DNA from: a phage
DNA length: 64,000 nt
Reading direction: 5' to 3' (one strand)
Sequence record: PZ445448.1
Part shown: positions 1 through 64,000 of the stretch, one piece after another
How the letters are laid out: each line of letters opens with the position of its first letter
Numbering within the stretch: the stretch's first letter is position 1
The notes under the pieces: generated by a model
The model's input: the letters and a program-made list of their open reading frames with translations, nothing else
Told to the model about the DNA's origin: nothing
Database searches by the model: none
Translations under genes and position numbers: made by a program

Positions 1-486
1 GATGCTAAAGGTATACCTCCTTACAAGTTCCAAGTGGTTGTGTTTGGTGGTGCAACGGAGGACATTTGCCAAGCGCTTTACCAAACTATCGCCTGTACGA
101 ACAGGACTTATGGTAATATTTTCTACGATGTCACTACATCTGACGGTCAAACTGAAAGAATTTATTACTCCAAGGCAAATACCTACCGCTTGGATGTAAG
201 AATTACCTACTCCGGTGCTGCGCTTTCCACAACCGAAAAAGATGCCATTGTAGAGGCTCTTTTGCAGGTTGTTAACGGACTGGATGTTGCAGATACGTTA
301 TACAATATCCAATTGGTCGGTGCTGCATCCGCTGCTGTGTCAATAGGCAGATTTAATAGACTGGTAATTCAAGTTAAATCCGTAGGAGCTTCTGATGAAG
401 CTTACACTACAAACGATATTATTGCGAACATGACCGAGGTGTTTGACCTCGACGAAAGTAATATAACTTTCCAACAAACTATTTAA
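1..486 (+). CDS. structural protein, C-terminal fragment (5' end outside window)
   Basis: Frame-1 ORF open from position 1, stop at 484-486; lies directly upstream of tail-fiber module; no motif recognised. Confidence 0.45.
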   Translation, partial: DAKGIPPYKFQVVVFGGATEDICQALYQTIACTNRTYGNIFYDVTTSDGQTERIYYSKANTYRLDVRITYSGAALSTTEKDAIVEALLQVVNGLDVADTLYNIQLVGAASAAVSIGRFNRLVIQVKSVGASDEAYTTNDIIANMTEVFDLDESNITFQQTI

Positions 487-497
487 GGCGGCGAGAT

Positions 498-1184
498 ATG
501 GCAGAGATTAAGTCGGATGTTAACCACATCCACACTCTGCCAGATTTTGTTCAGGGAGGTCTTGACTACCTACCTGGAGATTTTCTGGCTGAGAAGGTTA
601 ATTTAGTCACATTCTTAACCGTATACCTTAAAAGGTTGGAGGATGTTGATAAGATGCTGGTAGGTTTGGCTGAAGGAAGATTGCTTAACAATGCCAGCGG
701 AAGATACCTTGACGAAGTTGGTAATCAGCTTGGTATTCTTAGGAATGGACTTTCAGATGCTGATTTTCGTGCCACACTAATTATTCAGCAGGCTGCAGCA
801 TCAAGGGGCGGGACTCGCGAAGATGTCATCTCCACCTTGCGACAATTGTTCGGAAGAGACAATTTCGATACGTGGAAAGGAGACAACTTCAGGTTTGACA
901 TAAATATTAGAAAAACTTGCTTTGACATATTGCAGTCTATCGATCAGATCTTAGATATGCTACCATTACCTTGTCATTTGCGTCTTACAGAATCGCAAGG
1001 GCAAGCTTTTGGTTTTGAAGGGGACTCTACAGCTCTTGGCTTCGGATCAGTGTGGGAAGAAAGCCAATTCGGAGTTGGTGGGCTGGCTACTTTGCTATAT
1101 GTTCCTGACGTAAGACCTGATTGGGACACCACAACCATTTATTGTGAAAGTATTACAGTAAACGCAACTAGACAGGAGGGTTAA
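498..1184 (+). CDS. hypothetical virion/baseplate-region protein
   Basis: 228 aa ORF, ATG preceded by AAGGCGGCGAG; ATGA overlap with next gene; position in tail module. Confidence 0.5.
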   Translation: MAEIKSDVNHIHTLPDFVQGGLDYLPGDFLAEKVNLVTFLTVYLKRLEDVDKMLVGLAEGRLLNNASGRYLDEVGNQLGILRNGLSDADFRATLIIQQAAASRGGTREDVISTLRQLFGRDNFDTWKGDNFRFDINIRKTCFDILQSIDQILDMLPLPCHLRLTESQGQAFGFEGDSTALGFGSVWEESQFGVGGLATLLYVPDVRPDWDTTTIYCESITVNATRQEG

Positions 1185-3256
1185 TGGCAACAGCTGTTTT
1201 TAAACCTTACCGTGATTACTCTACAATGGCTGCACAGTTTCATTACCGAACAGTTCAGGATACTGCCGTTCCTGGTAGGGATTATAATCATGTTGAGGGC
1301 GATATAACTATCCCAGTTGGGGCAACAAGTATTGAGATCCCCGTGGAAATTGTTGACAAATTACCCAACAGGTTGCCAAGAAGCTTCTTTATGGAGTTTT
1401 CATCAAAATCCCAAGGGGTAATGATTGGAACACAAAGGGCGAAATGTACAATAGTTTCAGATGAGAATCTTGACAGGATATCTTGGGATACTGTTGAGGA
1501 GAGAATGTTTCACCCAAGGTATTGGGTTACAACTACTCAGCAGACTGAAAGTACCTGTATTGTTGCAGATAACAACTGTTGTATTAACCGTTTAGTGTCA
1601 AGAACATATGGAGGTATGGCTGGGTGTATTTGGGAAACAGTTGACAAGTATGACCATTTCGGCATTGGGTTTGATGATCACTATGAGATGAGAAACACCA
1701 AGCTCTGGTTCAGAATGTCAATAACCAACGCCAGCAACTTCTCCACTCCTGAAAAGATGATTATGACTGTAGACCTTGTTGATGGCACAATCATCTATGT
1801 TCCTTTAGCTCAATATGCTGTCAGCATCTCAGAGGATAAGAATGTTGCAGAAATTCATATTGATTTTGAGGACTGCGTCGGGATGGACCAGAACAACAAC
1901 ATGATGGGTGTTGATCCTCGGCAGGTGAGAAGGATTTTAATACCACTCATGCCTAAAGACTGGGTAAGTAATAGCACAGACCCGAGAACGGAAAATGTAG
2001 AGTGTGAGTTGCGCCTAGATCTGCTTCAGCCAGACACAGGCTGGAAAATGATGCAACTTAACAATATTCAGGTTAAAGAGCACGACGTTGGGATCTGCAC
2101 CGCATATGACGATATGTGGAACGTATCTCCTTTAAGGGTGTTGAACAATATCAAGCGTCTGGGCTATACCGGAACCATAAACCATTATGTTGGTATGAGT
2201 CATTATTATGACTACACATGGTCAGGAACCCAATGGTCTATAAACAGAACAGGGGCGCTAAACGCTGCAGCTTATAAATGGCATGATGATTTTATGTACA
2301 ATGCCAAACGACATAACTTCGACGTTATGCAATCTGTAAGTTTTGAGCTTTTCAGCGATGCCTGCCCGTTGGAATGGACCCAAAGAGACTGGAACGATAA
2401 CTACGCTAAAACAGGGTATACACCCTGTAGCTACCTCCTGTCTCCAACCATTGAAGAGGGTATGAATTTCCTTACTGCAGTATTTAAGAATTTTGCATCA
2501 GCCGCTATGAGAAACAACCTGCCAGTGATTATGCAGGTTGGTGAACCGTGGTGGTGGTACAATACCGATACTCGTAGACCTTGTATTTATGATTACCCTA
2601 CAAAACAGGCGTTTTATGATGAGACAGGCGAGTATGCATTAGATATTGGGACTATTGACGATCCTAAAACTGGCGGTGTTTACGATAAGTATGTAGCATT
2701 TTGTCGTGGTAAGCTTGGCGCTCGTATTGCGGCTATTTCAAAGGCAATAAAGGCACACGCTGCATCAGCTCAGATGACAGCTCTGCTGTTTTTCCCAACC
2801 ATTATGGAAACCGAGCTTACGCAAAAGCTTAACCTTGCTGACCAATATAAAAAGGAAGCAGGTGCTCTTGATTTCTTCTGCACCGAGTGCTACGATTGGG
2901 TGATGCAGGGAGGTATTGAAAAGGCAAAAGAGTCTGTAAACATACCTATCGTTAAGTTAGGTTGGCAACCGTCTGAAATACAATACCTTGCAGGGTTCGT
3001 TCCTAGTAAAGAGCTTGCTCCGGTATATGGTTACGACCCAACCAGGAATTACCAAGAATTTTTATGGAGATGTATTTGCGGAAACATGGCAACTATAGAG
3101 TATAGATATCCTGAGGTAAAACAGTATGTGTGGGCATACCCGCAAGTAATGTCTGACAGCATCACTGTTACCGCTAGAGATTCTACCGTGCTTCATATGG
3201 GGCAGGTTGCTCTGAAAGGGTATGTAGAAGATGTTGTCCCGCCAGACTTCTCATAA
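1184..3256 (+). CDS. hypothetical structural protein (690 aa)
   Basis: Long ORF, RBS GACAGGAGGG upstream; coupled to upstream gene; position in tail module. Confidence 0.5.
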   Translation: MATAVFKPYRDYSTMAAQFHYRTVQDTAVPGRDYNHVEGDITIPVGATSIEIPVEIVDKLPNRLPRSFFMEFSSKSQGVMIGTQRAKCTIVSDENLDRISWDTVEERMFHPRYWVTTTQQTESTCIVADNNCCINRLVSRTYGGMAGCIWETVDKYDHFGIGFDDHYEMRNTKLWFRMSITNASNFSTPEKMIMTVDLVDGTIIYVPLAQYAVSISEDKNVAEIHIDFEDCVGMDQNNNMMGVDPRQVRRILIPLMPKDWVSNSTDPRTENVECELRLDLLQPDTGWKMMQLNNIQVKEHDVGICTAYDDMWNVSPLRVLNNIKRLGYTGTINHYVGMSHYYDYTWSGTQWSINRTGALNAAAYKWHDDFMYNAKRHNFDVMQSVSFELFSDACPLEWTQRDWNDNYAKTGYTPCSYLLSPTIEEGMNFLTAVFKNFASAAMRNNLPVIMQVGEPWWWYNTDTRRPCIYDYPTKQAFYDETGEYALDIGTIDDPKTGGVYDKYVAFCRGKLGARIAAISKAIKAHAASAQMTALLFFPTIMETELTQKLNLADQYKKEAGALDFFCTECYDWVMQGGIEKAKESVNIPIVKLGWQPSEIQYLAGFVPSKELAPVYGYDPTRNYQEFLWRCICGNMATIEYRYPEVKQYVWAYPQVMSDSITVTARDSTVLHMGQVALKGYVEDVVPPDFS

Positions 3257-3268
3257 TCAGGAGATAAA

Positions 3269-4309
3269 ATGTCAAAACCTAGTTTTCCATTAGAGATTTG
3301 GGCAGAGGAGGATCAGGTTCTGCCTAACACCCACAGACAGAACAGGCTACGCCCGATTGATGATTTGTGGAGAAAAGGTTGGGATCTTGGTCAAAAGCCC
3401 TCATGTGAAGAACTTAACTATATTTTCAATATGCTCGGGACTTGGGCAAAATACATCGCTGACGAGCAGATTCCCGCTCAAGAAGGCCGTTATCTGGTAC
3501 GTGATAATAACTTGAGTGATCTTTTGAACATTCCTGTTGCCCGTAGAAACCTTGGGATTATTACTAAGGAAGAGGCAGACGCCAGGTATGTAAAAGTTAC
3601 AGGTGATACAATGACAGGCCCATTGGGTTTGCAACGTATCAACTTTAAAGCTGCCGAGTCAGATAAGGCTTGGATAGAGACAACTATTGGCCCAGATAAG
3701 ACAACTCTCGACTTTGGGTTAAGTGATAATACCGGGTCGTTTGATGATGGTGGTACATCTACAGTGGATGCGTTCCGTTGGAGATTCCAGCCAACTCAGC
3801 CGGATATTAATCCAGAGTTCACTTTGATGTACCTTAACGCGATCACGGCTAACCGTGCGCTGTTGAAAGTGGTAGGCAATGTTGAAGTTGTCGATAACAT
3901 GAGGTGCAATAACCTTACTATCAGCAATACAGCGACATTCACCAACTGTAATGTGGCTAGTCAGTTGACGGCTGGGTCAGTGTATGTTAATGGTGGTGCA
4001 AGTTGTGACAGTATGGTTGTAAGAAGCCAGCACTGTGTTGTCGGTAACAGAAATGTGGTTCGCTCTGTGAACGGAGTGACGGCTAACGGTAACGGTGATG
4101 TAACGATCACTATCCCGCAGACAGGTGTGCAAGACATCAGAATCGGTGCAAGACTTGTGGACGGAGTTTCTGAATCTCCAATCCGCAACGGCTACGTTGT
4201 CACAGGCTGGCATTTCGGTGACAAAAAAGAGATGCGTGGTTCAACCTACTGGGCAGGACCTTTACAAAAACTTGTAAATGGTCAATGGATCACTGTTAAT
4301 TATGCATAG
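3269..4309 (+). CDS. tail fiber protein, P2 gpH-like C-terminal domain
   Basis: C-terminus ...YWAGPLQKLVNGQWITVNYA resembles the P2 H fiber end (PIQKYINGTWYNV, recalled from memory); RBS AGGAGATAAA; followed by Tfa-like chaperone. Confidence 0.65.
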   Translation: MSKPSFPLEIWAEEDQVLPNTHRQNRLRPIDDLWRKGWDLGQKPSCEELNYIFNMLGTWAKYIADEQIPAQEGRYLVRDNNLSDLLNIPVARRNLGIITKEEADARYVKVTGDTMTGPLGLQRINFKAAESDKAWIETTIGPDKTTLDFGLSDNTGSFDDGGTSTVDAFRWRFQPTQPDINPEFTLMYLNAITANRALLKVVGNVEVVDNMRCNNLTISNTATFTNCNVASQLTAGSVYVNGGASCDSMVVRSQHCVVGNRNVVRSVNGVTANGNGDVTITIPQTGVQDIRIGARLVDGVSESPIRNGYVVTGWHFGDKKEMRGSTYWAGPLQKLVNGQWITVNYA

Positions 4310-4323
4310 ATCGGAGGACTAGC

Positions 4324-4908
4324 ATGAAAATACTTCAAGAGTTTAAACTTTACCAACCGGGATCTGGCGAATACCGCACCAACAAGGAAACCAAGGAGCT
4401 GACCCCTCAAGAGGTTGAGGATTACACAGCATACACTGGGTATTTTTTACGTAATGATGATGGCGATTGGTATGTGCAGTCACGAACATTACGACAAGAA
4501 AATCCGGGGTGTATCTTCCTACTTGTTGACGAGAAGGGAATTCTTAAGACATCTACAGAAGAACCTGATGCCTTATGGCCTGCTCCAGGTCTTCGTGTGG
4601 TTATCGCCAAAAAAGAAGAGGTACCAGAAAACATTATGCTTCACCACGACGCTTTGCGTTTAGTTGGTGATGAATTTGTCACAGACAATGAATTCTTTGT
4701 TCAACAGGCAGAGGGTGTCATAGAGACAGAACTTGCTTGGGCTACTGCTAGAATTGGTGCCTATCAAGACATGATTGACCTTGAATATGATCTTACTGAT
4801 GACCAGAAACGTAACATCAGAGATTTGAAAATGTACAGGGTAAAACTTCTTGAAATAGATACATCTAAAGCCCCTGACATTTTCTTCCCGGAGCGACCTA
4901 CCCTCTAA
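4324..4908 (+). CDS. tail fiber assembly chaperone (Tfa-like)
   Basis: C-terminal KMYRVKLLEIDTSKAPDIFFPERP matches the conserved Tfa C-terminal signature (YRV..L..VDTS.APDI.WP); RBS GGAGGA. Confidence 0.7.
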   Translation: MKILQEFKLYQPGSGEYRTNKETKELTPQEVEDYTAYTGYFLRNDDGDWYVQSRTLRQENPGCIFLLVDEKGILKTSTEEPDALWPAPGLRVVIAKKEEVPENIMLHHDALRLVGDEFVTDNEFFVQQAEGVIETELAWATARIGAYQDMIDLEYDLTDDQKRNIRDLKMYRVKLLEIDTSKAPDIFFPERPTL

Positions 4909-4919
4909 GAGGAGGTGTT

Positions 4920-5234
4920 GTGGAGTTGGATTTGGCGGCATTGTACGGTATCTGCATGGGTACCGTTGTCCCGATCTGTGTATGGGCTTTCAACCAGTGG
5001 CACACCAAATGGAAAGGCATTTCCAAGAGGTTGGATGAACTGGAGAAAGACCTCATCTTAGTGAAAAACAGTATGGTTACAAAAGATAAACTTGATTCCG
5101 TTATCGAGACCCGGTTAAGTAAGCTAGAGGCCGATATTAACGACCTTAAGCAGGATGTCAGGACAGATGTCTCCGGTATCCGAGCTGATGTACAAAAGAT
5201 TTTGCACATGCTCGTAGAGCATAGTAAAAGGTAA
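4920..5234 (+). CDS. hypothetical protein, N-terminal hydrophobic segment plus coiled coil
   Basis: ORF beginning at GTG 4920 right after AAGAGGAGG; true start uncertain (GTG/TTG/ATG at 4956). Confidence 0.35.
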   Translation: MELDLAALYGICMGTVVPICVWAFNQWHTKWKGISKRLDELEKDLILVKNSMVTKDKLDSVIETRLSKLEADINDLKQDVRTDVSGIRADVQKILHMLVEHSKR

Positions 5235-5243
5235 ACAAAGGTC

Positions 5244-5277
5244 AGAACGGAAAGGACTCCGTTCTTGCATTTTGTTC
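5244..5277 (+). terminator. rho-independent terminator candidate
   Basis: Hairpin GAACGG-aaaggact-CCGTTC followed by TTGCATTTTGTT. Confidence 0.45.
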
Positions 5278-5320
5278 CCTAAAGTGTTAAAATAGTCCTA
5301 AGGAATTTTCTCAGGAGAAC

Positions 5321-6367
5321 GTGATGACTAAACCAGTTATCCCTCTTGATATTTGGGCCAATCAGGATGTTGTGCTTGAAAATACGGGAGAGTTGAATAA
5401 GTCTCAACCAAAAAAAGAAGAGAGATTGAAAGGTTGGGATATGACACAAAGAGTGGCATGTGAAGTTGTTAACTTTGAACTTCACATGCTTTCTGCGTGG
5501 TTAAAGCATTTAACAGAAGATGTTGTCCCGGGATGGGATAATAGATTCTTAAGGGTCACTAATAATCTAGCAGACGTTCCAGACAAAGCTGCTGCACGTC
5601 AAGTTCTCAATGTATACTCGCCTGAAGAAATGGACGATCTGTATGTTGACAAGTCTGGAGACATAATGACTCAGACTCAAACTTTAGGTCTTCAAAGAAT
5701 CGAGTTTGCATCTGCGTCAACAGACAATGCGGCAATATATACCACCATAACTCCAGACAAGACGACGATGGATTTCTGGATTATGGACAACATCGGTGGT
5801 GCTGACGGCACAGACCTTGATGATCCTTCTCACCAAATAGACGGGTTCCGTTGGAGATTTCAACCTTCTGGTGGGCAGCCTGTGTTTTCGGCTATGAAGC
5901 TCAATGCTATAACTGCCAACCGTGCAAGACTGGCTATCCAAGGGAATCTTGAATGCAACGATGCAAAAAGTTCCTCTGCAAATGCCAATGCGGTCACGAT
6001 ACCAAGAGCCACTGTTAATGGACAACAATCCTGCGGAAGCGCTCAAATAGGTGGAAGAGTTGATTGTAACGATGAAACCGTCAGGGGCCAATATGCAACA
6101 GTTGGTGGAAGAAACGTGGTCCGCAGGGTAAATGGTAACGGCGCAGACAGTAGTGGTAACCTTACTATTCCTATGCCTAGCAGAGGGGTTGATGATGTAA
6201 GGATAGCAAACCGTTTTAAAACCACCTACAGAGAGTCAAGAGTCTACCCTGGACATGTGATGTGCTCTGGTAACTACGCTTATAAACACCCTTATCAAGG
6301 TGATTACTGGACAGGTGCTATCCAAAAACTTGTAAATGGTCAATGGATCACTATATCTTATGCTTAA
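5321..6367 (+). CDS. tail fiber protein paralog, P2 gpH-like C-terminal domain
   Basis: Shares N-terminus (PLDIWANQDVVLENT vs PLEIWAEEDQVLPNT) and C-terminus (YWTGAIQKLVNGQWITISYA) with 3269-4309; middle divergent; RBS CAGGAGAA. Confidence 0.65.
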   Translation: MMTKPVIPLDIWANQDVVLENTGELNKSQPKKEERLKGWDMTQRVACEVVNFELHMLSAWLKHLTEDVVPGWDNRFLRVTNNLADVPDKAAARQVLNVYSPEEMDDLYVDKSGDIMTQTQTLGLQRIEFASASTDNAAIYTTITPDKTTMDFWIMDNIGGADGTDLDDPSHQIDGFRWRFQPSGGQPVFSAMKLNAITANRARLAIQGNLECNDAKSSSANANAVTIPRATVNGQQSCGSAQIGGRVDCNDETVRGQYATVGGRNVVRRVNGNGADSSGNLTIPMPSRGVDDVRIANRFKTTYRESRVYPGHVMCSGNYAYKHPYQGDYWTGAIQKLVNGQWITISYA

Positions 6368-6378
6368 AAAGAGGGTAA

Positions 6379-6645
6379 ATGAAACTAACTCAGTTTTTAT
6401 GGGGACTGGTTGCGGCATCTGATGACCCTACGAAAGTGTCCCAATCTAAGCTATGGTCGAACATAGGCATGGCGGTGATGACTGGGGTGTTTATTCATAT
6501 GGGGTATAATGATACGCTTCCTGAATGGTATGCGTGGATATACGCGCCTTCAGTAGCTTGCCCCCAGCTTATTAGCAAATTCATCTCGCTCCGGTGGGGT
6601 TGCCAGCACCCTGACCACGTTAAAAACGAAGAGCAAAAAGCTTAA
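6379..6645 (+). CDS. hypothetical protein (88 aa)
   Basis: ORF with RBS AAAGAGGGTAA directly after second fiber gene; partly hydrophobic. Confidence 0.4.
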   Translation: MKLTQFLWGLVAASDDPTKVSQSKLWSNIGMAVMTGVFIHMGYNDTLPEWYAWIYAPSVACPQLISKFISLRWGCQHPDHVKNEEQKA

Positions 6646-6654
6646 GGAGAAATC

Positions 6655-8400
6655 ATGGCGCAAGACATGACAAGCTTTGAGCAGGCGGTAGATCAAGTAA
6701 TTGTTGATTCTGAACGTTTGCACCTGATTGTCAACGGTAACGCTGTGGATGAAGTTGTCGTAGAGGATGGGACCACCATCCCTACGGTACGAAAAGCCAT
6801 GCTTGACACCCTTTATTTTAAAACGCCACCGATCCCTTGGGCGTATGGTGCATCCACAACAGTTTTTAACCAGCTGTACGAGTTTAAAGGGGACACAGGC
6901 CCTCAGTGGTGGTACGCTCCCGCAGCATCAAAATCTAACCCGGTTAGAATGCCAGCAGATCCTTCACAATCTCCAAACTGGAGATTATATACCGATTCTG
7001 CAGTAATGGCAAAATACTACGCAAAACTTAACAGTCCGAGGTTCGAAGGTGACCCGCGAGTACCTACGCCTCCAATGGACGACAAATCCGAGTCTATAGC
7101 AAACACAGAGTTTGTTGTTGACTATGTGGATAGCATATTTGAAGCCATGGAGGGAATGAAAGTTACTGTAGGGTCTTTGGTGGTAAAAGGTCTTACAGAA
7201 CTTGCTAACACTATAGTTGGTGGCACACTCACCTTACATGGGCCTGTTAATGGAGCAGATTCTACTGCACGCTTCAGGAACCTAATCCTCACGGCAAATA
7301 CTTCTACACTTACTTTTGCGTGGAGTGATCCTAAGCATGCAGACTGGAGAAGCACAGAGCTGCAACCTCATGAAGTGTCCACCTACAGGGTTATAGCTGA
7401 CACTATAACTTCTGGGAAACCAGTGGCTAATAATAACGATGTGCATTTTGATGGTCTAGGTAATAACTTTTTTGACTACGTGTACATTCGTGGTAATGCC
7501 ATGAAGGCAGCAACCGAACCGACATTGCAGGTAGATGGAACCACCAGGGTTAAGAACCTTGAGGTGACAGGCACTGTTACAGGGATAACCTACTCTGTCG
7601 ATGGCACCATGATTTACCCTAGCTATATTGAAAGCACGGGGGACGCATTAATAAATGGTGATTTAGAAGTTGGCGGATCTGTAGTTATTCGAGGTACAGC
7701 CTCTATCCAAAACATAGCTCTGAATACCCTAAGAGTCAATGAGCGTGCAACTTTTGAAGGGGAAGGGCTTACAGCCAACAAAGGTGTAATTACCGAGCTG
7801 ACAACCACTACTTTAACTGCAACAACTGCAAACTCTGAAAACTGCAACGTTACCAGAAACTTGCAGGTAAATGGAGATGTTAGTTTAAACGCAGCAGGGA
7901 CGGGCACCACCTACCTTCACAACCTTGAAATATCCGGCACAGTGACTGGGTGGCTGCCAGACTTCTCTAATGTCAACTTTGTTTGTAATGGCATTAACTC
8001 CAGTGGCAAGATAACCACCTCTCAAGAAATTGAGGCGGGTAAAACCATTACTGCCCCTACTTTCCACGCAGGAAAGGTAGATTTTGATTTAGAGGAGGTT
8101 GACGCGTCCAGTGGGACATGGACACCTAACGGGCAGGCCAGTATGTATGTTGTCCACGCGAAAGGGGATTTTACAATAGGACAATGGCCTGGTACATCAG
8201 CGGAAGATAAACCTTATCCATTCACTGCGGTTATCTATGTCATTCAGGATGCTGTAGGTCACAACGTGACTTTGCACGATAAGTATGCTATCCTGTCGGC
8301 AACGCCTGTTATTAATAACAAGGCTAATAGTGTTACCTTGCTGCAATTAACATATTGTGGTGTTGGTGATATCGTAGACGTAGTAATTGCACAACGTTAA
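6655..8400 (+). CDS. tail fiber/spike-like protein (581 aa)
   Basis: RBS AAGGAGAAA; Thr/Gly/Asn-rich repetitive stretches (TGTVTGITYSVDG, LTTTTLTATTANSENCNVT) typical of fibrous virion proteins. Confidence 0.55.
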   Translation: MAQDMTSFEQAVDQVIVDSERLHLIVNGNAVDEVVVEDGTTIPTVRKAMLDTLYFKTPPIPWAYGASTTVFNQLYEFKGDTGPQWWYAPAASKSNPVRMPADPSQSPNWRLYTDSAVMAKYYAKLNSPRFEGDPRVPTPPMDDKSESIANTEFVVDYVDSIFEAMEGMKVTVGSLVVKGLTELANTIVGGTLTLHGPVNGADSTARFRNLILTANTSTLTFAWSDPKHADWRSTELQPHEVSTYRVIADTITSGKPVANNNDVHFDGLGNNFFDYVYIRGNAMKAATEPTLQVDGTTRVKNLEVTGTVTGITYSVDGTMIYPSYIESTGDALINGDLEVGGSVVIRGTASIQNIALNTLRVNERATFEGEGLTANKGVITELTTTTLTATTANSENCNVTRNLQVNGDVSLNAAGTGTTYLHNLEISGTVTGWLPDFSNVNFVCNGINSSGKITTSQEIEAGKTITAPTFHAGKVDFDLEEVDASSGTWTPNGQASMYVVHAKGDFTIGQWPGTSAEDKPYPFTAVIYVIQDAVGHNVTLHDKYAILSATPVINNKANSVTLLQLTYCGVGDIVDVVIAQR

Positions 8401-8410
8401 TATATATCTA

Positions 8411-8436
8411 ACCGCTCCTGACGGGGCGGTTTTCTT
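8411..8436 (+). terminator. rho-independent terminator candidate
   Basis: Hairpin CCGCTCC-tgac-GGGGCGG followed by TTTTCTT. Confidence 0.4.
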
Positions 8437-8450
8437 ATCTGGAGAACACA

Positions 8451-11400
8451 ATGCTTCCAATCCCTTTGCTAAAACTTGGTCGTCATTTCCTCGATAAGAG
8501 GGGTGGAATTAAGGAACTTGCTGTTCTGTCATACCCAATAGACAACAGTGATGGTACAAGCAACACAGTATCCTATGTAAATAGCTTAGCTATACTTTTT
8601 GATGATGGTCAGCTTAATATTACTGGCTATAATAGGTTCGGAGAGTGTCGGACTGGAGATCTTGATACAATAAACTATCCTAATGAGGCAGCTTGGAACG
8701 TAGACCATGTTTGGAGAGCTGACCGTGCATTTGTAATCCGCACATTCGATAATAAATTTTTCTATATTGGTTGCACAGCTGGTCTTATCGGATCGGAGGC
8801 AGCAGGTGGAAACGATGTTTGTGTCAGAGAGTGGACACCTTTGCCGGAACAGATCGTAACAGGGTTGCATTTGGACACCCATCCTGAGAGACTTGTTGAA
8901 GTAATGGGTGGCGTAAACAATACAGTGTGGGTAATTGCTGCACCAGAGGCTGATGGTATGCTTCACCTGTACGGCTCTGGCAATAATACTTACGGCTCTC
9001 TTCATGTTGACAAAAATCAGCATGCAACCCCTGTAAAGATTGGTGAGACATCGGAAAATCCTGAAACAGGTCCTTGGAAAAACCCAAGCATCAACTGCGA
9101 GGTGCATGACAACTCTGTTATTTTCGGTGGTCCTAGAGGTTTCTGGATTGCTGGATACGACTTTCTGAGAAATAACAGTAGAAACGACCTTGTTTGGCCT
9201 CCTGTGCAGATTACTCGTAACGATTTGAGGGGCATTCCTGCAGATGAGGAGTGGAAAGGGTTTATGTGCGGTCCTAACGGGGCAATAATTGCCACACAGA
9301 GGATGCATAGACCCGATGACCAGCAGCTTGTTAACGTATTTTATGGTCAAAACATTTGGGGAGATGATACATGGCGGGAACTGAATATCACCTACACCCA
9401 TGAGGTAATAATGGCTCGTGGGTACGGCACAAGTGGCATTTTCTTCAATAATGGCACCAAGCAGTATCGTGGATTCTCTCGCAACTTGTGTAATGATATT
9501 GGTGCACAATCTGCAAACAATAGTCCTAGGTCCGATTTTATCCACTATCAAGCTCTTGCTACAGCTAAATATGTTGAGCAACGCCTGCCAGTTAGCTGGA
9601 CAGAGAGTGTTTATTTCCAAGGCATCCATAGAGAAGGTTTCTTAGGGACCTTTACTGTTGTTAATGGTAAACTTTGGTGGTCAGGCATCCCAAGGGGAAG
9701 TTTTGCAGGCTCTAACAACCTGTTTGGAGGCAGACTTAATAGCCAGGGGTTCACAGAGGTTCCTGAGAATTGGTATAAAAATGTCCCGGTAGACAGTTGG
9801 GGTGTTGAGGATATTTTCGACGTTAACGGTGTTAGCAGCGTTAGCAATATTTACATTGGTGACACGGTCAAGATGAAGTTGAAGCCTCAGCCAGAGGGGG
9901 CTACGTTCATTATTGACAAGATTGAACTGGTAAATGCTGCAGGTACGGTTGTTACAGATGCAAATTACCAATTCTCCACCAACTGGAACCACGGCGGGGC
10001 CAACGAAGTTGTTGTTACCCAGTATAACAGAAATGTTAACAGACGTGGCCTGTACTCTGTAAAAATAACCTATCATGACAAGCATGGCACAGGCAGAACC
10101 CATACGACAAGGACTTTGAACTGGAACACCATAGTTCCTGCGTATCCGTCCAACGGCAAGTGGCATACTGTCGGTAGAAACAAACAGTTCCATGTCAACG
10201 ATACTGTATACTTCGGGCTTAACGCAGCTCAACCTGCTGTAGAAGGCGATACATCGTATATAGTACGACTCCATAGAATGGATGCCGGGTCTGTAACCTA
10301 CGATGTGACTCAGGAGATCTACGATCAGAGACGTACCACGTATGACAATGTTGTGAAAACACAAGCCTTGTGGGAGTTCAACCCTAACGGCAGAGGCGGT
10401 AAAATGTTGCAGGTCAACGAGCAAAACGGGACATCGTTGACTGTCCATGAACATCCAGATCCTTGGCCTGATCCTGGAAAACCTAACTCTGGTGCTCGTA
10501 CACTGAAAATTGTTAGCCATGATGCAGGATATTTCGGAATACGCTGGGAAGCCACAGTAAGATATGCCGACGGGACAACAAACAACATAGGGATCACCCT
10601 TGGTGGCACTAGTGAGGATAACTCCCTGAAAATTGCCTACACCCCTAGGGGCATCTCTATTGACAACATAGATGTTGTTCGCAACGGTTACGGCGATGTG
10701 AATGTCAAAGTTACTCTTGGCGAACATCTTGGTGGGGAAAGGATCATCATGTATGCCTTTGATCATGATCCGCGCACCAATGGGACTTATGCAAATCAGG
10801 CATGGAGTTATCTGATAAATGCACCTGAGCCGAATACTAAAGAGTTCTACTACGGTATGAAGCGAGATGTGTGCAAGAAAACAGGAACACATGACTGGAT
10901 TGCTATCTGCGTTAAAGATGAGCGCACAGCTTGGGATGAGCCTGTTAACAGATGGTTCATAGGTATTCCTACCAGAAGTGATAAGTATGTCGCAGAATAT
11001 ATTGTATGCATGGGCGGTACCAACCTAAACATGTGTTGGAACGAAGATGTAAACAAATACTCTGATTATGACTATATGAGGGATTACTCTTGTAATTTGT
11101 GGTTTAACCAAACTACAGGTTACCCTCCGCGTCAGGCAAGGGTAAATCCTGCAATCTTTACAGATACGCAGGTTTTCTTGACAAAACAGGCCAACGAGGT
11201 CCAGACCTTCAAGAACAAATACGACCCTAATAAGTGGTTCTATAACTGCTATGGGGCATTTTTCTGGGGACCTGGAGAATTACCTGGTGGTGGCTCTTGT
11301 TTTGAGGCTGCAACTTACGCCAGTGACAGATTTATGGGCCAGGTCAAGAAATACAAGATAATTCCAGGGCCTGAAACTTTAGGCAACGCTGTCGACCCCT

Positions 11401-14078
11401 ATATCATCATAAGTGATCTAAGATCGAACATGGATGGAACATCCATATCTATGCAAGTTCCGGTAACAAACGGATACAAGCGTGTTGTGATGATCATTAA
11501 GTGCGATCTGATAGGTAAGCAAGTTCTTGCAGAGAACGGAACTTCCACCCACCTATTTGAGACTGCTCTGCACTATCAGTTTGCTGATTCACCTTTTGCA
11601 GGGGATAAGAGAATATCTGACACAGACGCTGTGCGATGCAAGAAATTTATGCTAGGTGGTGGGTGGTGGTGGTATGAATTTGACTTAACAGACAAATTCA
11701 CCGACACGTCTAAAGTAGTGACGGGGCTTCGTCTAGACCTTGGCGAAAACATGCACAAAAGTGTTTGTGATGGCACCTACGGTGACCCAACAATCTACTT
11801 AAAGTATGTCTCTTTTGAGCACCCAGAGGATGTTGTTTATGGTCCAAAACTGAGACTGTTTGGCAATTGGATTGCTAAAGACAGGGTAGGTATGGGCAAG
11901 AAGGTAAGAGGCTTCTTAATGGATGCCGGTACAGAGGACATGCTAGTCAATGCAGTGTGGCCTGAATTACCTGGGACTCAGTGGAACAACTCAGCCAAAT
12001 CTATAAACTGGTTCAATATCCACAGGGCTATGTGGACAACCAACTGTTACCTGTGGAAAGAGCTGAATGACGGCGCTTTCGGGTTCACAGGCGGCAGAAG
12101 AATGGCAATCATTTGCTGGACAACGTTGCAAAGATGTTATGACCATGACTACGAGATTGGAGGTAGGGCATGGAAAAATATTAGGGATAGAATCATAACC
12201 AACTTTGCAGATCCTAACGGTGGTGGAGCGTATGGCTTCGACTGCAGCAGGCTCATCCATTTGAACGGATCCTCTGCCTACAAGAAAGAAGGTTACTCTG
12301 GATCTATGATAGAATGGGGCCTGGTGAAAGATGCTCGCGTGCTGATGGGTCAACAACTTGCTGCTGCAATAGGTCCTAATGCAGTGCAATCTGTTAAACC
12401 TGCGTGGTTTGATATCCCATTGTGGTCATCCGGTACACCAGGAACTGCTGCAATCAACCCTACCACGGGGGATCTGGAAATCTCTTGGGAGGACTTGAAG
12501 CAGGTTGGAGGCTGGGATAAAACAGGGTATCAGGTCCAGTGGTGGAGGGCTGATGGATCTTTAGCCGCTGATGAGTTTGTTAAGGACAATTTCTACACCA
12601 TGTCCTCTGCAAAAGCACAGCAATTATTTGGTCAGGCCACTCCGTCAACGATCACCATGTCTATGTGCTGTAAAGACAACAGGACTGGAGCTTTGGGGCC
12701 AAGGGTTGCTAAGGTTTTCTCAGGTATTAAATGGAATCTCCCTGTTCAAAGTGTTTCATGGAAGCAAATAGGTGATAACAAGCTGCTGGTTACCCCTGCC
12801 TGTCAGTTCAACGCAACTCTTAACGTTGATCCTGCTGTTGCGGCAAACTCAGCTAAAGCTTCTGACTTCTCTGTGTCTAACACTGCTATGGCAGATGTGA
12901 GGAAGATTGACACACTGAACGCCAGAATTACCTGTAAAAACACTTATGGCACATTCCAAATCATCAACAACTTCACAGATGCTGATTCTAAGGTAGTAAG
13001 GACAGCAAGCCAGACTCTGAGTTTAGGAACTCTGGCCTATGCGGCCCTGATCACCGAGCAGTCGGCAACACTCCAAGGAGGTGGTGTAGGCAAGTCCATT
13101 GCAACACCTGTGTGGAAGCCAAATGAGTGGGTTGTGTTTGATTTGACTGTGGACTTCTCCAGCGATAATAACTGGACATGGGTAAGGAATTGTTTGTCAC
13201 AATTGATGGGCGGTCCAAGCTCCGTTAGTGATAGTCACGACTCTACTGACCCGAGTGTGTTCCAGGTAGGTAAAACTCACCCAGAGACTGGAGAAACGTT
13301 GCCTGACAGGAAGTATGCGTTGGTTTGCATCTCTTACGGGAAGGCAGATGTCACATTCTCAGGGACACACACTTATAACGGAACTTACAACTTCTCAAGG
13401 AAGTATAGTCTCAAAGCAGGGAACATTATAGACGAGGTCGGTGTGCTGTATAATCCGGGCAACGGCATAGGGATTGTGGGCGGTAAACTGCAGATGCAGG
13501 AACCTTCTATCACCCCTTCCAACGTATCCGGGATTAGAAAGACTTGGGAAAGTAGTAATACCAACATTGCAACAGTGGATGCCACCACAGGGCTGGTAAC
13601 ATTTAAAGCTGCTGGGAATGTCACCATAAAGTTTGTAGTTAGAGATGATGCAGGCCGCAAAACGTCTTCAACATCGTTTACTGTCAGACAGATGGCACCT
13701 CAGTGGTTTATTTGGGAAGGAAATCCTCTTGACGGGGCTTACCCTAGACCTGCAGGAACGTCCAATATGAGGGTCTTTACCGGTCCGGTCATGAACAATC
13801 CGACCACAACCACCAACCCTACATTTTTTGGTGCTTACATACCTGAAATTATTGGCCTACCAAGGAACCAGATACAACTGCTTTTCGGAGCAGGTGTTGA
13901 TGGTCTAGCCACTTTTGGGTACAGTGACAACATTGATGCAGCCAGAAGCTCGGGTTGGATTGGATTTAAGTTTCAGTGGAACCCTGGTGGTAGAACATTA
14001 GGTGTTGCAAGCATAGGTGTTATGCTACCTGGTAACCAGCAATACCATCTCGAAGCTTATACAAACTTCCCTAGTTAA
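8451..14078 (+). CDS. giant virion protein (1875 aa), putative host-specificity/tail fiber protein
   Basis: 5.6 kb uninterrupted ORF with RBS GGAGAACACA; a C-terminal stretch (residues approx. 1685-1740, EPSITPSNVSG...TSSTSFTV) looks Ig-like by eye; only shadow ORFs on the opposite strand. Confidence 0.5.
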   Translation: MLPIPLLKLGRHFLDKRGGIKELAVLSYPIDNSDGTSNTVSYVNSLAILFDDGQLNITGYNRFGECRTGDLDTINYPNEAAWNVDHVWRADRAFVIRTFDNKFFYIGCTAGLIGSEAAGGNDVCVREWTPLPEQIVTGLHLDTHPERLVEVMGGVNNTVWVIAAPEADGMLHLYGSGNNTYGSLHVDKNQHATPVKIGETSENPETGPWKNPSINCEVHDNSVIFGGPRGFWIAGYDFLRNNSRNDLVWPPVQITRNDLRGIPADEEWKGFMCGPNGAIIATQRMHRPDDQQLVNVFYGQNIWGDDTWRELNITYTHEVIMARGYGTSGIFFNNGTKQYRGFSRNLCNDIGAQSANNSPRSDFIHYQALATAKYVEQRLPVSWTESVYFQGIHREGFLGTFTVVNGKLWWSGIPRGSFAGSNNLFGGRLNSQGFTEVPENWYKNVPVDSWGVEDIFDVNGVSSVSNIYIGDTVKMKLKPQPEGATFIIDKIELVNAAGTVVTDANYQFSTNWNHGGANEVVVTQYNRNVNRRGLYSVKITYHDKHGTGRTHTTRTLNWNTIVPAYPSNGKWHTVGRNKQFHVNDTVYFGLNAAQPAVEGDTSYIVRLHRMDAGSVTYDVTQEIYDQRRTTYDNVVKTQALWEFNPNGRGGKMLQVNEQNGTSLTVHEHPDPWPDPGKPNSGARTLKIVSHDAGYFGIRWEATVRYADGTTNNIGITLGGTSEDNSLKIAYTPRGISIDNIDVVRNGYGDVNVKVTLGEHLGGERIIMYAFDHDPRTNGTYANQAWSYLINAPEPNTKEFYYGMKRDVCKKTGTHDWIAICVKDERTAWDEPVNRWFIGIPTRSDKYVAEYIVCMGGTNLNMCWNEDVNKYSDYDYMRDYSCNLWFNQTTGYPPRQARVNPAIFTDTQVFLTKQANEVQTFKNKYDPNKWFYNCYGAFFWGPGELPGGGSCFEAATYASDRFMGQVKKYKIIPGPETLGNAVDPYIIISDLRSNMDGTSISMQVPVTNGYKRVVMIIKCDLIGKQVLAENGTSTHLFETALHYQFADSPFAGDKRISDTDAVRCKKFMLGGGWWWYEFDLTDKFTDTSKVVTGLRLDLGENMHKSVCDGTYGDPTIYLKYVSFEHPEDVVYGPKLRLFGNWIAKDRVGMGKKVRGFLMDAGTEDMLVNAVWPELPGTQWNNSAKSINWFNIHRAMWTTNCYLWKELNDGAFGFTGGRRMAIICWTTLQRCYDHDYEIGGRAWKNIRDRIITNFADPNGGGAYGFDCSRLIHLNGSSAYKKEGYSGSMIEWGLVKDARVLMGQQLAAAIGPNAVQSVKPAWFDIPLWSSGTPGTAAINPTTGDLEISWEDLKQVGGWDKTGYQVQWWRADGSLAADEFVKDNFYTMSSAKAQQLFGQATPSTITMSMCCKDNRTGALGPRVAKVFSGIKWNLPVQSVSWKQIGDNKLLVTPACQFNATLNVDPAVAANSAKASDFSVSNTAMADVRKIDTLNARITCKNTYGTFQIINNFTDADSKVVRTASQTLSLGTLAYAALITEQSATLQGGGVGKSIATPVWKPNEWVVFDLTVDFSSDNNWTWVRNCLSQLMGGPSSVSDSHDSTDPSVFQVGKTHPETGETLPDRKYALVCISYGKADVTFSGTHTYNGTYNFSRKYSLKAGNIIDEVGVLYNPGNGIGIVGGKLQMQEPSITPSNVSGIRKTWESSNTNIATVDATTGLVTFKAAGNVTIKFVVRDDAGRKTSSTSFTVRQMAPQWFIWEGNPLDGAYPRPAGTSNMRVFTGPVMNNPTTTTNPTFFGAYIPEIIGLPRNQIQLLFGAGVDGLATFGYSDNIDAARSSGWIGFKFQWNPGGRTLGVASIGVMLPGNQQYHLEAYTNFPS

Positions 14079-14110
14079 CAGGAGGCAAATAAAAAGGGGC
14101 CAGACGGCCC
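14078..14110. terminator. bidirectional rho-independent terminator between convergent operons
   Basis: AAAAA-GGGGCC-agac-GGCCCC-TTTCTTTTT: perfect hairpin flanked by an A-run and a T-run. Confidence 0.55.
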
Positions 14111-14124
14111 CTTTCTTTTTATAA

Positions 14125-14325
14125 TTAGTAATATTCCCAACACGACCCATCTTCAGACGGCTGGACACGCTTACCTTCATGATCGACATAGGTGTAACCA
14201 CAGCCTTCACAGATAACAGGGGCCGCATAACCTTCCTTCCACTGGTCCTCTGTGATCAGTCCTTTCAGATCTCCGCAGTCACGACCAAACAACTCTTCAG
14301 AACAATCTTTGCAAAAATCAGCCAT
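14125..14325 (-). CDS. zinc-ribbon protein (66 aa)
   Basis: Two CxxC pairs (FCKDCSEE ... CEGCGY); RBS GAGGA upstream of ATG. Confidence 0.5.
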   Translation of the reverse strand: MADFCKDCSEELFGRDCGDLKGLITEDQWKEGYAAPVICEGCGYTYVDHEGKRVQPSEDGSCWEYY

Positions 14326-14328
14326 TTC

Positions 14329-14736
14329 TCAGTCCTCGCATTTAACAAATTTTTCTACAGATCCACCAAGCACAGCTTGTTGTTTAATGGCACTTTCTTC
14401 ATCATAGTGGATAGATTTATGTTCCGTACCTCCAAACTTACCTGTGTGGAAGGTGTGCACCCAAATCTCTTTAGGAAGGGATTTATTCTCTTCCTCCACC
14501 AACTCCCACATACCCCACAAGTGATCTGCGATATCTCTGATGAAATATCCCTCACCGAGGTTTGTATTCACACTATAAGCTGATTCGTGATCTCCGCAAA
14601 TATAACGGAAGGCAGTGTACTCTTTACCTGGTGTGAAGTGAGTGTCCATTAGTATAGCTGTTAAAGAATAAGGGTCTCGAAAGCCTAAGAACTTTAGTTT
14701 AACAATTTCGACATTTACATCCGCAAGATTATCCAT
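14329..14736 (-). CDS. hypothetical protein
   Basis: Start set at internal ATG preceded by AGAGGAGATCGTC; the longer ORF to 14775 has no RBS. Confidence 0.45.
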   Translation of the reverse strand: MDNLADVNVEIVKLKFLGFRDPYSLTAILMDTHFTPGKEYTAFRYICGDHESAYSVNTNLGEGYFIRDIADHLWGMWELVEEENKSLPKEIWVHTFHTGKFGGTEHKSIHYDEESAIKQQAVLGGSVEKFVKCED

Positions 14737-14900
14737 GACGATCTCCTCTGTTCGGTTGGTGAGATAATCATACATAGATCTGGTGTTGGTGTCAAGTTTA
14801 ATTTTAAGCGATTCTGGGGAGGTATTTTGTTCAGGAGGGTAATCACACAGGGTAGGGCAATTTATGAAGGCACAGGCCTCGTTTGAGGCCTTAAAATAGG

Positions 14901-15281
14901 TTATGACGCTTTGACGTAGCGCTCTGACAAAGCTGGGAAGCCAAAAGCAGTACCTATACTACCGTATGCTACCCACCATTGAAGTTCATCGTGACACCAT
15001 TTTCCGATCAGGAAGGTGCTGGGGTAGCGGGTCAGTATTTTGGCATAAGCTTTAGGGTCTGCATCCTCTGGGATAATGATACTTGGAACATCTTTGTTAT
15101 GACCACAGCAGCAGTTTAGAGTTTTCAATCCTGCCGCCCATAGACTCATGATAGGCTTAGCCATGCACTTATCAAGGCACACACGTTTTTTGCCGTCACG
15201 GAGCTTTTTAGGCACATCAACGATAACATTTTGATGCTTGGCACCTTTCACTTTCCAATTATAGGATTTACACTTGCACAT
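14901..15281 (-). CDS. Cys-rich hypothetical protein (126 aa)
   Basis: ORF with GGAG RBS; multiple Cys clusters (MCKCK, CLDKC, NCCCGH) suggest metal binding. Confidence 0.45.
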   Translation of the reverse strand: MCKCKSYNWKVKGAKHQNVIVDVPKKLRDGKKRVCLDKCMAKPIMSLWAAGLKTLNCCCGHNKDVPSIIIPEDADPKAYAKILTRYPSTFLIGKWCHDELQWWVAYGSIGTAFGFPALSERYVKAS

Positions 15282-15478
15282 TTAATCAGTCTCCATCTAG
15301 AAAGCAATACTTTACTTAAAATCTTTGTCACCTATTACGATTGCACGAATCCACTCATTGTGATGTTCAATGGCGGTAAGGTGTAACATAATGCAGTGAT
15401 TGTCATTACCAAACACGGTGCGGTAAGCTTTAGCAGCACCATGATATAACTTCCACATCAGGTAATGATATCTTCGCC

Positions 15479-15952
15479 TCATGGCTCTTTCTCCGGTTCA
15501 GGATCTGGGTAATCTTCAATAATAAAGGGCCATCCGTTCCGCTTAGCCTCAGACTTGTACTCAATCTCCTTCATTGCAAACTCTAACTGATTTTTAGCCG
15601 GAATACATGCCGGAGAATCATCAACCCAGATATCTGGGTAGATATCAAACTGCGCCAGGTAGGCTGCCTTCTGAACACCGCCAGTATAAAACACACCAAC
15701 ATCGAGCTCCTTGCGCCAATACTCAATGTCCACATTGTCTTGAGTAATGAATCGGAAAGTCACAAGGTACACTGTCCACCCCTCCTTCTTCAGGTCCCTG
15801 ATCAGGCGGGAGAAGATGAAAGGGCTCGCATTAAACGTTCCATCAAAGTCAATGGCAATGATGTGTGTGCCGTGGCGAGTCTCGTATGGATTGCTTGTGG
15901 TAAGATTACTGTAGTTAAAAGGAACTTCTTCCCCGCAGTAGCTGTAGTCCAT
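15479..15952 (-). CDS. HAD-superfamily phosphatase/nucleotidase-like protein
   Basis: IIAIDFDGTF matches HAD motif I (DxDGT); later IWVDD resembles motif IV; start at ATG after GAGAAGG. Confidence 0.5.
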   Translation of the reverse strand: MDYSYCGEEVPFNYSNLTTSNPYETRHGTHIIAIDFDGTFNASPFIFSRLIRDLKKEGWTVYLVTFRFITQDNVDIEYWRKELDVGVFYTGGVQKAAYLAQFDIYPDIWVDDSPACIPAKNQLEFAMKEIEYKSEAKRNGWPFIIEDYPDPEPEKEP

Positions 15953-15954
15953 AT

Positions 15955-16230
15955 TCACACCTTCTCGTTGATAAATTTACGGGCGGTTTGGTGGGTTGTT
16001 TCTGCTGTCTTCAGAATGATATTAATTTTATTGTCAAGATCATTCATCTCTGCAGTTAGTTCAGGAATCTCTCCGGCATGCATAGTGAAATCATACATAG
16101 ACATGCCCAGGATCTCATTAATGCGACGGTTGCATTCTGCAGCACGCTGGTTCATTTTCCAAGCCAACACCAGAGCCTCTTGCGTAGCCTCCAGTGCAAA
16201 GTCTAATACGTCAGCTTCTTCTTTCGTCAT
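15955..16230 (-). CDS. hypothetical protein (91 aa)
   Basis: ORF with RBS AAGAGAGACTGAG; GTGA overlap with downstream gene. Confidence 0.5.
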   Translation of the reverse strand: MTKEEADVLDFALEATQEALVLAWKMNQRAAECNRRINEILGMSMYDFTMHAGEIPELTAEMNDLDNKINIILKTAETTHQTARKFINEKV

Positions 16231-16285
16231 CTCAGTCTCTCTTGTTGTATTGTTAGTAGGTGCATGAACACCTTATATCTCACTT

Positions 16286-16852
16286 TTATTCAAACTGCAA
16301 TAGTAAGTCCACCACCGCGCCAGGTCTGTCAACAAATTCCCCAGGTCCACATGCCCACAGAGGGTATCCGTCCACATACCGCCAAATCCAACCTGCAGTG
16401 TGGAGTTCGAGCAGGGCAGTACCGTCCTTACTGTCAACCACTCTTTCCCACAGTGTTGGGCAGCGAAGCTTGAGAATCGGATCACCTCCCTTATACCCGT
16501 CCATGTAGATACCCATTGCAAAGTTCAGCATCATCTTTTTGTGCACTGATCTCTTACTGAGGGTGCTCATCACTTCCTCTTTGTGAATGTTTGTAAGCTT
16601 CTCTTTGGCTACCCGCAGATCGTTGCAACCATTGTTCAGCAGATCTTCCAGACACTTGATCCGGAGGTCGTGAATGTCTTTGTCGTGTACCGTTGGCACA
16701 GGGTCGTAGCGGTATAGCACTGTTGATACAAGGTTGCTCGGGTGTGGGTCTGACAGCAACCCATAACCCCAATACTCTTCTGTATCTGAAAGGACAAGAC
16801 ACCCAATGTCTCTGTCAAGCTTTCCTGTGTTGTAAGCCACATTGACCGCCAT
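16286..16852 (-). CDS. hypothetical protein (188 aa)
   Basis: ORF with GGAG RBS; no motif recognised. Confidence 0.5.
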   Translation of the reverse strand: MAVNVAYNTGKLDRDIGCLVLSDTEEYWGYGLLSDPHPSNLVSTVLYRYDPVPTVHDKDIHDLRIKCLEDLLNNGCNDLRVAKEKLTNIHKEEVMSTLSKRSVHKKMMLNFAMGIYMDGYKGGDPILKLRCPTLWERVVDSKDGTALLELHTAGWIWRYVDGYPLWACGPGEFVDRPGAVVDLLLQFE

Positions 16853-16854
16853 GA

Positions 16855-17100
16855 CTATAGCTCCACTAGCAAAGTGCTTTCAAAGTGCCGTTCATGCAGA
16901 CCGTTGTAAGGGACCACTTCCACAACACCATCACGGACATACGGGGCCATCATAGTGGTATAATCTCCAAACGGGTTGGTATTGTCACTAACCACAACCA
17001 CCTTCTGCCCTTCCTTGGCAGAGTGCCAAATAGATCTACACTTCATCAGGTGTTCGAGAGCTCCAGGTAAAATTTTGTTACGTTCTTTACGGGTCTTCAT
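16855..17100 (-). CDS. hypothetical protein (81 aa)
   Basis: ATGA overlap with upstream gene (translational coupling). Confidence 0.5.
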   Translation of the reverse strand: MKTRKERNKILPGALEHLMKCRSIWHSAKEGQKVVVVSDNTNPFGDYTTMMAPYVRDGVVEVVPYNGLHERHFESTLLVEL

Positions 17101-17546
17101 AACAGATATAGCTCCTTATGAAAGTGGTCTTTTAATTTCTCACTGAGAAACTTCTTGATACCTTCCTCTAAAGTGTTTTCGATGTAGTCCAGCTTAACTG
17201 CTTCGATGGACATATCATAGATTGCCAGCTCTAAGCTGTCAAGTCCCATCATAGCATGAACCATAAGATTTTCATCTTCAGATACATTCAGAGGACTTCC
17301 TATAACATCTGTAGGTAGGATAGTTTCCCAATTATTCTGGGGGGTGGTTCTCCCGCCATCCACTTTACGGCGCAGTTCGAAGGTGTTCTTAGTGTAGAAC
17401 ACTTCATAAGAAACGATACGACTATCGCTCTCATAATAAACGAAGTTCAGGTAGGAGCCTAGCCGCAGTCGGCAAACTTCTACCCCAAACCATTGTTTCT
17501 TATAAGAATTCAGGCTAATGCTGTCGCATTCACGCTTGCTCAACAC
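17097..17546 (-). CDS. hypothetical protein (149 aa), GTG start
   Basis: GTG start 6 nt after AAAAGGAGATAGCC. Confidence 0.5.
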   Translation of the reverse strand: MLSKRECDSISLNSYKKQWFGVEVCRLRLGSYLNFVYYESDSRIVSYEVFYTKNTFELRRKVDGGRTTPQNNWETILPTDVIGSPLNVSEDENLMVHAMMGLDSLELAIYDMSIEAVKLDYIENTLEEGIKKFLSEKLKDHFHKELYLL

Positions 17547-17562
17547 GGCTATCTCCTTTTTG

Positions 17563-17796
17563 TTAATCTTCGTAAATCAGGATTTCTGCTTTAGGTTTTC
17601 GTGCTTTCAAGTCCAGCTCTATCCAGCGCACCATAGCTGTTTCAAGAAAAACAGCTTGGATGCATCCGTCCTCAGCGTGCCCCACCAACATAACAAGATC
17701 TTCACCTTCGTCATCTGCATCACGAACATACAGAATCTCTCCAGATTCAAAGTCTTTCACAACCTGATTGCTGGATAATTTACGAATTTTTGCCAT
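17563..17796 (-). CDS. hypothetical protein (77 aa)
   Basis: ATG preceded by AGAGGG. Confidence 0.5.
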   Translation of the reverse strand: MAKIRKLSSNQVVKDFESGEILYVRDADDEGEDLVMLVGHAEDGCIQAVFLETAMVRWIELDLKARKPKAEILIYED

Positions 17797-17797
17797 A

Positions 17798-18061
17798 TCA
17801 GAAACCCTCTAAAAAGCTTTTGTAGAAAATAATTTCAGTGTCCACACCTGTCACGATCTTATCGTTTCGGATCTCATCTGTGAGGTAGGTATCGAAACGT
17901 AGTACTTGTGTGGTATTGTCACACATCCACTCAGCTGTGACCATTGCGAAAATCTTAGCATCTTCATTATCTGGTGTGAATGTTACCACCTCGCCGCACT
18001 TAAACTTTTCGATAGGTTGAGTGTTAGCTTTCGGTTCTGCGATAGTGATTTTCGTGGTCAT
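17798..18061 (-). CDS. hypothetical protein (87 aa)
   Basis: ORF whose ATG overlaps the stop of the upstream gene. Confidence 0.5.
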   Translation of the reverse strand: MTTKITIAEPKANTQPIEKFKCGEVVTFTPDNEDAKIFAMVTAEWMCDNTTQVLRFDTYLTDEIRNDKIVTGVDTEIIFYKSFLEGF

Positions 18062-18318
18062 TACTCTTCCTCCATAGTTTCACCAAATACTTCGATACGA
18101 GCATCGAGCTCGGTTGCTTTCAGCTCCCCAACAAAATCTTTTAGTTCTTTCTCGTCCAGATCGTAAGCCCACACACAAGAAGAACATGCAGATTTCACAA
18201 TCAGCAGCGTAGATACACGACCTAACTCTGTGATCATGCTCACAATGGTTCCCACAGGGAACGTGTTGATAGCTTTTTTAACTGGGCGTTCAGCTTTAAT
18301 TACTACCTCTGTTGCCAT
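18061..18318 (-). CDS. hypothetical protein (85 aa)
   Basis: Start set at ATG 18318 (AGAGG 9 nt upstream); the ATG at 18327 has no spacing to its RBS. Confidence 0.45.
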   Translation of the reverse strand: MATEVVIKAERPVKKAINTFPVGTIVSMITELGRVSTLLIVKSACSSCVWAYDLDEKELKDFVGELKATELDARIEVFGETMEEE

Positions 18319-18333
18319 AAATAACATCCTCTC

Positions 18334-19815
18334 TTACTTAGCGTACTCGATTAATTCCACAGTTTTCCCAAAGCTCGGGATATAATTTTTATTATATCCC
18401 TCAGTGAGGACCCATAGAGTATCGTACTTTTTCCACTTGTTGTCAACAGCCTTTTGTTCAAAGTTATGCTCAAAGTATAGGTCGGTCAGGACGATGACAT
18501 CTTTTGCATTTGGTATGTTGGCATCCAGATACTCGAACACGCAAGCAGCTGTTGTGCCCCATGTTGAGTGGACCTCATAGTTGATCATCTCGTCTATGTT
18601 GCCGCGAGTGTATACTTTAACCTCTCCAACCTCAGTTGACCAACAGAACATTGTAACCTTAAACTCTTTATACAGATTGCACAATCCGGTGATTTCATTG
18701 AACATTTTCTTTAAAGTTCTTTGAGAGATCGAGCCAGAAACGTCTAAAGCTACAACAATATCTATGGTGTTTTCCGGATTACGACCAGGAACAATAACGT
18801 GCTGGTTCTTGTTTATAGCCCCAACTTTTCGCATTGTGCTGGTCAAAGACCCAGATCGGCGACCAGGTTTTCTGTAGGTCAGTTCAGCCTTTCGTTTAGA
18901 CAACATGCGTTGCTTAATGATGTCTATATAGTTGATTACAGGCTTACCCCTGTTCTTGACAAACTCACGCACCGCCTCAGGGCAACGACCTCCGGAAGCT
19001 TGCATTGCTGCTTCCAGCATGTCACCAGAGTCTTGCATGGCCTGATCTTTATCAGATTGGCTGATTACAGGTTGTGGCTGATCATACCCCATAGCCTTTC
19101 TAAGATCATCGCTGGTGCCACCGTTCCCGCTCATGTGATCATCGGTTTGTCGCTTATCTCCTTGAGAATTCTCACCTTTGCCGCTCTTACTTTTACCGTT
19201 ATTCTGATCTCTTTGCTTATCAAGAACTGCATAGACGTTCTCAGCAATCCATCCATGAAACTTCATGTCGCAGTAGCAACTAGCTAAGAAGCCAAAAGGC
19301 TTACCTTTTACGAACTCAGTGCTTTTCCCCTTCGGGAAGAAAACACAAGGAGGCTTGCTAAAGTCAACCACAAGACCTGTGTTGATAACGTGATCACAAG
19401 CAATATTGAACAGTTCCGGCTCAAAGCTTTTACCACGGACCAGGTGATCACAGATAATATGCCCCACCTCATGTGACAGAAGGAAGGCCACCTCTTTCAC
19501 AGATTTTGGGGAATAGAAAACTTCAGCCATCTCAAACTGCTCGTCAGTTAGAGAAGCCTTAAGAATAGCCTTGCGTTCATCAGCCAATCCCATAATGAAC
19601 TCAGGACTGTAATAGATGCGTTTATGGTCGGTTGCCATGGTGGAGCACCATGTGTGGTTTTCTACGAACTGCAACCCTGACAGTAGTGTGCCATAAAACG
19701 GCAGCTTTTCAAGGAGATACATACGTGCAGCCTGCAACATTCTCAGGGCATCATCTTTCTGTGAGGCAATGATTTCTGAACTTCTGCTATCCATTAAAAC
19801 TCCAGAAGGGGCCAT
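18334..19815 (-). CDS. VWA-domain protein with N-terminal HExxH metallopeptidase-like domain (DUF2201-type)
   Basis: HExxH motif LLSHEVGHIICDH; C-terminal MIDAS-like IDIVVALDVSGSIS; RBS GGGGG; this architecture typically partners MoxR ATPases. Confidence 0.65.
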   Translation of the reverse strand: MAPSGVLMDSRSSEIIASQKDDALRMLQAARMYLLEKLPFYGTLLSGLQFVENHTWCSTMATDHKRIYYSPEFIMGLADERKAILKASLTDEQFEMAEVFYSPKSVKEVAFLLSHEVGHIICDHLVRGKSFEPELFNIACDHVINTGLVVDFSKPPCVFFPKGKSTEFVKGKPFGFLASCYCDMKFHGWIAENVYAVLDKQRDQNNGKSKSGKGENSQGDKRQTDDHMSGNGGTSDDLRKAMGYDQPQPVISQSDKDQAMQDSGDMLEAAMQASGGRCPEAVREFVKNRGKPVINYIDIIKQRMLSKRKAELTYRKPGRRSGSLTSTMRKVGAINKNQHVIVPGRNPENTIDIVVALDVSGSISQRTLKKMFNEITGLCNLYKEFKVTMFCWSTEVGEVKVYTRGNIDEMINYEVHSTWGTTAACVFEYLDANIPNAKDVIVLTDLYFEHNFEQKAVDNKWKKYDTLWVLTEGYNKNYIPSFGKTVELIEYAK

Positions 19816-19828
19816 TTGCCCCCTGTCA

Positions 19829-20869
19829 TTATTTAACGTGTTTGAAAATACCTGCCAACTCGGTCATTGTCATGCGGGTGGTCTTCATAAGATCTGTCAT
19901 AGCTTTCTCCATAATTGGAGATACTACCATAAAGTTTCCTTTAGTGAAACCTTTATTCCAGTCGGTCACCAACAGTGGTTTAAGTCCAGCTCCGAGACGT
20001 TCACCAGTTAAAGCACAGCATTTGCGAATATACGAACTCTTAAATTGGCTGAACGACAGATCAACTTTCATACCTGCATCGTAGAACGTTTGACAATAGA
20101 AAGTGTAAGCCTTAGCAATCTCAACATCATCAGGCAGTGCAGGAACCTCTTCTGCAATCCCCTCTTCGACCTCCTGAGGCTCTTTTTCCTCTTCAGAGTT
20201 CTGTTCTTCAACTTCTTCTGTCACAGTCTCGTTCACGATGTCTGAAATGTGTTTGTTGGCTGCACGATCAGCCATGAAATTTTTAAAGTCCTGCATTGGT
20301 GACATATCTTCTTCCTCTTCGTCAAATAGTGCTAGTTTATCTTCTTCTGTCCCGTATTGCAAGATGAAATCTTCAAAAGTATAATCACCTTTCAATTTCT
20401 CCATACGCTCTTCGCTCAGGTGGAGCATCATCTGCTGGACAATTTTTCGATCAGTTTTGTCTTTAATCAGGATTGCAGTCTTTTTATCTACCAGACAGTC
20501 TTTCAGAGCATTGCACCTCAACCCTACCACACAACAATTGTCAATTGCGTAAGGACCTTCATCATCTATACGCTCCAAAGATGGGTAGAAAGGATTCCCC
20601 AGCCCGTTTTCATCTGTGTGCATGTCAAAAGGTATAAGGGTATAGTCGCATACTCCATCTCCTAAAAGTTTTTTACCAAATAGGAGGTATTCTTCCCATG
20701 ACAGGTCGAACTCTATATCTCGTTTCCGTGCGTTATTCTGTTTGCGTCTATATTTTTTGAGCAAGCGCTCTAACTCTTCTGGTGTATAATATTTTTCAAG
20801 ATTCATGAGTCGTCTCTCGTGCTCTGTAAGTGAAGAAATCGTATCAATTGTCTCAACAGATGTCAACAT
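19829..20869 (-). CDS. hypothetical protein with acidic central region
   Basis: Start at ATG 20869 (second codon of the TTG-initiated track ORF); long Glu/Asp-rich stretch; first gene of the minus-strand operon. Confidence 0.5.
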   Translation of the reverse strand: MLTSVETIDTISSLTEHERRLMNLEKYYTPEELERLLKKYRRKQNNARKRDIEFDLSWEEYLLFGKKLLGDGVCDYTLIPFDMHTDENGLGNPFYPSLERIDDEGPYAIDNCCVVGLRCNALKDCLVDKKTAILIKDKTDRKIVQQMMLHLSEERMEKLKGDYTFEDFILQYGTEEDKLALFDEEEEDMSPMQDFKNFMADRAANKHISDIVNETVTEEVEEQNSEEEKEPQEVEEGIAEEVPALPDDVEIAKAYTFYCQTFYDAGMKVDLSFSQFKSSYIRKCCALTGERLGAGLKPLLVTDWNKGFTKGNFMVVSPIMEKAMTDLMKTTRMTMTELAGIFKHVK

Positions 20870-20879
20870 CAAAAACGTG

Positions 20880-20908
20880 TTGACTTTACTCTAACTCCAC
20901 AATATAGT
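20880..20908 (+). promoter_or_regulatory. sigma70-type promoter (TTGACT-17-TATAGT)
   Basis: TTGACT at 20880-20885, 17 nt spacer, TATAGT at 20903-20908, upstream of 20949 gene. Confidence 0.5.
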
Positions 20909-20948
20909 GCACCCATTCGAAAGAAAACTAACATAGGAGCACTTACTT

Positions 20949-21848
20949 ATGGCAAATCTTAACAGTTTTAGTACGCGGTGGAAACAGGACATAACAACCA
21001 ATCTTTCAGCTGGGGACATCCTTTCTGCAATTTACGAGGATTTAGATGCTAAAGCTACTTCAAAAGCGGTTTGTACCAACCCACTAATTCCTATAGTGAT
21101 GAAGGTTATTGAGCGTAGATTGGTATCTGGGTCTGATAAGTGGACATATTTAGATAATGAAGGACACACCTATTCCAATGGGTACGTCGATATAAAAGTA
21201 GAATACGCGGTATCATACCGCCGGAGCGGTTCTGTAACTTTCAACTTCTCTGGAGGTTTTCGATCTCTGGCTACCTCACCTTTTGTTTCCTCAGAGGAGA
21301 AGTATGAGCTGCCATTTCTTTGGATGATGGCTAACGCGACAGGAAAAACCCCCGTTAGCATCCGAGTAAAATACAACTACAACGGATCTAGTAAGATCTA
21401 TGCCGAAAGTGTCTCAGCAAGTTTTTATTTTGTGATGGGGGATGGAATCCTCAAACATATAAAGATGTGCGATATGCATGATGTTATAAATGAAGTGACT
21501 GATAAGAATGTTCTAGTGAAAGACCTCAACAATTTTTATACACCCGGAGACTATTACGTCAGCCGTCCACTGTGCATCTTTAATGCCGCACACCCTCTAG
21601 GTGAGTATTTGATCGCCAATAGCGATATTGCCAATAACCGCTTCGAGGTAGCAAGAGTTCAGAATGAGGTATTGACATCTTGCAAGAGCGGTGATAAGTT
21701 TACCGAAGAAGAGATGGGTGTTTTAGAAATGATGGGATATAAGTGTAGCCTTTGGGTAGATGAGGTGTTTAATGATTGCATCTATGGACAGGATATTTAC
21801 CCATTAAAGAAGTATACTGATACAAGTTTAATTTATGCGAGGGTTTGA
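20949..21848 (+). CDS. hypothetical protein (299 aa)
   Basis: ORF after promoter; RBS ACATAGGAGCA. Confidence 0.55.
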   Translation: MANLNSFSTRWKQDITTNLSAGDILSAIYEDLDAKATSKAVCTNPLIPIVMKVIERRLVSGSDKWTYLDNEGHTYSNGYVDIKVEYAVSYRRSGSVTFNFSGGFRSLATSPFVSSEEKYELPFLWMMANATGKTPVSIRVKYNYNGSSKIYAESVSASFYFVMGDGILKHIKMCDMHDVINEVTDKNVLVKDLNNFYTPGDYYVSRPLCIFNAAHPLGEYLIANSDIANNRFEVARVQNEVLTSCKSGDKFTEEEMGVLEMMGYKCSLWVDEVFNDCIYGQDIYPLKKYTDTSLIYARV

Positions 21849-21850
21849 CT

Positions 21851-22123
21851 ATGATGAAGGCATGTGGTAATGTATATTACGTCGGTGAACATGTTCAGGC
21901 AGACAGTGTGTGGAAATCTATTAAGTCCACCACTGACGATGCCTTTCTGAGTGGACTATGTTTCCCCAATCCGGGAGACATCCTCCCTCATCCTGGAGAT
22001 TTTGTTGTCAACAAGATGGACGGTTATACCGTGTGCCTGATGGTTGAAAAAATCTTTTTAGACACTAGACACAATCACCGTCTTGTGTTAAAATTTCAAG
22101 AATGTAAAATGACAATTGCCTAA
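21851..22123 (+). CDS. hypothetical protein (90 aa)
   Basis: ATG 7 nt after GAGGG. Confidence 0.5.
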   Translation: MMKACGNVYYVGEHVQADSVWKSIKSTTDDAFLSGLCFPNPGDILPHPGDFVVNKMDGYTVCLMVEKIFLDTRHNHRLVLKFQECKMTIA

Positions 22124-22136
22124 GGAGACCTTACCG

Positions 22137-22493
22137 ATGTCTAAAGTTACTTATCGTGCAGCTATTTACTGCAATGAACACCCAATCAATAACGATGGTC
22201 ACTGCCTTTTTAAAGAAAATCAGTTGGGATGTATTGTCCTCCCTGATGAAGGGAAAGGTTATCTGATTGCATTGACAGGGTTTGAACCTGAAGCTCTGGA
22301 AGCCAATCTGGACTACCTGGTAGAAGAGGGTGCTGCAGACCTGGTTGCCAATGGCTTCTCCATAAGCCTTGACGAAGTGGAGCGCTTCATGGGCAATTAC
22401 CGTGTAGTGCGTGAGTTTACTATCGAGGTGGAAACTCCAGAGTGGGGTAGCCATGAAACTAATGCCGAAGAAAAAGAAGAGGAGGTAGAATAA
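22137..22493 (+). CDS. hypothetical protein, acidic C-terminus
   Basis: ATG after CTAAGGAGACC. Confidence 0.5.
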   Translation: MSKVTYRAAIYCNEHPINNDGHCLFKENQLGCIVLPDEGKGYLIALTGFEPEALEANLDYLVEEGAADLVANGFSISLDEVERFMGNYRVVREFTIEVETPEWGSHETNAEEKEEEVE

Positions 22494-22750
22494 TGAAAGT
22501 GCAGATCTTGACTAATGCCGAGAAGATGTTTATTGAAGATACACCTTTTGAAGCTGGTGAGCTACAGTTCATTTATTTTGTTGACTTAGATAAGGTGTTC
22601 CCTGCACTGAATCTTGGTCTGGATGAAGTTCCTCATAAGGTTTTGTGCCAAGTTGTTCGTGCATTAGCGGCAGATGGGGAGTTCCACACCCTTGAAGATG
22701 TCCAGACCTACGGGTATCTTGAACTACAACGAGAAGAAGAGGTGGACTGA
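22493..22750 (+). CDS. hypothetical protein (85 aa)
   Basis: ATG after GAGGAGGTAGAATA; overlaps previous stop. Confidence 0.5.
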   Translation: MKVQILTNAEKMFIEDTPFEAGELQFIYFVDLDKVFPALNLGLDEVPHKVLCQVVRALAADGEFHTLEDVQTYGYLELQREEEVD

Positions 22751-22752
22751 TA

Positions 22753-23133
22753 ATGGCCCTGTGGAAGACAACAGTTGACCTTCATGATCAGTGGTTAGGA
22801 CGCATCACTGAAGACGGGAAGCTAGTGGAGTGGGACAATAAGCATGTTAGCGAGTTGGCAAGTATTGTGGCTGGCAAGTTACGCTCCAAGTTCCCTGAAC
22901 AACTGGATCCTGATAGTTCAAAGTTCGATCCTGAGTTGGAGGATGTTGTATACTACTTCGACACCGTTGATGACTACGACGCGTGGTTTGCAGCACAGGA
23001 GCTTTACCCACAAGGCTCTGCTATGCGCCAGATGGAAGAAGATTATCCTCCGTGTGAGCAATTCAACAGTGCAATGACTTGCCTCTATGATTGGGCAGAT
23101 AAGAACCTTGTCTGGATTCGGACCGTATTCTAG
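22753..23133 (+). CDS. hypothetical protein (126 aa)
   Basis: ORF tightly packed after previous gene. Confidence 0.5.
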   Translation: MALWKTTVDLHDQWLGRITEDGKLVEWDNKHVSELASIVAGKLRSKFPEQLDPDSSKFDPELEDVVYYFDTVDDYDAWFAAQELYPQGSAMRQMEEDYPPCEQFNSAMTCLYDWADKNLVWIRTVF

Positions 23134-23148
23134 CAGGTAGTGGCAAGG

Positions 23149-23442
23149 ATGCCACTTAAAAGAGTAATAAACATGTTATACCAGCAATATGAACTTCGTG
23201 CAGAAAAAGAGTTAAATTTTGACAAAGATATTCACAGATATTATTATGGGAAAGTTAGAGGGCAAGCAAGAAAGTGTACTCCAACACTCTTTTATGCCAG
23301 CAGACGACTAGCGCCAGAAGAGGCAACAGCAGAAAGGGTTGCATACAACTGGGAAGTTGTGTACGATATTGACAGATCCGATGTGATATCTGTTTTGGAA
23401 AACTTTGAAAACACTTACACACAAGTAGAGGACTTTTACTAA
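23149..23442 (+). CDS. hypothetical protein
   Basis: Start uncertain (ATG 23149 or 23173); ends in TAATG overlap with the ATPase gene. Confidence 0.4.
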   Translation: MPLKRVINMLYQQYELRAEKELNFDKDIHRYYYGKVRGQARKCTPTLFYASRRLAPEEATAERVAYNWEVVYDIDRSDVISVLENFENTYTQVEDFY

Positions 23443-24626
23443 TGTCAAGAAACGTATTTGAAAGTGGTCAAATCACTGTCCGTGAGTTGCCAGCTATCAT
23501 TCAGTTTGCCCAGCGTCATAACCGATCTGTCCTGATTTTAGGACCAATGGGTGTGGGAAAGAGTCAGGTGATGAAGCAGATCGCTGATAATATGTTCGGT
23601 GAGCGAGATGACAACCTGGTTGACGTGCGGCTGTCAGATAAAGATCCTGCCGACTTATCTGGGCTACCTATCCCTGTAGAAGCGGATGGGACTACACGTA
23701 CAGTGTTTGCAATCCCAGAATTTTGGCCTGCGGATCCTGACTGGAGCGGAATTGTCTTTCTGGATGAGCTCACTCATGCAGATAACTACCTGCAAAAGGT
23801 TGCAATGCAGATTATGCTCGACCACAAGTGCGGCACCTATGCATTCCCTAAGGGCTCTGTTTTTGTAGCTGCAGGTAACCGTTCTACAGATGGTGCTGTT
23901 CTTTCGGCGCTCGAAGCCCCTCTGGCTAACCGCTTTATCATTGTAGAAGTTACAAGCAACGCAGAGGTGTTTATTGAGGACTACGCATTCCTTAATGGGG
24001 TGCACTCCTCTGTAATTGGATATCTGAAAAGAGTTCCATCAGCTATTGATAATTATGAGGCCATGGCTGAGATTAATTGTCCATCTTTTGCCACACCGCG
24101 ATCTTGGGTTGCTGCATCTGATATCTTGCACGATTTTGACAGCGGTATTATTTCTGACGCTATGGCCCGTGTTCTTCTACAAGGTGCTATTGGTCACACT
24201 GCAGCGGTAGAGATCTGGACTTACCACACCAAGAAACGCAACTTACCGGAAATCGGTCGGATTATGGCAGGAGGTTGCAAAGAATACGTAGGCCCTAAAC
24301 AGCCAGACATCTTGTGGATTCTTGGATCTGAAGGTTGTATCGCTATTCGTAATATGATGGAAAATGCAAGTATCTCCGACGAAGATCTTGTTAGCTGTGT
24401 GGCAAACTTCCTCGATTTCCTTTGGGAAAACTTCAAGGACGAGAACCGAGATTTTGTATTCTCAGTCTTTATGGCGATGATGAAACCTAATGCCTTAGGA
24501 AATGCCTTGCTTATCGGTAAAGGGCGTGACAAGATTGTTGCTCAGCTGATCAAAGCATACCCAAACCTGATGAAGATTGTAAAAGAGTTTGGTGAAGAGT
24601 TTAGCGCCATTTTGGCTAAAGCTTAA
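23442..24626 (+). CDS. MoxR-like AAA+ ATPase
   Basis: Walker A ILGPMGVGKSQV; Walker B IVFLDELTHA; size (394 aa) fits the MoxR/CobS class. Confidence 0.7.
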   Translation: MSRNVFESGQITVRELPAIIQFAQRHNRSVLILGPMGVGKSQVMKQIADNMFGERDDNLVDVRLSDKDPADLSGLPIPVEADGTTRTVFAIPEFWPADPDWSGIVFLDELTHADNYLQKVAMQIMLDHKCGTYAFPKGSVFVAAGNRSTDGAVLSALEAPLANRFIIVEVTSNAEVFIEDYAFLNGVHSSVIGYLKRVPSAIDNYEAMAEINCPSFATPRSWVAASDILHDFDSGIISDAMARVLLQGAIGHTAAVEIWTYHTKKRNLPEIGRIMAGGCKEYVGPKQPDILWILGSEGCIAIRNMMENASISDEDLVSCVANFLDFLWENFKDENRDFVFSVFMAMMKPNALGNALLIGKGRDKIVAQLIKAYPNLMKIVKEFGEEFSAILAKA

Positions 24627-24636
24627 GGGGGGTTGT

Positions 24637-25017
24637 ATGGCTAAAGTAGGTAAGCGGGGAAACTACCTGGTGGTATTGACCGAGGAGCCGGAGAAGGAGT
24701 ACGAATGCAGCTCCACTTGCGTGATCGATATCCGAGAAAAAGATGTAGATGAAGTCTGGTTTAAAATATTGGACGCTTGCGATAGCAGTGATTATTTCTT
24801 CATCTATGTCAACGATAAGGCTGGGTTCTTCCATGACGACGGAGAGTTGCCGTATGAAATCTATGAACTTGTAGAGGCTTGCCATCGTGGAGATGCGGAG
24901 TTGTTTGGCTTACGGCTGAAAAGCGGTAAATTCTTCTATCAAGATGAGTGCATGAATCTTCATAACTTTGTAGAGGGAACTTGCAACGATGGAGAGATTT
25001 TGGCACACTACGATTAA
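24637..25017 (+). CDS. hypothetical protein (126 aa)
   Basis: ATG after AAGGGGGG. Confidence 0.5.
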   Translation: MAKVGKRGNYLVVLTEEPEKEYECSSTCVIDIREKDVDEVWFKILDACDSSDYFFIYVNDKAGFFHDDGELPYEIYELVEACHRGDAELFGLRLKSGKFFYQDECMNLHNFVEGTCNDGEILAHYD

Positions 25018-25027
25018 TTTCTAAGAC

Positions 25028-25056
25028 CTCCCCCGCTTCGGCGGGGATTTTCTATT
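25028..25056 (+). terminator. rho-independent terminator
   Basis: CCCCCGC-ttcg-GCGGGG followed by ATTTTCTATTT. Confidence 0.5.
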
Positions 25057-25066
25057 TGGAGTTATT

Positions 25067-25567
25067 GTGAAAATTAAGATCTTTGCTATTATTTTGAGCG
25101 CATTTTTATCGCTGCCTGTTGTTGCAGCACCAAAACAAAAAGTATACCATACTTGCAAGCCATCAGATACTAAGGAAAACATTCTAGCATGCAATATCTA
25201 CAGGGAAGCTAGAGGGGATGGCACGATGGGTATGCTGGCATCTGGGTTTGCCACCCTAAACAGGAAATCTCACCCCAAATACCCAGACACCATAAGAAAG
25301 ATTGTCTACCAACCTAACCAGTTTTCGTGGACAAACCACGGCAAAACTTTTAAGGTGACAGAAAAAGATTCATGGGATCACGCTAAAAGTCTTGCAAAGA
25401 TGCTTCTAAAGGTCTATAATAACAACCATGTTGCATACATGGCTATGGACATAACAGGTGGAGCAACACACTACCATACAACCAAAGTACGACCGAAATG
25501 GGCAAAAAAGATGCAGAGGACAGCTCAATTCGGGAGTCATATCTACTACAAGGAGCGCAATAAATGA
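25067..25567 (+). CDS. secreted SleB-type cell wall hydrolase
   Basis: GTG start; N-terminal signal-peptide-like KIKIFAIILSAFLSLPVVAAP; motif YREARGDG...LNRKSHPKYPDTIRKIVYQPNQFSW typical of the SleB/CwlJ hydrolase family. Confidence 0.65.
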   Translation: MKIKIFAIILSAFLSLPVVAAPKQKVYHTCKPSDTKENILACNIYREARGDGTMGMLASGFATLNRKSHPKYPDTIRKIVYQPNQFSWTNHGKTFKVTEKDSWDHAKSLAKMLLKVYNNNHVAYMAMDITGGATHYHTTKVRPKWAKKMQRTAQFGSHIYYKERNK

Positions 25568-27546
25568 TTGTAAACAGTAATGAAACTAAAGCAGTACTAA
25601 CCGGAAATATGGAGGTCACCAGGGGCTCAATTTCTCTGAACAAAGAGACTTTTGGGCTAATCATTAAAGGGATTTACGAAGATAAGGTGCTGGCAAGCTG
25701 CCGTGAACCAATCTTCAATGCTGTGGACTCTCATGTTGAGTCTGGACGGGGTGATGTACCGATCATCATTCACTCCCCTACAGACCTTGAACCATACTTC
25801 TTTGTGCAGGACGTTGGATTGGGTATGTCAGAAGAGATGGTCCGCAACACTTTCATGAACCTCGGGGAGTCAACCAAGCGCAACAGCAACGCTCTGGTAG
25901 GTAATAAAGGTGTAGGTTCAAAGGCCCCGTTCAGCATGGTGGACACTTTCGATGTGATTAGTGTGCACAACGGTGTTGAAAGCACATATCTATTGTTCTT
26001 GGATCAGGGTATCCCAAACGTTACCAAGATCCGCGAGCGGAAGACTGAAGAGCACAACGGGGTAAAAGTTCAGTTCCATGTTAAGAAAGAGCATGTCCTG
26101 AAATATCGCACTGCTATTGCATCGTGCTTACGCTATGCGAAGTTTCCGTTCATCGTCACCGATCCCATGACCAGTAAGATGTTAGAAGGTGACAAGGTTG
26201 AGGCACAGTATCATTACGAGAAGGATGGCTGGAAAATGACCATCCTGAAAGGTTATACCAGTTCTGATGAGAGCCGTGTTGTGATGGGTCACCAACCTTA
26301 CCGCTCCAAGTTCCTGGAGACATTGACCGATTACCCTGCAATCTGCGTGGAAATTCCTATTGGGGATTGCAATATTAACCCTGGGCGTGAATGGACCATA
26401 GAGGGCCATGACGACGGTGGATTCCAGGATCGCCTGGAGGCATTTGTCAAAGAAGGTATACGTCTTCGCGGGGCAGAAGTTGTTGCAGAACTGGAGACGG
26501 CAAAAACCTCCGCAGAAGCACGTGAAATGATGAAGAATAGTGGAGTGTTCGGACACATCTTCGGCAAGAACTTTATGTGGAACCGTTGGGAAGAAACAGG
26601 GCTTGGCGACTTAGGCGATTGTGAAATTTTCGCTGGCGGCTTAAATAAAGGCCGCATAGGTTATGCTTGTTACGGAAAGTCGGAGTTCTTACGAGGTGTA
26701 TACCTTGTATTTAACGACGGAGACGGCAAATATAACCGGAATAAGTGTAACTACTTAAGCGAGATCACCGGACGCAACGTTTTCTATTGCCGGAACACGG
26801 ATCTGGTGAAAGAGTTTAAAGAGGCGGCACACCATCCGTTCTTTGCAGATACGGTCAAATTGTTATCGGAGCTTCCACGCCGACCTGCGAAGAAAGGTGA
26901 AACCAAAACTCGTTACGAGCCAGGCTACTGGGTTAAGAAGCTTAGAGAGGATGGCTACTTCCATCGTGAGCGCCTCACGAAGGCAGAGTTCAAGAAGATT
27001 AAGCATTGCATCCCTTATGAGGGGGATATCCAACGGGGAAGCTGCTGGCTGGGCCAGATGAGTAACATCTACCAGCAAAATTATGACCGTGTGCGTGCTG
27101 CACTCCAGATTCCTGAAGGTGAAGATCTGTACCTGGTATCAGAATCTCGTCTGCTTTGGACTGATCCTGATTGCCAGTATGTTACAGAGAAGAATGTGGA
27201 ACATTTGTTGAAAGAGGATGCTTGGAAATTCTTACTGACTCGCGCAGCAAATGAAACTTCATATGACAGCCTGTATAGACAATTAGGGAAAATTATCCCC
27301 ATGCAGGATTTTGGAAATTATCGGCCACATTTCCACAAGTGGGAAGGTAACACCGCGTGGAAGCACAGTGAGCTAAATCATCGTGCCAAAATCTTAATCG
27401 CCAACCGGGTTAAGTGCGGGAAGGCCTATATTGCAAGATTGGAAAAGAAATATCCACTTTTGAAACATGTGGGCTTGAAATATTGGGACACTCCTGCTAT
27501 GATTGAATACCGTGAACTGATCGATACAAAGAATAACATCAAATAA
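25564..27546 (+). CDS. GHKL-family (Bergerat fold) ATPase, rIIA-like
   Basis: N box REPIFNAVDSH, G1 box VQDVGLGMS, G2 box GNKGVGSKAPF; 660 aa; phage rIIA proteins carry this fold. Confidence 0.6.
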   Translation: MIVNSNETKAVLTGNMEVTRGSISLNKETFGLIIKGIYEDKVLASCREPIFNAVDSHVESGRGDVPIIIHSPTDLEPYFFVQDVGLGMSEEMVRNTFMNLGESTKRNSNALVGNKGVGSKAPFSMVDTFDVISVHNGVESTYLLFLDQGIPNVTKIRERKTEEHNGVKVQFHVKKEHVLKYRTAIASCLRYAKFPFIVTDPMTSKMLEGDKVEAQYHYEKDGWKMTILKGYTSSDESRVVMGHQPYRSKFLETLTDYPAICVEIPIGDCNINPGREWTIEGHDDGGFQDRLEAFVKEGIRLRGAEVVAELETAKTSAEAREMMKNSGVFGHIFGKNFMWNRWEETGLGDLGDCEIFAGGLNKGRIGYACYGKSEFLRGVYLVFNDGDGKYNRNKCNYLSEITGRNVFYCRNTDLVKEFKEAAHHPFFADTVKLLSELPRRPAKKGETKTRYEPGYWVKKLREDGYFHRERLTKAEFKKIKHCIPYEGDIQRGSCWLGQMSNIYQQNYDRVRAALQIPEGEDLYLVSESRLLWTDPDCQYVTEKNVEHLLKEDAWKFLLTRAANETSYDSLYRQLGKIIPMQDFGNYRPHFHKWEGNTAWKHSELNHRAKILIANRVKCGKAYIARLEKKYPLLKHVGLKYWDTPAMIEYRELIDTKNNIK

Positions 27547-27556
27547 GGAGACCAAG

Positions 27557-28762
27557 ATGATTTTCATCTACGAACATTTCAAAACCCGTAAAGAAGCACG
27601 AGACCGCCGTGCAGAACTTGAGAAGAAGGGTTTCACATGTGCCATTGAGAAAGGCGACACAACCTGGACACTGGCAGTTGGTGCCCCAGAGTTGTTCGAT
27701 CCTGACCGTGACAGCGTCTGCTACACCCGTGAGGATTTTGAAACCCGCGAAGAGGCCCGTTTATTTCGATACGGTCTGGAAGATAACGGTAAGTACGCTA
27801 TGATCTTAGATTTAGGCGAAGGTTCCGTTAAACGTTGGGGCGTGGTATACCCACTGTGTGTTGTTCACGGTGTGGGGTTCACTGGGGTAGCAATCAAGTC
27901 AGAAGAACCTTTAGTAGAAGTCAAAGATCCGGTGCTGGAGGTGGTGAGCAGTGTGTCTCAGCAACAGACTCGAAGCATCGAGCCTTTGGTAGTTATTTGT
28001 GGGGAACTCCTCCAGATCACCTGCAACGAAGGCATTTTTGAAATTCGCCGCAGCGAAAGTGAGGAAGTTTACCAGAAAGTCTTCGACCATATCTCTGTTC
28101 AGGAATATGATGAGGCAATTGGTGAAATCCTTGTCTGGCTGGAACGCAAGAATGAGTTCACCACACTTGCAGACAACCTGATCATGAAAGATGGTAAGCT
28201 CTACTACTACGGTGTAGAGATGCGATCCACCATTGCAAAGAAAATTGAGAAAGATTATGCAGACGGAACGCTGGATGACCGCTATGTGAAATTCCTCGTT
28301 CGCCTGCTACGCAATCCTTCTGCAAAATCTGTAAACATGCTCTACGATTTTATGCAGGCCAACGATATCCAGATTGCAGAAGATGGTCGAATCATTTGCT
28401 ACAAAGGGGTTCAGTTTAACGGCAGCAAGTGGGTAGATTGGCACAGTGGTAAAGTTCCACAATACCAGGGTGCTTTTGTATCCATGCCTCGTAACTTTGT
28501 AGAGGATGATCCGGAAGCTGCGTGCTCCTATGGCTTACACTGCGCCAGCAAAGAGTATGCAAAGAGCTACGGCACTGTAATGACTGTCATGGTTGACCCT
28601 GCAGATGTGGTTAGTGTGCCATACCAACACAATAGCGCCAAGTGCCGTGCATGCCGCTATGAGATTGTGGTAGCTCCGGAAGCACGCAAAGATGGAGACC
28701 CTATTGAATATGTAGTTGATCGTGACGGTAACACTATCGACATTCTTTACGAGGAGGCGTAA
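27557..28762 (+). CDS. hypothetical protein with N-terminal internal repeat (rIIB-like by position only)
   Basis: RBS AAGGAGACC; two repeats FKTRKEARDRRAELEKKG / FETREEARLFRYGLEDNG; directly after GHKL ATPase. Confidence 0.45.
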   Translation: MIFIYEHFKTRKEARDRRAELEKKGFTCAIEKGDTTWTLAVGAPELFDPDRDSVCYTREDFETREEARLFRYGLEDNGKYAMILDLGEGSVKRWGVVYPLCVVHGVGFTGVAIKSEEPLVEVKDPVLEVVSSVSQQQTRSIEPLVVICGELLQITCNEGIFEIRRSESEEVYQKVFDHISVQEYDEAIGEILVWLERKNEFTTLADNLIMKDGKLYYYGVEMRSTIAKKIEKDYADGTLDDRYVKFLVRLLRNPSAKSVNMLYDFMQANDIQIAEDGRIICYKGVQFNGSKWVDWHSGKVPQYQGAFVSMPRNFVEDDPEAACSYGLHCASKEYAKSYGTVMTVMVDPADVVSVPYQHNSAKCRACRYEIVVAPEARKDGDPIEYVVDRDGNTIDILYEEA

Positions 28763-30132
28763 TGGAAAAAGGGCAGTATGATGTAGGCACAGATGCTGCC
28801 CTCGTTGCAATCATGAGCGGTGAGAATGTCTTCGTTTCAGGACCTGCAGGTTGTGGGAAGACGTATCTCATCAACATGATCCAGTCGATGTATGGAGACT
28901 CTTGCATAACGGTTGCCCCGACAGGGGTAGCCGCTTTAAACGTTAATGGAGCAACAGCACACCGAACCTTCGATCTTGCAGCAGGTGTGAGCATGGAGTC
29001 AGACTGGACCGCAATAAGGGCAAAAACAGCAAAGCCTTTGAAAAGCAAGGCATTTACCATCCTAATTATCGATGAAATCTCTATGATCCGTGCTGATAAG
29101 TTTATAGAGATGGATAGGAAACTCCGCTTCCTTCGAAAAAATGACAAACCTTTCGGAGGCATACAGGTCATATTGTTTGGCGATTTTTACCAGGCACCTC
29201 CTGTTGTCTCTTCTATGGAGAAGGAAGCCTACTTCAACTTCTACCATACGGACCTGTGTTGCTATACCGAATCTTGGAAAGAGCTTGACCTCCACAACAT
29301 AGCCCTAATAGATCAGTTCCGACAGGAGTCTATTCGATTTGCTACAATGCTCAACTGTGTTCGTGAGGGTCGTCGCATAAAAGAGGTTGTAGCAGAACTT
29401 AATGCTCGCTGTTACAAAGGAGGTGTACCAACAGACGCTCTCACAATTTGCGCCACCAACAAACAAGCAGAGGAAGTGAACAGAAGGTTCTATGATGCCA
29501 TCAACGCCCCAGAGAAGGTATACACTGGTGAAATGAAGGGTAAGTTTCCCTCCACCCTGCCAGTTGAGCAGGAGATGAAGTTGAAAATTGGCATGAAAGT
29601 TATGATAACCGCCAACGATGTTGACCCGACGCACAAAGTACCTTATTATGTTAACGGAACACGTGCCACAATTGTTAAATTTAAGAACAAGGCGGTGGTG
29701 GTAGAGCTTGAAGATGGAACACAGGTTGACATAGAGCAGAGGTTGTGGGAGAATAACGAGTATAAGCCATCTCAGAGATACAACATTGCAGAAAGGAAGA
29801 TGGAGAAGTTTATAGAGAGGGTAGTGATTGGGTCATACAGGCAACTTCCTCTGAAATCTGGGTACGCCGTAACATCTCATAAAAGTCAAGGACTTACACT
29901 AGATTGTTACAACCTAGACCTTGGAAAGAACGGAGCTTTCTCTCCTGGGATGACGTATGTCGCTTTGAGTAGAGTTAAGACAATACAAGGAATAAACTTG
30001 TTGCGTCCACTAAGAGAAGTTGACATTATTGTTGACCCGCGAGTCGTAGAGTTTTACAATACAACATTCCCTGACTTAGACAAAATTGTCAGGAAAGATT
30101 TTGAAACCAGAGCAGAAGAGGGGGACGTATGA
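28762..30132 (+). CDS. Dda/RecD/Pif1-like SF1 DNA helicase
   Basis: Walker A VSGPAGCGKTYLIN; Walker B LIIDEISM; C-terminal VTSHKSQGLTLD and YVALSRVK motifs. Confidence 0.7.
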   Translation: MEKGQYDVGTDAALVAIMSGENVFVSGPAGCGKTYLINMIQSMYGDSCITVAPTGVAALNVNGATAHRTFDLAAGVSMESDWTAIRAKTAKPLKSKAFTILIIDEISMIRADKFIEMDRKLRFLRKNDKPFGGIQVILFGDFYQAPPVVSSMEKEAYFNFYHTDLCCYTESWKELDLHNIALIDQFRQESIRFATMLNCVREGRRIKEVVAELNARCYKGGVPTDALTICATNKQAEEVNRRFYDAINAPEKVYTGEMKGKFPSTLPVEQEMKLKIGMKVMITANDVDPTHKVPYYVNGTRATIVKFKNKAVVVELEDGTQVDIEQRLWENNEYKPSQRYNIAERKMEKFIERVVIGSYRQLPLKSGYAVTSHKSQGLTLDCYNLDLGKNGAFSPGMTYVALSRVKTIQGINLLRPLREVDIIVDPRVVEFYNTTFPDLDKIVRKDFETRAEEGDV

Positions 30133-30470
30133 GTTTGTGGAGAAATATCGTTAACTACGTGTGCGGCAATCCAACTCCTGAAGAGAAGGATGTTGTGATT
30201 CACGATTTTACTAAAAGATCTCGTGAAAAAGATCTACTGCTAACAAAGGTGACCGATAAAGATCCTGCAGTAGGGGACTGGGCAGGTTTTGCGTTTACAT
30301 CGGACAAATACACCTTTAACAAAGGTGACTACCTTGTTGTGGATTTTAACGAAGACATTGAGGGTGCTGAACCTTACTATCAAACCCTTATTGTTGCAGG
30401 GTGTGTTGATCTCTCTGCAGGCATGCACAGTTTGATTCTTTTTGAGCTTGACTCTGAAGACCTTGAGTAG
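30129..30470 (+). CDS. hypothetical protein (113 aa)
   Basis: ATGA-coupled ORF. Confidence 0.5.
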   Translation: MSLWRNIVNYVCGNPTPEEKDVVIHDFTKRSREKDLLLTKVTDKDPAVGDWAGFAFTSDKYTFNKGDYLVVDFNEDIEGAEPYYQTLIVAGCVDLSAGMHSLILFELDSEDLE

Positions 30471-30530
30471 TAAGATGTGAGCATAAAGGGGAGGCACTCC
30501 TCCCCACAAAAACTAAGGAAGCACTAAACG

Positions 30531-30833
30531 ATGAAACGTTATAAACCATACACTTTTGAAATCGATTTCGAACTTGACGATATGTTTACTGTGGAAGCTC
30601 AGGCAGTTGTCCAGTTGCCAGACTCGGAGTGCCGTGACTCTGATGTTGACTATTACGGGTTTAGACAAATTACCGATGTGCGTGTTTACCACAACGGTGA
30701 AGAGGTGGACTTCCACCAACTGCCAAACGATATGCGCCACTCAATTTACAAACGTGCAGCCCGTGAACTAGAGTCCTATCTGGATGCAGCGACGACAGCA
30801 GCTGCATTTGCTGAAGAAGTGGGAGGTTTCTGA
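30531..30833 (+). CDS. hypothetical protein (100 aa)
   Basis: ATG after CTAAGGAAGC. Confidence 0.5.
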   Translation: MKRYKPYTFEIDFELDDMFTVEAQAVVQLPDSECRDSDVDYYGFRQITDVRVYHNGEEVDFHQLPNDMRHSIYKRAARELESYLDAATTAAAFAEEVGGF

Positions 30834-31228
30834 TGATTACAGGTGTGAAGATTATCCAATACCACTTAACCAAATTGGAAGATGCTGAAAAAGAGCTTGC
30901 AGAAGTTCTGAATAGTGGATATACTTTGCTATCATGCGCCTGCTCAGACACATACGCTGTGTGGACACTTATCCGGAAGGAAGAGCCTGCGGGGATCTTG
31001 GTGCCAAACCCTAAGATCATTAGTGAGGTGGATGACTACGCTCAGGACGGCCTGCCAGAAGGCTGGGAAGTATGGGAAGGTGGTGAAAACCCTGCACCAG
31101 GTAAGTGGGTAAAATACAAACTGCGTAGTGGCGCACAGTACGCTGACTATTCTGATGACCTGGACTGGAGTCATTCTTCACCAGAATCATCTGCAAGTTC
31201 CTATGATATCATAGCTTTTAAGGAATAA
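30833..31228 (+). CDS. hypothetical protein (131 aa)
   Basis: ATG after GGAGG; TGATG overlap. Confidence 0.5.
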   Translation: MITGVKIIQYHLTKLEDAEKELAEVLNSGYTLLSCACSDTYAVWTLIRKEEPAGILVPNPKIISEVDDYAQDGLPEGWEVWEGGENPAPGKWVKYKLRSGAQYADYSDDLDWSHSSPESSASSYDIIAFKE

Positions 31229-31240
31229 GGAGAAGGTGGT

Positions 31241-31723
31241 ATGTCAGATTTTATGTGGAAAGTTGGTTATTCCTCCCCTGAAATGTGTAAGGCCTGTTTT
31301 GTGAAAATAGGTCGCGAGGATATCGACAAAGTGATTCTTAAGTTTCGTGATGTGGCTGTAATCGGCAACCGAGTGCTTAAGCACTTAAAGAATCTGAAGC
31401 TCACCAAAAAGAAGTTCTTTGGACTTTTCGAAGAGAAGGTTGATGCTTGGACCCATTGCATTCAGGAAGCTAAATCTCACTACAGTGCTATCATTACCCC
31501 AGAACGGGTAGCCAAGATGGAAGGATTCATAAACAGCACAGAGTTTGAGTGCCTGAAAGCTGCACTTGATAGTTATCCGAAATGCCTCAAGCACTTGGAC
31601 AAGTATGTAGAAAAGGATGGGGAAATGTACCTAACCCTGGACGCATATTATGAGATGCAAGAAATTTTAAATTTAGATTTGACATTGGTATCCACCGAGT
31701 ATACAATAGGTATCCGGGTTTAA
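31241..31723 (+). CDS. hypothetical protein (160 aa)
   Basis: ATG after AAGGAGAAGGTGG. Confidence 0.5.
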   Translation: MSDFMWKVGYSSPEMCKACFVKIGREDIDKVILKFRDVAVIGNRVLKHLKNLKLTKKKFFGLFEEKVDAWTHCIQEAKSHYSAIITPERVAKMEGFINSTEFECLKAALDSYPKCLKHLDKYVEKDGEMYLTLDAYYEMQEILNLDLTLVSTEYTIGIRV

Positions 31724-31728
31724 CACTA

Positions 31729-31757
31729 GGCCCTGCCCGAAAGGGTGGGGCTTTTTG
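31729..31757 (+). terminator. rho-independent terminator (GNRA-loop hairpin), copy 1
   Basis: GCCCTGCCC-gaaa-GGGTGGGGC plus TTTTT; same hairpin recurs at 42709. Confidence 0.55.
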
Positions 31758-31774
31758 CATTAGGAGACAGCAAA

Positions 31775-32539
31775 TTGAAATTCATCTACAAAGAACACTA
31801 CCACAAAGGTGTTGTGTGGAGTCTATTTGACGGGTCTGGTGGTGCAGTTATTGACTGGGCAAAAGCTGGGTACCTGTGCCTGTGCTTTAATGCAGAAGGT
31901 GCTGACCACGGCAGTTATGCAGAGGTGATAACCGATCATCCTAACATTCACTATGTGGATTATTGGATTGACCCATGGTTCCCTCAGGAAACTTTTTGCA
32001 TGTATCCAGCTCCAGACTTTATTCTTGCATTTCCTCCGTGCACGCATTTAGCGGTATCAGGTGCTGCACATTTTAAGAAAAAGCTGGCTAAGGATCCTTT
32101 GATCCAAATTAATGCTGTAAAGGATGCTCGGGTTGCGGAAGAGTTGGGAGAGATTTACGATTGCCCGTGGCATGTAGAGAATCCTGTAGGGGTTATGTCC
32201 ACACTGTGGCGAAAACCTGATTACCGTTTTCATCCTTCGGATTATGGTGGGTATTTACCGGAGGATGATGTAAACCCCTGGTTTCCTGAATTTATAGCTC
32301 CACGTGATGCCTATCCAAAAATAACTTGCGGCTGGATAGGCAATGGATTTATAATCCCGGCCACAAAACCTGTCCCGCAAATAGTTGACGCGGTTAGCGG
32401 GTATTCCATGCAACACGCCAAGCTGGGTGGAAAGAGTGCAAGAACGAAGATGATCCGAAGCCTCACGCCACGTGGCTGGGCAAAAGCCGTATTCTTAGCA
32501 AACGAGCCTGTAGTAAGGAGCAGAATTAATGGGAAGTAA
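31775..32539 (+). CDS. putative DNA (cytosine-5)-methyltransferase, orphan
   Basis: TTG start after AGGAGACAGC; motif I-like LFDGSGG; PC-motif-like FPPCTHLAVSG; ENV-like HVENP; no adjacent nuclease. Confidence 0.5.
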   Translation: MKFIYKEHYHKGVVWSLFDGSGGAVIDWAKAGYLCLCFNAEGADHGSYAEVITDHPNIHYVDYWIDPWFPQETFCMYPAPDFILAFPPCTHLAVSGAAHFKKKLAKDPLIQINAVKDARVAEELGEIYDCPWHVENPVGVMSTLWRKPDYRFHPSDYGGYLPEDDVNPWFPEFIAPRDAYPKITCGWIGNGFIIPATKPVPQIVDAVSGYSMQHAKLGGKSARTKMIRSLTPRGWAKAVFLANEPVVRSRINGK

Positions 32540-34607
32540 ATTTATGGCATCTGCATACAACCGTTTCGGTGAGCCAAACCCGAAAGCAACTAAGTATAAA
32601 AGTGGGGGAAGTGTGAAACGAGACTATCGTGATGAAAAAGAGGTTGAAACTGTAGAGACTGTTTTAGAAAATACTAAAATTGTCCCTGTCCCACAACAAA
32701 ATATCGGTCTGATGGCTGCACAATATTTTGGTGTGCGATCAGCATTGTCACAAGAAGACGGTGTGACAGTCACTGCAACATATTTCCCATATTACGACCG
32801 CTACGGAAATCTGTCCGGTTTCAAAAAGCGTGACTGGACTATTCCTAAAGAACAAAGGGGCCACTTCTCCGTTGTTGGCATCGTAAAGGCCAACTCCCAG
32901 ATGTTTGGTCAAAAGCTGTGTGCATCTTCCAACAACCGTAAGCAGATTAACGTTTGTGAGGGAGAAGGTGATGTTATTGCAGCATGGCAGGCTGCATATC
33001 AGATACAAGTAAAAGGGATTCTCACCAACGCTAAAGCCCCGGCAAAGGTGAAGCAGTGGGCTAAAGAGGTCCAGGACGGGATCGACGCAGTTATCAACGG
33101 TGGTGATCTGGCAGGAAAACCCTGCCTGCCTTTTGTTGGAATTAACTGTGGATGTGCAAACGCAGTAGATACTTTTGCAAACAATGAGAAGTTTATCCGT
33201 AGCTATGGAACAGTTGTGCTGGCAATGGATAACGATGCAGCTAACGAGGTAGAGAAGCAAAAACACGTCATTAAAGGTGTTGAGGCCACGCACAATATCG
33301 CAGCATTTTTGATGGCTGATAACGTTTACCACGTAGAATACCCTGGTGAAGTAAATGACCCTGACGGGGTAAAAGATATCCGTGACATGCTGAAGGCTAA
33401 AAAGCTGGAAGATATTGTCAACATGTTCCGGCACCCTGTTAAATATGTGCCTGATGCTGTGTCGGATTTAGAAGACTTCTCTATCGAGTCTTTGCGGAAA
33501 AAGACTTCCAACGGGGTAGATATCAGCGCAGAGTTCCCAAAACTGCAAAAAATGCTAAAAGGCTTGCACAAAGGGACACTCGTAATGCTTACAGGGCCAT
33601 CAGGGGGCGGTAAAACAACTGTAGCTAAAAAACTGGAACATTGTATTGCAAGATACCTAATGGACCCGACATGCCCGAAGGCTGATGACTATGAAGAGGA
33701 TGATCGTCTATGTATGATCCATCTTGAGGAGGACCCAGAGGAAGCAATTAACTCCTTGTATGCAAACCAGTTAGGGTTTGATGTTAAAGAGTTTGTTGAA
33801 GATCCTAGCCAGTTTTTAACTGATCAAGAACACGCAGAGATTCACCAATCATGGGCAAAAGCTGGAAAAATCAAAGTGTTCAAACATTTCGGATCTATTC
33901 CGGTGGACGAGTTGATTACCAAGCTTAAGCAAATGGTTTGCCTGTACCATTGCCGTTATATTGTGCTGGATCACCTGTCCATGGTAATTTCAGGGCTTAA
34001 TGTTAAGGATGAGCGAAAAGAACTGGACATGGCTATGACTCAGCTGGCTGCGTTTTGTAAGCAGTTTAACGTGTTTATCTTGGTGATCGCTCACCTCAAA
34101 CGTACAGAGATTGTGCCTCCTAAGGACAAGGATGGTAACCCGTTACCTTTCTGGTATCCTGTGCGAAAAGAGAATTTGCGAGGATCGGCGGGGCTTGAAC
34201 AGTTGAGTTGGGTAGTCATAGGTGTCGAGGCCGAAGAAATGGTGGATCGTTCTCGTGGACGTGTCCGTCTGGTAGGTCTTAAAAACCGTCCAGCAAAAAC
34301 TCTAGGTATTGCTGACACTTTGGTTATGGACCCGCACACAGGTAAGTTCCATGATGCCAGTAATTGGTACTGGGACAAAGAAATGCAAATGTTTACAGAC
34401 GGAGAAGGTGGGGAGGTTGTTTGGAGACCTCAGGCTATGTTTGAGGATCAGGAGCATGCAGTTGTAGAAACACCTATGGGCAAGGTTGTGGCTGATAAGG
34501 TTGTAACTCCTACTGTTAAGCCTGTTGACACGCAGGAAGACCTCCAGTACGATGATCCATCCTCTGACCCGGTCCCTGGTTTTGAGGATGATGAAACGCC
34601 TTTTTAA
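32529..34607 (+). CDS. DNA primase-helicase (TOPRIM plus DnaB-like)
   Basis: TOPRIM-like CEGEGDVIAAW and MDNDAANE; Walker A LTGPSGGGKTTV; RecA-like region IVLDHLSMV. Confidence 0.7.
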   Translation: MGSKFMASAYNRFGEPNPKATKYKSGGSVKRDYRDEKEVETVETVLENTKIVPVPQQNIGLMAAQYFGVRSALSQEDGVTVTATYFPYYDRYGNLSGFKKRDWTIPKEQRGHFSVVGIVKANSQMFGQKLCASSNNRKQINVCEGEGDVIAAWQAAYQIQVKGILTNAKAPAKVKQWAKEVQDGIDAVINGGDLAGKPCLPFVGINCGCANAVDTFANNEKFIRSYGTVVLAMDNDAANEVEKQKHVIKGVEATHNIAAFLMADNVYHVEYPGEVNDPDGVKDIRDMLKAKKLEDIVNMFRHPVKYVPDAVSDLEDFSIESLRKKTSNGVDISAEFPKLQKMLKGLHKGTLVMLTGPSGGGKTTVAKKLEHCIARYLMDPTCPKADDYEEDDRLCMIHLEEDPEEAINSLYANQLGFDVKEFVEDPSQFLTDQEHAEIHQSWAKAGKIKVFKHFGSIPVDELITKLKQMVCLYHCRYIVLDHLSMVISGLNVKDERKELDMAMTQLAAFCKQFNVFILVIAHLKRTEIVPPKDKDGNPLPFWYPVRKENLRGSAGLEQLSWVVIGVEAEEMVDRSRGRVRLVGLKNRPAKTLGIADTLVMDPHTGKFHDASNWYWDKEMQMFTDGEGGEVVWRPQAMFEDQEHAVVETPMGKVVADKVVTPTVKPVDTQEDLQYDDPSSDPVPGFEDDETPF

Positions 34608-34669
34608 TGTTTAACAAAGAGTGGGAGGGGTAGTACAACCGCCTCCCCTTTAAGGAGAACGTTTATACT

Positions 34670-37036
34670 ATGAGTATGTGGAATTTTGACTTTGAGGCCT
34701 CAGGTCTTCTGGACGAGGAAGATCTTTACTACCATTGTGGCCTGTTTAAAGAGTTGAATAAAAATAATTTTATGTTGTTTTTGCCTATCAATGATAGATC
34801 TCATTACAGTGAAGAGGAGGTTGAAAAAGCAAAACAATTTATGCTGGCAAAGCAAGATATCTATCCTAGCTGCTCTGTCCGTATTGCGGATTTCAGCCAG
34901 CTTGAATGGTGGTTAACCGGGAACTCCGATTGGTCACCCACATCATTAAGTTGTCACAACTGTTTTAGTTATGACTTTATCTTGATGGAGAAGCTGTCTG
35001 GTATTCATTTTGATATGTTCCGTGATCCCAAGTGTATGGGGACAATCAATAATCATCAGGTGAACCTGTTCGACACTCTGCCAATGAGTCGTATACTATG
35101 GCCCGACAGACCGTTACCTAAAGGATGCCCTGATTCTGTATACAATCCTGTTACAAAACGTATGCAGCAGGTAGGTCCTCATGGCCTAATGGCGTGGGGG
35201 TACGCTTTAGGAAACCAGAAGGTTAAAATTGATGACTGGAGAAATTTACCTCTGTGGAAGTATGTTGATCGTGTATTCGAGGACGTTATCATCCAGGAGC
35301 TGCTCTGGAAAGAGCTGGTAGCGGAATCAAAAGGTGTATTCTACGGCAAATCTGACATGCAGAACTTTATGTACGATCCAGCCAAAGAGAAGCCGAAAGG
35401 GTTCAAGAAGATTACCTGGAAGAATGCATTACGCCGAGGCATGCTGCAGCATTTCCTGATGGAGCTGCAGGCTCGACAGGGTGTGTATTTCGACATAGAT
35501 GGGGCTATTGCTTTACGTGACCGCTGCGATGCGTGGATGAAAGAGATCGCTGATCGTGTTGAACCACAACTTCCTTTAAAAGAGTTATCAATGTCTCAGC
35601 GGCCTAAGTTCCCTGAAAAGCCGTTTAACCAGGATGGGACAATCTCCAATAATGGTTGGAAATGGTTAAAAGACAAGCTTGGCTACCCTGTGGACATGAG
35701 TGCTTTAGAATTCAAAGCTCCTCCTAAGCGAGCATTTACCTCCACAGGAGATGTCAGTAAGATGGGGATAAAATGGTGTGAAGAGATGGGCTGTAAAGAC
35801 CCTGATAAGATGGCGGATTTCTTGAGGGGCTATATCAAGGGCACCTCCACACCACAACCTTTACCTAAAGAGCTAATGGATCAGGCAATAAGTGATCTAC
35901 AGCAGAAGCGAATGCCTGACTGCAAGATACCTATGAAAATCAGCAATCAGGACGATATTAAGCGATACCTGATCAGTGCTGGTTGGCTTCCGACAATGTG
36001 GAGAACTAAGGATGTAACTAAAGACAGCAAGAAGAAAGCTCTACCTGATGCAGATGTTGATGCACGAGTGTATGCATATATGGACGAGCTTTTAGAGTCA
36101 GAGTATTGTGACCTAATTATCAACTTCTGGAACAAAACTGATGCTAAGTTCCAGACAACCGTGCACAAGTTCCGAAGCTTTCCTAACTCCGAAAGGATTA
36201 AAAAGGAAGTATTCGGGAAAATACGTAGAAAAGCTAGGGCACTTATTACTTCTCCGCAACTGAAAGATACGTTTGGACACCTATGCCCGAATCTTGAAAA
36301 ATTGAACGGAGAGATGGCTAAAGATATCGTCTTGTGGTTATCATTGCGAAACCGCAGATCGGTCCTTGATCCAATCAAGGAGGATAAGGTTGATACTGGT
36401 CTTCTTAATCACCCACGTTTGAAGATTGACCATAAGCTTCCTGCTAAAAGTTCTGGATTAACAAACACTTCCCGACAGAAACATAGTATTTGTGCAAACA
36501 TGCCTAAACCATCTCCTAAAGTGGTTATGGGTAAAGAGATGCGTAGTCTGTGGGGTGTTCCTCCAGGATACTTTGAGATCGGTATTGACGGGTCCAACTT
36601 AGAGCAGCTTATCGGGGCTTGGGGTGCCTTTGAGTTCGACAACGGCCTGTATTACGATGTTGTAAGTAACGGGGACGCACACCAAAACAATGCTGAGGCA
36701 TATACAAAAGTAGCAGGTAGAGAGGTGTCTCGTAACGACGGTAAACCTATCACGTATGGGGTTATGTATGGGGCACAAAAAGATAAAGTTGCAGATATGC
36801 TGGACATCTCTCCAGAGTTGGGACAAAGGGTAATCGATGCACTCTGGGATGCCAACCCTGGTCTTAAGGGGCGTAAAGAAGATCTGGAGAAATTCTGGGA
36901 AGCAACGGGTAAGAAGTTTATCTACTCTTTTGATGGTCATGCTATCTGGACCCGATCTAAACACTCTTTACTTAATGCATACCAACAAAATGGCGGCGCA
37001 TCGTTGTGTGACTTAGTTGGGATACTCATGCACCAT
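34670..37036 (+). CDS. family A DNA polymerase, exon 1
   Basis: Exo I FDFEASGL, motif A IGIDGSNLEQL, motif B RNDGKPITYGVMYGAQ; ORF runs 21 codons into the intron to a stop at 37097-37099; exon end at U37036 inferred. Confidence 0.65.
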
Positions 37037-37935
37037 CAAATGGTGAAGCGTGGGTGGTACGATGAAGGTGTTCGTCGTATTATCTATTACCATAAATAAC
37101 ATTGTGGCTTCGTGCAGTGATGCACGTCGAAAACCTCTTTAATTGACGGGAAGGCTAAGTTGACTTTTACACCTAAACATGGTAAAAGCTCAATATGCTA
37201 ATCCGCAGCGAAGACTAAAGGGGTGTAGTTAAAATGGCTAGATCAGTTGAGTATCACGGATATACCGTGTTTGATGATGGAACAATACCTTTATCGAAAC
37301 GTGATCATACAACAATGTTTTGTTTTGATAATGGTCGAGGTTACCTTTGCGTAACCATGTTCATCGAGGGGAAGCAGTGCACAAAAGGTGTCCACCACTT
37401 GGTTGCTGAATGCTTTGTATCAAACCCTGATCCTGAAAGGCTCACATGGGTGAACCATAAGGACGGAAACAAATACAACAATGCATACTGGAACCTTGAA
37501 TGGACCACCCCTGGTGGAAATATCAAACACGCTTATGATAATGACCTCAGAGTAAGGCCAGTCGGTGAGTATAATGCCAACGCTGTACTGACCGAGGATG
37601 AGGTAACGGAGATTTGCGAACTGTTACAAAGTGGTTTACGACAATGCGAGATTAGGGATCTTGGGTATCCTTATGAGACGGTCAGAGCCATAAAGCAAAG
37701 AAGACAGTGGAAACATATCTCTAAAAACTACACCTGGTAGTAACGTTCAGAGACTATCGAAAGCATAGCGCCAACATAAATTGGTGCGAAGAAGCGAGTA
37801 GAGTAGACCAGCAAGTGCGGTCGAAATGGGAGGTGCCTTGGTAACAAGGTAGTGAGATAGTCCGATCCATACAGGAAACTGTATGGCTGTGCACGTAATG
37901 GTGCGGGGTAGCTTAACGACCTACCTGAACTATTG
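37037..37935 (+). mobile_element. group I intron carrying an HNH homing endonuclease ORF
   Basis: Candidate P1: exon ACCAU with intron GUGGU (37054-37058), U.G at the splice site; P7-like GACUAUC (37753) / GAUAGUC (37846); terminal G at 37935; splicing restores HDE and keeps frame. Confidence 0.55.
37234..37740 (+). CDS. HNH homing endonuclease (intron-encoded)
   Basis: HHLVAECF...WVNHKDGNKYNNAYWNLEW matches HNH_3-type signature; C-terminal helix-turn-helix-like segment. Confidence 0.65.
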   Translation: MARSVEYHGYTVFDDGTIPLSKRDHTTMFCFDNGRGYLCVTMFIEGKQCTKGVHHLVAECFVSNPDPERLTWVNHKDGNKYNNAYWNLEWTTPGGNIKHAYDNDLRVRPVGEYNANAVLTEDEVTEICELLQSGLRQCEIRDLGYPYETVRAIKQRRQWKHISKNYTW

Positions 37936-38289
37936 GATGAGTACCAACTTCAAGTCCCTGACACACCGAAGTATAAGACTGTGTACACCTTCGACACAAT
38001 CGAAGAACTGGAAGCATTTAAGGCAGAGCAGGAGGCCAAACTTCATGTGTTCGACGGTCATAAGTACAAAAAGGCACGCAAGGATGAGGACGGAAACGAA
38101 GTGGTTGACAGAGACGGAAACACGGTGTACGATCCTATCCTGAACGATGACGGAAAGCTTGAACTTATCTGGAGCCCTGTGGGTGAAATGGTGGTGCATT
38201 GCTTCTGGCAAGCTTCTAAAATGATGGGCGTCCCGTTCCAGATCACGGGTGAATACCTGTGTGGTCGTAATTGGGGTGATTGTCACTAA
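37936..38289 (+). CDS. family A DNA polymerase, exon 2 (C-terminal segment)
   Basis: Begins DEYQLQV, completing motif C (..LMHH|DEYQL); ends GRNWGDCH, like the T7/Pol I C-terminus (G.NW..H, recalled from memory); has no own ATG or RBS. Confidence 0.6.
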   Translation, partial: DEYQLQVPDTPKYKTVYTFDTIEELEAFKAEQEAKLHVFDGHKYKKARKDEDGNEVVDRDGNTVYDPILNDDGKLELIWSPVGEMVVHCFWQASKMMGVPFQITGEYLCGRNWGDCH

Positions 38290-38338
38290 TGTAAACTATC
38301 AACACATGGAAGTGTTGTTGAGCAAAGAGGAGACTTTT

Positions 38339-38623
38339 ATGGTAGTAGAACCAACAAAAACATTTACATCCATGACTATCCCTGTTATTATGCAGGTGGA
38401 GTGTGTTCAGGTATCTCAAGTGTGGCCAGGCACTAAAATCCCAACAGGGCCTGATTTCTTTCAGGTTGGGAAAGTGTACAATGTCTGGAAGGCACCAGAT
38501 TGTCACCCTTTCATTAAAGATGACCGTGGGATGCTGTGGTATCTTGGAAATGACTTGACACTGCACCTTGGGAATGCTATTATTGCAGTATTCAGACTTA
38601 ACAAGAAGGAGACCGATCAATGA
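38339..38623 (+). CDS. hypothetical protein (94 aa)
   Basis: ATG after GAGGAGACTTTT. Confidence 0.45.
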   Translation: MVVEPTKTFTSMTIPVIMQVECVQVSQVWPGTKIPTGPDFFQVGKVYNVWKAPDCHPFIKDDRGMLWYLGNDLTLHLGNAIIAVFRLNKKETDQ

Positions 38624-38847
38624 CGACTTTGGTTAAAGCCACCTTTGTAGAAGAAAAGATGACAGACATGTCATTCTTTAAAGAAGGAAAGACCTACGAG
38701 GTTTATTACGATAAAGCTCGTGCAAACAAAATGATTAAAGACGAGGAAGGGGTTGACTGGTATATCTCTCACCTGGCAAACGGTGAGTATCATATCTACG
38801 GAACCACTTTGCTTGCCAAGTTTGTAGTTGTTGAAGAGGACCTATGA
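38620..38847 (+). CDS. hypothetical protein (75 aa)
   Basis: ATGA-coupled ORF. Confidence 0.5.
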   Translation: MTTLVKATFVEEKMTDMSFFKEGKTYEVYYDKARANKMIKDEEGVDWYISHLANGEYHIYGTTLLAKFVVVEEDL

Positions 38848-39038
38848 AAGTAAAGTATCTTGCTGAAGGTATGAATAGGTATTTTACCCTTGGTGAAGAA
38901 TATTGGCCCTTTACAAACAACGGCGATGTCTACGTGAAAGATAATTTCGGCACGCCGTGGTTTCTGCACTCTAATGGGCTGGGATACTCCATTTACTGCG
39001 GTGCAGTGAACAACACAACTCTTGCAGAGTTCGTTTAG
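38844..39038 (+). CDS. hypothetical protein (64 aa)
   Basis: ATGA-coupled ORF. Confidence 0.5.
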   Translation: MKVKYLAEGMNRYFTLGEEYWPFTNNGDVYVKDNFGTPWFLHSNGLGYSIYCGAVNNTTLAEFV

Positions 39039-39048
39039 AGGAGGTAGG

Positions 39049-39420
39049 ATGTTAGTAAAAGGTACCCACACAGTCAAACAACGTATTGAAGTTGAGATTG
39101 ATGATTGTGAGCTGAAGCATATTTTACGGTCATGCTCCAACGTTTTGCTCCTTAGTATTCTTCAGGAGCGAGCGGAGAACGAGTTCTTAAATGCATTGGC
39201 AGGCCGTCCCGGTGACTTCTGTGTGCGTAAGCGTGGTGACAACAAGTCGTGGTTGTGGGAGATCGATGCCGACTGGGATTACCACAAAAATGAGGGTATA
39301 GATGAGCCTATTCGTGAACTGACGGACAAAGAGATTCAGATGTACAATGAAGTTTGTCATTGGGCAACACGCCAACAAATTTACCTAGACCCTGTGTGGC
39401 TGATTGAAAATAGTCGTTGA
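39049..39420 (+). CDS. hypothetical protein (123 aa)
   Basis: ATG after GAGGAGGTAGG. Confidence 0.5.
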   Translation: MLVKGTHTVKQRIEVEIDDCELKHILRSCSNVLLLSILQERAENEFLNALAGRPGDFCVRKRGDNKSWLWEIDADWDYHKNEGIDEPIRELTDKEIQMYNEVCHWATRQQIYLDPVWLIENSR

Positions 39421-39445
39421 CAAGAAGTAAGGTTAGATGTAAGAT
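39417..39445 (+). promoter_or_regulatory. sigma70-type promoter candidate (TTGACA-17-TAAGAT)
   Basis: Hexamers at 39417-39422 and 39440-39445, upstream of 39497 gene. Confidence 0.4.
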
Positions 39446-39496
39446 ACTCCTCACAAACAGAGTATTGATTGTTAAATAATTAAGGAGACCTCTAAG

Positions 39497-39751
39497 ATGA
39501 AAATCATGTTGAAACCAGAATGCGTTGCAAACGACCGAGCTTTTAAAGATTGCACACTTGGCGCTACTTATGAAGCAGAGTTTTGTGAGAACCCTTTGGT
39601 AAAAGCCCTTTTGGAAGAAGGGGCCCCTCTATCACAAGAAGAGCTTGATGAGCTGGAAAACTCAGCACAGTGCCTTACCTTTAAAGATGATGAAGGAGAC
39701 TCTGTCTGGTGCACTGTTAACGAAGTAGTTTTTGTAAAAACTGAACATTAA
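39497..39751 (+). CDS. hypothetical protein (84 aa), paralog of 39815-40075
   Basis: ATG after AAGGAGACC; shares AF(K/R)DCT and D..GD.V(W/F)CT motifs with the next gene. Confidence 0.5.
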   Translation: MKIMLKPECVANDRAFKDCTLGATYEAEFCENPLVKALLEEGAPLSQEELDELENSAQCLTFKDDEGDSVWCTVNEVVFVKTEH

Positions 39752-39754
39752 TAC

Positions 39755-39791
39755 TTGACAACAGCGATAGGACCTAATACAATGGTCCTAT
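39755..39791 (+). promoter_or_regulatory. promoter candidate (TTGACA-17-TACAAT) with dyad ATAGGACC/GGTCCTAT bracketing the -10
   Basis: TTGACA 39755-39760; TACAAT 39778-39783; perfect 8 bp inverted repeat arms 39767-39774 and 39784-39791. Confidence 0.45.
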
Positions 39792-39814
39792 CAAAACGAA
39801 AGGGGACCACAGCA

Positions 39815-40075
39815 ATGACCAAACAATATCAACGAATTAAAGCCAAGGTTAAGCCAGACTATCTAGAGAAGGACTCTGCTTTTCGGGACTGCACAGCTGA
39901 CAAAGTTTACACAGGGGCCGTCCTGTTGAACGATAAACTTGAAGTAGATGTGCTGGGTAAAGAGGCCGTTATCGAGGATGACAACGGTGACTGTGTTTTC
40001 TGCACCACACGAGAGCTAGAAGTCTTAGAATATTTCGGTGAAATCTTCAACTCCTTAGACGACGAGGAAGCGTGA
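39815..40075 (+). CDS. hypothetical protein (86 aa), paralog of 39497-39751
   Basis: ATG after AAAGGGGACC. Confidence 0.5.
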   Translation: MTKQYQRIKAKVKPDYLEKDSAFRDCTADKVYTGAVLLNDKLEVDVLGKEAVIEDDNGDCVFCTTRELEVLEYFGEIFNSLDDEEA

Positions 40076-40464
40076 TGAAAAATATTTGGGATATCGATAT
40101 CTTTGAAGCCTCTAAGCTTGACGGTGCTGATGGAGTGATTATGGTGTCTGATGGCAAGGCAACACTAACTTCCGGAGATATCATCTATGCCTTGGACGAG
40201 CTGGCGCTTCTGAAATCTACCGGTAACACTTTGGAGGAGCGTCTTCAAGGATTCGCTTTCAAAGAAGGTACAAATACAGCCATGATGTGCACCACACGGA
40301 CAGTTCAGGTTGGTAACGGTGTCTATATGATTATTGCTGTGTGTCCTAAATTCAGCAACGTCAACAAAGATGATGCTGACGCGGTCAACGATGTGGTTGT
40401 TCTCTTCGTGGGTGACGCTATGGCAGATCTGATGAATGCAGGAGAAGCAGCAAATGAAGACTGA
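40075..40464 (+). CDS. hypothetical protein (129 aa)
   Basis: ATG overlapping upstream stop (GTGATGA). Confidence 0.5.
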   Translation: MKNIWDIDIFEASKLDGADGVIMVSDGKATLTSGDIIYALDELALLKSTGNTLEERLQGFAFKEGTNTAMMCTTRTVQVGNGVYMIIAVCPKFSNVNKDDADAVNDVVVLFVGDAMADLMNAGEAANED

Positions 40465-40756
40465 AAACATCACCCCAGCAGGGTTCTTAAAAGTATACCG
40501 TGAACTGCTATATACTACAGAGGACAGTGTTCTAGAGTATCCAGAATATCTTTTGCTGTATAAGTATCTGCAGGAGGCTGGTGAAAATCTGCCAGTTAGT
40601 GCAGAAGGTGGTCCAAACTGGATATACAGCGCATGGAGAAAGGTTGACATTCTCCCAGACCCAGGTAAAGATATGGTAGTTTGGCAGCTTATCAACAACA
40701 TCGGGATTCCAATCTTTGATGAAGCTGTTAAAATCTATTTTGAACTTGACGATTAA
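40454..40756 (+). CDS. hypothetical protein (100 aa)
   Basis: ATG after GCAGGAGAAGCAGC. Confidence 0.5.
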   Translation: MKTENITPAGFLKVYRELLYTTEDSVLEYPEYLLLYKYLQEAGENLPVSAEGGPNWIYSAWRKVDILPDPGKDMVVWQLINNIGIPIFDEAVKIYFELDD

Positions 40757-40773
40757 TATCAGGAGACCTTAAG

Positions 40774-41019
40774 ATGACTGAAGCAGTTGCTCGCGCAGGA
40801 CAGAAAGTACGTTGTGTTGAAGTAGGTTTTGGTGGCAAAGGGTGTCAAAACTTGACTCAAGGCAAGGAATATGCTGTTATCTCTGGTGGTGGCGACGAAA
40901 GTATTGTGTTCGAGGGCCACATCCTGGATGCTGAAAACTTTGAAATCTTTGACGACGATGGGGATCCGATCACCTGCCTGCTGGACGGGAATTGGGGAAC
41001 TTTCGAAGTGATTGGCTAA
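40774..41019 (+). CDS. hypothetical protein (81 aa)
   Basis: ATG after CAGGAGACC. Confidence 0.5.
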   Translation: MTEAVARAGQKVRCVEVGFGGKGCQNLTQGKEYAVISGGGDESIVFEGHILDAENFEIFDDDGDPITCLLDGNWGTFEVIG

Positions 41020-41102
41020 CAAATACCTATTGTAATTTACAGAAGGGGATGCTAAAATAGTGTCTCCTTCTATGTTGTTCAAATAAAATCGGAGATTCCA
41101 TA

Positions 41103-41471
41103 ATGGAACAAATGAACGATCAAGAGTCGGTTGCGATGAACGAGCAAGAACAACCTCAAGAATTTTTCTTAGGGTTAAGTAAAGATCAAGTGTCTCTTTT
41201 GCTAGTGCTTTCTTCTTTCATGGGAAGACTTCAGGAGCTCACACAACAACCGGAGGCTGAACAATTATTTCAGGCTCTGCGTGAAGAAGAAAAATATCGT
41301 CGTTTGGACTATGCCTTAGGTTGGGTAGCTCAACAACGAGATATGCTGATGGCCCTCTCTGGGACCACAAGTTTTGCAATGGGCCTGTTGGCTCAAGTTC
41401 AGGACAAATTAATTCAAGCAGGGTTTGCACACACGGCAAACACTAACGAAGAACAAGGAGACAAAGAATGA
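41103..41471 (+). CDS. hypothetical protein (122 aa)
   Basis: ATG after AATCGGAGA. Confidence 0.5.
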   Translation: MEQMNDQESVAMNEQEQPQEFFLGLSKDQVSLLLVLSSFMGRLQELTQQPEAEQLFQALREEEKYRRLDYALGWVAQQRDMLMALSGTTSFAMGLLAQVQDKLIQAGFAHTANTNEEQGDKE

Positions 41472-42694
41472 GCGTTATTCAACAATTCGCTAACCCGATG
41501 AATCCGCGTGAAACTGTTTTACTGGCTCACGGCATGATTAAACGCGTCAGCATCAAGCCTATCAAAGGTGCTGATCCTACAACAGGTATTAAAACCACTG
41601 TGTGGCAAGGTAAGAAAATTGAATCCAGCCACACCATCTCTTTACTGATTTCTGAACTGGATTCCTCTGATAACCTACTTCAAGGTGGTGAAGAAGTTTG
41701 GATCAGTATGGGCGATAAGCTGCTTAAACCGGGTCATCAAGACTCTGTCTCTGTTAAAATTGATGACAAGTGGGAAACCGTAACGCCAGGATGGATCGTA
41801 AATATCCCTTTGAAGGCAAACGAGCATAACGGTAAGACCTACTACAAAGGCTCACTGGCTAAGATGGTTAAGCTGGGTGCAGGAGAGGCTCCAGCAGCGA
41901 CTCAGCAGCAAAAACAGCAACAAGGTGCACAATCACAAGGCCAGAAGCAGAAACCTCAGCAGAATGCCAATCAGGACGTTTTACGCATCTATGGTGATGT
42001 GACTCAGATTGTTGGCAACGTGGTTACTGTAAATGATCACAAGATTGGCGAAGGTGCTATGGTTGTAACTGATGAGCAGCTTAAAGACCTGGTGGTAGGT
42101 GGTCGTGTTGCAGCCATTGTGGACAAAGACACCGGAAACATTATCAGTGGTTTCAAAGCCTACCCACCTAAGGCAGAGAACGGCACTCAAGGCCCTGGTG
42201 GCAAGCGTAAATCCTCTTACGACCCTATTGGTGTGGAGACGGGGCATAGCATCAATGCGTTGCAGATCATCCTGGATCGTGGGTTTAAGGTAGACGACCC
42301 ACTAGGCGTGGCTAAAACACTGCACGTAGTCACCATCGAGCTTAAGAAAGAGTATGCTCAAGCCACCAACCGAACTGAAGATGAAGTAGGTGCCAGTGTC
42401 GGTAATGCGGTGTTGAACGCTTGTCGCCGTATTGACAAGAAAACGAAAGTTGATGATTTTGCAGCGGCAATTACTGCAGAAGCAAAAGATGTCTTGACTA
42501 ATCTGGCTGAGCCGTTGTACGATTGGATCAAGAACGGTGCTGGGTCAACTGACCATCAAGAACCTCAGGCTGCCAAACAGGAAGCAGCTCCACAGCAAAA
42601 CACTGTAGACGCTCCTCCTGTAAATGATGGGGAAGATGACCCGATGGATCAGAATCCAGCACAGTATGACTTCTGTGATGACATACCGTTTTAA
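41468..42694 (+). CDS. SSB-like single-stranded DNA-binding protein
   Basis: C-terminal tip DFCDDIPF resembles the bacterial SSB acidic tail (DDDIPF); Gln-rich linker; N-terminal region plausibly OB-fold. Confidence 0.55.
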   Translation: MSVIQQFANPMNPRETVLLAHGMIKRVSIKPIKGADPTTGIKTTVWQGKKIESSHTISLLISELDSSDNLLQGGEEVWISMGDKLLKPGHQDSVSVKIDDKWETVTPGWIVNIPLKANEHNGKTYYKGSLAKMVKLGAGEAPAATQQQKQQQGAQSQGQKQKPQQNANQDVLRIYGDVTQIVGNVVTVNDHKIGEGAMVVTDEQLKDLVVGGRVAAIVDKDTGNIISGFKAYPPKAENGTQGPGGKRKSSYDPIGVETGHSINALQIILDRGFKVDDPLGVAKTLHVVTIELKKEYAQATNRTEDEVGASVGNAVLNACRRIDKKTKVDDFAAAITAEAKDVLTNLAEPLYDWIKNGAGSTDHQEPQAAKQEAAPQQNTVDAPPVNDGEDDPMDQNPAQYDFCDDIPF

Positions 42695-42708
42695 CAATTA
42701 GTTAACAT

Positions 42709-42737
42709 AGCCCTGCCCGAAAGGGTGGGGCATTTTT
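42709..42737 (+). terminator. rho-independent terminator (GNRA-loop hairpin), copy 2
   Basis: AGCCCTGCCC-gaaa-GGGTGGGGC plus ATTTTTG; same hairpin as 31729. Confidence 0.55.
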
Positions 42738-42756
42738 GTATAAGGAGATCTGAAAA

Positions 42757-43173
42757 ATGACATTAGAAGATATCATTGTTAAACCTGAGAACTATGACCA
42801 ATACAACCTGTCAACTCAATCTGTAGACCTTGGATGCGCCACAGTTAGTGCGTGGCTGGTTAATGGAAAAGAGCTGGACAAGTGCTTAGAAGCTCACATG
42901 TCTGTTAACAAGTTTCTGGATGAAAATACTCACTGGCTTGAGGGTGCTGGAGTATATGCTTCATGGTTGGAGAGCATGGGCTTTGACTATCAATCTGATG
43001 AAGGGTGGTGGAGCTATCTAGCTATCTGTCCAGAAACACTGCAATGCTTCATGAAATACTCTGAAGATCTTGAGTACCGGGCGGTGGTTGATAGTGCTAT
43101 TGCCCGTTATAGCCGTAAACCTTTTTCCCATGACATTAAAACTGTGGAAGAATTTGTTGAAGTTTTCTGTTGA
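42757..43173 (+). CDS. hypothetical protein (138 aa)
   Basis: ATG after TAAGGAGATC. Confidence 0.5.
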   Translation: MTLEDIIVKPENYDQYNLSTQSVDLGCATVSAWLVNGKELDKCLEAHMSVNKFLDENTHWLEGAGVYASWLESMGFDYQSDEGWWSYLAICPETLQCFMKYSEDLEYRAVVDSAIARYSRKPFSHDIKTVEEFVEVFC

Positions 43174-43269
43174 CACAGGTTGAAAGGTGTGCAATTATAA
43201 CTTCATAAAACGGGAGGACGTGATGAACGAAGAAAACTGGGATGTATAACTAACAGGAGGCCACTGCCC

Positions 43270-43467
43270 ATGATTTATCGAATCCGTGTAAGAGAAGATG
43301 CACCAGGCTGTTACTTTGACTGGCGTGGGTGGTGGTTTCTCCACCCAATGGATGGACTCACAGATAGAATGCTGGATGCTGCCCTTTATACAGATACCGA
43401 CATAGAGTATAATCTTTATCTGAAGGATGGTATAGATAACGGCCTGTTTGAAGCAATTCCTGTGTAA
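43270..43467 (+). CDS. hypothetical protein (65 aa)
   Basis: ATG after AACAGGAGGCC. Confidence 0.5.
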   Translation: MIYRIRVREDAPGCYFDWRGWWFLHPMDGLTDRMLDAALYTDTDIEYNLYLKDGIDNGLFEAIPV

Positions 43468-43592
43468 GAGACTGTGATAGCCATGTTTTATGATCTTCCT
43501 GTAGCACCACCTGTTGAACCTGGAGAACTAAGATGATCTATGAAATGCCAAAATTGATCCGTGACGATGCCTAAAACGCTCACACCATTATT

Positions 43593-43958
43593 ATGGGCAA
43601 ACGCATGGATATTATTTGTCATAAAGATTTCTGGGAAGGAAGTTACTTCACAGAATATTTTGGTAAACTGGACAATGGTCTGCTGATCCAGTTCTACACC
43701 GATGCGGAAAACAACATTCACTGGGAGTTCGAAACTGAAGATATCCATAAACTTTTCACCTTCCTCGGTATTAAGGTTGAGGCCAAGTTTGAAGAAGGTG
43801 AGTGCGACGATTGTGGATTCTATGAGGTAACAGATTTCTATCTCCCGAGTGGTGAGAACCTTTACTATGAGAGTCACTTCGGAAACACCAACATGCCTCA
43901 AAGCTGGGAAGAATTTTTCAGTATCGTAGAAGAGGAGCTGGCATACCGTGATTATTGA
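43593..43958 (+). CDS. hypothetical protein (121 aa)
   Basis: No clear RBS; start could be ATG 43605. Confidence 0.4.
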   Translation: MGKRMDIICHKDFWEGSYFTEYFGKLDNGLLIQFYTDAENNIHWEFETEDIHKLFTFLGIKVEAKFEEGECDDCGFYEVTDFYLPSGENLYYESHFGNTNMPQSWEEFFSIVEEELAYRDY

Positions 43959-44406
43959 TACTGTAAAGGGAGATTTAATCTCCCTTTTTAAGAGCGGTGC
44001 TGGTCACCTAATCCACGGTTGTAACTGCTTCCACACAATGGGTAAGGGCATAGCAAAACAGATTGCCCGTGAGTTTCCTCAAGCATTGTCAGCCGACAAA
44101 GAGACCAGACACGGTTGCCTAAGTAAACTGGGTGCGTTCTCCCGATGGGAGCACTTATCTCCGAGAGGTATTGTCTACGGAATCAATCTGTATACTCAGT
44201 TCTACCCAGGGCCTAATGCTGAATATTTCTCAATCCTGAAAGGCTTTGAGCTAGTCAATGAGGTATTCGAGGGATCGACTTTACCATTCTACATCCCTAA
44301 GATCGGGTGCGGCATAGGCGGTTTGAAGTGGGAGCACGTAGAGGACGTTATTAACCTCGCCACTTTTGATATAGATATTATCGTGGTGGAGTACAAAGAG
44401 TGTTGA
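43948..44406 (+). CDS. macro-domain-like protein (candidate ADP-ribose binding/hydrolysing)
   Basis: GTG start; GHLIHGCNCFHTMGKGIAKQIA resembles macro-domain N-x(5)-G-x-G-[VI]-A; later IGCGIGGL glycine-rich segment. Confidence 0.45.
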   Translation: MIIDTVKGDLISLFKSGAGHLIHGCNCFHTMGKGIAKQIAREFPQALSADKETRHGCLSKLGAFSRWEHLSPRGIVYGINLYTQFYPGPNAEYFSILKGFELVNEVFEGSTLPFYIPKIGCGIGGLKWEHVEDVINLATFDIDIIVVEYKEC

Positions 44407-44431
44407 CAGCCGACTTTTGAGATGGTATAGT
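44403..44431 (+). promoter_or_regulatory. sigma70-type promoter (TTGACA-17-TATAGT)
   Basis: TTGACA 44403-44408, TATAGT 44426-44431, upstream of 44463 gene. Confidence 0.5.
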
Positions 44432-44462
44432 CACCACAACGATTGAGAGAGGGAGCACCACT

Positions 44463-44663
44463 ATGGAGACTAAAATCTTAATTCTGGCTGTGATAGATAC
44501 GACCGAAGGGGCCGTGTTCGAATCTGCAGGAGGGTATTTCTACCTGCCCTACGGAAAAATAACTTCCGAACCGAGTAAAGATTCAATCCTTAAAGTGTTC
44601 CCTTGTGCTTTCTGGCTGGAGATTCTAGTAGAAGATTGCAGAGGATTGGGGAGAGAATTATGA
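44463..44663 (+). CDS. hypothetical protein (66 aa)
   Basis: ATG after GAGAGAGGGAGCACC. Confidence 0.5.
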   Translation: METKILILAVIDTTEGAVFESAGGYFYLPYGKITSEPSKDSILKVFPCAFWLEILVEDCRGLGREL

Positions 44664-44854
44664 GAAACAAGAAAGAGCTTTATTCTGGCGAGTGGATCAA
44701 CGATCAACAGGTCGGAGAGGTAACCTGCTTCCGGTGTTTTACTCGGTACAATCTTAAAACTGCACCAAAAAGTGTTCCAAAGACTGACGGTTATTACATA
44801 AAAGAACCTCATTGCCCAAAATGTAAATGCCGATTGTACTGGAGCAATCTATAA
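44660..44854 (+). CDS. zinc-ribbon protein (64 aa)
   Basis: ATGA-coupled; CFRC ... CPKCKC pairs. Confidence 0.5.
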   Translation: MRNKKELYSGEWINDQQVGEVTCFRCFTRYNLKTAPKSVPKTDGYYIKEPHCPKCKCRLYWSNL

Positions 44855-44858
44855 GAGG

Positions 44859-44886
44859 TTGACATCTGAAAACTGCAGTGTATAGT
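44859..44886 (+). promoter_or_regulatory. sigma70-type promoter (TTGACA-16-TATAGT)
   Basis: TTGACA 44859-44864, TATAGT 44881-44886, upstream of 44918 gene. Confidence 0.5.
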
Positions 44887-44917
44887 ATACGCATAAACTA
44901 ACAGAGAGCGATGTATT

Positions 44918-45109
44918 ATGGTAATTTTTAACCGGGATGGTATCATAGTTAGACAGCACCCGTTCCTTGAATACTATCAAATTGAGCAATGGTGCTACGG
45001 GGATTGCAGTCACTCCTATGGGCAAAGTTGGGGATATCGCACAGTTTTTGAATCAACAGACCTTGACAAAGTAAGACAGAAAGTTTTAGAACTTATTAAC
45101 AACAAGTGA
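44918..45109 (+). CDS. hypothetical protein (63 aa)
   Basis: ORF downstream of promoter. Confidence 0.5.
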   Translation: MVIFNRDGIIVRQHPFLEYYQIEQWCYGDCSHSYGQSWGYRTVFESTDLDKVRQKVLELINNK

Positions 45110-45118
45110 GTATGATAT

Positions 45119-45451
45119 ATGGTAACATTAGAAAGACGTAAAGCTATCGCCGCCACACTGGCAGACATCTTTTGGGATTGCAACTTAAAAGATACCAGAA
45201 ATTGTGGCGCATCTGTAGATGTATTATTCCCACGGCCCACCATTGTTGCAATGGGAAACCTGTTAAACGTAGTGTACGGAGCATGGGACAAAGAAGGTGG
45301 ATTCTATATCTGGCAACCTGACTACGGAGCCTGGAAAGAGGTAAGGGGTGCGGATGACTTTGGGCCTACAGTTGCTAAGATGGATGGCTGGGAAATTTAT
45401 GTTGGAAACGACATGAAGCTGAAAGGCGAGATTGTTTACTGGTTACCTTAA
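45119..45451 (+). CDS. hypothetical protein (110 aa)
   Basis: ORF after GAGTATGATAT. Confidence 0.5.
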   Translation: MVTLERRKAIAATLADIFWDCNLKDTRNCGASVDVLFPRPTIVAMGNLLNVVYGAWDKEGGFYIWQPDYGAWKEVRGADDFGPTVAKMDGWEIYVGNDMKLKGEIVYWLP

Positions 45452-45471
45452 GAAAGTGCAGGAGATAAAGT

Positions 45472-45717
45472 ATGAACAAAGGGTGGACATTTGTAGACGG
45501 CGTTAAAAACATGCCTCTAGGAAAGTATATCGTAGCCATGGCTGATGAGGATGGCAATGTAGATTTCGGAGCTTGCGAGGTTGTTCTTGCAGGATCTGGT
45601 AACTATGTGAGTAAAACCGGGATAATTAACGGTCAGTTCTACTTTGATCACAACCCTGTTGTAGCGTATATGGCTATGCCAGAGTTCAAGTTCCCAAAGG
45701 AGGGTGCAGATGTTTAA
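45472..45717 (+). CDS. hypothetical protein (81 aa)
   Basis: ATG after GCAGGAGATAAAGT. Confidence 0.5.
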   Translation: MNKGWTFVDGVKNMPLGKYIVAMADEDGNVDFGACEVVLAGSGNYVSKTGIINGQFYFDHNPVVAYMAMPEFKFPKEGADV

Positions 45718-45907
45718 GCTTAAATCTGCATGGAACATCGCTGTGGGGGACGAGATCCGTATCCCAGGTGGAAAGACCATTATGAAGATATCTCGTATTG
45801 AGTACGAAGGTGACCGTGTATTCCACATCTTCGCAGAAGATGGTCGAGAAATTTATATACAGGCAGGTTCTCACATTTATATCCGTAAGAAAGGGGACGA
45901 CAAATGA
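45710..45907 (+). CDS. hypothetical protein (65 aa)
   Basis: ATG 45710 after AAAGGAGGG; overlaps upstream gene end. Confidence 0.45.
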   Translation: MFKLKSAWNIAVGDEIRIPGGKTIMKISRIEYEGDRVFHIFAEDGREIYIQAGSHIYIRKKGDDK

Positions 45908-46233
45908 CAGAGATCATCATTTCAACTGCAGGGTATGTGTTCCTGACAATCATTGCACTGACTATTTTGGTGACAGTGTATGGGTTTGTTATCCTTCCTA
46001 TCCTTGAGACATTTAGTTTGTGTCGGTGTTGGAGAAAAGCTTACGGTCCACAACCATGGAAGGACTGGCCCCACCTGGTGCGCTTAGCGTTCTCTTATGC
46101 TTACGATCACTCCAGTAGTGCATGCATAACCGGATACCACGCCCACAACTGGAGCTGGGAAGGATTGAGGAAATGGAATGTTACAAAGACCATACCTCTA
46201 CGCATGTACAAACCTAAAAACAAAGACAGCTGA
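45904..46233 (+). CDS. hypothetical membrane protein (109 aa)
   Basis: ATGA-coupled; N-terminal hydrophobic helix IISTAGYVFLTIIALTILVTVYGFVILPIL. Confidence 0.5.
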   Translation: MTEIIISTAGYVFLTIIALTILVTVYGFVILPILETFSLCRCWRKAYGPQPWKDWPHLVRLAFSYAYDHSSSACITGYHAHNWSWEGLRKWNVTKTIPLRMYKPKNKDS

Positions 46234-46269
46234 TACTTGAAAATTCCTGGCATATCAAGTGTAAGGGGG

Positions 46270-46730
46270 ATTTCTAAAATGGATTTCCTCCTTTTGATAT
46301 TTCACCGGGCTGGATATTTTAAAATTCTTAGAAAATCAGAAAATGGATCGAAAACTAAAATGGATTTTTCAGAGTAGGCGCGACAAGCTGAATAACTCAT
46401 CCTATCGTTTGCACCATATTCCAGGCCACCATTATAGATTTCCCACACATGCTAACCTCCCTCTACTAGAACTTCCTCCACTTGCCCTTAACCTTCTATG
46501 GTAACAATCTAACCACTATCTTGAAGTTGCGGTGCAGCTTTCCAAGTACTCGATCTACTTTTCATTTCATGGCTTGGATTTTCTGAAAATTTTTCTCGAT
46601 AAATTTCTCAGTACTCGATCTGTTTTTCGTTTTCTGAATCGGATTTTCTGGAAATCGTTCCGGATCTCGACCTGAAATTTTTGGGGACGAAATCGATTTT
46701 TCGTTTTCAGAAATGGATTTTTAAAATTTC
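46270..46730. repeat. noncoding direct-repeat cluster (AAATGGATTTT / GGATTTTCTG units; GTACTCGATCT x2)
   Basis: At least six copies of the GGATTT-containing unit and a roughly 64 bp tandem duplication beginning AGTACTCGATCT; no ORF with RBS. Confidence 0.5.
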
Positions 46731-46869
46731 TATATGGGAATATTTTATGGGATACTGTTTTATAGGAAATTGTTACGGAGGGTAATTAGCATGCTAATTA
46801 AATTTATTAAATGCGAGGAGTTCTCATTTAGAATTTTGAATGATAATCATTCTCGTTTGCAGAATAACG

Positions 46870-46910
46870 GGCAGGCCCGGTGATTGTCTCCCCCGTCACC
46901 GGTGCCTGCC
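46870..46910. other. long GC-rich hairpin
   Basis: GGCAGGCCCGGTGA ... TCACCGGTGCCTGCC, about 14 bp stem with one bulge and an 11 nt loop. Confidence 0.45.
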
Positions 46911-46935
46911 GTCCTTTCGATAGGTATATTGTGCC

Positions 46936-47074
46936 ACCTGGCGGGGCCGCTGTCAACACTTTTCAAAAAATTTTTCTAACCTGATGCGCTAACCGCTGCA
47001 ACCTGGCGGGGCCAGCCTGGCAGGACCTAACTGACCAGGTAGGAGAGAATGAAGGCTTGTAAACCTGGTGGGCC
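46936..47074. repeat. three ACCTGG(C/T)GGGGCC iterons at 62-65 bp spacing
   Basis: Copies at 46936, 47001, 47063; a further degenerate copy near 47239. Confidence 0.5.
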
Positions 47075-47374
47075 TATGCTATAGGACAGGTAACAATTGA
47101 AGAGGAGGTACAAAAATGAAAGGTAATGTGATCCCCTGGAAAATGTAGCTATTAATGACGCTGAGGCTATCGCCCTGGTTGAAAAGGCCATGGCGGGAGC
47201 GTTGGAACATAAAGAAGAGTACGAAAAAATGATGGTTAACCTGGTAGGGCGGCGGCAGGTGGATTCTATCATAAAAAATAATTTAAAATAATTGTTGACA
47301 ACCGGGGGAGTCCTGCTATTCTTACCCTACAAGGTGAACAACACCGCACTAACTAGTAAAGAGGATAAAAAATC

Positions 47375-47572
47375 ATGAACGCATACGGAATCAAAGTACG
47401 TCGCAACACTCGCCAGGTGGTCACCGATCAAGTGGTTTGCCTGGTGGATGTAACCATCAACAACGGGCAAGGCCTTTATAAATTTCGTCGCGGTCATAGC
47501 TATACCCTGCAACAGCTTAATCGTTGCGCCCTGACAAAAGGTCAGATCAATCACTGGTTTAATAAAAAATAA
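47375..47572 (+). CDS. small-gene block protein (65 aa), unknown function
   Basis: ATG after AAAGAGGATAAAAAATC; promoter-like TTGACA at 47295. Confidence 0.55.
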   Translation: MNAYGIKVRRNTRQVVTDQVVCLVDVTINNGQGLYKFRRGHSYTLQQLNRCALTKGQINHWFNKK

Positions 47573-47575
47573 GTA

Positions 47576-47604
47576 TTGACATACGCCCCGACACAAAATA
47601 TACT
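47576..47604 (+). promoter_or_regulatory. sigma70-type promoter (TTGACA-17-TATACT)
   Basis: Hexamers at 47576-47581 and 47599-47604. Confidence 0.55.
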
Positions 47605-47636
47605 GAAATCACAAAAGACACTAAGAGGATAAAATC

Positions 47637-48035
47637 ATGAAAACCACAACCTTTAATTTTGACAATGCCGACTTCTCTTTTTCTGATGTCAAGAACTGCC
47701 GCCGTGATCGTGGATTTTACAAGGCTTATAATCTGGTTGGCCTGGACGATGATAATAATTTGCACGAAGTAGCGGAGATCCGGTACTATGCCGCCGCCAG
47801 CGGTAACACTAACTACTGCGTTTTTTGGATACACGACAACAAGAACAATAAGTACGGTTATACTGGCGGCAAGGCGAGCGGTCACGGTTATGATAAAGCT
47901 AACGCAGCACTTGAGAGCGCATTAAATGCTATGGGGATCACTGCCAACGGCTGGATCTATGAAGAAGAGTTTTTGTCAGCACTTGCTGCCCACCTGGGGT
48001 ATAAAAAGCACATTGTGACATGCGCCCACGAATAA
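47637..48035 (+). CDS. small-gene block protein (132 aa), unknown function
   Basis: ATG after CTAAGAGGATAAAATC. Confidence 0.6.
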   Translation: MKTTTFNFDNADFSFSDVKNCRRDRGFYKAYNLVGLDDDNNLHEVAEIRYYAAASGNTNYCVFWIHDNKNNKYGYTGGKASGHGYDKANAALESALNAMGITANGWIYEEEFLSALAAHLGYKKHIVTCAHE

Positions 48036-48127
48036 AAAAAAAAAAAATTATTGACACGCTGCAAAATTCAAGTAAACTATACACAAAAGGCGGGAATGTT
48101 TCCCGCCAACACAAAGGAAAAAAGATC

Positions 48128-48523
48128 ATGAATAAGAACGTACGCCGCATCATGAACGAACTGGCAAACGATGAAAAAATTATTGATATGCATTTGGTCA
48201 ACATTTGCCGCCGTTGTGTAACATATAACAACCGCGCCGCAAAAGCGCGTGAGATGAACGCAAAAGGCACCTTAAAGCCCTTTCAGGTGGTTGTAAAATC
48301 TATAACCAGTGCAGCAGGCCAGGCGCATGACCACAACAACGGGAGCACTAATATTGATCCGTCTTACGTAATGAAACGGATCCGGACTTGCAAGAATAAA
48401 GAGCAGGTGTATAACGTCATAGATTGGCTGGACTCCCTGGGCGATGTGGTTTATAATAGGTTTTCTGCAGCTATCGAGATCCAGCTTGACAGACTGGACG
48501 GGAAAGTACTGAAAACTTACTAA
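48128..48523 (+). CDS. small-gene block protein (131 aa), unknown function
   Basis: ATG after AAAGGAAAAAAGATC; leader hairpin GGCGGGAA-tgt-TTCCCGCC; TTGACA at 48043. Confidence 0.6.
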   Translation: MNKNVRRIMNELANDEKIIDMHLVNICRRCVTYNNRAAKAREMNAKGTLKPFQVVVKSITSAAGQAHDHNNGSTNIDPSYVMKRIRTCKNKEQVYNVIDWLDSLGDVVYNRFSAAIEIQLDRLDGKVLKTY

Positions 48524-48525
48524 GT

Positions 48526-48571
48526 TTATTTTTAGATGGCCTTGACGCCAGGGCCATCAATAAAGTAAACT
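48526..48571 (+). promoter_or_regulatory. dyad-embedded promoter-like element, copy 1
   Basis: TTATTTTTA-GATGGCC-TTGACG-CCAG-GGCCATC-AATAAAG-TAAACT; TTGACG sits in the dyad spacer, 18 nt to TAAACT. Confidence 0.45.
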
Positions 48572-48602
48572 AATCCCAGTTAAGCTAAAAGGAGGCTTGA
48601 AG

Positions 48603-48722
48603 ATGAGCACTACACGCCAGCACACAAAGGTAACTATTATCGTTTGCATCATTGGTTATATCCTGGCGCAAATGTTGATGGGTAGCGCCAACGGTGTCGC
48701 AAAATTTTTCTTAAACTTTTAA
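48603..48722 (+). CDS. small hydrophobic peptide (39 aa)
   Basis: ATG after AAAAGGAGGCTTGAAG; predicted single TM helix; below the 60 aa ORF-track cutoff. Confidence 0.5.
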   Translation: MSTTRQHTKVTIIVCIIGYILAQMLMGSANGVAKFFLNF

Positions 48723-48750
48723 TTGACAAGCTAACTTAGATCGGTATACT
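48723..48750 (+). promoter_or_regulatory. sigma70-type promoter (TTGACA-16-TATACT)
   Basis: Hexamers at 48723-48728 and 48745-48750. Confidence 0.55.
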
Positions 48751-48800
48751 AAACACATCAACGGGAAAACTTCCCAGAACACACAAAAGGAGAAAACACC

Positions 48801-49142
48801 ATGACCACTATGACCGCCGCAGAAAAAGCTATTCAGATCGCTGCCCTGAAAAAACAGATCGCAGACCTTGAGAATAAGATCGATAACTTTGAAATCGACG
48901 AGGACAAGTACGACGAAAACTATGATGAATGGTTAGACGAGATCTACGGCGAAATTATGATCGGAAACATTTCTTTTCTTCCGTCGCGTATCCTCAAGGA
49001 GCTAGATCCTATCGCTTACCGCTGCGGATTTAGCGACTACATCGACAGCCTGGATATTGAGGACGATGAAGAATACCAGGAATTACAGACAGAGTTGGAA
49101 GAAGCAAAAGAAGAGCTTGCGGAGCTGGAAGAAAACGAGTAA
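48801..49142 (+). CDS. highly acidic coiled-coil protein (113 aa), unknown function
   Basis: ATG after AAAAGGAGAAAACACC; Asp/Glu-rich throughout (DEDKYDENYDEWLDEIYGE ... ELEEAKEELAELEENE). Confidence 0.6.
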   Translation: MTTMTAAEKAIQIAALKKQIADLENKIDNFEIDEDKYDENYDEWLDEIYGEIMIGNISFLPSRILKELDPIAYRCGFSDYIDSLDIEDDEEYQELQTELEEAKEELAELEENE

Positions 49143-49144
49143 GA

Positions 49145-49190
49145 TTATTTTTAGATGGCCTTGACTCCAGGGCCATCAATAAAGTAAACT
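49145..49190 (+). promoter_or_regulatory. dyad-embedded promoter-like element, copy 2
   Basis: TTATTTTTA-GATGGCC-TTGACT-CCAG-GGCCATC-AATAAAG-TAAACT. Confidence 0.45.
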
Positions 49191-49231
49191 TTATACTGTT
49201 AACACTGAACTAATGCATAGGAGTTAAAACC

Positions 49232-49477
49232 ATGGCAGCACTAATCACTAAATATTACGCCCCTACCAACACCAAAAGCGCCCGTATCATGGTAAAAGGC
49301 TTCGGACGTAAAAAGGTTTACACCTGGGATTATGCCTTAGACACGGAAGACAACTACACCAACGCGATGACAGATTTTATTAATGAGCTGAACACGCGGA
49401 TCTTGACAAATTATAAAATTACCGATATTGCCTATATAGGGGAAGGCGGGATCTGTTTTGTCGGTATCGTCAAATAA
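49232..49477 (+). CDS. small-gene block protein (81 aa), unknown function
   Basis: ATG after TAGGAGTTAAAACC. Confidence 0.6.
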   Translation: MAALITKYYAPTNTKSARIMVKGFGRKKVYTWDYALDTEDNYTNAMTDFINELNTRILTNYKITDIAYIGEGGICFVGIVK

Positions 49478-49553
49478 ACTGTTTTTTCGGTGGTCCTGGT
49501 AGCAGGGCCATCTATAAAGATAGTTTATCAATACAATGAAAGGAGAAAGTAAC

Positions 49554-49907
49554 ATGATCAGTGGGGCAAGTTTTATCATTGGCGCTATTGCTACGGCTTT
49601 AATTGTAAATAAGATCCAGGATAAAAAGGAAAGAGGAAGTACCGCCCTTGCAGAATATCCATTTTGGGCATTCAACGATAACGAAGATTATATTATAAAG
49701 TATAAAAATAAAGAAGGTGACCAAGTAACACCACGACCGATCCCGGCTTACAAAATGCAGGAAACACTATACCGCCTGGAGGCGGGTGGCGCAAAAATTG
49801 TAGACTTTTGGGGATACGACCACACAGATCAGGAAGTTATAAAGCGCCGTATCCGGGCTATTCAGGCCAATATTGAAGTTAGCAAGGGGGGAATATATGA
49901 AAATTAA
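49554..49907 (+). CDS. small-gene block protein (117 aa) with N-terminal hydrophobic segment
   Basis: ATG after AAAGGAGAAAGTAAC; a partial copy of the dyad element lies upstream. Confidence 0.55.
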   Translation: MISGASFIIGAIATALIVNKIQDKKERGSTALAEYPFWAFNDNEDYIIKYKNKEGDQVTPRPIPAYKMQETLYRLEAGGAKIVDFWGYDHTDQEVIKRRIRAIQANIEVSKGGIYEN

Positions 49908-50094
49908 TTTCGAGAAAATTGTAAAGCGCCCTCATGATTCCGAAGAGCTGCCAGAACGCCGCCAGCGTAACAATAAACTGAATAAGCCAAAAAGGTTTGG
50001 GAAGATCTGGCGGAATCATTATGATCGTAAATTGCCGGGCCTACTTTTGGAACGTGAACGACAAGCGGAACGATACCGCCACAAAGACAAATAG
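49897..50094 (+). CDS. small basic protein (65 aa)
   Basis: ATG after AAGGGGGGAATAT; overlaps previous gene by 11 nt; Lys/Arg-rich. Confidence 0.5.
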   Translation: MKINFEKIVKRPHDSEELPERRQRNNKLNKPKRFGKIWRNHYDRKLPGLLLERERQAERYRHKDK

Positions 50095-50101
50095 CAACCA
50101 A

Positions 50102-50128
50102 CGCCCCGCCATTGTGCGGGGCTTTTTA
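50102..50128 (+). terminator. rho-independent terminator
   Basis: GCCCCGCC-attgt-GCGGGGC followed by TTTTTATTT. Confidence 0.55.
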
Positions 50129-50251
50129 TTTCTATCCTACGAATAGCGCCCCTGGTTGGCCCTGTAAGCGCCAAAAAGGCCCCCACCTATGCAATCGCCC
50201 CTTTAACCTGAAAACATCGCCCAGGGCCGTTTTATGGCGTTAAAAATATCA

Positions 50252-50279
50252 TTGACATCGTCAACAGGTTAGCTATACT
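50252..50279 (+). promoter_or_regulatory. sigma70-type promoter (TTGACA-16-TATACT)
   Basis: Hexamers at 50252-50257 and 50274-50279. Confidence 0.55.
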
Positions 50280-50311
50280 AACCACATCAAAGAGAGAAAG
50301 GAGTAAACGCC

Positions 50312-50572
50312 ATGCGTAAATTAAAAAATTTTGATAAAGTTGATGTTATCCTGAATAATTTTTACTACTGCAACAACAAGGCTATTTGGTGGCGTGATAG
50401 TTCCACCGATAAAGTCAAAGCGCGCTTTCTTCAGGGGCACTGGCAAGGCCGCCCAGTGATTAAAATCATGGGGCAATTGGTAGCGTTTAAAAATTGCCGC
50501 CGTGTTGATGACGTTGAGGAGATTTTAAACATTTTGCGCCACAATAATTTAAAAAATAGTGTTGACAAGTAA
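50312..50572 (+). CDS. small-gene block protein (86 aa), unknown function
   Basis: ATG after AAAGGAGTAAACGCC. Confidence 0.6.
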   Translation: MRKLKNFDKVDVILNNFYYCNNKAIWWRDSSTDKVKARFLQGHWQGRPVIKIMGQLVAFKNCRRVDDVEEILNILRHNNLKNSVDK

Positions 50573-50589
50573 ATCTCAATAAGTATAAT
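50562..50589 (+). promoter_or_regulatory. sigma70-type promoter (TTGACA-16-TATAAT)
   Basis: Consensus hexamers at 50562-50567 and 50584-50589. Confidence 0.6.
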
Positions 50590-50599
50590 TAAACACACA

Positions 50600-50618
50600 G
50601 GCGGGAAAACTTCCCGCC
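50600..50618 (+). promoter_or_regulatory. leader stem-loop at predicted 5' end of transcript
   Basis: GGCGGGAA-aac-TTCCCGCC starting about 10 nt after the -10; similar hairpins precede at least ten other genes in the block. Confidence 0.45.
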
Positions 50619-50646
50619 ACTAACAAAGAAAACAGGAGAAAATATC

Positions 50647-51270
50647 ATGACCACCGTTAACATTACCACAGGTTACAATTTAGCTTTCGACGTGCTGACC
50701 GACGAACAAAAAGAAAAAGCCGTTGAAATGGTCCGCGAAAGAGAAGAACACAGCGGGGATAACTTTTTTGCAGAAAGTGTAATTGAAGACTATAAAGAAT
50801 ATATCTTTCCAGAGTATGGCCTTGAAGATACCGAAGTACATTGGTCCGGCTTTTGGTGCCAGGGCGACGGCGCATCAATCAGTGCGGAAAACGTGGATTT
50901 AGAAAAATTCTTGCGTAAAGTCAAGTCTCTGACTAAATTCCGCTCAATTCGTCACTTGTTCGGCACAATGCACGATGGCGAGCTATCCGCAAGTGTTGAG
51001 CGCGATCCATATAGCCGTTATAGTCACGAAAACACTGTAAGCGGGTACATCGATACTACATGGCTAGACCTGACCGCCAAACAAGAAAACAAAGTGGAAG
51101 ACCTGGAAGAACTGATCACCGAGACGGTACGGGAGCTATCCCGCAAGGTTTACGTAGACCTGGAGGAGGCCTATCTAGAACAGTTCACCGCAGAAAACCT
51201 GATCGGCCTTATCGAGGCCAATGATTGGCGGTTTGATGTCGATGAATATGGTGAGATGACTTTTTCATAA
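50647..51270 (+). CDS. acidic protein (207 aa), unknown function
   Basis: ATG after AACAGGAGAAAATATC; Asp/Glu-rich. Confidence 0.6.
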   Translation: MTTVNITTGYNLAFDVLTDEQKEKAVEMVREREEHSGDNFFAESVIEDYKEYIFPEYGLEDTEVHWSGFWCQGDGASISAENVDLEKFLRKVKSLTKFRSIRHLFGTMHDGELSASVERDPYSRYSHENTVSGYIDTTWLDLTAKQENKVEDLEELITETVRELSRKVYVDLEEAYLEQFTAENLIGLIEANDWRFDVDEYGEMTFS

Positions 51271-51360
51271 ATAAAGTGTTGCAATAACCTAAAAACCTGC
51301 TATATTAAAACTCAAGGGGGCAAGACGTTTGCCCCCACACAAAACAAAGAGGAAAACATC

Positions 51361-51741
51361 ATGAAAAACACTACTAAAGCTATTGACACTGTTATGTTTA
51401 ACCTGGTTACATTCCGTGAAGATATGAAAGATCTTCCACGTGAAACAGTGTGCGATCACATTGAAAACTATCGCAAACTAATCAAAGAGTTGCCTTTAAA
51501 ACGTGACCAGTATGCGGCTAACGCTATGCTTAACGCCATGATCAAAAAGATGATTCAGTGTGATTTAACTCTGGCCTATGATTATGCAGGTGGTCGTTTT
51601 GCAGTATACAATCAGCCCGTGCCTGGTATGAGCACCACCGAAGAATTGCACGCGTTAAATCTGAAACAAGATGTATGGGATAACATGCCCCGCGTGGTGG
51701 TGTGGGCAGAAAGCGGAAAGATTTACGGCGATAATTTTTAA
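51361..51741 (+). CDS. small-gene block protein (126 aa), unknown function
   Basis: ATG after AAAGAGGAAAACATC; leader hairpin GGGGGCAA-gacg-TTTGCCCCC. Confidence 0.6.
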   Translation: MKNTTKAIDTVMFNLVTFREDMKDLPRETVCDHIENYRKLIKELPLKRDQYAANAMLNAMIKKMIQCDLTLAYDYAGGRFAVYNQPVPGMSTTEELHALNLKQDVWDNMPRVVVWAESGKIYGDNF

Positions 51742-51750
51742 TCAGGTAAC

Positions 51751-51777
51751 AGGCGGCATATTTGCCGCCTTATTGTT
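51751..51777 (+). terminator. terminator candidate
   Basis: AGGCGGCA-tatt-TGCCGCCT followed by TATTGTT. Confidence 0.4.
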
Positions 51778-51805
51778 AAACAGAACTGCAAAAGAGGTAC
51801 ATAGA

Positions 51806-52177
51806 ATGGAATTTATTATTTTGGCTGTAGTAGTTGCCTTGTTCAACGCCTGGATCGCTGGCAAGATAGGTAGATCCGCTTTTCTATGGTTTGTTATATC
51901 TATTTTCCTGGGAGTGGTTGCAACTATTGTATTGGTTATCCTTGCAATTGTTGACAAGGGCGATAATAGAAAGGGTAAAGTGTTTTCCGACCTGTATGAC
52001 GCACAAACGTTTGTCAACGCCTATTATAGTGATCTTCCAGTCTCCCTACGCTGCAGCCTGGCACAACAGGTTTTTGATGAGGCTAAAACCAGAGACCAAG
52101 CCCATGAGATATGTTTAACTGAAGCGGATCGCCTATTTGAGAGGAATAGAAAATATGTGGACCAGCCGTTTAAATAA
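51806..52177 (+). CDS. membrane protein (123 aa), two predicted TM helices
   Basis: ATG after AAAGAGGTACATAGA; hydrophobic segments FIILAVVVALFNAWIAG and FLWFVISIFLGVVATIVLVILAIV. Confidence 0.55.
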   Translation: MEFIILAVVVALFNAWIAGKIGRSAFLWFVISIFLGVVATIVLVILAIVDKGDNRKGKVFSDLYDAQTFVNAYYSDLPVSLRCSLAQQVFDEAKTRDQAHEICLTEADRLFERNRKYVDQPFK

Positions 52178-52376
52178 CGCCACGTTAATTAATCCCTTTA
52201 GTGAAGATTTGAAGCCAGCCGCCTGGCGTGACGGATTCAATAACGAACGCTTTATTTTCAGGCCTGATCTTGAGGAATTTTATAACAATGGATCGAACAA
52301 CAGCGGAGATAATTTTTCTTGTGGTGTGCGTGGTGATAGGACTCCTGGGGGCCATTGTAAACCACGTCACTACTAA
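52155..52376 (+). CDS. hypothetical protein (73 aa), uncertain
   Basis: ATG 10 nt after GAGAGG; overlaps an alternative-frame membrane ORF (52288-52413). Confidence 0.3.
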   Translation: MWTSRLNNATLINPFSEDLKPAAWRDGFNNERFIFRPDLEEFYNNGSNNSGDNFSCGVRGDRTPGGHCKPRHY

Positions 52377-52413
52377 CAGGAGGGAAGGGGGAGACGATGA
52401 CAACCAAGGATAA
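52288..52413 (+). CDS. small hydrophobic peptide (41 aa), uncertain
   Basis: Single TM-like helix IIFLVVCVVIGLLGAIV; alternative frame to 52155-52376. Confidence 0.3.
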   Translation: MDRTTAEIIFLVVCVVIGLLGAIVNHVTTNRREGGDDDNQG

Positions 52414-52516
52414 GCCATGCGCTGATAAGGTGCGCCGTGTTATGGTATGGCTTGAGATTATCGCCCTTGAAATATTGTTAGGCGTAGGGATGTACTTTAT
52501 CGCTGTAAGTAACTAA
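52397..52516 (+). CDS. small hydrophobic peptide (39 aa)
   Basis: ATG after GGAGGGAAGGGGGAGACG; C-terminal hydrophobic helix; followed by a terminator. Confidence 0.45.
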   Translation: MTTKDKPCADKVRRVMVWLEIIALEILLGVGMYFIAVSN

Positions 52517-52518
52517 GA

Positions 52519-52548
52519 GCGGCCCCCGATCATGGGGGCCTATCTTTT
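52519..52548 (+). terminator. rho-independent terminator
   Basis: GGCCCCC-gatcat-GGGGGCC followed by TATCTTTT. Confidence 0.55.
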
Positions 52549-52654
52549 AAAAAATTTTTCTTCCGGGGTGTTGCAATCCGGTCCGGAATGTGGATAATAA
52601 CAATCAACGGGGAGCTAATCCCCACCACCACAAAAACCAGAAAGGAGAAACAAA

Positions 52655-52855
52655 ATGAGCAACAATATCCGCGTTATTAACTTCAAAAAAGAAGAAAAAA
52701 TTGCCGTGCTGATTGACGGTCAAGAAATCTTCAAGGGCGACTATGAAGATCATCAAACGGCGATTAGTATCACTCGCGTGATTGGTTATCATAATTTCTA
52801 CCCCCAAGGCGCTGAGGCAGCAGTTAAACGAATCAAAGAGATTGTAGGCCTGTAA
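52655..52855 (+). CDS. small-gene block protein (66 aa), unknown function
   Basis: ATG after AAAGGAGAAACAAA; leader hairpin GGGGA-gctaa-TCCCC. Confidence 0.6.
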   Translation: MSNNIRVINFKKEEKIAVLIDGQEIFKGDYEDHQTAISITRVIGYHNFYPQGAEAAVKRIKEIVGL

Positions 52856-52857
52856 AA

Positions 52858-52905
52858 TTTATTTTTAGATGGCCTTGACTTCAGGGCCATCGATAAAGTA
52901 AATTT
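52858..52905 (+). promoter_or_regulatory. dyad-embedded promoter-like element, copy 3
   Basis: TTATTTTTA-GATGGCC-TTGACT-TCAG-GGCCATC-GATAAAG-TAAATT. Confidence 0.45.
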
Positions 52906-52948
52906 AAACCCTGTTAAAATACCACGCAGTTAACAAGGAGTGATAGAC

Positions 52949-53248
52949 ATGTTTATCCAGGCTAATAATCTTTATTTCTTTGATGGTCAGATCGTAGATG
53001 GTGTGGAAGTGGAGATCACCGGGTGCCCTGGCGGTCAGGCTATGACTTTTCGGAATAATGCCTTTGATGATTCTCATATCGTTATGAGAATGGAAGTTAC
53101 GAAGCTGGACGACAAGAAAACACTTATTGACTATTCTGTGAAAGATCATCCAGACTACCGCATGATCCATGGTGATTTGTGCATTGTTGACCGTGACAAG
53201 GTGGGCGGCATTGTGATCGCTATTGTGAACGATGTTTTCTCAAACTAA
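52949..53248 (+). CDS. small-gene block protein (99 aa), unknown function
   Basis: ATG after AAGGAGTGATAGAC. Confidence 0.55.
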   Translation: MFIQANNLYFFDGQIVDGVEVEITGCPGGQAMTFRNNAFDDSHIVMRMEVTKLDDKKTLIDYSVKDHPDYRMIHGDLCIVDRDKVGGIVIAIVNDVFSN

Positions 53249-53265
53249 TTTCAGCAGGCGATTTT

Positions 53266-53616
53266 ATGAAAGTCAAACTATATTACCTTAATGAGCTTAA
53301 CCCCCTTGCCCAGGTCCGCGCCCTAGCTAATACCTTGATTTGTGAGAAATCTGTATATTGTGTTGAGCTTAACGCCATGCGTGAACGTCTCAAAGGTGGT
53401 TACTTTGACATCCATGCTGCAATCAACGGCCTGAATATGGAATTTATACGCTTACGTAACAGCCGCCGGAATCTGGCAAGAATGGAACAAGATCCGGCCC
53501 ACCTTCGTAAGCTGGTTATTGAAAATCATCTGATGTTTAATGCCGAGGGTGATTATTACCATTTTCACCGCAAACGCTGGTACCGTGGCGGCAATACAGG
53601 CAAGAATGCAAAATAA
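53266..53616 (+). CDS. small-gene block protein (116 aa), unknown function
   Basis: ORF closely following previous gene; weak RBS. Confidence 0.5.
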   Translation: MKVKLYYLNELNPLAQVRALANTLICEKSVYCVELNAMRERLKGGYFDIHAAINGLNMEFIRLRNSRRNLARMEQDPAHLRKLVIENHLMFNAEGDYYHFHRKRWYRGGNTGKNAK

Positions 53617-53651
53617 GGCCCCTAGCAGGGCCTGCAGCAATATAATCACAT

Positions 53652-53686
53652 AAAGGCCATGCGGTTGCATGGCCTTTATTATTTTG
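53652..53686 (+). terminator. rho-independent terminator candidate
   Basis: AAAGGCCATGC-ggtt-GCATGGCCTTT followed by ATTATTTT. Confidence 0.45.
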
Positions 53687-53818
53687 GCGTTACAACGGCA
53701 TACGGGGCGCTTAAAAAATTTTTAAAGAAGTACTTGCATCATTCCCGACAATATGGATAATAAGAGTTGTCGAGGGGGAGGCCCCCAATCGTTGACCAGA
53801 TAGATAGGAGTTAAAATC

Positions 53819-54103
53819 ATGGCTATTGTTACCGCTGGCGATGTAGTAGAAATGGAAGCAAAATACTTAAAAGCGGGTATGCACATCCTACGGAATGATC
53901 AAGAGTTATTATTAACGATGGTTGACTATAATCACGGCCAGGATTATCCAAGCATCGACTACTTTTTTGAGTATGTTGATGAAGAGTTGAAAGAGGATGA
54001 GGCCTATTGCGGTGAGTTCTGCAACTTCTTTTGTCCTGATGAGGTTGTAAAGGTTATTTATCAACCTGGCGTAGCTTTCCCGCTGCACGCTATCAATAAA
54101 TAA
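53819..54103 (+). CDS. small-gene block protein (94 aa), unknown function
   Basis: ATG after ATAGGAGTTAAAATC; leader hairpin GGGGG-agg-CCCCC; TTGCAT-17-ATAATA promoter-like at 53728. Confidence 0.6.
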   Translation: MAIVTAGDVVEMEAKYLKAGMHILRNDQELLLTMVDYNHGQDYPSIDYFFEYVDEELKEDEAYCGEFCNFFCPDEVVKVIYQPGVAFPLHAINK

Positions 54104-54158
54104 ACCTGGCGGGGCCGAAAAGGCCCCCAATTATGAAAATAAAGAGAGGCAAATCATC

Positions 54159-54392
54159 ATGATGGAACAAATTAAACGCGCCGAGGCTATTAATGGCAAC
54201 GTGATCTATTTTGTCAGCAAAAACGAAAAAGGCGTACCATATGCGGCAGTAATAGTACAACCTGACGGCGATTATTGGTTTACTGTGTACGGCGCTTATT
54301 CTTTTGGGCGTCCAGTGCATGATAAAATTTTGAAAGTAGCGAACCCTACCGGGAAGAATATCACAGCAGAAAAATTTTTTGAAAATAGTTGA
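54159..54392 (+). CDS. small-gene block protein (77 aa), unknown function
   Basis: ATG after AAAGAGAGGCAAATCATC. Confidence 0.55.
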   Translation: MMEQIKRAEAINGNVIYFVSKNEKGVPYAAVIVQPDGDYWFTVYGAYSFGRPVHDKILKVANPTGKNITAEKFFENS

Positions 54393-54416
54393 CATGACCA
54401 TATAAGACTGTAATAT
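54389..54416 (+). promoter_or_regulatory. sigma70-type promoter (TTGACA-16-TAATAT)
   Basis: Hexamers at 54389-54394 and 54411-54416. Confidence 0.5.
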
Positions 54417-54467
54417 ATAAATCAAAGGGGGCAACTAACCCCACCAACTACAAAGAGGATAAAAATC

Positions 54468-54647
54468 ATGGCTATTATTGCAAAGACTGAGATCGTAGGC
54501 TTAGATTCTATTCTCCTCGCATATGAGGAAGCTATAGAAATGTATGTGGTTTCCTATGGTGAGTATATCCGTGAATATAAATCTATTGATCTGGCTTTTG
54601 AATGTTATATCCGCCAGGTTAATAAAGCGTACGATGATTATCGTTAA
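54468..54647 (+). CDS. small protein (59 aa), unknown function
   Basis: ATG after AAAGAGGATAAAAATC; below the ORF-track length cutoff; own promoter. Confidence 0.5.
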   Translation: MAIIAKTEIVGLDSILLAYEEAIEMYVVSYGEYIREYKSIDLAFECYIRQVNKAYDDYR

Positions 54648-54653
54648 AATAGT

Positions 54654-54682
54654 TTGACAACAGCCATCTTACAAAGCATAAT
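54654..54682 (+). promoter_or_regulatory. sigma70-type promoter (TTGACA-17-CATAAT)
   Basis: Hexamers at 54654-54659 and 54677-54682. Confidence 0.5.
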
Positions 54683-54734
54683 ACATAAGGCGGTGGAATG
54701 GTCCGCCACCTGGAACAAAGAAGAGGTAAACACC

Positions 54735-54980
54735 ATGAAAAGCAATAAAGGTTATAACGGTTACAAAAACAAAACTCATTGGAATGTAAGCCTTTGGATT
54801 AATAACGATGAGTCATTGTACCGGTTGGCCCAAGGCTTTATTAACGCCAATGCTAATCGTAATGATGCGGCGCGGGATATGATGCTTTTTCTGGAGCTAA
54901 CCGGACAAGATAAGACCCCGGACGGCTTCAAGTACAGCACTACGGCGATCCGTGCCGCGATGGTTGGAATGAAACACTAA
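54735..54980 (+). CDS. small-gene block protein (81 aa), unknown function
   Basis: ATG after AAGAAGAGGTAAACACC; leader hairpin GGCGG...CCGCC. Confidence 0.55.
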   Translation: MKSNKGYNGYKNKTHWNVSLWINNDESLYRLAQGFINANANRNDAARDMMLFLELTGQDKTPDGFKYSTTAIRAAMVGMKH

Positions 54981-55057
54981 AAGCACATAGCTGCCTTACC
55001 CTGGGGCTGTGGTAGCGGCCCCATGAATAAGGTTACTAACAGAAGAGAATAAACACC

Positions 55058-55162
55058 ATGAAACAGAAATTAATCGATGCAGTGATCTTGGTTATTGCCC
55101 TGGGTATTGGCCTGATTGCAACCATGTCTAATATGATCTTGTCTTCCAACGGTATCGGGTGA
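55058..55162 (+). CDS. small hydrophobic peptide (34 aa)
   Basis: ATG after AGAAGAGAATAAACACC; sequence MKQKLIDAVILVIALGIGLIATMSNMILSSNGIG. Confidence 0.45.
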   Translation: MKQKLIDAVILVIALGIGLIATMSNMILSSNGIG

Positions 55163-55171
55163 GGTTGGCAA

Positions 55172-55387
55172 ATGATCACTAACAAAACAGGCAAAACGGA
55201 ATTTTTACGCAACTTACAGATCGGCAAGCCTGAGATCTGGTACTGCACTAAAACACCACGTGACGAAATGAAAGACTTCACCGCCACGCTGCAACGGGTA
55301 AAGATATCTATCACGCAGAAAAAGGCCTTACTAGTGGTGGAAGGGGAGATCCCCCAAACCGTTGTTATAGTTGAGCGTACAGCATAG
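55172..55387 (+). CDS. small-gene block protein (71 aa), unknown function
   Basis: ATG after GGTGAGGTTGGCAA. Confidence 0.5.
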   Translation: MITNKTGKTEFLRNLQIGKPEIWYCTKTPRDEMKDFTATLQRVKISITQKKALLVVEGEIPQTVVIVERTA

Positions 55388-55478
55388 TTTAATTTATACA
55401 GATACCTGAAAATTAACCAACAAAGCATAAACAGGCGGTTACCGCCGCCTTAAACGTAGCAGAAAGAGGATAGACACA

Positions 55479-55763
55479 ATGAAAAAGATGATCGCAGTGG
55501 TTACCCTGGTTGTTGGACTTAATGCGCCTGTAATGGCTAAAGAGCTGGCAAAAGAGGTTAATCTAACGGATATTCATGCCGTCAATCAAATCGGGGTTAC
55601 TTATCGCTTATGCCTTGCCGCTAAAACTTTTAAGGACGGCACAACAGAGTACTACGGATTCGAGGGTATCCGGTGCGGTGAGCTTGCTCGCGACCTTAAG
55701 GAAGATCCAGACCTGGAGGATCTGCCCATAACCGTGAACGGAAAAACTTACGTGAACCGTTAA
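55479..55763 (+). CDS. secreted/periplasmic small protein (94 aa)
   Basis: ATG after AAAGAGGATAGACACA; N-terminal signal-peptide-like MKKMIAVVTLVVGLNAPVMA. Confidence 0.55.
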   Translation: MKKMIAVVTLVVGLNAPVMAKELAKEVNLTDIHAVNQIGVTYRLCLAAKTFKDGTTEYYGFEGIRCGELARDLKEDPDLEDLPITVNGKTYVNR

Positions 55764-55765
55764 CC

Positions 55766-55900
55766 ATGAGAAAGATAATTATTACCATGGGGATCGTGGC
55801 GGCAATGTTGGCGATCTTTCCCTTTATGGTTAGGTATGTGCTGATTAATGTTGTCCTGGTAGTCAGCGATCTGGTGTTATATATTAACTCATTGTTTTAG
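55766..55900 (+). CDS. small hydrophobic peptide (44 aa)
   Basis: ATG 2 nt after previous stop; sequence MRKIIITMGIVAAMLAIFPFMVRYVLINVVLVVSDLVLYINSLF. Confidence 0.4.
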   Translation: MRKIIITMGIVAAMLAIFPFMVRYVLINVVLVVSDLVLYINSLF

Positions 55901-55908
55901 GCGCGATA

Positions 55909-56100
55909 ATGACAGCGGAAGAAGTTAAAAAAGTACTGGCGGTACTGCGTTATCATAATCATTGCAAGGTGAAGAATGATCCTGATTATCTTGATTCATC
56001 CCTTGAAGAGGATACACTACAAGCCATAAGCAACATGCAAGAATTGCTTAAGCGTATGACAGAGAAAAACCGACCGGACTACATAGGGGGTAAAATATGA
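55909..56100 (+). CDS. small-gene block protein (63 aa), unknown function
   Basis: ORF coupled to upstream genes; no strong RBS. Confidence 0.45.
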   Translation: MTAEEVKKVLAVLRYHNHCKVKNDPDYLDSSLEEDTLQAISNMQELLKRMTEKNRPDYIGGKI

Positions 56101-56408
56101 TCGCTATTACGCCAACCGTTTTAGATTGGTATCGGCAACGCATAGCGCCTCCGCTGGCTATCTTCAAAGATGCGGAAGCAAAACAACGCCGGATCTCAAT
56201 ACATGAGATCATCAACCTTAACGCTGGAGGCACACCATACCGCCCAGGACCTGGCCGTGAGATGGACAATACATTGGCGATCCTGAAGATACGCCGTAAA
56301 CGGTCCTCCCTTACGCTGGATTCATTACACACAATGCAGTCCCCGTTCCAGGTGACTGGGAAACGGATCGCCAGGTCCTGGACAAAGGCCAATGACCGGA
56401 CCGTATAA
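56097..56408 (+). CDS. small-gene block protein (103 aa), unknown function
   Basis: ATGA-coupled; RBS TAGGGGGTAAAAT. Confidence 0.5.
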   Translation: MIAITPTVLDWYRQRIAPPLAIFKDAEAKQRRISIHEIINLNAGGTPYRPGPGREMDNTLAILKIRRKRSSLTLDSLHTMQSPFQVTGKRIARSWTKANDRTV

Positions 56409-56543
56409 ATAAAAAGTGTTTTGGTACTGATTTTGGGGTTGACTTGTTCGGCCCCTTTTGCTATTCTTATTAAACGGGCGGCACTTGGGAACAGGGGGAG
56501 ACAATCACCAGGCCTGCCTGTCATATAAGAACTATAAAAACCG

Positions 56544-56572
56544 TTGACATCTGCCAGGGGGTGGGGTAACAT
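56544..56572 (+). promoter_or_regulatory. sigma70-type promoter (TTGACA-17-TAACAT)
   Basis: Hexamers at 56544-56549 and 56567-56572. Confidence 0.5.
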
Positions 56573-56626
56573 TTATCTTGAAGGGGCAAAGGTGCCCACA
56601 CAACAACCAGAAGAGAGGAAAACACT

Positions 56627-56899
56627 ATGTCAAGCTGGATTAATCAAGAAGTCGAATCACGTTTTAATGCTATTTGGGATCTCATCGAAAAAGAAGACGG
56701 CACATCAAGCCCCTACCTCAACAATTTGGAATTCCATTTTGTGGAAGCGATGAACGCAGAACATGATCACGAAGGTGGTGCGGACGAGTTCGCTAAAGGG
56801 TATGGCTTCAACAATGCCAACGAAATGATCGAGGCGGTTGTACTCCAGGCTGAGGAAGATTATCAATTAAAAACGCTTGAATTCTGCCGCCGTAAGTAA
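56627..56899 (+). CDS. small-gene block protein (90 aa), unknown function
   Basis: ATG after AAGAGAGGAAAACACT; leader hairpin GGGCA-aagg-TGCCC. Confidence 0.6.
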   Translation: MSSWINQEVESRFNAIWDLIEKEDGTSSPYLNNLEFHFVEAMNAEHDHEGGADEFAKGYGFNNANEMIEAVVLQAEEDYQLKTLEFCRRK

Positions 56900-56959
56900 T
56901 AAGATAATGACACGGGCCGGGAGGCCCACTAATCAGAACCACACAAAGAGGTAAACATC

Positions 56960-57223
56960 ATGAAACGTCTTGATCAGCTTAAACTAGTTCAGTACATGGC
57001 CTACAAAGTTCTTGAAGTCCAAAAAGGTAGCAAAAAAGAGGTTTGCGAGAAAGCATATAAGATCTTTACCCGTAAAAAAGATGATTGGATGTTACGCCAG
57101 ACCAAAAAAGCCGATATCCTGGGATACCTGGAAGAAGAGATCCGACTTGAAGAACAAGAAGAGATCCGCCGTAGTGAGGCAGATTATCAGGCAGCTTGGG
57201 AAAACTGGATGAGCAACAAATAA
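56960..57223 (+). CDS. small-gene block protein (87 aa), unknown function
   Basis: ATG after AAAGAGGTAAACATC; leader hairpin GGGCC-ggga-GGCCC. Confidence 0.6.
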   Translation: MKRLDQLKLVQYMAYKVLEVQKGSKKEVCEKAYKIFTRKKDDWMLRQTKKADILGYLEEEIRLEEQEEIRRSEADYQAAWENWMSNK

Positions 57224-57289
57224 TACAACAAGTTACATGGTCAGGGGCAATAAAGCCCCTTGATCACATAAAAATTATGCTATCCCTGG

Positions 57290-57318
57290 TTGACAGGGAT
57301 CGGCAGTTTTGCTATATT
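57290..57318 (+). promoter_or_regulatory. sigma70-type promoter (TTGACA-17-TATATT)
   Basis: Hexamers at 57290-57295 and 57313-57318. Confidence 0.55.
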
Positions 57319-57367
57319 CTTTTTTGAAGGGAAGTTGTAAGAAAATTAACTAAGAGGTAAAAACACC

Positions 57368-57787
57368 ATGAACATTAAATCTAATAATCCGGCATATAGC
57401 TTTGATAACGCTTTTTGTCACGGTCCGGCGGCGAAAGGATTCGAAATCGATGGTAAACTAATTATTGTCAATGTTGACGGGGAAGAGGTTGCAGTATATC
57501 CGGTGGCAGACGTAAAAAGCCGTTTACAATGCCGCATGGATGTTACCGCCTATCAGCTTGATCCGGTCCGCATAGTTGCCCTGGTCCTGGAAGAAGAAAT
57601 TAAAGCCATGCACCATAGCAACAGATTTATTGGTGACGCGCAGGATAATATGAAAGTATGCCGCCATAAAGTTAATGAAGTGCTTAAAGAGTACGGCTAT
57701 AAAGATCTTATGATCAAACGTGAGGAAAAATTCCGCTACCGTAACGACCTGGCAAATCGGATTTTTGAAATATACGAATCATTATAA
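57368..57787 (+). CDS. small-gene block protein (139 aa), unknown function
   Basis: ATG after CTAAGAGGTAAAAACACC; last gene of the block. Confidence 0.6.
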   Translation: MNIKSNNPAYSFDNAFCHGPAAKGFEIDGKLIIVNVDGEEVAVYPVADVKSRLQCRMDVTAYQLDPVRIVALVLEEEIKAMHHSNRFIGDAQDNMKVCRHKVNEVLKEYGYKDLMIKREEKFRYRNDLANRIFEIYESL

Positions 57788-57805
57788 TTTTTTAACTGAA
57801 TTATC

Positions 57806-57830
57806 AAGGGGCTTAGGCCCCTTTCTTTTT
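57806..57830 (+). terminator. rho-independent terminator closing the plus-strand small-gene block
   Basis: AAGGGGC-ttag-GCCCCTT followed by TCTTTTT. Confidence 0.55.
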
Positions 57831-58435
57831 GTCTGCTCTTCCTCCTACCACAAACGGCCCAGCCTGGCAAGTGGAATAATTGACTAGCCATCAATCCCAC
57901 ACACTGTACAAATATACATGGAAAATAACTATTGCATAATTTTTCATTGTGTGGTAGCAGGTCCATTTTTACCCGTTTTCTCTCTCAAAATTGCACGTAA
58001 TGCCGCTATTGCACAAAATTTAACCTGATGCACATCTTCAATATCTTGTCAACAACTAAAAATCTTTATAAGTCATACACTTACACACTCACAAAAGCGT
58101 GTTCTACGTGAAAAATCGAGTATAACTATAGCCGCCAGATCTCAGAATTTACGTACGCTCACCATTCTATAGTCTGCTAAGTATTTATTCCAACCATGGA
58201 ATAACGGAATAGTCAATACCTGCATAAAATAATTATTCGTGTAAACTGCATAACATAAATCAGCTCAGGTGTCAACATTTTTCGTAAACAGTCCGAAATT
58301 GTCACGGTGAGTTATCATAAACAGAGAAATATTTAGTCGTCTAATGTTTACTGTACATTACTATACTGACTGGAATCATTAGATGACTAAGAGAAAGATA
58401 AGAAATAATTAACAATACAATTATTTTATCTGTAA

Positions 58436-58632
58436 CAATAAGGCAACTATGCAAACGAATGGCATGGCGCGACGGAGTCGCGACATAATATAAAAGCAGT
58501 AACCATCACCCCCGTGATAGTTTGTCTGCAAACTATTAATCAGATCATAGTTGCCTTGTATTTAGTTAATCATGACATAACAAGCAAGGCAACTATAGAT
58601 CTTCTAATAGTTGCCCTGCTTTTATATTATGT
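58436..58632. repeat. nested palindromes: four copies of AAGGCAACTAT (two per orientation) inside an outer 15 bp inverted repeat
   Basis: AAGGCAACTAT at 58438 and 58586 (forward), ATAGTTGCC at 58544 and 58607 (reverse); outer arms ATAATATAAAAGCAG (58484) / CTGCTTTTATATTAT (58615). Confidence 0.5.
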
Positions 58633-58755
58633 CATAGAAACACCCGAAGGGGTGACCAAAGGTCACCTGGCATGGCCAGTGAAAGATTATTAACTTGTTA
58701 ATTGTTAACTTGCTAATTGTTTTCATGCAAACGAATGTCATGGCTTATCCTATCT

Positions 58756-58815
58756 GTGTAAACAGTCAAGGTGTAAACTATCCAGGCGTAAACAATCTAT
58801 ACGTGAACAGTGAAA
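58756..58815. repeat. four tandem 15 bp iterons (GYGTAAAC-type)
   Basis: GTGTAAACAGTCAAG / GTGTAAACTATCCAG / GCGTAAACAATCTAT / ACGTGAACAGTGAAA, head to tail. Confidence 0.5.
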
Positions 58816-59377
58816 CATGAAATAATAACAGTCGTTATTGTGTCGAAAGTGTATAAGGTGTCATAGTATGTCAGACAAGTTTTTCTCCTCTTTGTCAAGT
58901 GCTGCATGAAAAATTTACAAGCTTGTATGGTAGCATTTTTGCTGCCCTGTTTACATTCAGTTGTGTATGTATAACCCTTGTTGTGTGGGCGTTTAGACGT
59001 CTAGACGGTTGGAAGTCCGCAGGTTAATATCTAATCTATTGGCTGCTAACTATATCCCACACAAATAGTAAGAAATATAATTGTTATGTGCGTAAACAGT
59101 AACTCATGTTATCAATCCCTGTATGTATCGCCAGTGGTGCGCATAATGGGTATTATGTTAAATTGCCCGTAATGATAACTATTCTCACAATGATAGGTAT
59201 TCTCATTCACTCCCACAAGATAGGTTGCAAATGTTGTGCCACTGTGTGAACGGCCTCACCTATTAATTTGCCTCACTGCCTCGATATTTGAGAATTGTTA
59301 TAAGAATGAGAAGTATTCCCATTTCGTCCGCCTGGCAGCACTCCAGTCGCTACCGCTCATGACAGGGCAGAACTAGA

Positions 59378-59620
59378 CCCTCTTCAGATATTTCTGGCTG
59401 ACTCTTCAGGCCTGTGTGGGAAAAGCCAACCTCTCCGGCGGCGGGGAGGGGTTTGTCAGGAAAATTGCAGGTCAATTAAAAAATTTACGTGGTATATGAA
59501 GCGCTCTTCAGGTAAGGCATGTATTATGGGATGAAACCCTCTTCAGGCAATGATATTTGTGGGTGTGATATTTGCTGGAAAGCCAGATATGACGGGACTC
59601 CCGGCGGGGCAGGGGTAGTA
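59378..59620. repeat. degenerate tandem repeats with recurring CTCTTCAGG motif
   Basis: CTCTTCAG(G) at 59378, 59402, 59504, 59539 (also 59954 and 60601); related GC-rich units CTCCGGCGGCGGGGAGGGG and CTCCCGGCGGGGCAGGGG. Confidence 0.45.
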
Positions 59621-60311
59621 CAGACAGGGGAAATATGGAGGATGTAGTTGGGGGAGTTGATCAAACAGGTAGAGTATGGAATATGTTACAAGTATGTTAA
59701 ATATGGAGGGTGGATATCTGTAGGATTTATGTGTAAAATCAAAGACTTAAGTGGTGTTGTGGTATTTTCTATAAATAATTCAAGTTTAATAGGTAATATT
59801 TGTCTCTATCCGCTTTGTGTGGTAAACAAATTCAGATGGTGTTGGTTTACAAGTGTATACATAATATACAAATTAAAGATACAAGAAACCCCCCTCCCCC
59901 TTCGGCTACCATTCACCTTTTCCTCTGACTGGTACTTAAACACTTATTCAGACTCTTCAGGTTATCACCCATATATCATATGGCAGTGACTGGTGTCCTC
60001 CGGCCCCTCTTTCGTCACCCGTCCGCTTCGCCATGCTAATGCCATAGCCAATGGTTCGGTTGTTCACCCTGTTCACTCAGGTGTATCTCCATACCCCTTC
60101 AAACCGAAGAGAACAGAAAACCCGAATTACTCGGTAAAAGAAAAGAGAAGAACTTAATTTTATCAGGATAGGCAAGAATGTCAAGGCATGACTGCTCACT
60201 AAACAAGCAAACAGTCATGTGTGGGAGGTAAGTGATTGTGGTGGTAGGAAATTTAGTTGAAAGATGTGTTATAGGTGCTCCCAGCACTTTAGCCGGGTAG
60301 CTAATTGTGTG

Positions 60312-60527
60312 TCAGTCCAGTGGTTCATCACCTACTTCACTGAAATCAATGTTCATGGTCTCCTCCCAACCATCAATCTCAGCACCAGAGTAGAGATCTT
60401 TAGGACTTACTCCCAAAGCATCAGCAACAGAGTCCATATTTAACACCTCTGGCAGGTATGATTTATCGAATTCAAGGTAAATCAGGCCACGAGTATTGTC
60501 AGCTCCACCAAATATTTCTATCTTCAT
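60312..60527 (-). CDS. hypothetical acidic protein (71 aa)
   Basis: ATG after CAGAGGAGATTTC on the minus strand. Confidence 0.55.
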   Translation of the reverse strand: MKIEIFGGADNTRGLIYLEFDKSYLPEVLNMDSVADALGVSPKDLYSGAEIDGWEETMNIDFSEVGDEPLD

Positions 60528-60648
60528 GAAATCTCCTCTGGAAATGAGAGTGTGAACAGGGTTTTATACGTTCCGATGCACAGGAATTATGCACGTTTTC
60601 CTCTTCAGGCCATGCTTTAGCATGAGGAACCTGTGTGGGCTCGGTGCT

Positions 60649-60861
60649 TCATAGTCTACCACCCCTGAACTCTTCGTGCTCAGGCATAATAGAGAACCAG
60701 ATATCTACGATGTCTTCCCACGTTAGGTCATCAGCCTCAGGATCTACCTGGAGCAAAGATGGAGAATCTTCAGAATCGAAGTTTTCCTCTTGCACTGGCT
60801 CAGTCAAGGGACATATAGTCACTCCTTTGGATGTCTCTTCAGATGCATGCGTGTTTATCAT
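60649..60861 (-). CDS. hypothetical acidic protein (70 aa), uncertain
   Basis: Start set at ATG preceded by GGTGGAAC; the longer alternative-start ORF to 61062 has no support. Confidence 0.35.
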   Translation of the reverse strand: MINTHASEETSKGVTICPLTEPVQEENFDSEDSPSLLQVDPEADDLTWEDIVDIWFSIMPEHEEFRGGRL

Positions 60862-61221
60862 GTTCCACCCGTGAGTATTCCGGCAACAGCCGCTATGGAC
60901 GTAATGATCATCAGAATAACCACCAAAACCTCTGACAATGTTTTCATTGTGTATCCCATATTCTCCAAACGATGTGTGGATACTATCACTGGAGCGGCAA
61001 TGTGTCAACAGAAACGCCGCGAGGGTTTGGTTAAAATCCGAGCGTATGGTGATTTGGGTCAAAACGGACGTGCGTTCTCGCTACGCTCGAAATATAGAGT
61101 TGTTTGTAGGAAGCTCTTAAACGCTCTGTAACGAGATTATCTGTCCAAGGTATGCAATCGTGCACCAGATAAAGAAAAGGACGCCACAGAGCGTCCTAGG
61201 TGTCTTAAATTTGATATTTTG

Positions 61222-61521
61222 TTATACCCATGAGGGTTTATCAAGGTTGGAGTAGCTGAAAGGTGTCAAAAGGTGATTGTCAAAATCTCTCAAACTATCC
61301 AGATCTTTCTCCTCGTCCTGACACCATCTGTGCCTACATTTATTGTTGTAGTGCATAGAATGCATAGCGTTCTGCAACTTAACAGGTACAAGTGATTCAG
61401 GAGTAGATAGTATTGTTGGGTATGCCAGAACCACCTCAAACAGTGGAAACACATCGAAACTAAAGTCTACCTCTGCAGAGGTTGATGGCATGTAAGAGTA
61501 TTTAGCCGCCTTTGTAGACAT
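61222..61521 (-). CDS. hypothetical protein (99 aa)
   Basis: ATG after GTGAGGTGGATT. Confidence 0.5.
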   Translation of the reverse strand: MSTKAAKYSYMPSTSAEVDFSFDVFPLFEVVLAYPTILSTPESLVPVKLQNAMHSMHYNNKCRHRWCQDEEKDLDSLRDFDNHLLTPFSYSNLDKPSWV

Positions 61522-61529
61522 AATCCACC

Positions 61530-61856
61530 TCACACAGGTTTGATAATACCTTTACCGAATAATTCTTCGTATCTAATCTTATCCGGATCCCACTCCTGGA
61601 TAATTTCGAAGACAATATCCAACCCAGGGATAATCACTTCTCCAGTGTCAAGTTTGGCAAGAACAAAACCAGAAGGCTGAATGGTTTCCCAGTTGCGCCG
61701 ATTGGAATAGAAGACCTCGAAAATATCGCCGACCTTTATCTGTTGATCAAGATGTTCAAGATTCTCTTTCATATAGACGCAGCGGATTTTTCGTGCAGGC
61801 CATAGACCACCTGCATCACGTTCATTTAGCTCTTTTACAGTAATCGGTATACCCAT
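61530..61856 (-). CDS. hypothetical protein (108 aa)
   Basis: ATG after GAAGGAGATTTGAG. Confidence 0.55.
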   Translation of the reverse strand: MGIPITVKELNERDAGGLWPARKIRCVYMKENLEHLDQQIKVGDIFEVFYSNRRNWETIQPSGFVLAKLDTGEVIIPGLDIVFEIIQEWDPDKIRYEELFGKGIIKPV

Positions 61857-61911
61857 CTCAAATCTCCTTCATAGATAGTAAAAAGAGGGGCCCAAGCCCC
61901 CCTCTTTGTCA

Positions 61912-62217
61912 TTATTCTACAGAGCGTTTGAACAGAATGTCTGCCTCAGACATGTGCTCAACCTCTTCTTCGATTTTAGCGCGACGTTTTTCAGCCTCAT
62001 AGCGAATATCGAACTCGGTAGCCACCAGAGATTTGATGAATTTAGGAGAATACAGGTGATCCTGCTTCTCAACGAGAATGATATCCTTAATGGCATCTTT
62101 CAGATCTTTAATCTGAAGTTGGAGTTCTACCAGTTCTTCGATTGTTTTGCGAAGGCGATCACGCTCTGCAGTGTCAGAAGGAAGAGAGGTGAACAGTTCA
62201 ACTTTAGATTTAGCCAT
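61912..62217 (-). CDS. hypothetical coiled-coil protein (101 aa)
   Basis: ATG after TAAGGAGACTCTTACT. Confidence 0.55.
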   Translation of the reverse strand: MAKSKVELFTSLPSDTAERDRLRKTIEELVELQLQIKDLKDAIKDIILVEKQDHLYSPKFIKSLVATEFDIRYEAEKRRAKIEEEVEHMSEADILFKRSVE

Positions 62218-62245
62218 AGTAAGAGTCTCCTTATGTTGTTTTAAA

Positions 62246-62496
62246 TTAACGTTCTACAAAAATACCGTTCAGTTCAATAACCAGGAATTTCTGGTCTTCA
62301 CTATCGTCTCGTGCCAGCACCTCACAGACGTATCGGTCATCCCCATCATCATCGCAGTCAAATACAAGACTGAGGACTTTATCATGGTAAACCTTCGCAA
62401 CTACCGCCTCGTAAGTATTGCCGATTGTGAATCCAAGATAATCTCCGATGCATTTGACAACAACATGGTCTCCAGCATTTAAGTCAATCTTCGTCA
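62246..62496 (-). CDS. hypothetical protein (83 aa)
   Basis: Start at ATG after AAGGAGCGCAGTA; the longer track ORF uses an unsupported upstream start. Confidence 0.5.
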
Positions 62497-62652
62497 TTAC
62501 TGCGCTCCTTGGGTAATAATACTGTATGTAAAACTTTAACCAGAGATGTGAATAACGCCCCAAAACACACCGATAGCGCTAAAACAGACAAGGCCATCAT
62601 TAAAGCTTCAGTAAAATCAGTCATTCCTCACCTCTTGTTAGTCACTATACTA

Positions 62653-62916
62653 TCATTTATCCTTGTCGTCAAGAACTTTTTTAAATCTTTCAGGGATATC
62701 TCCCGTTCTTAGATAGTTCATGACCTCGCAAGGTTCCCACTTGAATTTCTTACAGAGCAGGGCGGCTGAGATTGTTTCATTGCGAAAAGAAAGGATATTA
62801 ATATCCCACTCTGAGAACCCCAACTTCCGAAGGGTAGCTACAGAAATCCTCACCGCAACCCAGCAGCAAAAACATGCAACAAACGCCACTGCTACAACCC
62901 ACATCAGGATGTTCAT
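62653..62916 (-). CDS. hypothetical protein with N-terminal TM helix (87 aa)
   Basis: Hydrophobic N-terminus ILMWVVAVAFVACFCCWVAV. Confidence 0.5.
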   Translation of the reverse strand: MNILMWVVAVAFVACFCCWVAVRISVATLRKLGFSEWDINILSFRNETISAALLCKKFKWEPCEVMNYLRTGDIPERFKKVLDDKDK

Positions 62917-62925
62917 ATAAGCACC

Positions 62926-63009
62926 TTACTGAAATACAAGACACAGTGTTAAGGTTACTGACCAGCAAATAATTAACAGTGCCGTTGCAACCTTGGCAAG
63001 ATTTATCAT
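62926..63009 (-). CDS. small hydrophobic peptide (27 aa), uncertain
   Basis: ATGA overlap with upstream gene stop; sequence MINLAKVATALLIICWSVTLTLCLVFQ. Confidence 0.3.
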   Translation of the reverse strand: MINLAKVATALLIICWSVTLTLCLVFQ

Positions 63010-63293
63010 AGTGCCTCTAAGATTTCATATCCTTCGGGTCGGAATACAAGCCACTCCGTGGCTCCGTTTGGTCGATACGCTTTATACAGAACAACCTGGT
63101 CTCGGCACATGCACATGGCTACATAGTTTTCATCCACACCTGCAGCCTGCATTGCATCTTCTTCTCCGGCAACTGCTTTGCTTACAACTTCCTTGGTAGG
63201 CAGGTGTGCGATCAGCTCGTCACCATCATTAATTCCAAAATGGCTGAGTTCGCCGTTGGTATCTTTAATCTTAATCTTAACCAGATCTTTCAT
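63006..63293 (-). CDS. hypothetical protein (95 aa)
   Basis: ORF coupled to the flanking minus-strand genes. Confidence 0.5.
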   Translation of the reverse strand: MKDLVKIKIKDTNGELSHFGINDGDELIAHLPTKEVVSKAVAGEEDAMQAAGVDENYVAMCMCRDQVVLYKAYRPNGATEWLVFRPEGYEILEAL

Positions 63294-63622
63294 TAGTCTT
63301 CCCCCAGGTTCAAAGGTCCTAAGATTTCATATGCCAGATTAGAAGTTACAAGAGGGTCTTCTGCGTCTTTAGTATTATACCACCCGTGAATAACCAGAGT
63401 CCCACTTTGTTTCATGTCCAACTGGAACTCTTCTGCCGTTTCCTCATCCAGCTCCAAGATTTCCATAAGGTATTTGATGTTAGGGAGGTATGCAGCTGTT
63501 ACAGTCCCCTCTACCAGACCTTCAGGCCAACCTACATCTGGATGACAAGTAGGAACCAGATTGGTCAGCTTAATGGTGTACGCTTTTTCTGCACGAGCCT
63601 TCAGTAACGGGTCAATCTTCAT
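63293..63622 (-). CDS. hypothetical protein (109 aa)
   Basis: ORF with overlapping start/stop to neighbours. Confidence 0.5.
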   Translation of the reverse strand: MKIDPLLKARAEKAYTIKLTNLVPTCHPDVGWPEGLVEGTVTAAYLPNIKYLMEILELDEETAEEFQLDMKQSGTLVIHGWYNTKDAEDPLVTSNLAYEILGPLNLGED

Positions 63623-63972
63623 TATTCGTCCTCCTCTTCGGTACCTGCTTCCAGTAATAAGTTAAGAATATCTTCTGCACAAGGCTCATAGAACTCTTGG
63701 CCTTCATTATCGATGATTTTGTAGTCATCTCCGCGAATAATCAGAGGATCACTCTCAAAATTATCGAGACCTTTAACAACGACAACACGATCGATTGCCA
63801 TCATTGTAAGAACTTTATCGACATCTTCCTCTGCTACACCATACTGCAGCAGAATGTCTTTGGTAGGAGGAACAGCATCCACCACAACACCGTTACCAAA
63901 ACCTTCCGGTAAGTTAGCTAAAATATCTTCCGGAACCACACTAACATCAAAACCAGTAATTTCTACTTTCAT
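63622..63972 (-). CDS. hypothetical acidic protein (116 aa)
   Basis: ORF ending in acidic tail; TAAATG overlap with the gene beyond. Confidence 0.5.
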   Translation of the reverse strand: MKVEITGFDVSVVPEDILANLPEGFGNGVVVDAVPPTKDILLQYGVAEEDVDKVLTMMAIDRVVVVKGLDNFESDPLIIRGDDYKIIDNEGQEFYEPCAEDILNLLLEAGTEEEDE

Positions 63973-64000
63973 TTACAGCACCTCTTCGTCAACTACTTCA
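63973..64000 (-). CDS. 3' end of a minus-strand gene continuing beyond the window
   Basis: Open frame to the window edge with stop at 63973-63975. Confidence 0.3.

Follow-up and report, generated by a model that had tools for sequence, protein, structure and literature searches.

The window, by which is meant the whole 64,000-nt stretch of phage DNA that was analysed (sequence record PZ445448.1), comes from a Vequintavirus, an rV5-like E. coli myophage, and at positions 34670-38289 carries that phage's family A DNA polymerase gene, which one intron interrupts; all of the features described below lie on the plus strand. Exon 1 (34670..37093, 808 codons, ending ...RRIIYYH) holds Exo I, motif A (GIDGSNLEQ) and motif B (RNDGKPITYGVMYGA). 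It is followed by a group I intron of 842 nt (37094..37935), which starts AAAUAA, ends in omega-G37935 and houses an HNH endonuclease gene (37234..37740) in its P6a loop, whilst exon 2 (37936..38289; 117 codons and a stop, DEYQLQV...GRNWGDCH) contributes the C-terminal His and, to motif C, its catalytic Asp and Glu. The intron separates the His codon of catalytic motif C exactly from the codons for DE. Because the intron starts AAAUAA, translation of unspliced RNA would read through a single Lys codon and then terminate; the unspliced open reading frame (ORF; 34670-37099, 809 aa) begins with FDFEASGL and, as the initial annotation had noted, reaches its stop (K, TAA) upstream of any HDE. That annotation had described a Pol A gene interrupted by an HNH-bearing group I intron, with HDE restored on splicing, a description supported by every test, and we are confident that the element is a mobile phage IA2-type group I intron with an HNH gene, seated in a Vequintavirus family A DNA polymerase gene whose HDE is restored by splicing. 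The element is genuine but ordinary, since public entries for sister phages already list this intron with this splice junction.

The spliced junction reads ...RRIIYYH|DEYQLQV (junction peptide IIYYHDEYQLQVPDTPK), with the 5' splice after U37093 and the 3' splice after G37935, and both intron ends are established directly by comparison with intron-free alleles. At least 40 records are contiguous across the junction: among the 60 that best matched a 400-nt conceptual junction, 40 contain it in one piece (96.5-99% identity), and the other 20 contain only an ORF-less intron of 276-329 nt. The bases at the two ends are CAT|AAA ... TTG|GAT, so that this comparison leaves both ends unambiguous, and it bears out the 3' splice site after a terminal G that had originally been proposed. 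The polymerase gene of phage DrSchubert is uninterrupted (2778 nt, 925 aa), is equal in length to the spliced product and encodes a protein identical to the spliced window protein at 892 of 925 residues. The spliced window polymerase is itself identical at every residue to GenBank QXV82815.1 and QXV75624.1. Likewise, the intron of phage EmilHeitz is 99.6% identical to that of the window, and splicing its gene at the equivalent junction yields QXV77979.1, whose CDS is recorded as a join of two pieces that enclose the endonuclease. Scans of IMG/VR returned two intron-free and eight intron-bearing loci, several of them known phages, which are too few for a haplotype table.

The identity of both exons is equally direct. 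The spliced product has the family A features expected of it, namely the Exo motifs, polymerase motifs A, B and C (HDE) and the C-terminal His, and the alignment to T7 gp5 that had been suggested as a check is continuous across 37093|37936 (E = 7.8e-16, residues 633-813; motifs A, B and C aligned), with rriiyyhdeyql at the junction placed against aymawvhdeiqv. Exon 2 matches the phrog_8888 DNA polymerase over profile positions 186-295 of 295 (E = 4.5e-58); a search with exon 2 alone against the PDB gave chance matches only, e.g. TFB1. The ORF containing exon 2, which is in the exon 1 frame, has TTG 37933 as its sole start and ends GRNWGDCH at 38289, an ending in which the initial annotation had recognized the Pol A C-terminus; phrog_8888 and T7 gp5 agree with this, as does Pfam once a 72-aa insertion has been removed, and it was by a Pfam profile on the protein without the insertion that the resemblance was checked. 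This lineage-specific insertion (37957..38172; PDTPKY...LELIW) separates the motif C strand from the C-terminal helix and is found in the uninterrupted DrSchubert gene too. The C-terminal part, which measures 117 aa when counted from the D of HDE and was rightly described at the outset as longer than usual, is long because of this insertion, which is shared by intron-free genes. The Pfam DNA_pol_A alignment gets past the junction solely with the 37093|37936 splice, running to profile position 349 at 32.6 bits (the spliced protein scores 32.6-33.0 bits, slightly below the cut-off of 34.3), and deletion of the insertion extends it to profile position 380/381.

The intron folds as a group I ribozyme in which P1 occupies 37090..37107, with exon CCAU and intron AA (37090-95) paired with UUGUGG (37102-07). 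The U37093.G37104 wobble marks the 5' splice site, and UG is found here in all 15 aligned sequences; a terminal G is also present in 15/15, being G37935 in the window and followed by GAUGAG. The guide CAUU (37100-03) can pair with exon 2 GAUG (37936-39) to form a P10 of 4 bp, which is weaker in SPA01 and K460. The P2 hairpin (37111..37126, CGUGCA GUGA UGCACG) has compensatory changes in five of its six pairs and 100% of cells paired, and the 5' strand of P3 (37134..37139, CCUCUU), which pairs with GGGAGG at 37828-37833, is likewise 100% paired, has three double-change pairs and is recovered by RNAalifold also. The P4-P5-P5a domain spans 37144..37207: P4 (37144-50 / 37202-07) is 84% paired, and P5 (37153-55 / 37197-99) and P5a (37160-70 / 37182-93), placed by the covariance model and the 15-sequence alignment, form a poorly supported region with 67% of cells paired, P5a, which is lineage-variable and poorly aligned, being the weakest part of the model. 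Between the strands of P6 (GCG at 37208..37210 with CGU at 37744-46) the endonuclease gene occupies the P6a loop; in the ORF-less relatives JLBYU08 and JEP1 a 5-bp GNRA hairpin stands in place of the ORF. The strands GACUAU (37752..37757) and AUAGUC (37857-62), singled out initially as P7-like, are the true P7, which forms a pseudoknot with P3, is 95.6% paired and shows a U-A to C-G double change in four sequences. Downstream lie P7.1 (37763-64 / 37794-95 and 37768-74 / 37781-87) and P7.2 (37806-09 / 37819-22), which is immediately preceded by an invariant GUAG linker; together these three elements are the IA2 signature. These are followed by the P3 3' strand (37828-33), P8 (37834-40 / 37845-51), with compensatory changes in six of its seven pairs, and the P7 3' strand. 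P9 (37868-74 / 37879-85), P9.1 (37890-94 / 37901-05) and P9.2 (37907-11 / 37921-25) complete the fold; they are 98.7-100% paired, with double changes in four, two and three pairs, respectively. In subgroup IA2, P7.1 and P7.2 lie between P7 and the P3 3' strand and are joined by G-U-A (PMC3428280), and the window intron may be termed IA2-like, an assignment made by the P7.1/P7.2 and GUAG feature alone.

Covariation across the relatives supports this fold directly. In an alignment of 15 distinct sequences from eight phage lineages, covering 84 pairs, 92.4% of cells are paired vs 36-41% in slid-partner controls, compensatory changes on both sides occur in 38 of the pairs, including those of the core helices P3, P4, P6, P7 and P8, and none of 500 shuffles reached the observed covariation score. 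RNAalifold independently finds P1, P2, P3, P7.2, P8, P9, P9.1 and P9.2. An Rfam search, which had also been suggested as a check, did give a match to the group I family RF00028 (37084-37885, model positions 1-253), with E = 3e-8 in a 1.1-kb search and 1.8e-6 in the whole window, but its 39.1 bits fall below the curated gathering threshold of 50 bits; a whole-window Rfam scan at that threshold lists nothing, and the intron surfaces only under an E-value threshold. The alignment of the window copy has to jump 510 nt of ORF, and ORF-less orthologues score 64.7-91.2 bits against the same model. The scan of the whole window at E <= 0.1 found no further group I introns.

An intron at the identical codon boundary is found in Avunavirus, Seunavirus, Certrevirus, and Klebsiella, Aeromonas, Pseudomonas and Vibrio phages, and this ribozyme occupies the motif C boundary in at least eight phage lineages, with at least two different HNH genes, and its presence or absence varies among near-identical phages, both with and without the ORF. 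The td intron of T4 (I-TevI) resembles that of the window in being IA2, in having P7.1/P7.2, in looping its ORF out of P6a and in having an ORF-less/ORF-plus homing cycle, but its host gene is thymidylate synthase and its endonuclease belongs to the GIY-YIG family. The introns of SPO1, SP82 and Bastille (I-HmuI, I-HmuII and I-BasI) are likewise group I introns in a phage Pol A gene with an HNH enzyme of the same family, although the host is Gram-positive, unlike that of the window phage, and their ribozyme carries the ORF at another position. The polymerase introns of PhiI and W31 are said to have been described by Bonocora and Shub in 2004, the HNH endonuclease of W31 reportedly being I-TslI. 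We take His881 of E. coli Pol I to be the His of HDE, which would make the PhiI/W31 site the codon boundary used in the window. In these T7-like coliphages the polymerase introns are IA2, have an HNH ORF in P6a and lie at Pol I site 881, whereas those of SPO1, SP82 and Bastille lie at site 674, in the fingers, and so differ in site from that of the window (PMC3428280). PhiI and W31 are likened to the window by this reported site, and they are podoviruses, a different family.

The closest known copies are in the BASEL Vequintavirus phages EmilHeitz (Bas49), WalterGehring and HeinrichReichert, where the intron is 97.4-99.6% identical to the window's and shares its position, with no substantive difference between the two, whilst MaxTheCat (Bas57) of the same collection has an ORF-less version. 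In the BASEL genomes the polymerase CDS is annotated as two joined pieces, inside which lies a 'putative homing endonuclease', and the join products match the 37093|37936 splice; the BASEL paper derived the intron boundaries through comparative genomics, and ribozyme structure and a splicing assay are absent from it (Maffei et al. 2021, PMC8594841). For the intron CB7_50 of Pectobacterium phage CB7, splicing has been demonstrated by RT-PCR and Sanger sequencing (2020, PMC7344957). CB7_50 shares the YYH|DE site with the window, and its ribozyme is homologous (75-78% identity where the 5' and 3' parts can be aligned), but it is 687 nt long and has a shorter, different HNH ORF (127 aa, without the C-terminal DNA-binding domain). 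In CB7-type phages the polymerase gene also contains another intron, together with free-standing HNH genes, whereas the window has one intron.

The HNH gene has been confirmed as an ORF of 168 aa at the position initially assigned to it. Its product is I-HmuI-like, with a NUMOD4/HNH N-terminal part and a C-terminal DNA-binding part, and the AAGGGG at 37218-23 probably serves as its ribosome-binding site. It matches phrog_59 (E = 6.5e-38), has relatives in 555 phage records and finds its best PDB match in I-HmuI (1U3E, E = 4.4e-6, residues 12-100); an NCBIfam search with it gave no meaningful match. A candidate hairpin upstream of the start that would sequester the ribosome-binding site (ACUA/UAGU) was rejected, since at -2.2 kcal/mol vs -6.5 for a competing fold it is too weak for regulation. 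In a mixed infection, the 168-aa enzyme would be predicted to cleave one or both strands of intron-free alleles close to the point of insertion, and repair would copy the intron into them (homing); both the endonuclease activity and the cleavage site are predictions. It is conceivable, though we think it unlikely, that the intron splices and that the HNH protein is an inactive, decaying passenger or has been recruited to another role, the intron spreading by ordinary recombination only. ORF-less derivatives occur often, in at least 20 of the 60 top-matching records, decay is an expected stage of the homing cycle, and the Pfam HNH_3 match is weak (E = 0.0027, 17.7 bits against a cut-off of 24.8). 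Against this, the ORF is full-length and the catalytic motif HKDGNKxNN...NLxW is conserved (vNHKDGNKyNN...NLeW aligned to vDHKDGNKdNN...NLrW of I-HmuI). About 30 records preserve an intact ORF whose product is 93-99% identical in amino acids, as do Av-05, SPA01 and GEC_vB_MG, where identity is 50-70%.

Selection by an active enzyme would also fit a cluster of silent changes, although this is one reading among several. Immediately 3' of the point of insertion, the intron-free alleles of DrSchubert, slur16, V18 and naswa have GAC GAA TAT CAG, as against GAT GAG TAC CAA in alleles that bear the intron; the four differences, all of them silent, are confined to 10 nt, and the flanks are otherwise identical for about 500 nt. 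We suggest, tentatively, that the changes may represent a selected endonuclease-resistant ('immune') target and that the site may be an unusually promiscuous cross-family homing site, as the occupation of the motif C boundary in so many lineages, together with the published PhiI/W31 site, would imply. If so, the silent changes would map the recognition sequence of the HNH enzyme, and an arms race between intron and polymerase target would be ongoing in widely used therapeutic coliphages.

Excision of the intron would proceed as follows. Transcription of the polymerase gene would run through the intron, and the RNA would fold into a P1-P10 ribozyme in which P1 (CCAU with GUGG) would set U37093.G37104 at the 5' splice site and P7 would serve as the guanosine-binding pocket. 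Two transesterifications would then excise 842 nt after omega-G37935 and ligate the exons, with P10 positioning the 3' exon; the ligated mRNA would give a 925-aa polymerase with HDE intact, and unspliced RNA a polymerase ending one residue after the His, without the catalytic Asp and Glu. Splicing and catalysis are attributed to the window copy by inference. We consider it most improbable that splicing does not occur and that the 809-aa product and a 118-aa fragment started at TTG 37933 assemble non-covalently around a ribozyme-like relic. There is precedent for split polypeptides in the HNH-split NrdA of Aeromonas phage Aeh1, many GenBank records list two polymerase CDSs and an HNH gene, and the TTG is in frame and 3 nt upstream of exon 2; moreover, non-splicing HNH insertions are on record, such as CB7_245, an intron-associated HNH gene in a relative that is not spliced out (PMC7344957). 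Such an assembly would, however, divide one beta-turn between two chains, with its catalytic His on one and its Asp-Glu on the other, and no ribosome-binding site lies upstream of TTG 37933. A relic would not retain 92% pairing and 38 compensated pairs over eight lineages, nor would ORF-less copies (254-329 nt) with intact 65-91-bit cores persist, and the orthologous CB7_50 intron splices (PMC7344957). The polymerase gene is essential and the phages with the intron are viable isolates, a circumstantial observation.

Virtually no weight can be given to the intron limits first proposed (37037-37935, with a P1 of ACCAU 37032-36 and GUGGU 37054-58 and the product ...LMHH-DEYQL...), since, although both strings are present, the frame is kept and the HDE tripeptide is recreated, 37037-37093 is coding in all uninterrupted alleles, intron-free alleles are contiguous across 37093|37936 only, the Rfam alignment puts P1 at 37088-37109, the Pfam DNA_pol_A alignment ends at profile position 261 (27.3 vs 32.6 bits) and the products of GenBank join CDSs fit the 37093 junction exactly. 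The 5' splice site at U37036 was off by 57 nt (19 codons), the true site being U37093; the two strings lie in coding exon 1, and a second ACCAU at 37089-93 pairs with GUGG at 37104-07. The 57 nt wrongly assigned to the intron encode QMVKRGWYDEGVRRIIYYH, residues which are found in every uninterrupted homologue and can be aligned to T7 gp5, and the correct junction is IIYYH|DEYQL.

With splicing at 37093|37936, the gene is a further example of an essential replication gene whose most conserved codons harbour a homing intron, and it introduces no new principle. Its value is partly one of annotation: most public rV5-like records give the polymerase as two genes or exon 2 as a hypothetical protein, the default Rfam threshold overlooks the ORF-bearing intron, and with the exact junction the polymerase can be annotated correctly, at 925 aa. 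Phages under development for therapy and biocontrol include natural intron-plus, ORF-less and intron-free alleles, which makes these phages a handy system for study of the homing cycle.

The polymerase gene of this phage is interrupted by a real and well-supported group I intron carrying an HNH homing-endonuclease gene, a headline that the initial annotation had correctly recognised. ORF calling recovered the three frames it had described: the polymerase ORF at 34670-37099 (809 aa, starting MSMWNFDFEASGL and ending ...RRIIYYHK*), the HNH ORF at 37234-37740 (168 aa), and a frame closing at 38289 that ends ...GRNWGDCH* and has a TTG at 37933 as its sole start. Exon 1 aligns with T7 gp5 (E = 7.8e-16), matching it in motifs A and B and, less well, in Exo I. 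The exon 2 ORF corresponds to the C-terminal end of phrog_8888, a family of phage DNA polymerases (E = 4.5e-58, covering profile positions 186-295 of 295). When the conceptually spliced protein was aligned to T7 gp5 the alignment ran across the junction, placing rriiyyhdeyql with aymawvhdeiqv. For 34670-38289 there are matches in 118 phage records. Escherichia phage vB_EcoM_SophiaRose is the closest (98.7% along the entire region), and the others are, with few exceptions, Vequintavirus, the rV5-like E. coli myophages. The gene order of the window, with a primase/helicase gene (32529-34607; DnaB_C and AAA_25 domains) followed by the polymerase and small ORFs, is identical in annotated relatives.

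The junction 37093|37936, which delimits an intron of 842 nt (37094-37935), is confirmed by three independent lines of evidence: intron-free alleles, the protein alignments with T7 gp5 (above) and Pfam DNA_pol_A, and the protein products in GenBank. A 400-nt conceptual junction is contiguous in 40 of the 60 best-matching records (96.5-99% identity), and in the remaining 20 is broken only by an ORF-less intron of 276-329 nt. The uninterrupted polymerase gene of phage DrSchubert is 2778 nt long, exactly the length of the window's spliced product, and the two proteins are identical at 892/925 residues. With the exons joined at 37093|37936 the DNA_pol_A alignment passes the junction to profile position 349, whereas with the 5' splice site initially proposed, U37036, it ends at position 261. 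The spliced window protein is identical to QXV82815.1 (phage MaxTheCat, a join CDS) and QXV75624.1 (AlexBoehm), and the intron of EmilHeitz, 99.6% identical to that of the window, yields QXV77979.1 exactly when spliced at the corresponding junction. The bases flanking the intron ends (CAT|AAA and TTG|GAT) allow no freedom in placing its boundaries, and the predicted ligated-exon sequence reads ...UAUUACCAU|GAUGAGUAC.... The 3' splice site after G37935 and the terminal G of the intron had been placed rightly in the initial annotation; a junction at 37036 is refuted by the same three lines and lies 57 nt too far upstream. ACCAU is present twice, and the copy at 37032 was chosen in place of that at 37089.

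Covariance-model searching upheld the proposed ribozyme in part. The complete Rfam group I model (positions 1-253) matches 37084-37885 at 39.1 bits (E = 3e-8 in a search of 1.1 kb, 1.8e-6 for the window as a whole) with an alignment that skips 510 nt of ORF, but in a scan of the whole window the model stays below its gathering score, and P1 is not at the site first suggested. Since the Rfam alignment pairs CCAUAA (37090-95) with UUGUGG (37102-07), the splice-site wobble is U37093.G37104 rather than one at U37036. ORF-less orthologues reach 64.7-91.2 bits, well past Rfam's curated threshold, so the sub-threshold score of the window probably reflects the inserted ORF rather than decay. The ORF stands in place of a P6a hairpin that is present in ORF-less copies.

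A P1-P9.2 pairing model was written from the window sequence and then tested on an alignment of 15 distinct sequences of the same-site intron, from which the ORFs had been removed. The set comprised Vequintavirus copies with an ORF (window, SophiaRose, Mangalyan) and without (MaxTheCat, 276 nt and identical to rV5; JEP1 and JLBYU08, 328-329 nt), the Vequintavirinae phages without genus TH18 (317 nt, ORF-less) and LTH01, Avunavirus Av-05, Seunavirus GEC_vB_MG and Csp-D17, Certrevirus phiTE, Pseudomonas Pakpunavirus SPA01, Aeromonas phage 4L372D and Vibrio phage K460 (254 nt); the copy in Klebsiella phage K54_rec2 is identical to that of GEC_vB_MG. Every copy collected is inserted between ...YH and DE.... 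Standard pairs fill 92.4% of pair cells, compared with 36-41% in controls whose 3' strands were displaced by 1-3 columns; changes on both sides were found in 38 of the 84 pairs, a level of covariation reached by none of 500 shuffles. Compensatory changes nearly saturate P2, P3, P8, P9 and P9.2, P1 is invariant with U.G in 15/15, and the P7 strands picked out in the initial annotation prove to covary, with a U-A to C-G switch; the weak part of the model is P5/P5a (67% paired). RNAalifold, blind to the hand-written model, recovers P1, P2, P3, P7.2, P8, P9, P9.1 and P9.2. P7.1 and P7.2 are linked by an invariant GUAG, and linkage of this kind is the criterion for subgroup IA2 (PMC3428280).

The ribozyme fold, the intron boundaries and the presence/absence polymorphism are shown by these comparisons, and catalysis by the window intron would most likely proceed as follows. 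Transcription would pass through the intron and the RNA fold so that P1 presents U37093 to attack by an exogenous guanosine bound at P7; omega-G37935 would then swap in, with P10 (GAUG with CAUU at 37100-03) positioning exon 2 to be joined. The catalytic Asp and Glu are encoded by the spliced message alone, translation of unspliced RNA ending after one extra Lys. The strongest outside support comes from the CB7_50 intron of Pectobacterium phage CB7, whose splicing was shown by RT-PCR and Sanger sequencing (PMC7344957) and which, on sequence comparison, has the YYH|DE boundary of the window and a homologous ribozyme. That the polymerase is instead made without splicing, as two polypeptides, is unlikely: a single motif would have its His on one chain and its Asp-Glu on the other, TTG 37933 has no ribosome-binding site ahead of it, and a covarying ribozyme that is kept even where the ORF is gone would be left unexplained.

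The HNH endonuclease identity proposed for 37234-37740 is borne out by phrog_59 (E = 6.5e-38), and among solved structures the 168-aa protein is closest to I-HmuI, the nickase of the SPO1 polymerase intron, with which it shares the catalytic block HKDGNKxNN...NLxW. If it acts as I-HmuI does, it would be expected to attack polymerase alleles that lack the intron, nicking or cutting them close to the insertion site when phages co-infect a cell, and thereby to drive homing; we consider it rather improbable that the endonuclease is inactive. Loss of the ORF would give the 276-329-nt derivatives, and precise loss of the intron the intron-free alleles. The likely HNH ribosome-binding site, AAGGGG (37218-23), lies within the loop of what may be an ACUA/UAGU hairpin of 4-5 bp (37211-37236), for which no regulatory claim is made because its predicted stability is low (-2.2 kcal/mol); this ACUA could alternatively pair with UAGU at the ORF stop codon, closing P6a.

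The most interesting loose end is a cluster of silent changes directly 3' of the insertion site, at 37936-37947, in some intron-free alleles. The JeffSchatz/Murica type reads GAT GAG TAC CAA (GATGAGTACCAA), as in intron-bearing phages, and the DrSchubert/slur16 type, shared by V18 and naswa, reads GAC GAA TAT CAG (GACGAATATCAG), the two differing by four silent changes within 10 nt. DrSchubert has no further mismatch within ~500 nt upstream or ~300 nt downstream of them. JLBYU08, with its ORF-less intron, has three of the four and keeps the T that pairs in P10. The changes could reflect an endonuclease-resistant target, a relaxed P10 constraint, or both.

The C-terminus was noted initially as longer than usual, and the 117 residues after the His do include a 72-aa insertion (37957-38172; PDTPKY...LELIW) in the palm of the polymerase, where it separates the strand of motif C from the C-terminal helix. 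When this is deleted in silico DNA_pol_A aligns to 380/381, which confirms ...GRNWGDCH as the canonical end of Pol A, as first suggested. The insertion is unrelated to the intron, since intron-free genes have it too; by sequence it has no significant match in PDB.

As far as public annotation goes the element is already known, and an orthologue has experimental support. The exact element is annotated in BASEL-collection genomes, where a join CDS encloses a 'putative homing endonuclease' and the intron boundaries, according to the authors, were set by comparative genomics (PMC8594841). In the genome paper on rV5, the type phage, the terminase gene is the only one said to contain introns (PMC3606486), and the rV5 record has the polymerase pieces and spurious intron ORFs entered as separate genes. 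Three 'hypothetical proteins' (ORF 227, 226 and 225; DQ832317, locus 3231-3830) lie in or across exon 2 and the ORF-less intron of 276 nt and are probably artefacts of the unrecognised intron; in the RefSeq copy 'DNA polymerase' appears twice. In Pol I numbering His881 is the His of HDE, so that an intron at Pol I site 881 would share the insertion boundary of the window. In the T7-like phages PhiI and W31 this site holds an IA2 intron whose P6a contains an HNH ORF (PMC3428280). The polymerase introns of SPO1 and Bastille have a different insertion site (PMC3428280) and a related endonuclease.

The window's polymerase gene has one interruption only, in contrast to Certrevirus, Seunavirus, Avunavirus and Klebsiella relatives, where it is in at least three pieces (phiTE 1-116; CB7 19494-23521), with additional free-standing HNH genes and, upstream, a second group I intron (Rfam 43.8 bits, the match clipped where the locus ends). 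In Mangalyan (locus 3014-3982) and JEP1, exon 1 has an in-frame insertion of 323 aa separating GDAH from QNN, at a point equivalent to 36682|36683 in the window, which is without it; this shows intein hallmarks (N-terminal CYSGDTQILT, LAGLIDADG-like LLIAIHDDG, C-terminal ...VAVCGN then Cys) and a weak Pfam Hint_2 match. The first ~600 nt of the gene (34670-35270, exonuclease domain) are mosaic among relatives: per 100 nt they differ from DrSchubert and JLBYU08 at 17-36 positions, but from MaxTheCat and SophiaRose at 0-1; beyond ~35270 all four show 0-9, a pattern that points to a recombination breakpoint near 35270. Finally, about 15 records named 'Campylobacter phage' (host Campylobacter jejuni; GenBank MG0656xx) are 91-99% identical to E. 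coli Vequintavirus here, intron included, and look like mislabelled or contaminating coliphage genomes.

Follow-up and report, generated by a model that had tools for sequence, protein, structure and literature searches.

A Gln-type macrodomain of the T4 Tk.4/AdfM family in an rV5-like phage of Escherichia coli, with a probable counter-defence function

The window considered here, the whole 64,000-nt stretch of sequence record PZ445448.1, comes from a Vequintavirus (rV5-like) E. coli myovirus; over 2.8 kb it matches phage isim at 98.6% identity. The gene of interest encodes a macrodomain protein (Table 1). It is retained in ~115 related genomes, where it is mostly annotated as encoding a "hypothetical protein" and in a few cases a "macro domain protein" or "O-acetyl-ADP-ribose deacetylase". 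Sixteen records labelled "Campylobacter phage" (MG065644, MG065690, and others; host C. jejuni, ~143 kb) are also ~96% identical to the region; the explanation is either mislabelling or contamination of these records, or a host range wider than expected.

Upstream of the gene is a replication module with rIIA, rIIB, a Dda-like helicase, a DNA methyltransferase, a primase-helicase, a DNA polymerase, and an HNH endonuclease. Within 34670–37740 (+ strand), the DNA polymerase ORF (809 aa) matches only positions 670–1185 of a 1445-position PHROG profile, and directly after it come the HNH endonuclease gene (37234–37740) and several short ORFs, possibly reflecting a split polymerase gene or invasion by a mobile element. 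The module closes with a gene for a 408-aa protein (41468–42694, + strand; phrog_4477), with no Pfam match and no PDB sequence match, a Gln/Pro-rich linker, and a C-terminus reading ...YDFCDDIPF. E. coli SSB ends in the acidic tip DDDIPF, and because of this close resemblance, the linker, and the position at the end of the replication module, the protein may be a phage SSB. The strong intrinsic terminator that follows closes the replication-module transcript and marks the upstream edge of a long run of small genes without an assigned function.

The macrodomain gene is within this run. Its neighbours have no Pfam match and belong to PHROGs without an assigned function, and there is no darT gene beside it. 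The GTG start is correct because the MIIDTVKGDL N-terminus it gives is common to the protein and its homologs. The 11-nt overlap with the upstream ORF is annotated identically in KP869102, and the two genes are probably co-transcribed and translationally coupled. In typing phage 4 the upstream gene (window 43533–43958 here) encodes 141 aa (MIYEMPKLIRDDAQNAHT...), while in this isolate Gln14 (CAA) is replaced by an in-frame TAA at 43572–43574; since only the internal ATG at 43593 is usable, this is either a nonsense mutation or a shortened product.

Table 1. Positions in the window of the macrodomain gene, its motifs, and flanking features.
Feature	Position	Strand	Description and basis
Intrinsic terminator	42710..42731	+	Strong; 9-bp stem, 7 GC pairs, T-run; after the 408-aa gene
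Candidate sigma-70 promoter	43170..43198	+	TTGACA-17-AATTAT with TG; consensus scan only
Second candidate promoter	43385-43413	+	Upstream of the macrodomain gene; consensus scan
Upstream ORF (phrog_8157)	43593..43958	+	121 aa; overlaps the macrodomain gene start by 11 nt
Ribosome-binding site (Shine-Dalgarno)	43932..43937	+	GAGGAG, 10 nt before the GTG; direct sequence reading
Macrodomain gene	43948..44406	+	rV5-type homolog of T4 tk.4/adfM; 152 aa, GTG start, TGA stop
Loop 1, residues 23-36 (HGCNCFHTMGKGIA)	44014..44055	+	H23, N26, G32-x-G34 ADP-ribose/phosphate-binding motif; conservation and alignments
N80-L-Y-T-Q84 strand end	44185..44199	+	HMMER alignments, motif table, conservation
Loop 2, residues 117-125 (PKIGCGIGG)	44296..44322	+	Glycine-rich diphosphate-binding loop; conservation and alignment
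Near-consensus promoter	44403..44431	+	TTGACA-17-TATAGT, extended -10 TG; begins the next transcription unit

Of the two candidate promoters upstream, both weaker than the perfect matches described below, the one at 43170 could drive the gene group from 43270 to 44406. The promoter of the next transcription unit has the TGA stop of the macrodomain gene within its -35 hexamer (44403–44408). There are six perfect TTGACA-N16-18-TATAVT promoters between 44403 and 50589 (6.2 kb), all on the + strand, against 0.08 expected by chance. The gene had been placed in a "middle-gene block" in the preliminary description, a label that finds no support here: its position after a strong terminator, in a block dense with near-consensus sigma-70 promoters, suggests that host RNA polymerase transcribes the block early, as far as consensus matches can indicate.

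The same description had tentatively called a macrodomain from two short motifs in a 152-aa protein, one at residues 19–40 (GHLIHGCNCFHTMGKGIAKQIA) and one at residues 119–126 (IGCGIGGL). The ORF, its Shine-Dalgarno sequence, and the motif positions are confirmed by direct reading, and the call itself is borne out at a level that chance could not produce. The Pfam Macro model (PF01661) matches with 28.5 bits (E 1.6e-6), above its gathering score of 22, and the PHROGs match is phrog_335 (E 2.9e-60), labelled "phosphatase". At E ≤ 1e-3 there are matches to 121 database clusters, and tblastn gives matches in 2,811 of 50,697 phage records (~5%), across many hosts. No competing family appeared in the profile searches. 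An AlphaFold2 model built on 44 homologs (mean pLDDT 96.8, pTM 0.91) has the macro (alpha/beta/alpha) fold, with TARG1 as its top Foldseek match (TM 0.78/0.85) and Poa1p an equally good structural match. The ORF encodes a macrodomain.

The two motifs are, by alignment, the two ADP-ribose-binding loops of the macro fold. Among 124 aligned sequences, loop-1 residues H23, G24, N26, C27, M31, G32, G34, and A36 are each at least 93% conserved; H23 and N26 align with H24 and N27 of SCO6735, and N26 with N22 of DarG. Loop 2 has P117, I119, G120, G122, and G125 conserved in the same set, and aligns with P(R/P)(I/L)G-x-G-x-x-G in BT1257, SCO6735, DarG, and TARG1. The ADP-ribose cleft residues are thus kept (N26, G32, G34, G120, G122, and G125, at least 90% conserved). 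Gln84 aligns with the catalytic Lys80 of DarG and Lys84 of TARG1 and with Gln85 of SCO6735. It is found in 119 of the 124 sequences; of the five exceptions, four are database entries that are short or partial and the fifth is PhiKZ gp104, added as an outgroup. The near-invariance of this catalytic pocket (N26, Q84, and both Gly loops) argues for an enzyme, and makes it very improbable that the protein acts without catalysis, whether as a direct-binding inhibitor of DarT or as a sponge for immune signals derived from ADP-ribose, for example the cyclic ADPR isomers of Thoeris. A DarT-binding domain is also absent, and the hydrolases are far closer in structure than are macrodomains of the ThsA type.

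The closest neighbours in both sequence and structure belong to the ALC1-like class (TARG1, DarG, Poa1p, SCO6735), and the protein is very likely an active ADP-ribosyl hydrolase of this class. The family profile best matches the Gln-type BT1257 and SCO6735 (E about 6e-18 and 9e-17), which share with the macrodomain protein a Gln at the catalytic position (Q84 here) and H-x-C-N in loop 1 (H23, C25, N26), but are only 23–26% identical to it. In SCO6735, from Streptomyces coelicolor, Gln85 is at the position of the catalytic Lys, the Q85A and Q85E variants are inactive, and a water-activated mechanism has been proposed; the enzyme strips DarT-modified DNA of its thymidine-linked ADP-ribose, protects cells from DarT, and also de-modifies auto-ADP-ribosylated PARP1 (PMC9411070). 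The phage family differs from these two proteins in having Y-T-Q and MG-x-G instead of I-G-Q and WGKG. Its mobile loop after the Gln is also not extended by five residues as theirs is, the PDB proteins having an insertion of 5–6 residues relative to the phage profile. Of the DNA-facing lysines of SCO6735, K89 has no equivalent in the phage family; K34 has a counterpart in the macrodomain protein, K33, but 81 of 124 family members have Ala there.

Among phage proteins, T4 Tk.4 is a full-length homolog (40% identity, E 8e-42, with residues 1–150 of the macrodomain protein aligned). Both are standalone macrodomains of about 152–155 aa with Gln at the catalytic position, sharing HGCNCFHTMG-x-G, NLYTQ, and P-x-IG-x-GIG, and the motif set of the Tk.4 lineage (HGCNC...MG-x-G...N-x-YTQ...P-x-IG-x-G-x-GG) is present. 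They differ at 60% of residues, in host phage (Vequintavirinae vs. Straboviridae), and in gene neighbourhood: the rV5 copy follows the replication module, while T4 tk.4 lies between vs and tk. The rV5 gene is linked to the tk.4 locus by the T4-like Krischvirus phage Whisky (L006:2501–2956), where the syntenic tk.4 slot, downstream of regB, holds a copy 69.5% identical to the rV5-type protein and so far closer to it than is T4 Tk.4. This degree of identity implies that the gene has moved horizontally between Straboviridae and Vequintavirinae. In Acinetobacter phage 133 (L002:3001–3738), the tk.4 homolog is 245 aa long, with a C-terminal extension of ~90 aa, and sits between the halves of a split DNA polymerase gene (43A and 43B). 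The best viral structural match is BFVD A0A481YV05 (TM 0.93, 39% identity), 302 aa long and named "SNF2 subfamily protein" in the metagenomic Marseillevirus LCMAC103; the presence of a Tk.4-like macrodomain in this giant-virus bin reflects either real transfer or a binning artefact.

The genetic evidence for this family comes from T4. With a T4 transposon library on a DarTG2 host, tk.4 was the single significant hit; a clean tk.4 knockout is DarTG2-sensitive, and the gene was renamed adfM (anti-DarT factor macrodomain), with enzymatic ADP-ribose removal by Tk.4 proposed, not shown, by the authors (HIDEN-SEQ preprint, 10.1101/2025.11.20.689424). The same study made a library of the Vequintavirinae phage Bas54, for which no DarTG2 challenge is reported. 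A literature search found no DarTG2 test for any macrodomain of Vequintavirinae or rV5 type, the DarTG2 requirement having been shown only for T4.

DarG itself is ranked first for the macrodomain protein by NCBIfam and PADLOC, but only over the macro part of this two-domain antitoxin. Membership in DarG was rejected: the score against the equivalog NF048014 is 48.5 bits, far below the cutoff of 250, with profile positions 2–143 of 338 matched; the C-terminal DarT-binding domain is absent, the protein ending at residue 152 straight after the macro fold; and Gln84 replaces the catalytic lysine, which is K80 of the "PTK" motif in T. aquaticus DarG. The chimallivirus PhiKZ protein gp104, independently named "AdfM" (Cell Rep 2026, PMC13309987), resembles DarG in this respect. 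Both have a catalytic Lys ("FPTK"; K80 in DarG, K78 in gp104) and a loop 1 of the N-T-V-N type, in contrast to Gln84 and H-G-C-N here. Identity between gp104 and the macrodomain protein is 21% (E 7e-5), with the Asn (N23) conserved and K78 replaced by Gln; M. tuberculosis DarG is 28% identical to the macrodomain protein and 35% to gp104. A neighbor-joining tree groups the macrodomain protein and Tk.4 with the Gln-type proteins and gp104 with DarG, but is indicative only, being unbootstrapped and including PDB sequences as segments transcribed from profile-search alignments. The name AdfM is now carried by two proteins, T4 Tk.4 (bioRxiv, Nov 2025) and PhiKZ gp104 (Cell Rep, 2026), which are ~18% identical and have Gln and Lys, respectively. 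Judged by sequence, these belong to different lineages, and the Gln-for-Lys active site separates the T4/rV5-type phage lineage from the DarG-type AdfM, a mildly new point.

It had been proposed at the outset that the protein could reverse ADP-ribosylation imposed by host defence toxins. By analogy, the proposal gains support from the genetics of T4 Tk.4/AdfM against DarTG2 and from the biochemistry of SCO6735. Its biological role is probably to erase DarT2 thymine-ADP-ribose marks from replicating phage ssDNA. Besides the T4 and SCO6735 results, this is favoured by DarT pressure, proven on related phages by AdfN in Bas60–62, and by the frequency of the DarT2 target TNTC, which is undepleted in the window (obs/exp 1.06); TNTC depletion as an alternative evasion route was rejected on the same figure. 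It is weakened by the mildly acidic character of the protein (predicted pI 6.0), by the equally good structural match to Poa1p, and by the orphan contexts of the bacterial homologs described below.

Starting from the ORF, fold, class, Tk.4 homology, and pocket-residue conservation established above, the mechanism would be as follows. The gene, probably expressed early from host-type promoters, would supply a standalone, catalytically competent ALC1-like macrodomain hydrolase of the T4 Tk.4/AdfM lineage. Loop 1 (H23, N26, G32-x-G34) and loop 2 (P117 to G125) would bind the ADP-ribose moiety, and Gln84 would position both the substrate and an activated water, following the SCO6735 proposal. The bond cleaved would be that from ribose C1'' to thymine N3, placed by DarT2 on TNTC motifs in single-stranded phage DNA; ADP-ribose would be released and thymidine restored, and replication could proceed in DarTG2-carrying hosts.

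Human TARG1/OARD1 and yeast Poa1p act on protein Glu-ADPr, OAADPr, and Appr1p, and not on a phage-defence mark. A Poa1p-like hydrolase of small-molecule ADP-ribose derivatives, acting as an ADP-ribose-1''-phosphate phosphatase or O-acetyl-ADP-ribose deacetylase to clear NAD-derived by-products, would fit the legacy "A1pp phosphatase" annotation, but the phosphatase and deacetylase labels go back to domain names rather than to assays. Such a role is quite unlikely, as it would leave the DarTG2-specific phenotype of T4 tk.4 unexplained and a KptA/Tpt1 or sirtuin source of the metabolites is not seen in the window. A Pfam search of 29 window ORFs found none of the other ADP-ribose genes looked for (NADAR like the AdfN of Bas60–62, ARTs, sirtuin, KptA).

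Cellular relatives were also compared. A scan of species-representative genomes confirmed 173, with 32–45% identity and many on megabase-scale contigs; 80 loci were kept for neighbourhood analysis. In these the genes are standalone, with a median ORF of 154 aa, and N-x-Y-T/S-Q is kept in at least 68. Gene neighbourhoods show no conservation, with 261 of 432 neighbours being singletons; the recurrent ones are of a housekeeping kind (semialdehyde dehydrogenase, M23/M48/M16 peptidases, ABC transporter, NUDIX, and HlyIII), and no DarT-like toxin was found beside the homologs. NUDIX hydrolase genes are within three genes of the Gln-type homolog at six loci (e.g., L075:2284–2922), which hints at a coupled route of ADP-ribose disposal. 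With standalone genes, unconserved neighbours, and no DarT-like partner in bacteria, the Tk.4/rV5 lineage looks like an orphan hydrolase family of bacteria and phages, and not a recently captured DarG.

Bacterial homologs without a DarT partner, and a presence in ~5% of phage records that is broader than DarTG2 alone might explain, are also among the points in favour of a protein or RNA target. Instead of DNA, or besides it, the enzyme would reverse marks left by further ART toxins or defence systems of the host, such as those of CmdT on mRNA, or TARG1-like Glu/Asp marks on protein, as the top Foldseek rank of TARG1 and the action of SCO6735 on PARP1 might lead one to expect. However, the protein lacks the Lys84/Asp125 dyad of TARG1 (it has Gln84, and Gly in place of the Asp), tk.4 does not save T4 from CmdTAC, no genetic phenotype other than that against DarTG2 has been reported for a member of the family, and the Pfam search of 29 window ORFs found no ART gene; phage macrodomains are not discussed in the CmdTAC paper. 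A target of this kind is unlikely, although it could coexist with the erasure of DarT2 marks.

A wider proposal, which is possible but doubtful, is that T4/rV5-type macrodomains form a separate Gln-dependent branch near orphan bacterial hydrolases such as SCO6735, not captured DarG, water-activated without a catalytic lysine, and perhaps with wider substrates (thymine-ADPr on DNA plus protein- or RNA-linked ADP-ribose). If so, they would be broad-spectrum erasers of ADP-ribosylation-based immunity rather than DarTG2-specific, and "AdfM" would cover two non-orthologous, mechanistically different enzymes.

That the gene is an rV5-type member of the Tk.4/AdfM macrodomain family is a correct and largely expected finding, and the advance is incremental because a phage macrodomain erasing DarT2 marks has already been published. 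The largest phage macrodomain lineage carries Gln rather than the catalytic lysine of DarG and TARG1, a testable distinction from the PhiKZ-type AdfM. For the rV5-like phages, the analysis gives a probable counter-defence function to a conserved gene mostly labelled "hypothetical", in a group that serves in phage therapy and in biocontrol of O157. Such an assignment helps to predict host range on DarTG2-carrying E. coli.

Follow-up and report, generated by a model that had tools for sequence, protein, structure and literature searches.

A conserved non-coding gap of rV5-like phages carries Fur-box-like palindromes and may form a Fur-gated control module at an operon boundary

Introduction

What is the function of a long, repeat-rich stretch without convincing genes in the middle of an otherwise densely coding virulent phage genome? 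We addressed this question for a locus at positions 46,234 to 47,374 of a 64,000-nucleotide phage sequence (record PZ445448.1; hereafter, the window), which separates the replication genes from a block of small genes. A sequence-only reading had noted several families of repeats and hairpins at this locus, and proposed that evenly spaced iterons form an array of protein-binding sites, as at an origin, a packaging site or a genome terminus. For rV5, the type of phage to which the window belongs, the genome paper reported a non-coding box, and its search for an origin was unsuccessful (PMC3606486).

Results

The gap lies inside the genome, between the replication genes and the small early genes

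The window derives from a Vequintavirus, an rV5-like Escherichia coli myovirus with a genome of ~136 kb. The ~1.6 kb around the gap matched 121 phage records at 80–97% identity, all of them rV5-like myoviruses of this genus. Records named "Campylobacter phage" among these matches hold the same E. coli phage sequence. The following genes and signals frame the locus:

28762–30132, + strand: PIF1-type helicase gene, upstream of the gap
32529–34607, + strand: DnaB-like helicase gene, upstream of the gap
34670–37099, + strand: family A DNA polymerase gene, upstream of the gap and followed by small genes, including one for a macro-domain protein
45904–46233: open reading frame whose stop codon directly precedes block A of the gap
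47116–47291, + strand: conserved gene for a small protein (60 aa in MaxTheCat), with a frameshift in the window
47295–47322, + strand: first strong early promoter (TTGACA-16-TATTCT; promoter scan), which serves the gene at 47375–47572 and opens the small-gene block

The small-gene block runs from 47375 to ~57800, from the gap toward the genome end, and the promoter scan assigned a near-consensus sigma-70-type promoter to each of its genes. The promoter at 47295–47322 is annotated as a sigma-70 promoter in ECML-10. The locus had been described as ~1.1 kb without a supported open reading frame. This description holds for ~46234–47115, the true non-coding gap of ~0.9 kb, and fails for 47116–47291, the counterpart of a conserved 56–61-aa gene of the relatives, which here has its start out of frame, with a C-run of CCCC instead of CCCCC. 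Open reading frames called inside the gap by some annotators were rejected, as they are broken by indels in relatives and none survives the comparison. ARAGORN detected no tRNA or tmRNA, and an Rfam search at permissive thresholds of the window and three relatives returned nothing relevant.

Vequintaviruses have direct terminal repeats of 458–459 bp, as reported for Gotham (PMC7471380) and for EdH4 and HdK5 (PMC6563267). The EdH4 record has an identical 459 bp at its start and end, homologous to 58874–59332 of the window. By this homology, the physical terminus is 12 kb downstream of the gap, and the gap itself lies inside the genome.

Identity of 100% in three phages had first suggested that the gap is hyperconserved. 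This idea was dropped after a comparison of 10 vequintaviruses, in which the gap was no more conserved than the flanking genes and 46373–46545 was its most variable part.

The left half combines a C-rich spacer with phased A/T-rich repeats

The left half of the gap consists of the following elements:

46234–46372, + strand: block A, A/T-rich and conserved, with GGATTT-type 16-mers at 46271–46286 and 46352–46367
46373–46545, + strand: variable C-rich, G-poor spacer, a rut-like (Rho-loading) candidate
46536–46745, + strand: block B, three tandem units of ~65–74 bp (46536–46582, 46601–46647 and 46675–46721)
46783–46800, no strand assigned: perfect 18-bp palindrome TAATTAGCATGCTAATTA, from sequence reading

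Blocks A and B are nearly invariant among the 10 vequintaviruses. The spacer drops to 64% identity in relatives while its composition is kept (46–52 C and 19–23 G per 161 nt), and a 1-nt indel at 46365 in the alignment of relatives breaks the open reading frames called around it. Positions 46379–46536 are the most C-rich, G-poor stretch of the whole window, and the highest C/G ratio on its + strand (5.2 with a +1 correction, ~30 C to 5 G) is found in a 78-nt segment at 46439. The top 1% of C>G bubbles in + sense territory comprise this spacer, 25239–25348, 57836–58113 and 59840–59986; among these few comparable stretches, 57836–58113 is the largest, and it directly follows the last small gene. 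In other genera, comparable bubbles occur 100–250 nt after the upstream gene. The spacer thus has the sequence hallmarks of a Rho-dependent terminator, namely an unstructured and untranslated C>G stretch of ~80 nt after a stop codon, and 46379–46536 is a candidate site for Rho to load onto + strand transcripts that run out of the upstream operon. What it shares with known Rho-dependent terminators is its place behind an operon's last gene and its make-up, 150 nt of untranslated, C-rich and G-poor sequence in which the composition is conserved and the sequence is not. It differs from them in that its opposite strand is G-rich and could serve R-loop formation instead.

The units of block B carry GGATTTT, CTCGATC and phased A/T tracts. 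Nowhere else in the window is the period-11 A/T-tract signal as strong as in block B, and this phasing suggests bent DNA. Its word GATCTCGACC is shared even with Aeromonas phage 2L372X. Regarding the repeats themselves, a tandem duplication of ~64 bp starting AGTACTCGATCT was confirmed: the first copy begins at 46545 and the second 65 bp later, at 46610, with 76% identity between them over 62 nt; a third, degenerate one follows after another 74 bp. The count of at least six GGATTTT-type units is accurate for GGATTT, which occurs six times on the + strand (46268, 46281, 46362, 46576, 46641 and 46715) as part of a 16-mer family, TTTCWRAAWYGGATTT; the exact GGATTTT is present in only four of them. 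These four lie within 360 bp, compared with 18 in 128 kb when both strands are counted, so that the word is locally very dense and yet not enriched window-wide (18 vs 13 expected). Readings of the GGATTT repeats as DnaA, IHF, Fis or CsrA-type sites were judged by eye only and dropped, without consensus matches. The palindrome TAATTAGCATGCTAATTA also exists as described, albeit at 46783–46800 and not at 46787–46804. Because it is imperfect in 6/9 relatives (five with a C variant and EdH4 with a G variant), it is probably not critical.

The ACCTGG repeats are best read as promoter spacers

The evenly spaced repeats that had been taken for iterons belong to the right half, together with the following promoter-like elements:

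46928–46956, – strand: P(-)2, a strong sigma-70-type promoter (TTGACA-17-(TG)CACAAT; promoter scan) that fires leftward toward a Fur-box-like palindrome
47001–47013, + strand: "iteron" 2, ACCTGGCGGGGCC, preceded by a -35-like CTGCAA and lacking a -10
47057–47085, + strand: weak promoter-like TTGTAA-17-TATAGG containing "iteron" 3, upstream of the small gene

ACCTGGCGGGGCC occurs at 46936 and 47001, and a version with one G fewer, ACCTGGTGGGCC, at 47063. The spacings of 65 and 62 bp were therefore reported correctly, and the three copies are not identical. A distant copy in the small-gene block is present too, at 54104 instead of 54097, alongside a fourth copy with one mismatch at 47239 and an inverted one at 46068, giving six matches vs 0.49 expected.

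Each of these copies has its own context. "Iteron" 1 (46936–46948) is the 17-nt spacer of P(-)2, which has an A/T-rich UP-like block upstream (46960–46982). The scan detected a homologous minus-strand promoter at the corresponding place in ECML-10, PVP-SE1, anhysbys and F4M1E, with a similar GC-rich CCWGG...GGCC spacer, and the relatives possess a second minus-strand promoter one unit further left that is deleted in the window. A -35-like hexamer precedes every + strand copy (TTGTGC, CTGCAA and TTGTAA), and a -10-like TATAGG is found only at copy 3; "iteron" 2 looks like a decayed copy of the promoter unit. S127 and Mangalyan have lost "iteron" 3 through a 46-nt deletion, "iteron" 4 (47239) falls within the coding frame of the small gene, and the copy at 54104 is part of a post-stop hairpin, GGGGCCgaaaaGGCCCC.

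The "iterons" are hence best read as spacers of a duplicated promoter unit of ~64 bp and not as initiator sites. With iteron origins such as lambda ori, pSC101 and R6K they share direct repeats near an A/T-rich segment. In contrast to those origins, the phage repeats are 12–13 nt long and 62–65 bp apart, their number varies between close relatives, one of them serves as a promoter spacer, and the neighbouring genes include no initiator-like gene.

A 134-bp deletion produced the GC-rich hairpin

The right half also contains a striking secondary structure:

46870–46910, no strand assigned: GC-rich hairpin, a deletion scar between GGTGrTTGTCTCCC direct repeats

This hairpin, previously described with a 14-bp stem, is real and has 14 pairs, with one bulge (DNA fold of –16.9 kcal/mol, z = –4.4); its compact form, however, is owed to a deletion. 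Alignment with the relatives revealed that the window lacks 134 bp exactly inside the hairpin. Two tandem units occupy this site in 9/9 other aligned vequintaviruses and in 115/115 database records matching the junction, and each unit comprises a Fur-like box, ...CCCGGTGrTTGTCTCCC... and an inward-facing promoter. The hairpin is the scar of the deletion, which joined two GGTGrTTGTCTCCC repeats. Its arms are a pre-existing long-range inverted repeat, 146 nt apart in relatives, where they bracket the second Fur box and the second minus-strand promoter.

A long-range RNA helix between these arms was considered and is not supported. A GG-to-CC change in the left arm is uncompensated in 6/9 relatives, and the long helix is therefore without visible selection; moreover, the two strands fold equally well. 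As a candidate intrinsic terminator, the hairpin has a strong stem and tails of only GUCCUUUCG (+) and CGUUAUUCU (–), and its compact form exists in the deletion variant only.

Fur-box-like palindromes are conserved across phage genera and recur in the terminal repeat

The expectation of an array of protein-binding sites was borne out in general terms, with Fur-box-like palindromes in place of the iterons:

46810–46828, no strand assigned: degenerate Fur-like box 0, AATGCGAGGAGTTCTCATT, from sequence reading and comparison across genera
46839–46857, no strand assigned: Fur-box-like palindrome 1, AATGATAATCATTCTCGTT, from consensus score, E. coli matches and conservation
46836–46865, + strand: weak candidate promoter TTGAAT-18-CAGAAT, overlapped by box 1
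59171–59323, no strand assigned: three boxes in the 459-bp terminal repeat, at 59173–59187 (TGATAACTATTCTCA), 59189–59207 and 59305–59323

Box 1 agrees with the Fur consensus GATAATGATAATCATTATC at 15/19 positions, a score tied for best in the 64-kb window, and box 2 of the relatives at 16/19. As a 7-1-7 inverted repeat, box 1 has two mismatches in the window and one in relatives reading ...TCTCA. By sequence, it thus qualifies as a Fur box, for which the 19-bp consensus or the 7-1-7 repeat has to be matched. The position of box 0 holds a good box, GAATGAGAAGCATTCTCATT, in GAP31, LNA4 and VIK251.

Comparison with the E. coli chromosome pointed in the same direction. The best matches of box 1 were the yhhX-yhhY intergenic region (22/23) and the mntH promoter (19/19). 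In K-12 this intergenic region is the ryhB locus, which holds the ryhB promoter; the RyhB sequence adjoins the match in the fetched region, although no RNA gene is annotated there in the feature table. Both sites are textbook Fur operators.

In a search of distant phages, only a core of ~60–90 nt (46836–46891) was conserved beyond the genus. This core is a 9-1-9 palindrome, AATGAkAAT-C-ATTCTCATT, in two or three tandem copies ~29 bp apart. It was found in Seunavirus (PVP-SE1, GAP31, LNA4), Mydovirus (Mydo, VIK251) and Certrevirus (PcCB7V, F4M1E), in Erwinia phage Hena1, Serratia phage ChuuTotoro, Av-05 and TH18, and in Phapecoctavirus-like phages (ESCO13, anhysbys, 05F01), Aeromonas phage 2L372X and metagenomic contigs. 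The phages with two to three tandem boxes infect Escherichia, Salmonella, Klebsiella, Proteus, Cronobacter, Erwinia, Pectobacterium, Serratia, Enterobacter and Aeromonas, and the constancy of the box across these hosts fits a host factor of invariant specificity. The TTGAAT-18-CAGAAT layout is likewise kept in all genera, at 8/12 consensus positions and unlisted by the promoter scan.

The window contains five matches to the box family vs 0.05 expected. One of the boxes in the terminal repeat (59305–59323) is located 9 nt from the physical end, and the terminal-repeat boxes are conserved at EdH4 positions 10 and 126. Through these recurring boxes, the gap and the genome end are genuinely connected by sequence. 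Beyond the box, the similarity between gap and terminus was not significant (score of 26 vs a null of 23 ± 2.3), and the 9-mers shared by the two were only mildly enriched. Looser sites, scoring at least 14/19 against the Fur consensus, were enriched in the early block (12 vs 2.7 expected).

Overall, the phage boxes resemble the E. coli ryhB and mntH operators in sequence (22/23 and 19/19) and in their 7-1-7 or 9-1-9 palindrome, and they resemble Fur-repressed promoters in standing in tandem and overlapping a -35 element and spacer. They differ from known Fur operators in being carried by a virulent phage, in facing strong convergent promoters, in overlapping a promoter with a poor -10, in their extra copies in the terminal repeat and in being known by sequence match.

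A rightward RNA is plausible in relatives outside Vequintavirus

We examined the segments that follow the boxes for conserved RNA structure and for coding potential. The first of these, module 1, showed no significant consensus fold on either strand; a structured RNA there is not supported, given RNAalifold energies of –0.7 and –0.5 kcal/mol and single-sequence z-scores near 0. The Vequintavirus units showed no significant fold either.

The relatives outside Vequintavirus have a second, very conserved module ~150 nt further right, which ends in two + strand hairpins. In these hairpins, 93% of cells pair vs 39–46% in slid-partner controls, four pairs change on both sides (e.g., A-U in 7 and G-C in 7), and one invariant G.U pair is valid only on the + strand, being a C.A mismatch on the other. 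A T-rich tail, TTTCCTCTTC, follows, and the scan reports a + strand terminator. Given the co-varying + strand hairpins and the terminator tail, a rightward RNA of ~230 nt, starting from the Fur boxes and opposing the RNAs of two strong leftward promoters, is plausible in these phages. The vequintavirus counterpart unit is shorter and lacks a clean + strand terminator.

Protein coding in the conserved modules was rejected, as their loop indels are not multiples of three. In the other genera, the small minus-strand open reading frames adjoining the locus belong to four unrelated PHROGs of unknown function. The GC-rich module had no match in the E. coli chromosome; the PVP-SE1-type module shares TTGTCTCGCGAT...ACCC(C)TCGC with ryhB.

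Discussion

We propose, at roughly even odds (a probability of about 0.5), that the gap combines a terminator zone with a control module that precedes the early genes and is built on a Fur-gated promoter and non-coding RNA. It would mark the boundary between the long rightward operon of replication genes and the small early genes that run to the genome end. In the left half (46234–46800), untranslated + RNA from the upstream operon would meet the rut-like Rho loading site and then the phased T-rich repeats, possible pause or release sites or bent DNA; this half probably insulates the two transcription units. The right half (46800–47115) would be a compact control module, in which one to three Fur-operator-like palindromes overlap a weak rightward promoter. 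Strong sigma-70-type promoters, one here and two in all relatives, face these boxes from the other side, so that the convergent promoters enclose ~70–190 nt of GC-rich non-coding sequence. The protein most likely to bind the boxes is host Fur-Fe2+, judging from their match to E. coli operators. The rightward transcript would then depend on the iron status of the host, as would the fate of the leftward transcripts, through a roadblock or antisense pairing. The comparisons establish the sequence and promoter consensus matches, their conservation in several genera, the deletion and where the terminus lies, whereas Fur binding, transcription from the promoters, Rho action and any RNA function are inferred.

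Several observations speak against this proposal: the rightward promoter is weak (8/12) and was missed by the scan, module 1 is without a significant conserved RNA fold, the GG-to-CC change of the left hairpin arm is uncompensated in 6/9 relatives, vequintaviruses are without the clean + strand terminator of other genera, and a role in promoter control does not account for the boxes of the terminal repeat. The A/T-rich palindromes could instead bind a phage protein. A bolder version of the proposal, which we consider tentative and on balance doubtful, is that Vequintavirinae, Stephanstirmvirinae and the Aeromonas phage carry a non-coding RNA switch under host Fur control, with a rightward RNA induced by iron starvation set against constitutive leftward RNAs. 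A captured ryhB promoter with its leader is a possible ancestor of such a switch. The extra Fur sites of the terminal repeat, amplified on replicating phage DNA, could titrate Fur and thereby de-repress host iron uptake.

Foremost among the rival readings is that the A/T-rich half is a replication origin primed by transcription, in which a leftward G-rich RNA on the C-rich template would persist as an R-loop and prime DNA synthesis in blocks B and A, with the GGATTT 16-mers or the 65-bp units bound by an initiator or a host architectural protein. Much about the locus would suit an origin: ~0.9 kb of conserved non-coding DNA in which direct repeats and phased A/T tracts occur, the conservation across genera of promoters directed into the gap, a strand composition inverted relative to the flanks, and the fact that the rV5 authors were unable to place an origin (PMC3606486). 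The T7 primary origin and T4 oriF and oriG similarly have one or more promoters firing into an A/T-rich non-coding segment, whereas here the promoters are of the host sigma-70 type and ~600 bp of repeats and the Fur boxes are interposed. We nevertheless regard an origin as rather unlikely. The gap has no initiator gene as a neighbour, and the helicase, primase and polymerase genes are 9–17 kb upstream. The region tolerates natural losses of 134 bp and of 46 bp, the sequence of its C-rich stretch is free to diverge, and the GC skew has no origin-type inflection beyond the direction of transcription. In addition, when the related phage Bas54 was surveyed with transposons, the one insertion-free gap to be singled out was a 2-kb terminus region, and not the homologous gap.

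The recurrence of the box family in the 459-bp terminal repeat, three times and once so close to the end, raises another explanation, namely that the boxes bind a phage-encoded protein, not Fur, that links the gap to the terminal repeat in end recognition, packaging, genome organisation or a T5-like staged DNA entry. The gap bounds an end-proximal block of 12 kb (~9% of the genome) whose small genes are transcribed toward the end, and this block resembles the first-step-transfer segment of T5, where a repeat-rich non-coding region also closes an end-proximal block of early genes. The likeness is one of layout, and rV5-like phages are not known to take up their DNA in two steps. Operators of phage regulators usually co-vary with their regulator, whereas these boxes are unchanged in phages of ten host genera and nearly identical to proven host Fur operators; together with the lack of significant similarity between gap and terminus beyond the box, this makes a phage protein distinctly improbable. 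Least probable by far is that the gap is itself a genome terminus, pac or cos site. Its repeat-rich, non-coding character would be compatible with such a site, and the public records of some relatives start near the conserved core (e.g., PQ002170, at position 69). The defined terminal repeats of vequintaviruses (PMC7471380, PMC6563267), which map to 58874–59332 of the window through EdH4, place the end elsewhere, and the record starts of these other genomes are arbitrary or assembly overlaps.

Returning to the preferred reading of an operon boundary with a Fur-gated control module, each of its components (Fur operator, sigma-70-type promoters, Rho-type terminator) belongs to a known kind. Their combination, their conservation in virulent phages and their echo in the terminal repeat are new. 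We found no description of the locus in the literature on Vequintavirus origins, Fur boxes of lytic phages, small RNAs and transcriptomes, and no transcript, binding or Rho data for this phage group. For annotation, our results imply that many records carry spurious open reading frames in the gap, and they place the genome end elsewhere.

If Fur binds, then rV5, PVP-SE1 and the phi92-like and Phapecoctavirus relatives would read the iron status of their host at the start of infection. These phages are widely used in therapy and biocontrol. Iron is normally limiting in the gut and in infected tissue, and Fur control could therefore affect the efficacy of these phages in vivo. If true, the proposal would add a virulent-phage member to the Fur regulon and open a conserved 1-kb piece of genomic dark matter to experiment.

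Fur-consensus matches beyond the non-coding gap

Besides the Fur box in the repeat-rich gap, a palindrome resembling the operator of the host iron repressor, we found additional matches to the Fur consensus, agreeing at 14-15 of 19 positions, in the early small-gene block:

47745, Fur-consensus match
53548, Fur-consensus match
55768, Fur-consensus match
55972, Fur-consensus match

Across the whole window, 12 sites of this grade were observed, compared with 2.7 expected. The direct terminal repeat of vequintaviruses (459 bp), which maps to 58874-59332, holds three Fur-like boxes, one of them 9 nt from its end. This repeat lies within about 2.3 kb that has no genes (57.8-60.1 kb), where transcription is convergent. 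Immediately 3' of the final gene in the small-gene block, at 57836-58113, comes a second segment that is strongly C-rich and G-poor and may be another Rho-type terminator. Within that block, the lone copy of ACCTGGCGGGGCC forms one half of a hairpin at 54100-54130, GGGGCCgaaaaGGCCCC, which directly follows a stop codon.

Sequence variation and database records

A small conserved gene at 47116-47291 has a 60-aa counterpart in MaxTheCat (bas57_0100). The window copy is frameshifted by a run of four C rather than five. Since the four-C run is also present in 3 of 9 relatives, the start could be misannotated, or the C-run could be prone to slippage. In the vequintavirus-like metagenome contig OCMD01000840.1, the last ~50 nt read ...AACGGGCAGG followed by the reverse complement of the A/T-rich tandem block B (AAACGAAAAACAGATC); because this junction falls at the contig end, it reflects either rearranged DNA or a chimeric assembly. 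Furthermore, 16-17 "Campylobacter phage" records (MG0656xx) are near-identical to E. coli vequintaviruses across the region, and their host labels are therefore doubtful.

The conserved module in other genera

In PVP-SE1, positions ~2545-2585 share with the ryhB region of E. coli E2348/69 (1470-1500) the series TTGTCTCGCGAT, 7 nt, ACCC(C)TCGC. On the ryhB side, the match covers the promoter-leader junction and the first stem-loop, whereas on the phage side it covers the PVP-SE1-type module that follows the Fur box. The ryhB-like stretch in PVP-SE1-type phages could be a chance resemblance or the trace of sequence captured from the host.

Just right of the conserved module, phages of other genera carry a small ORF, including:

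L006, 2814-3080, minus strand, small ORF
L007 (PVP-SE1), 2794-2976, minus strand, small ORF
L028, 1768-1962, minus strand, small ORF

Unlike these genera, vequintaviruses have no small minus-strand ORF right of the module. The ORFs of the other genera are assigned to four PHROGs, mutually unrelated and of unknown function, a pattern suggesting that this position is a slot into which genes are swapped.
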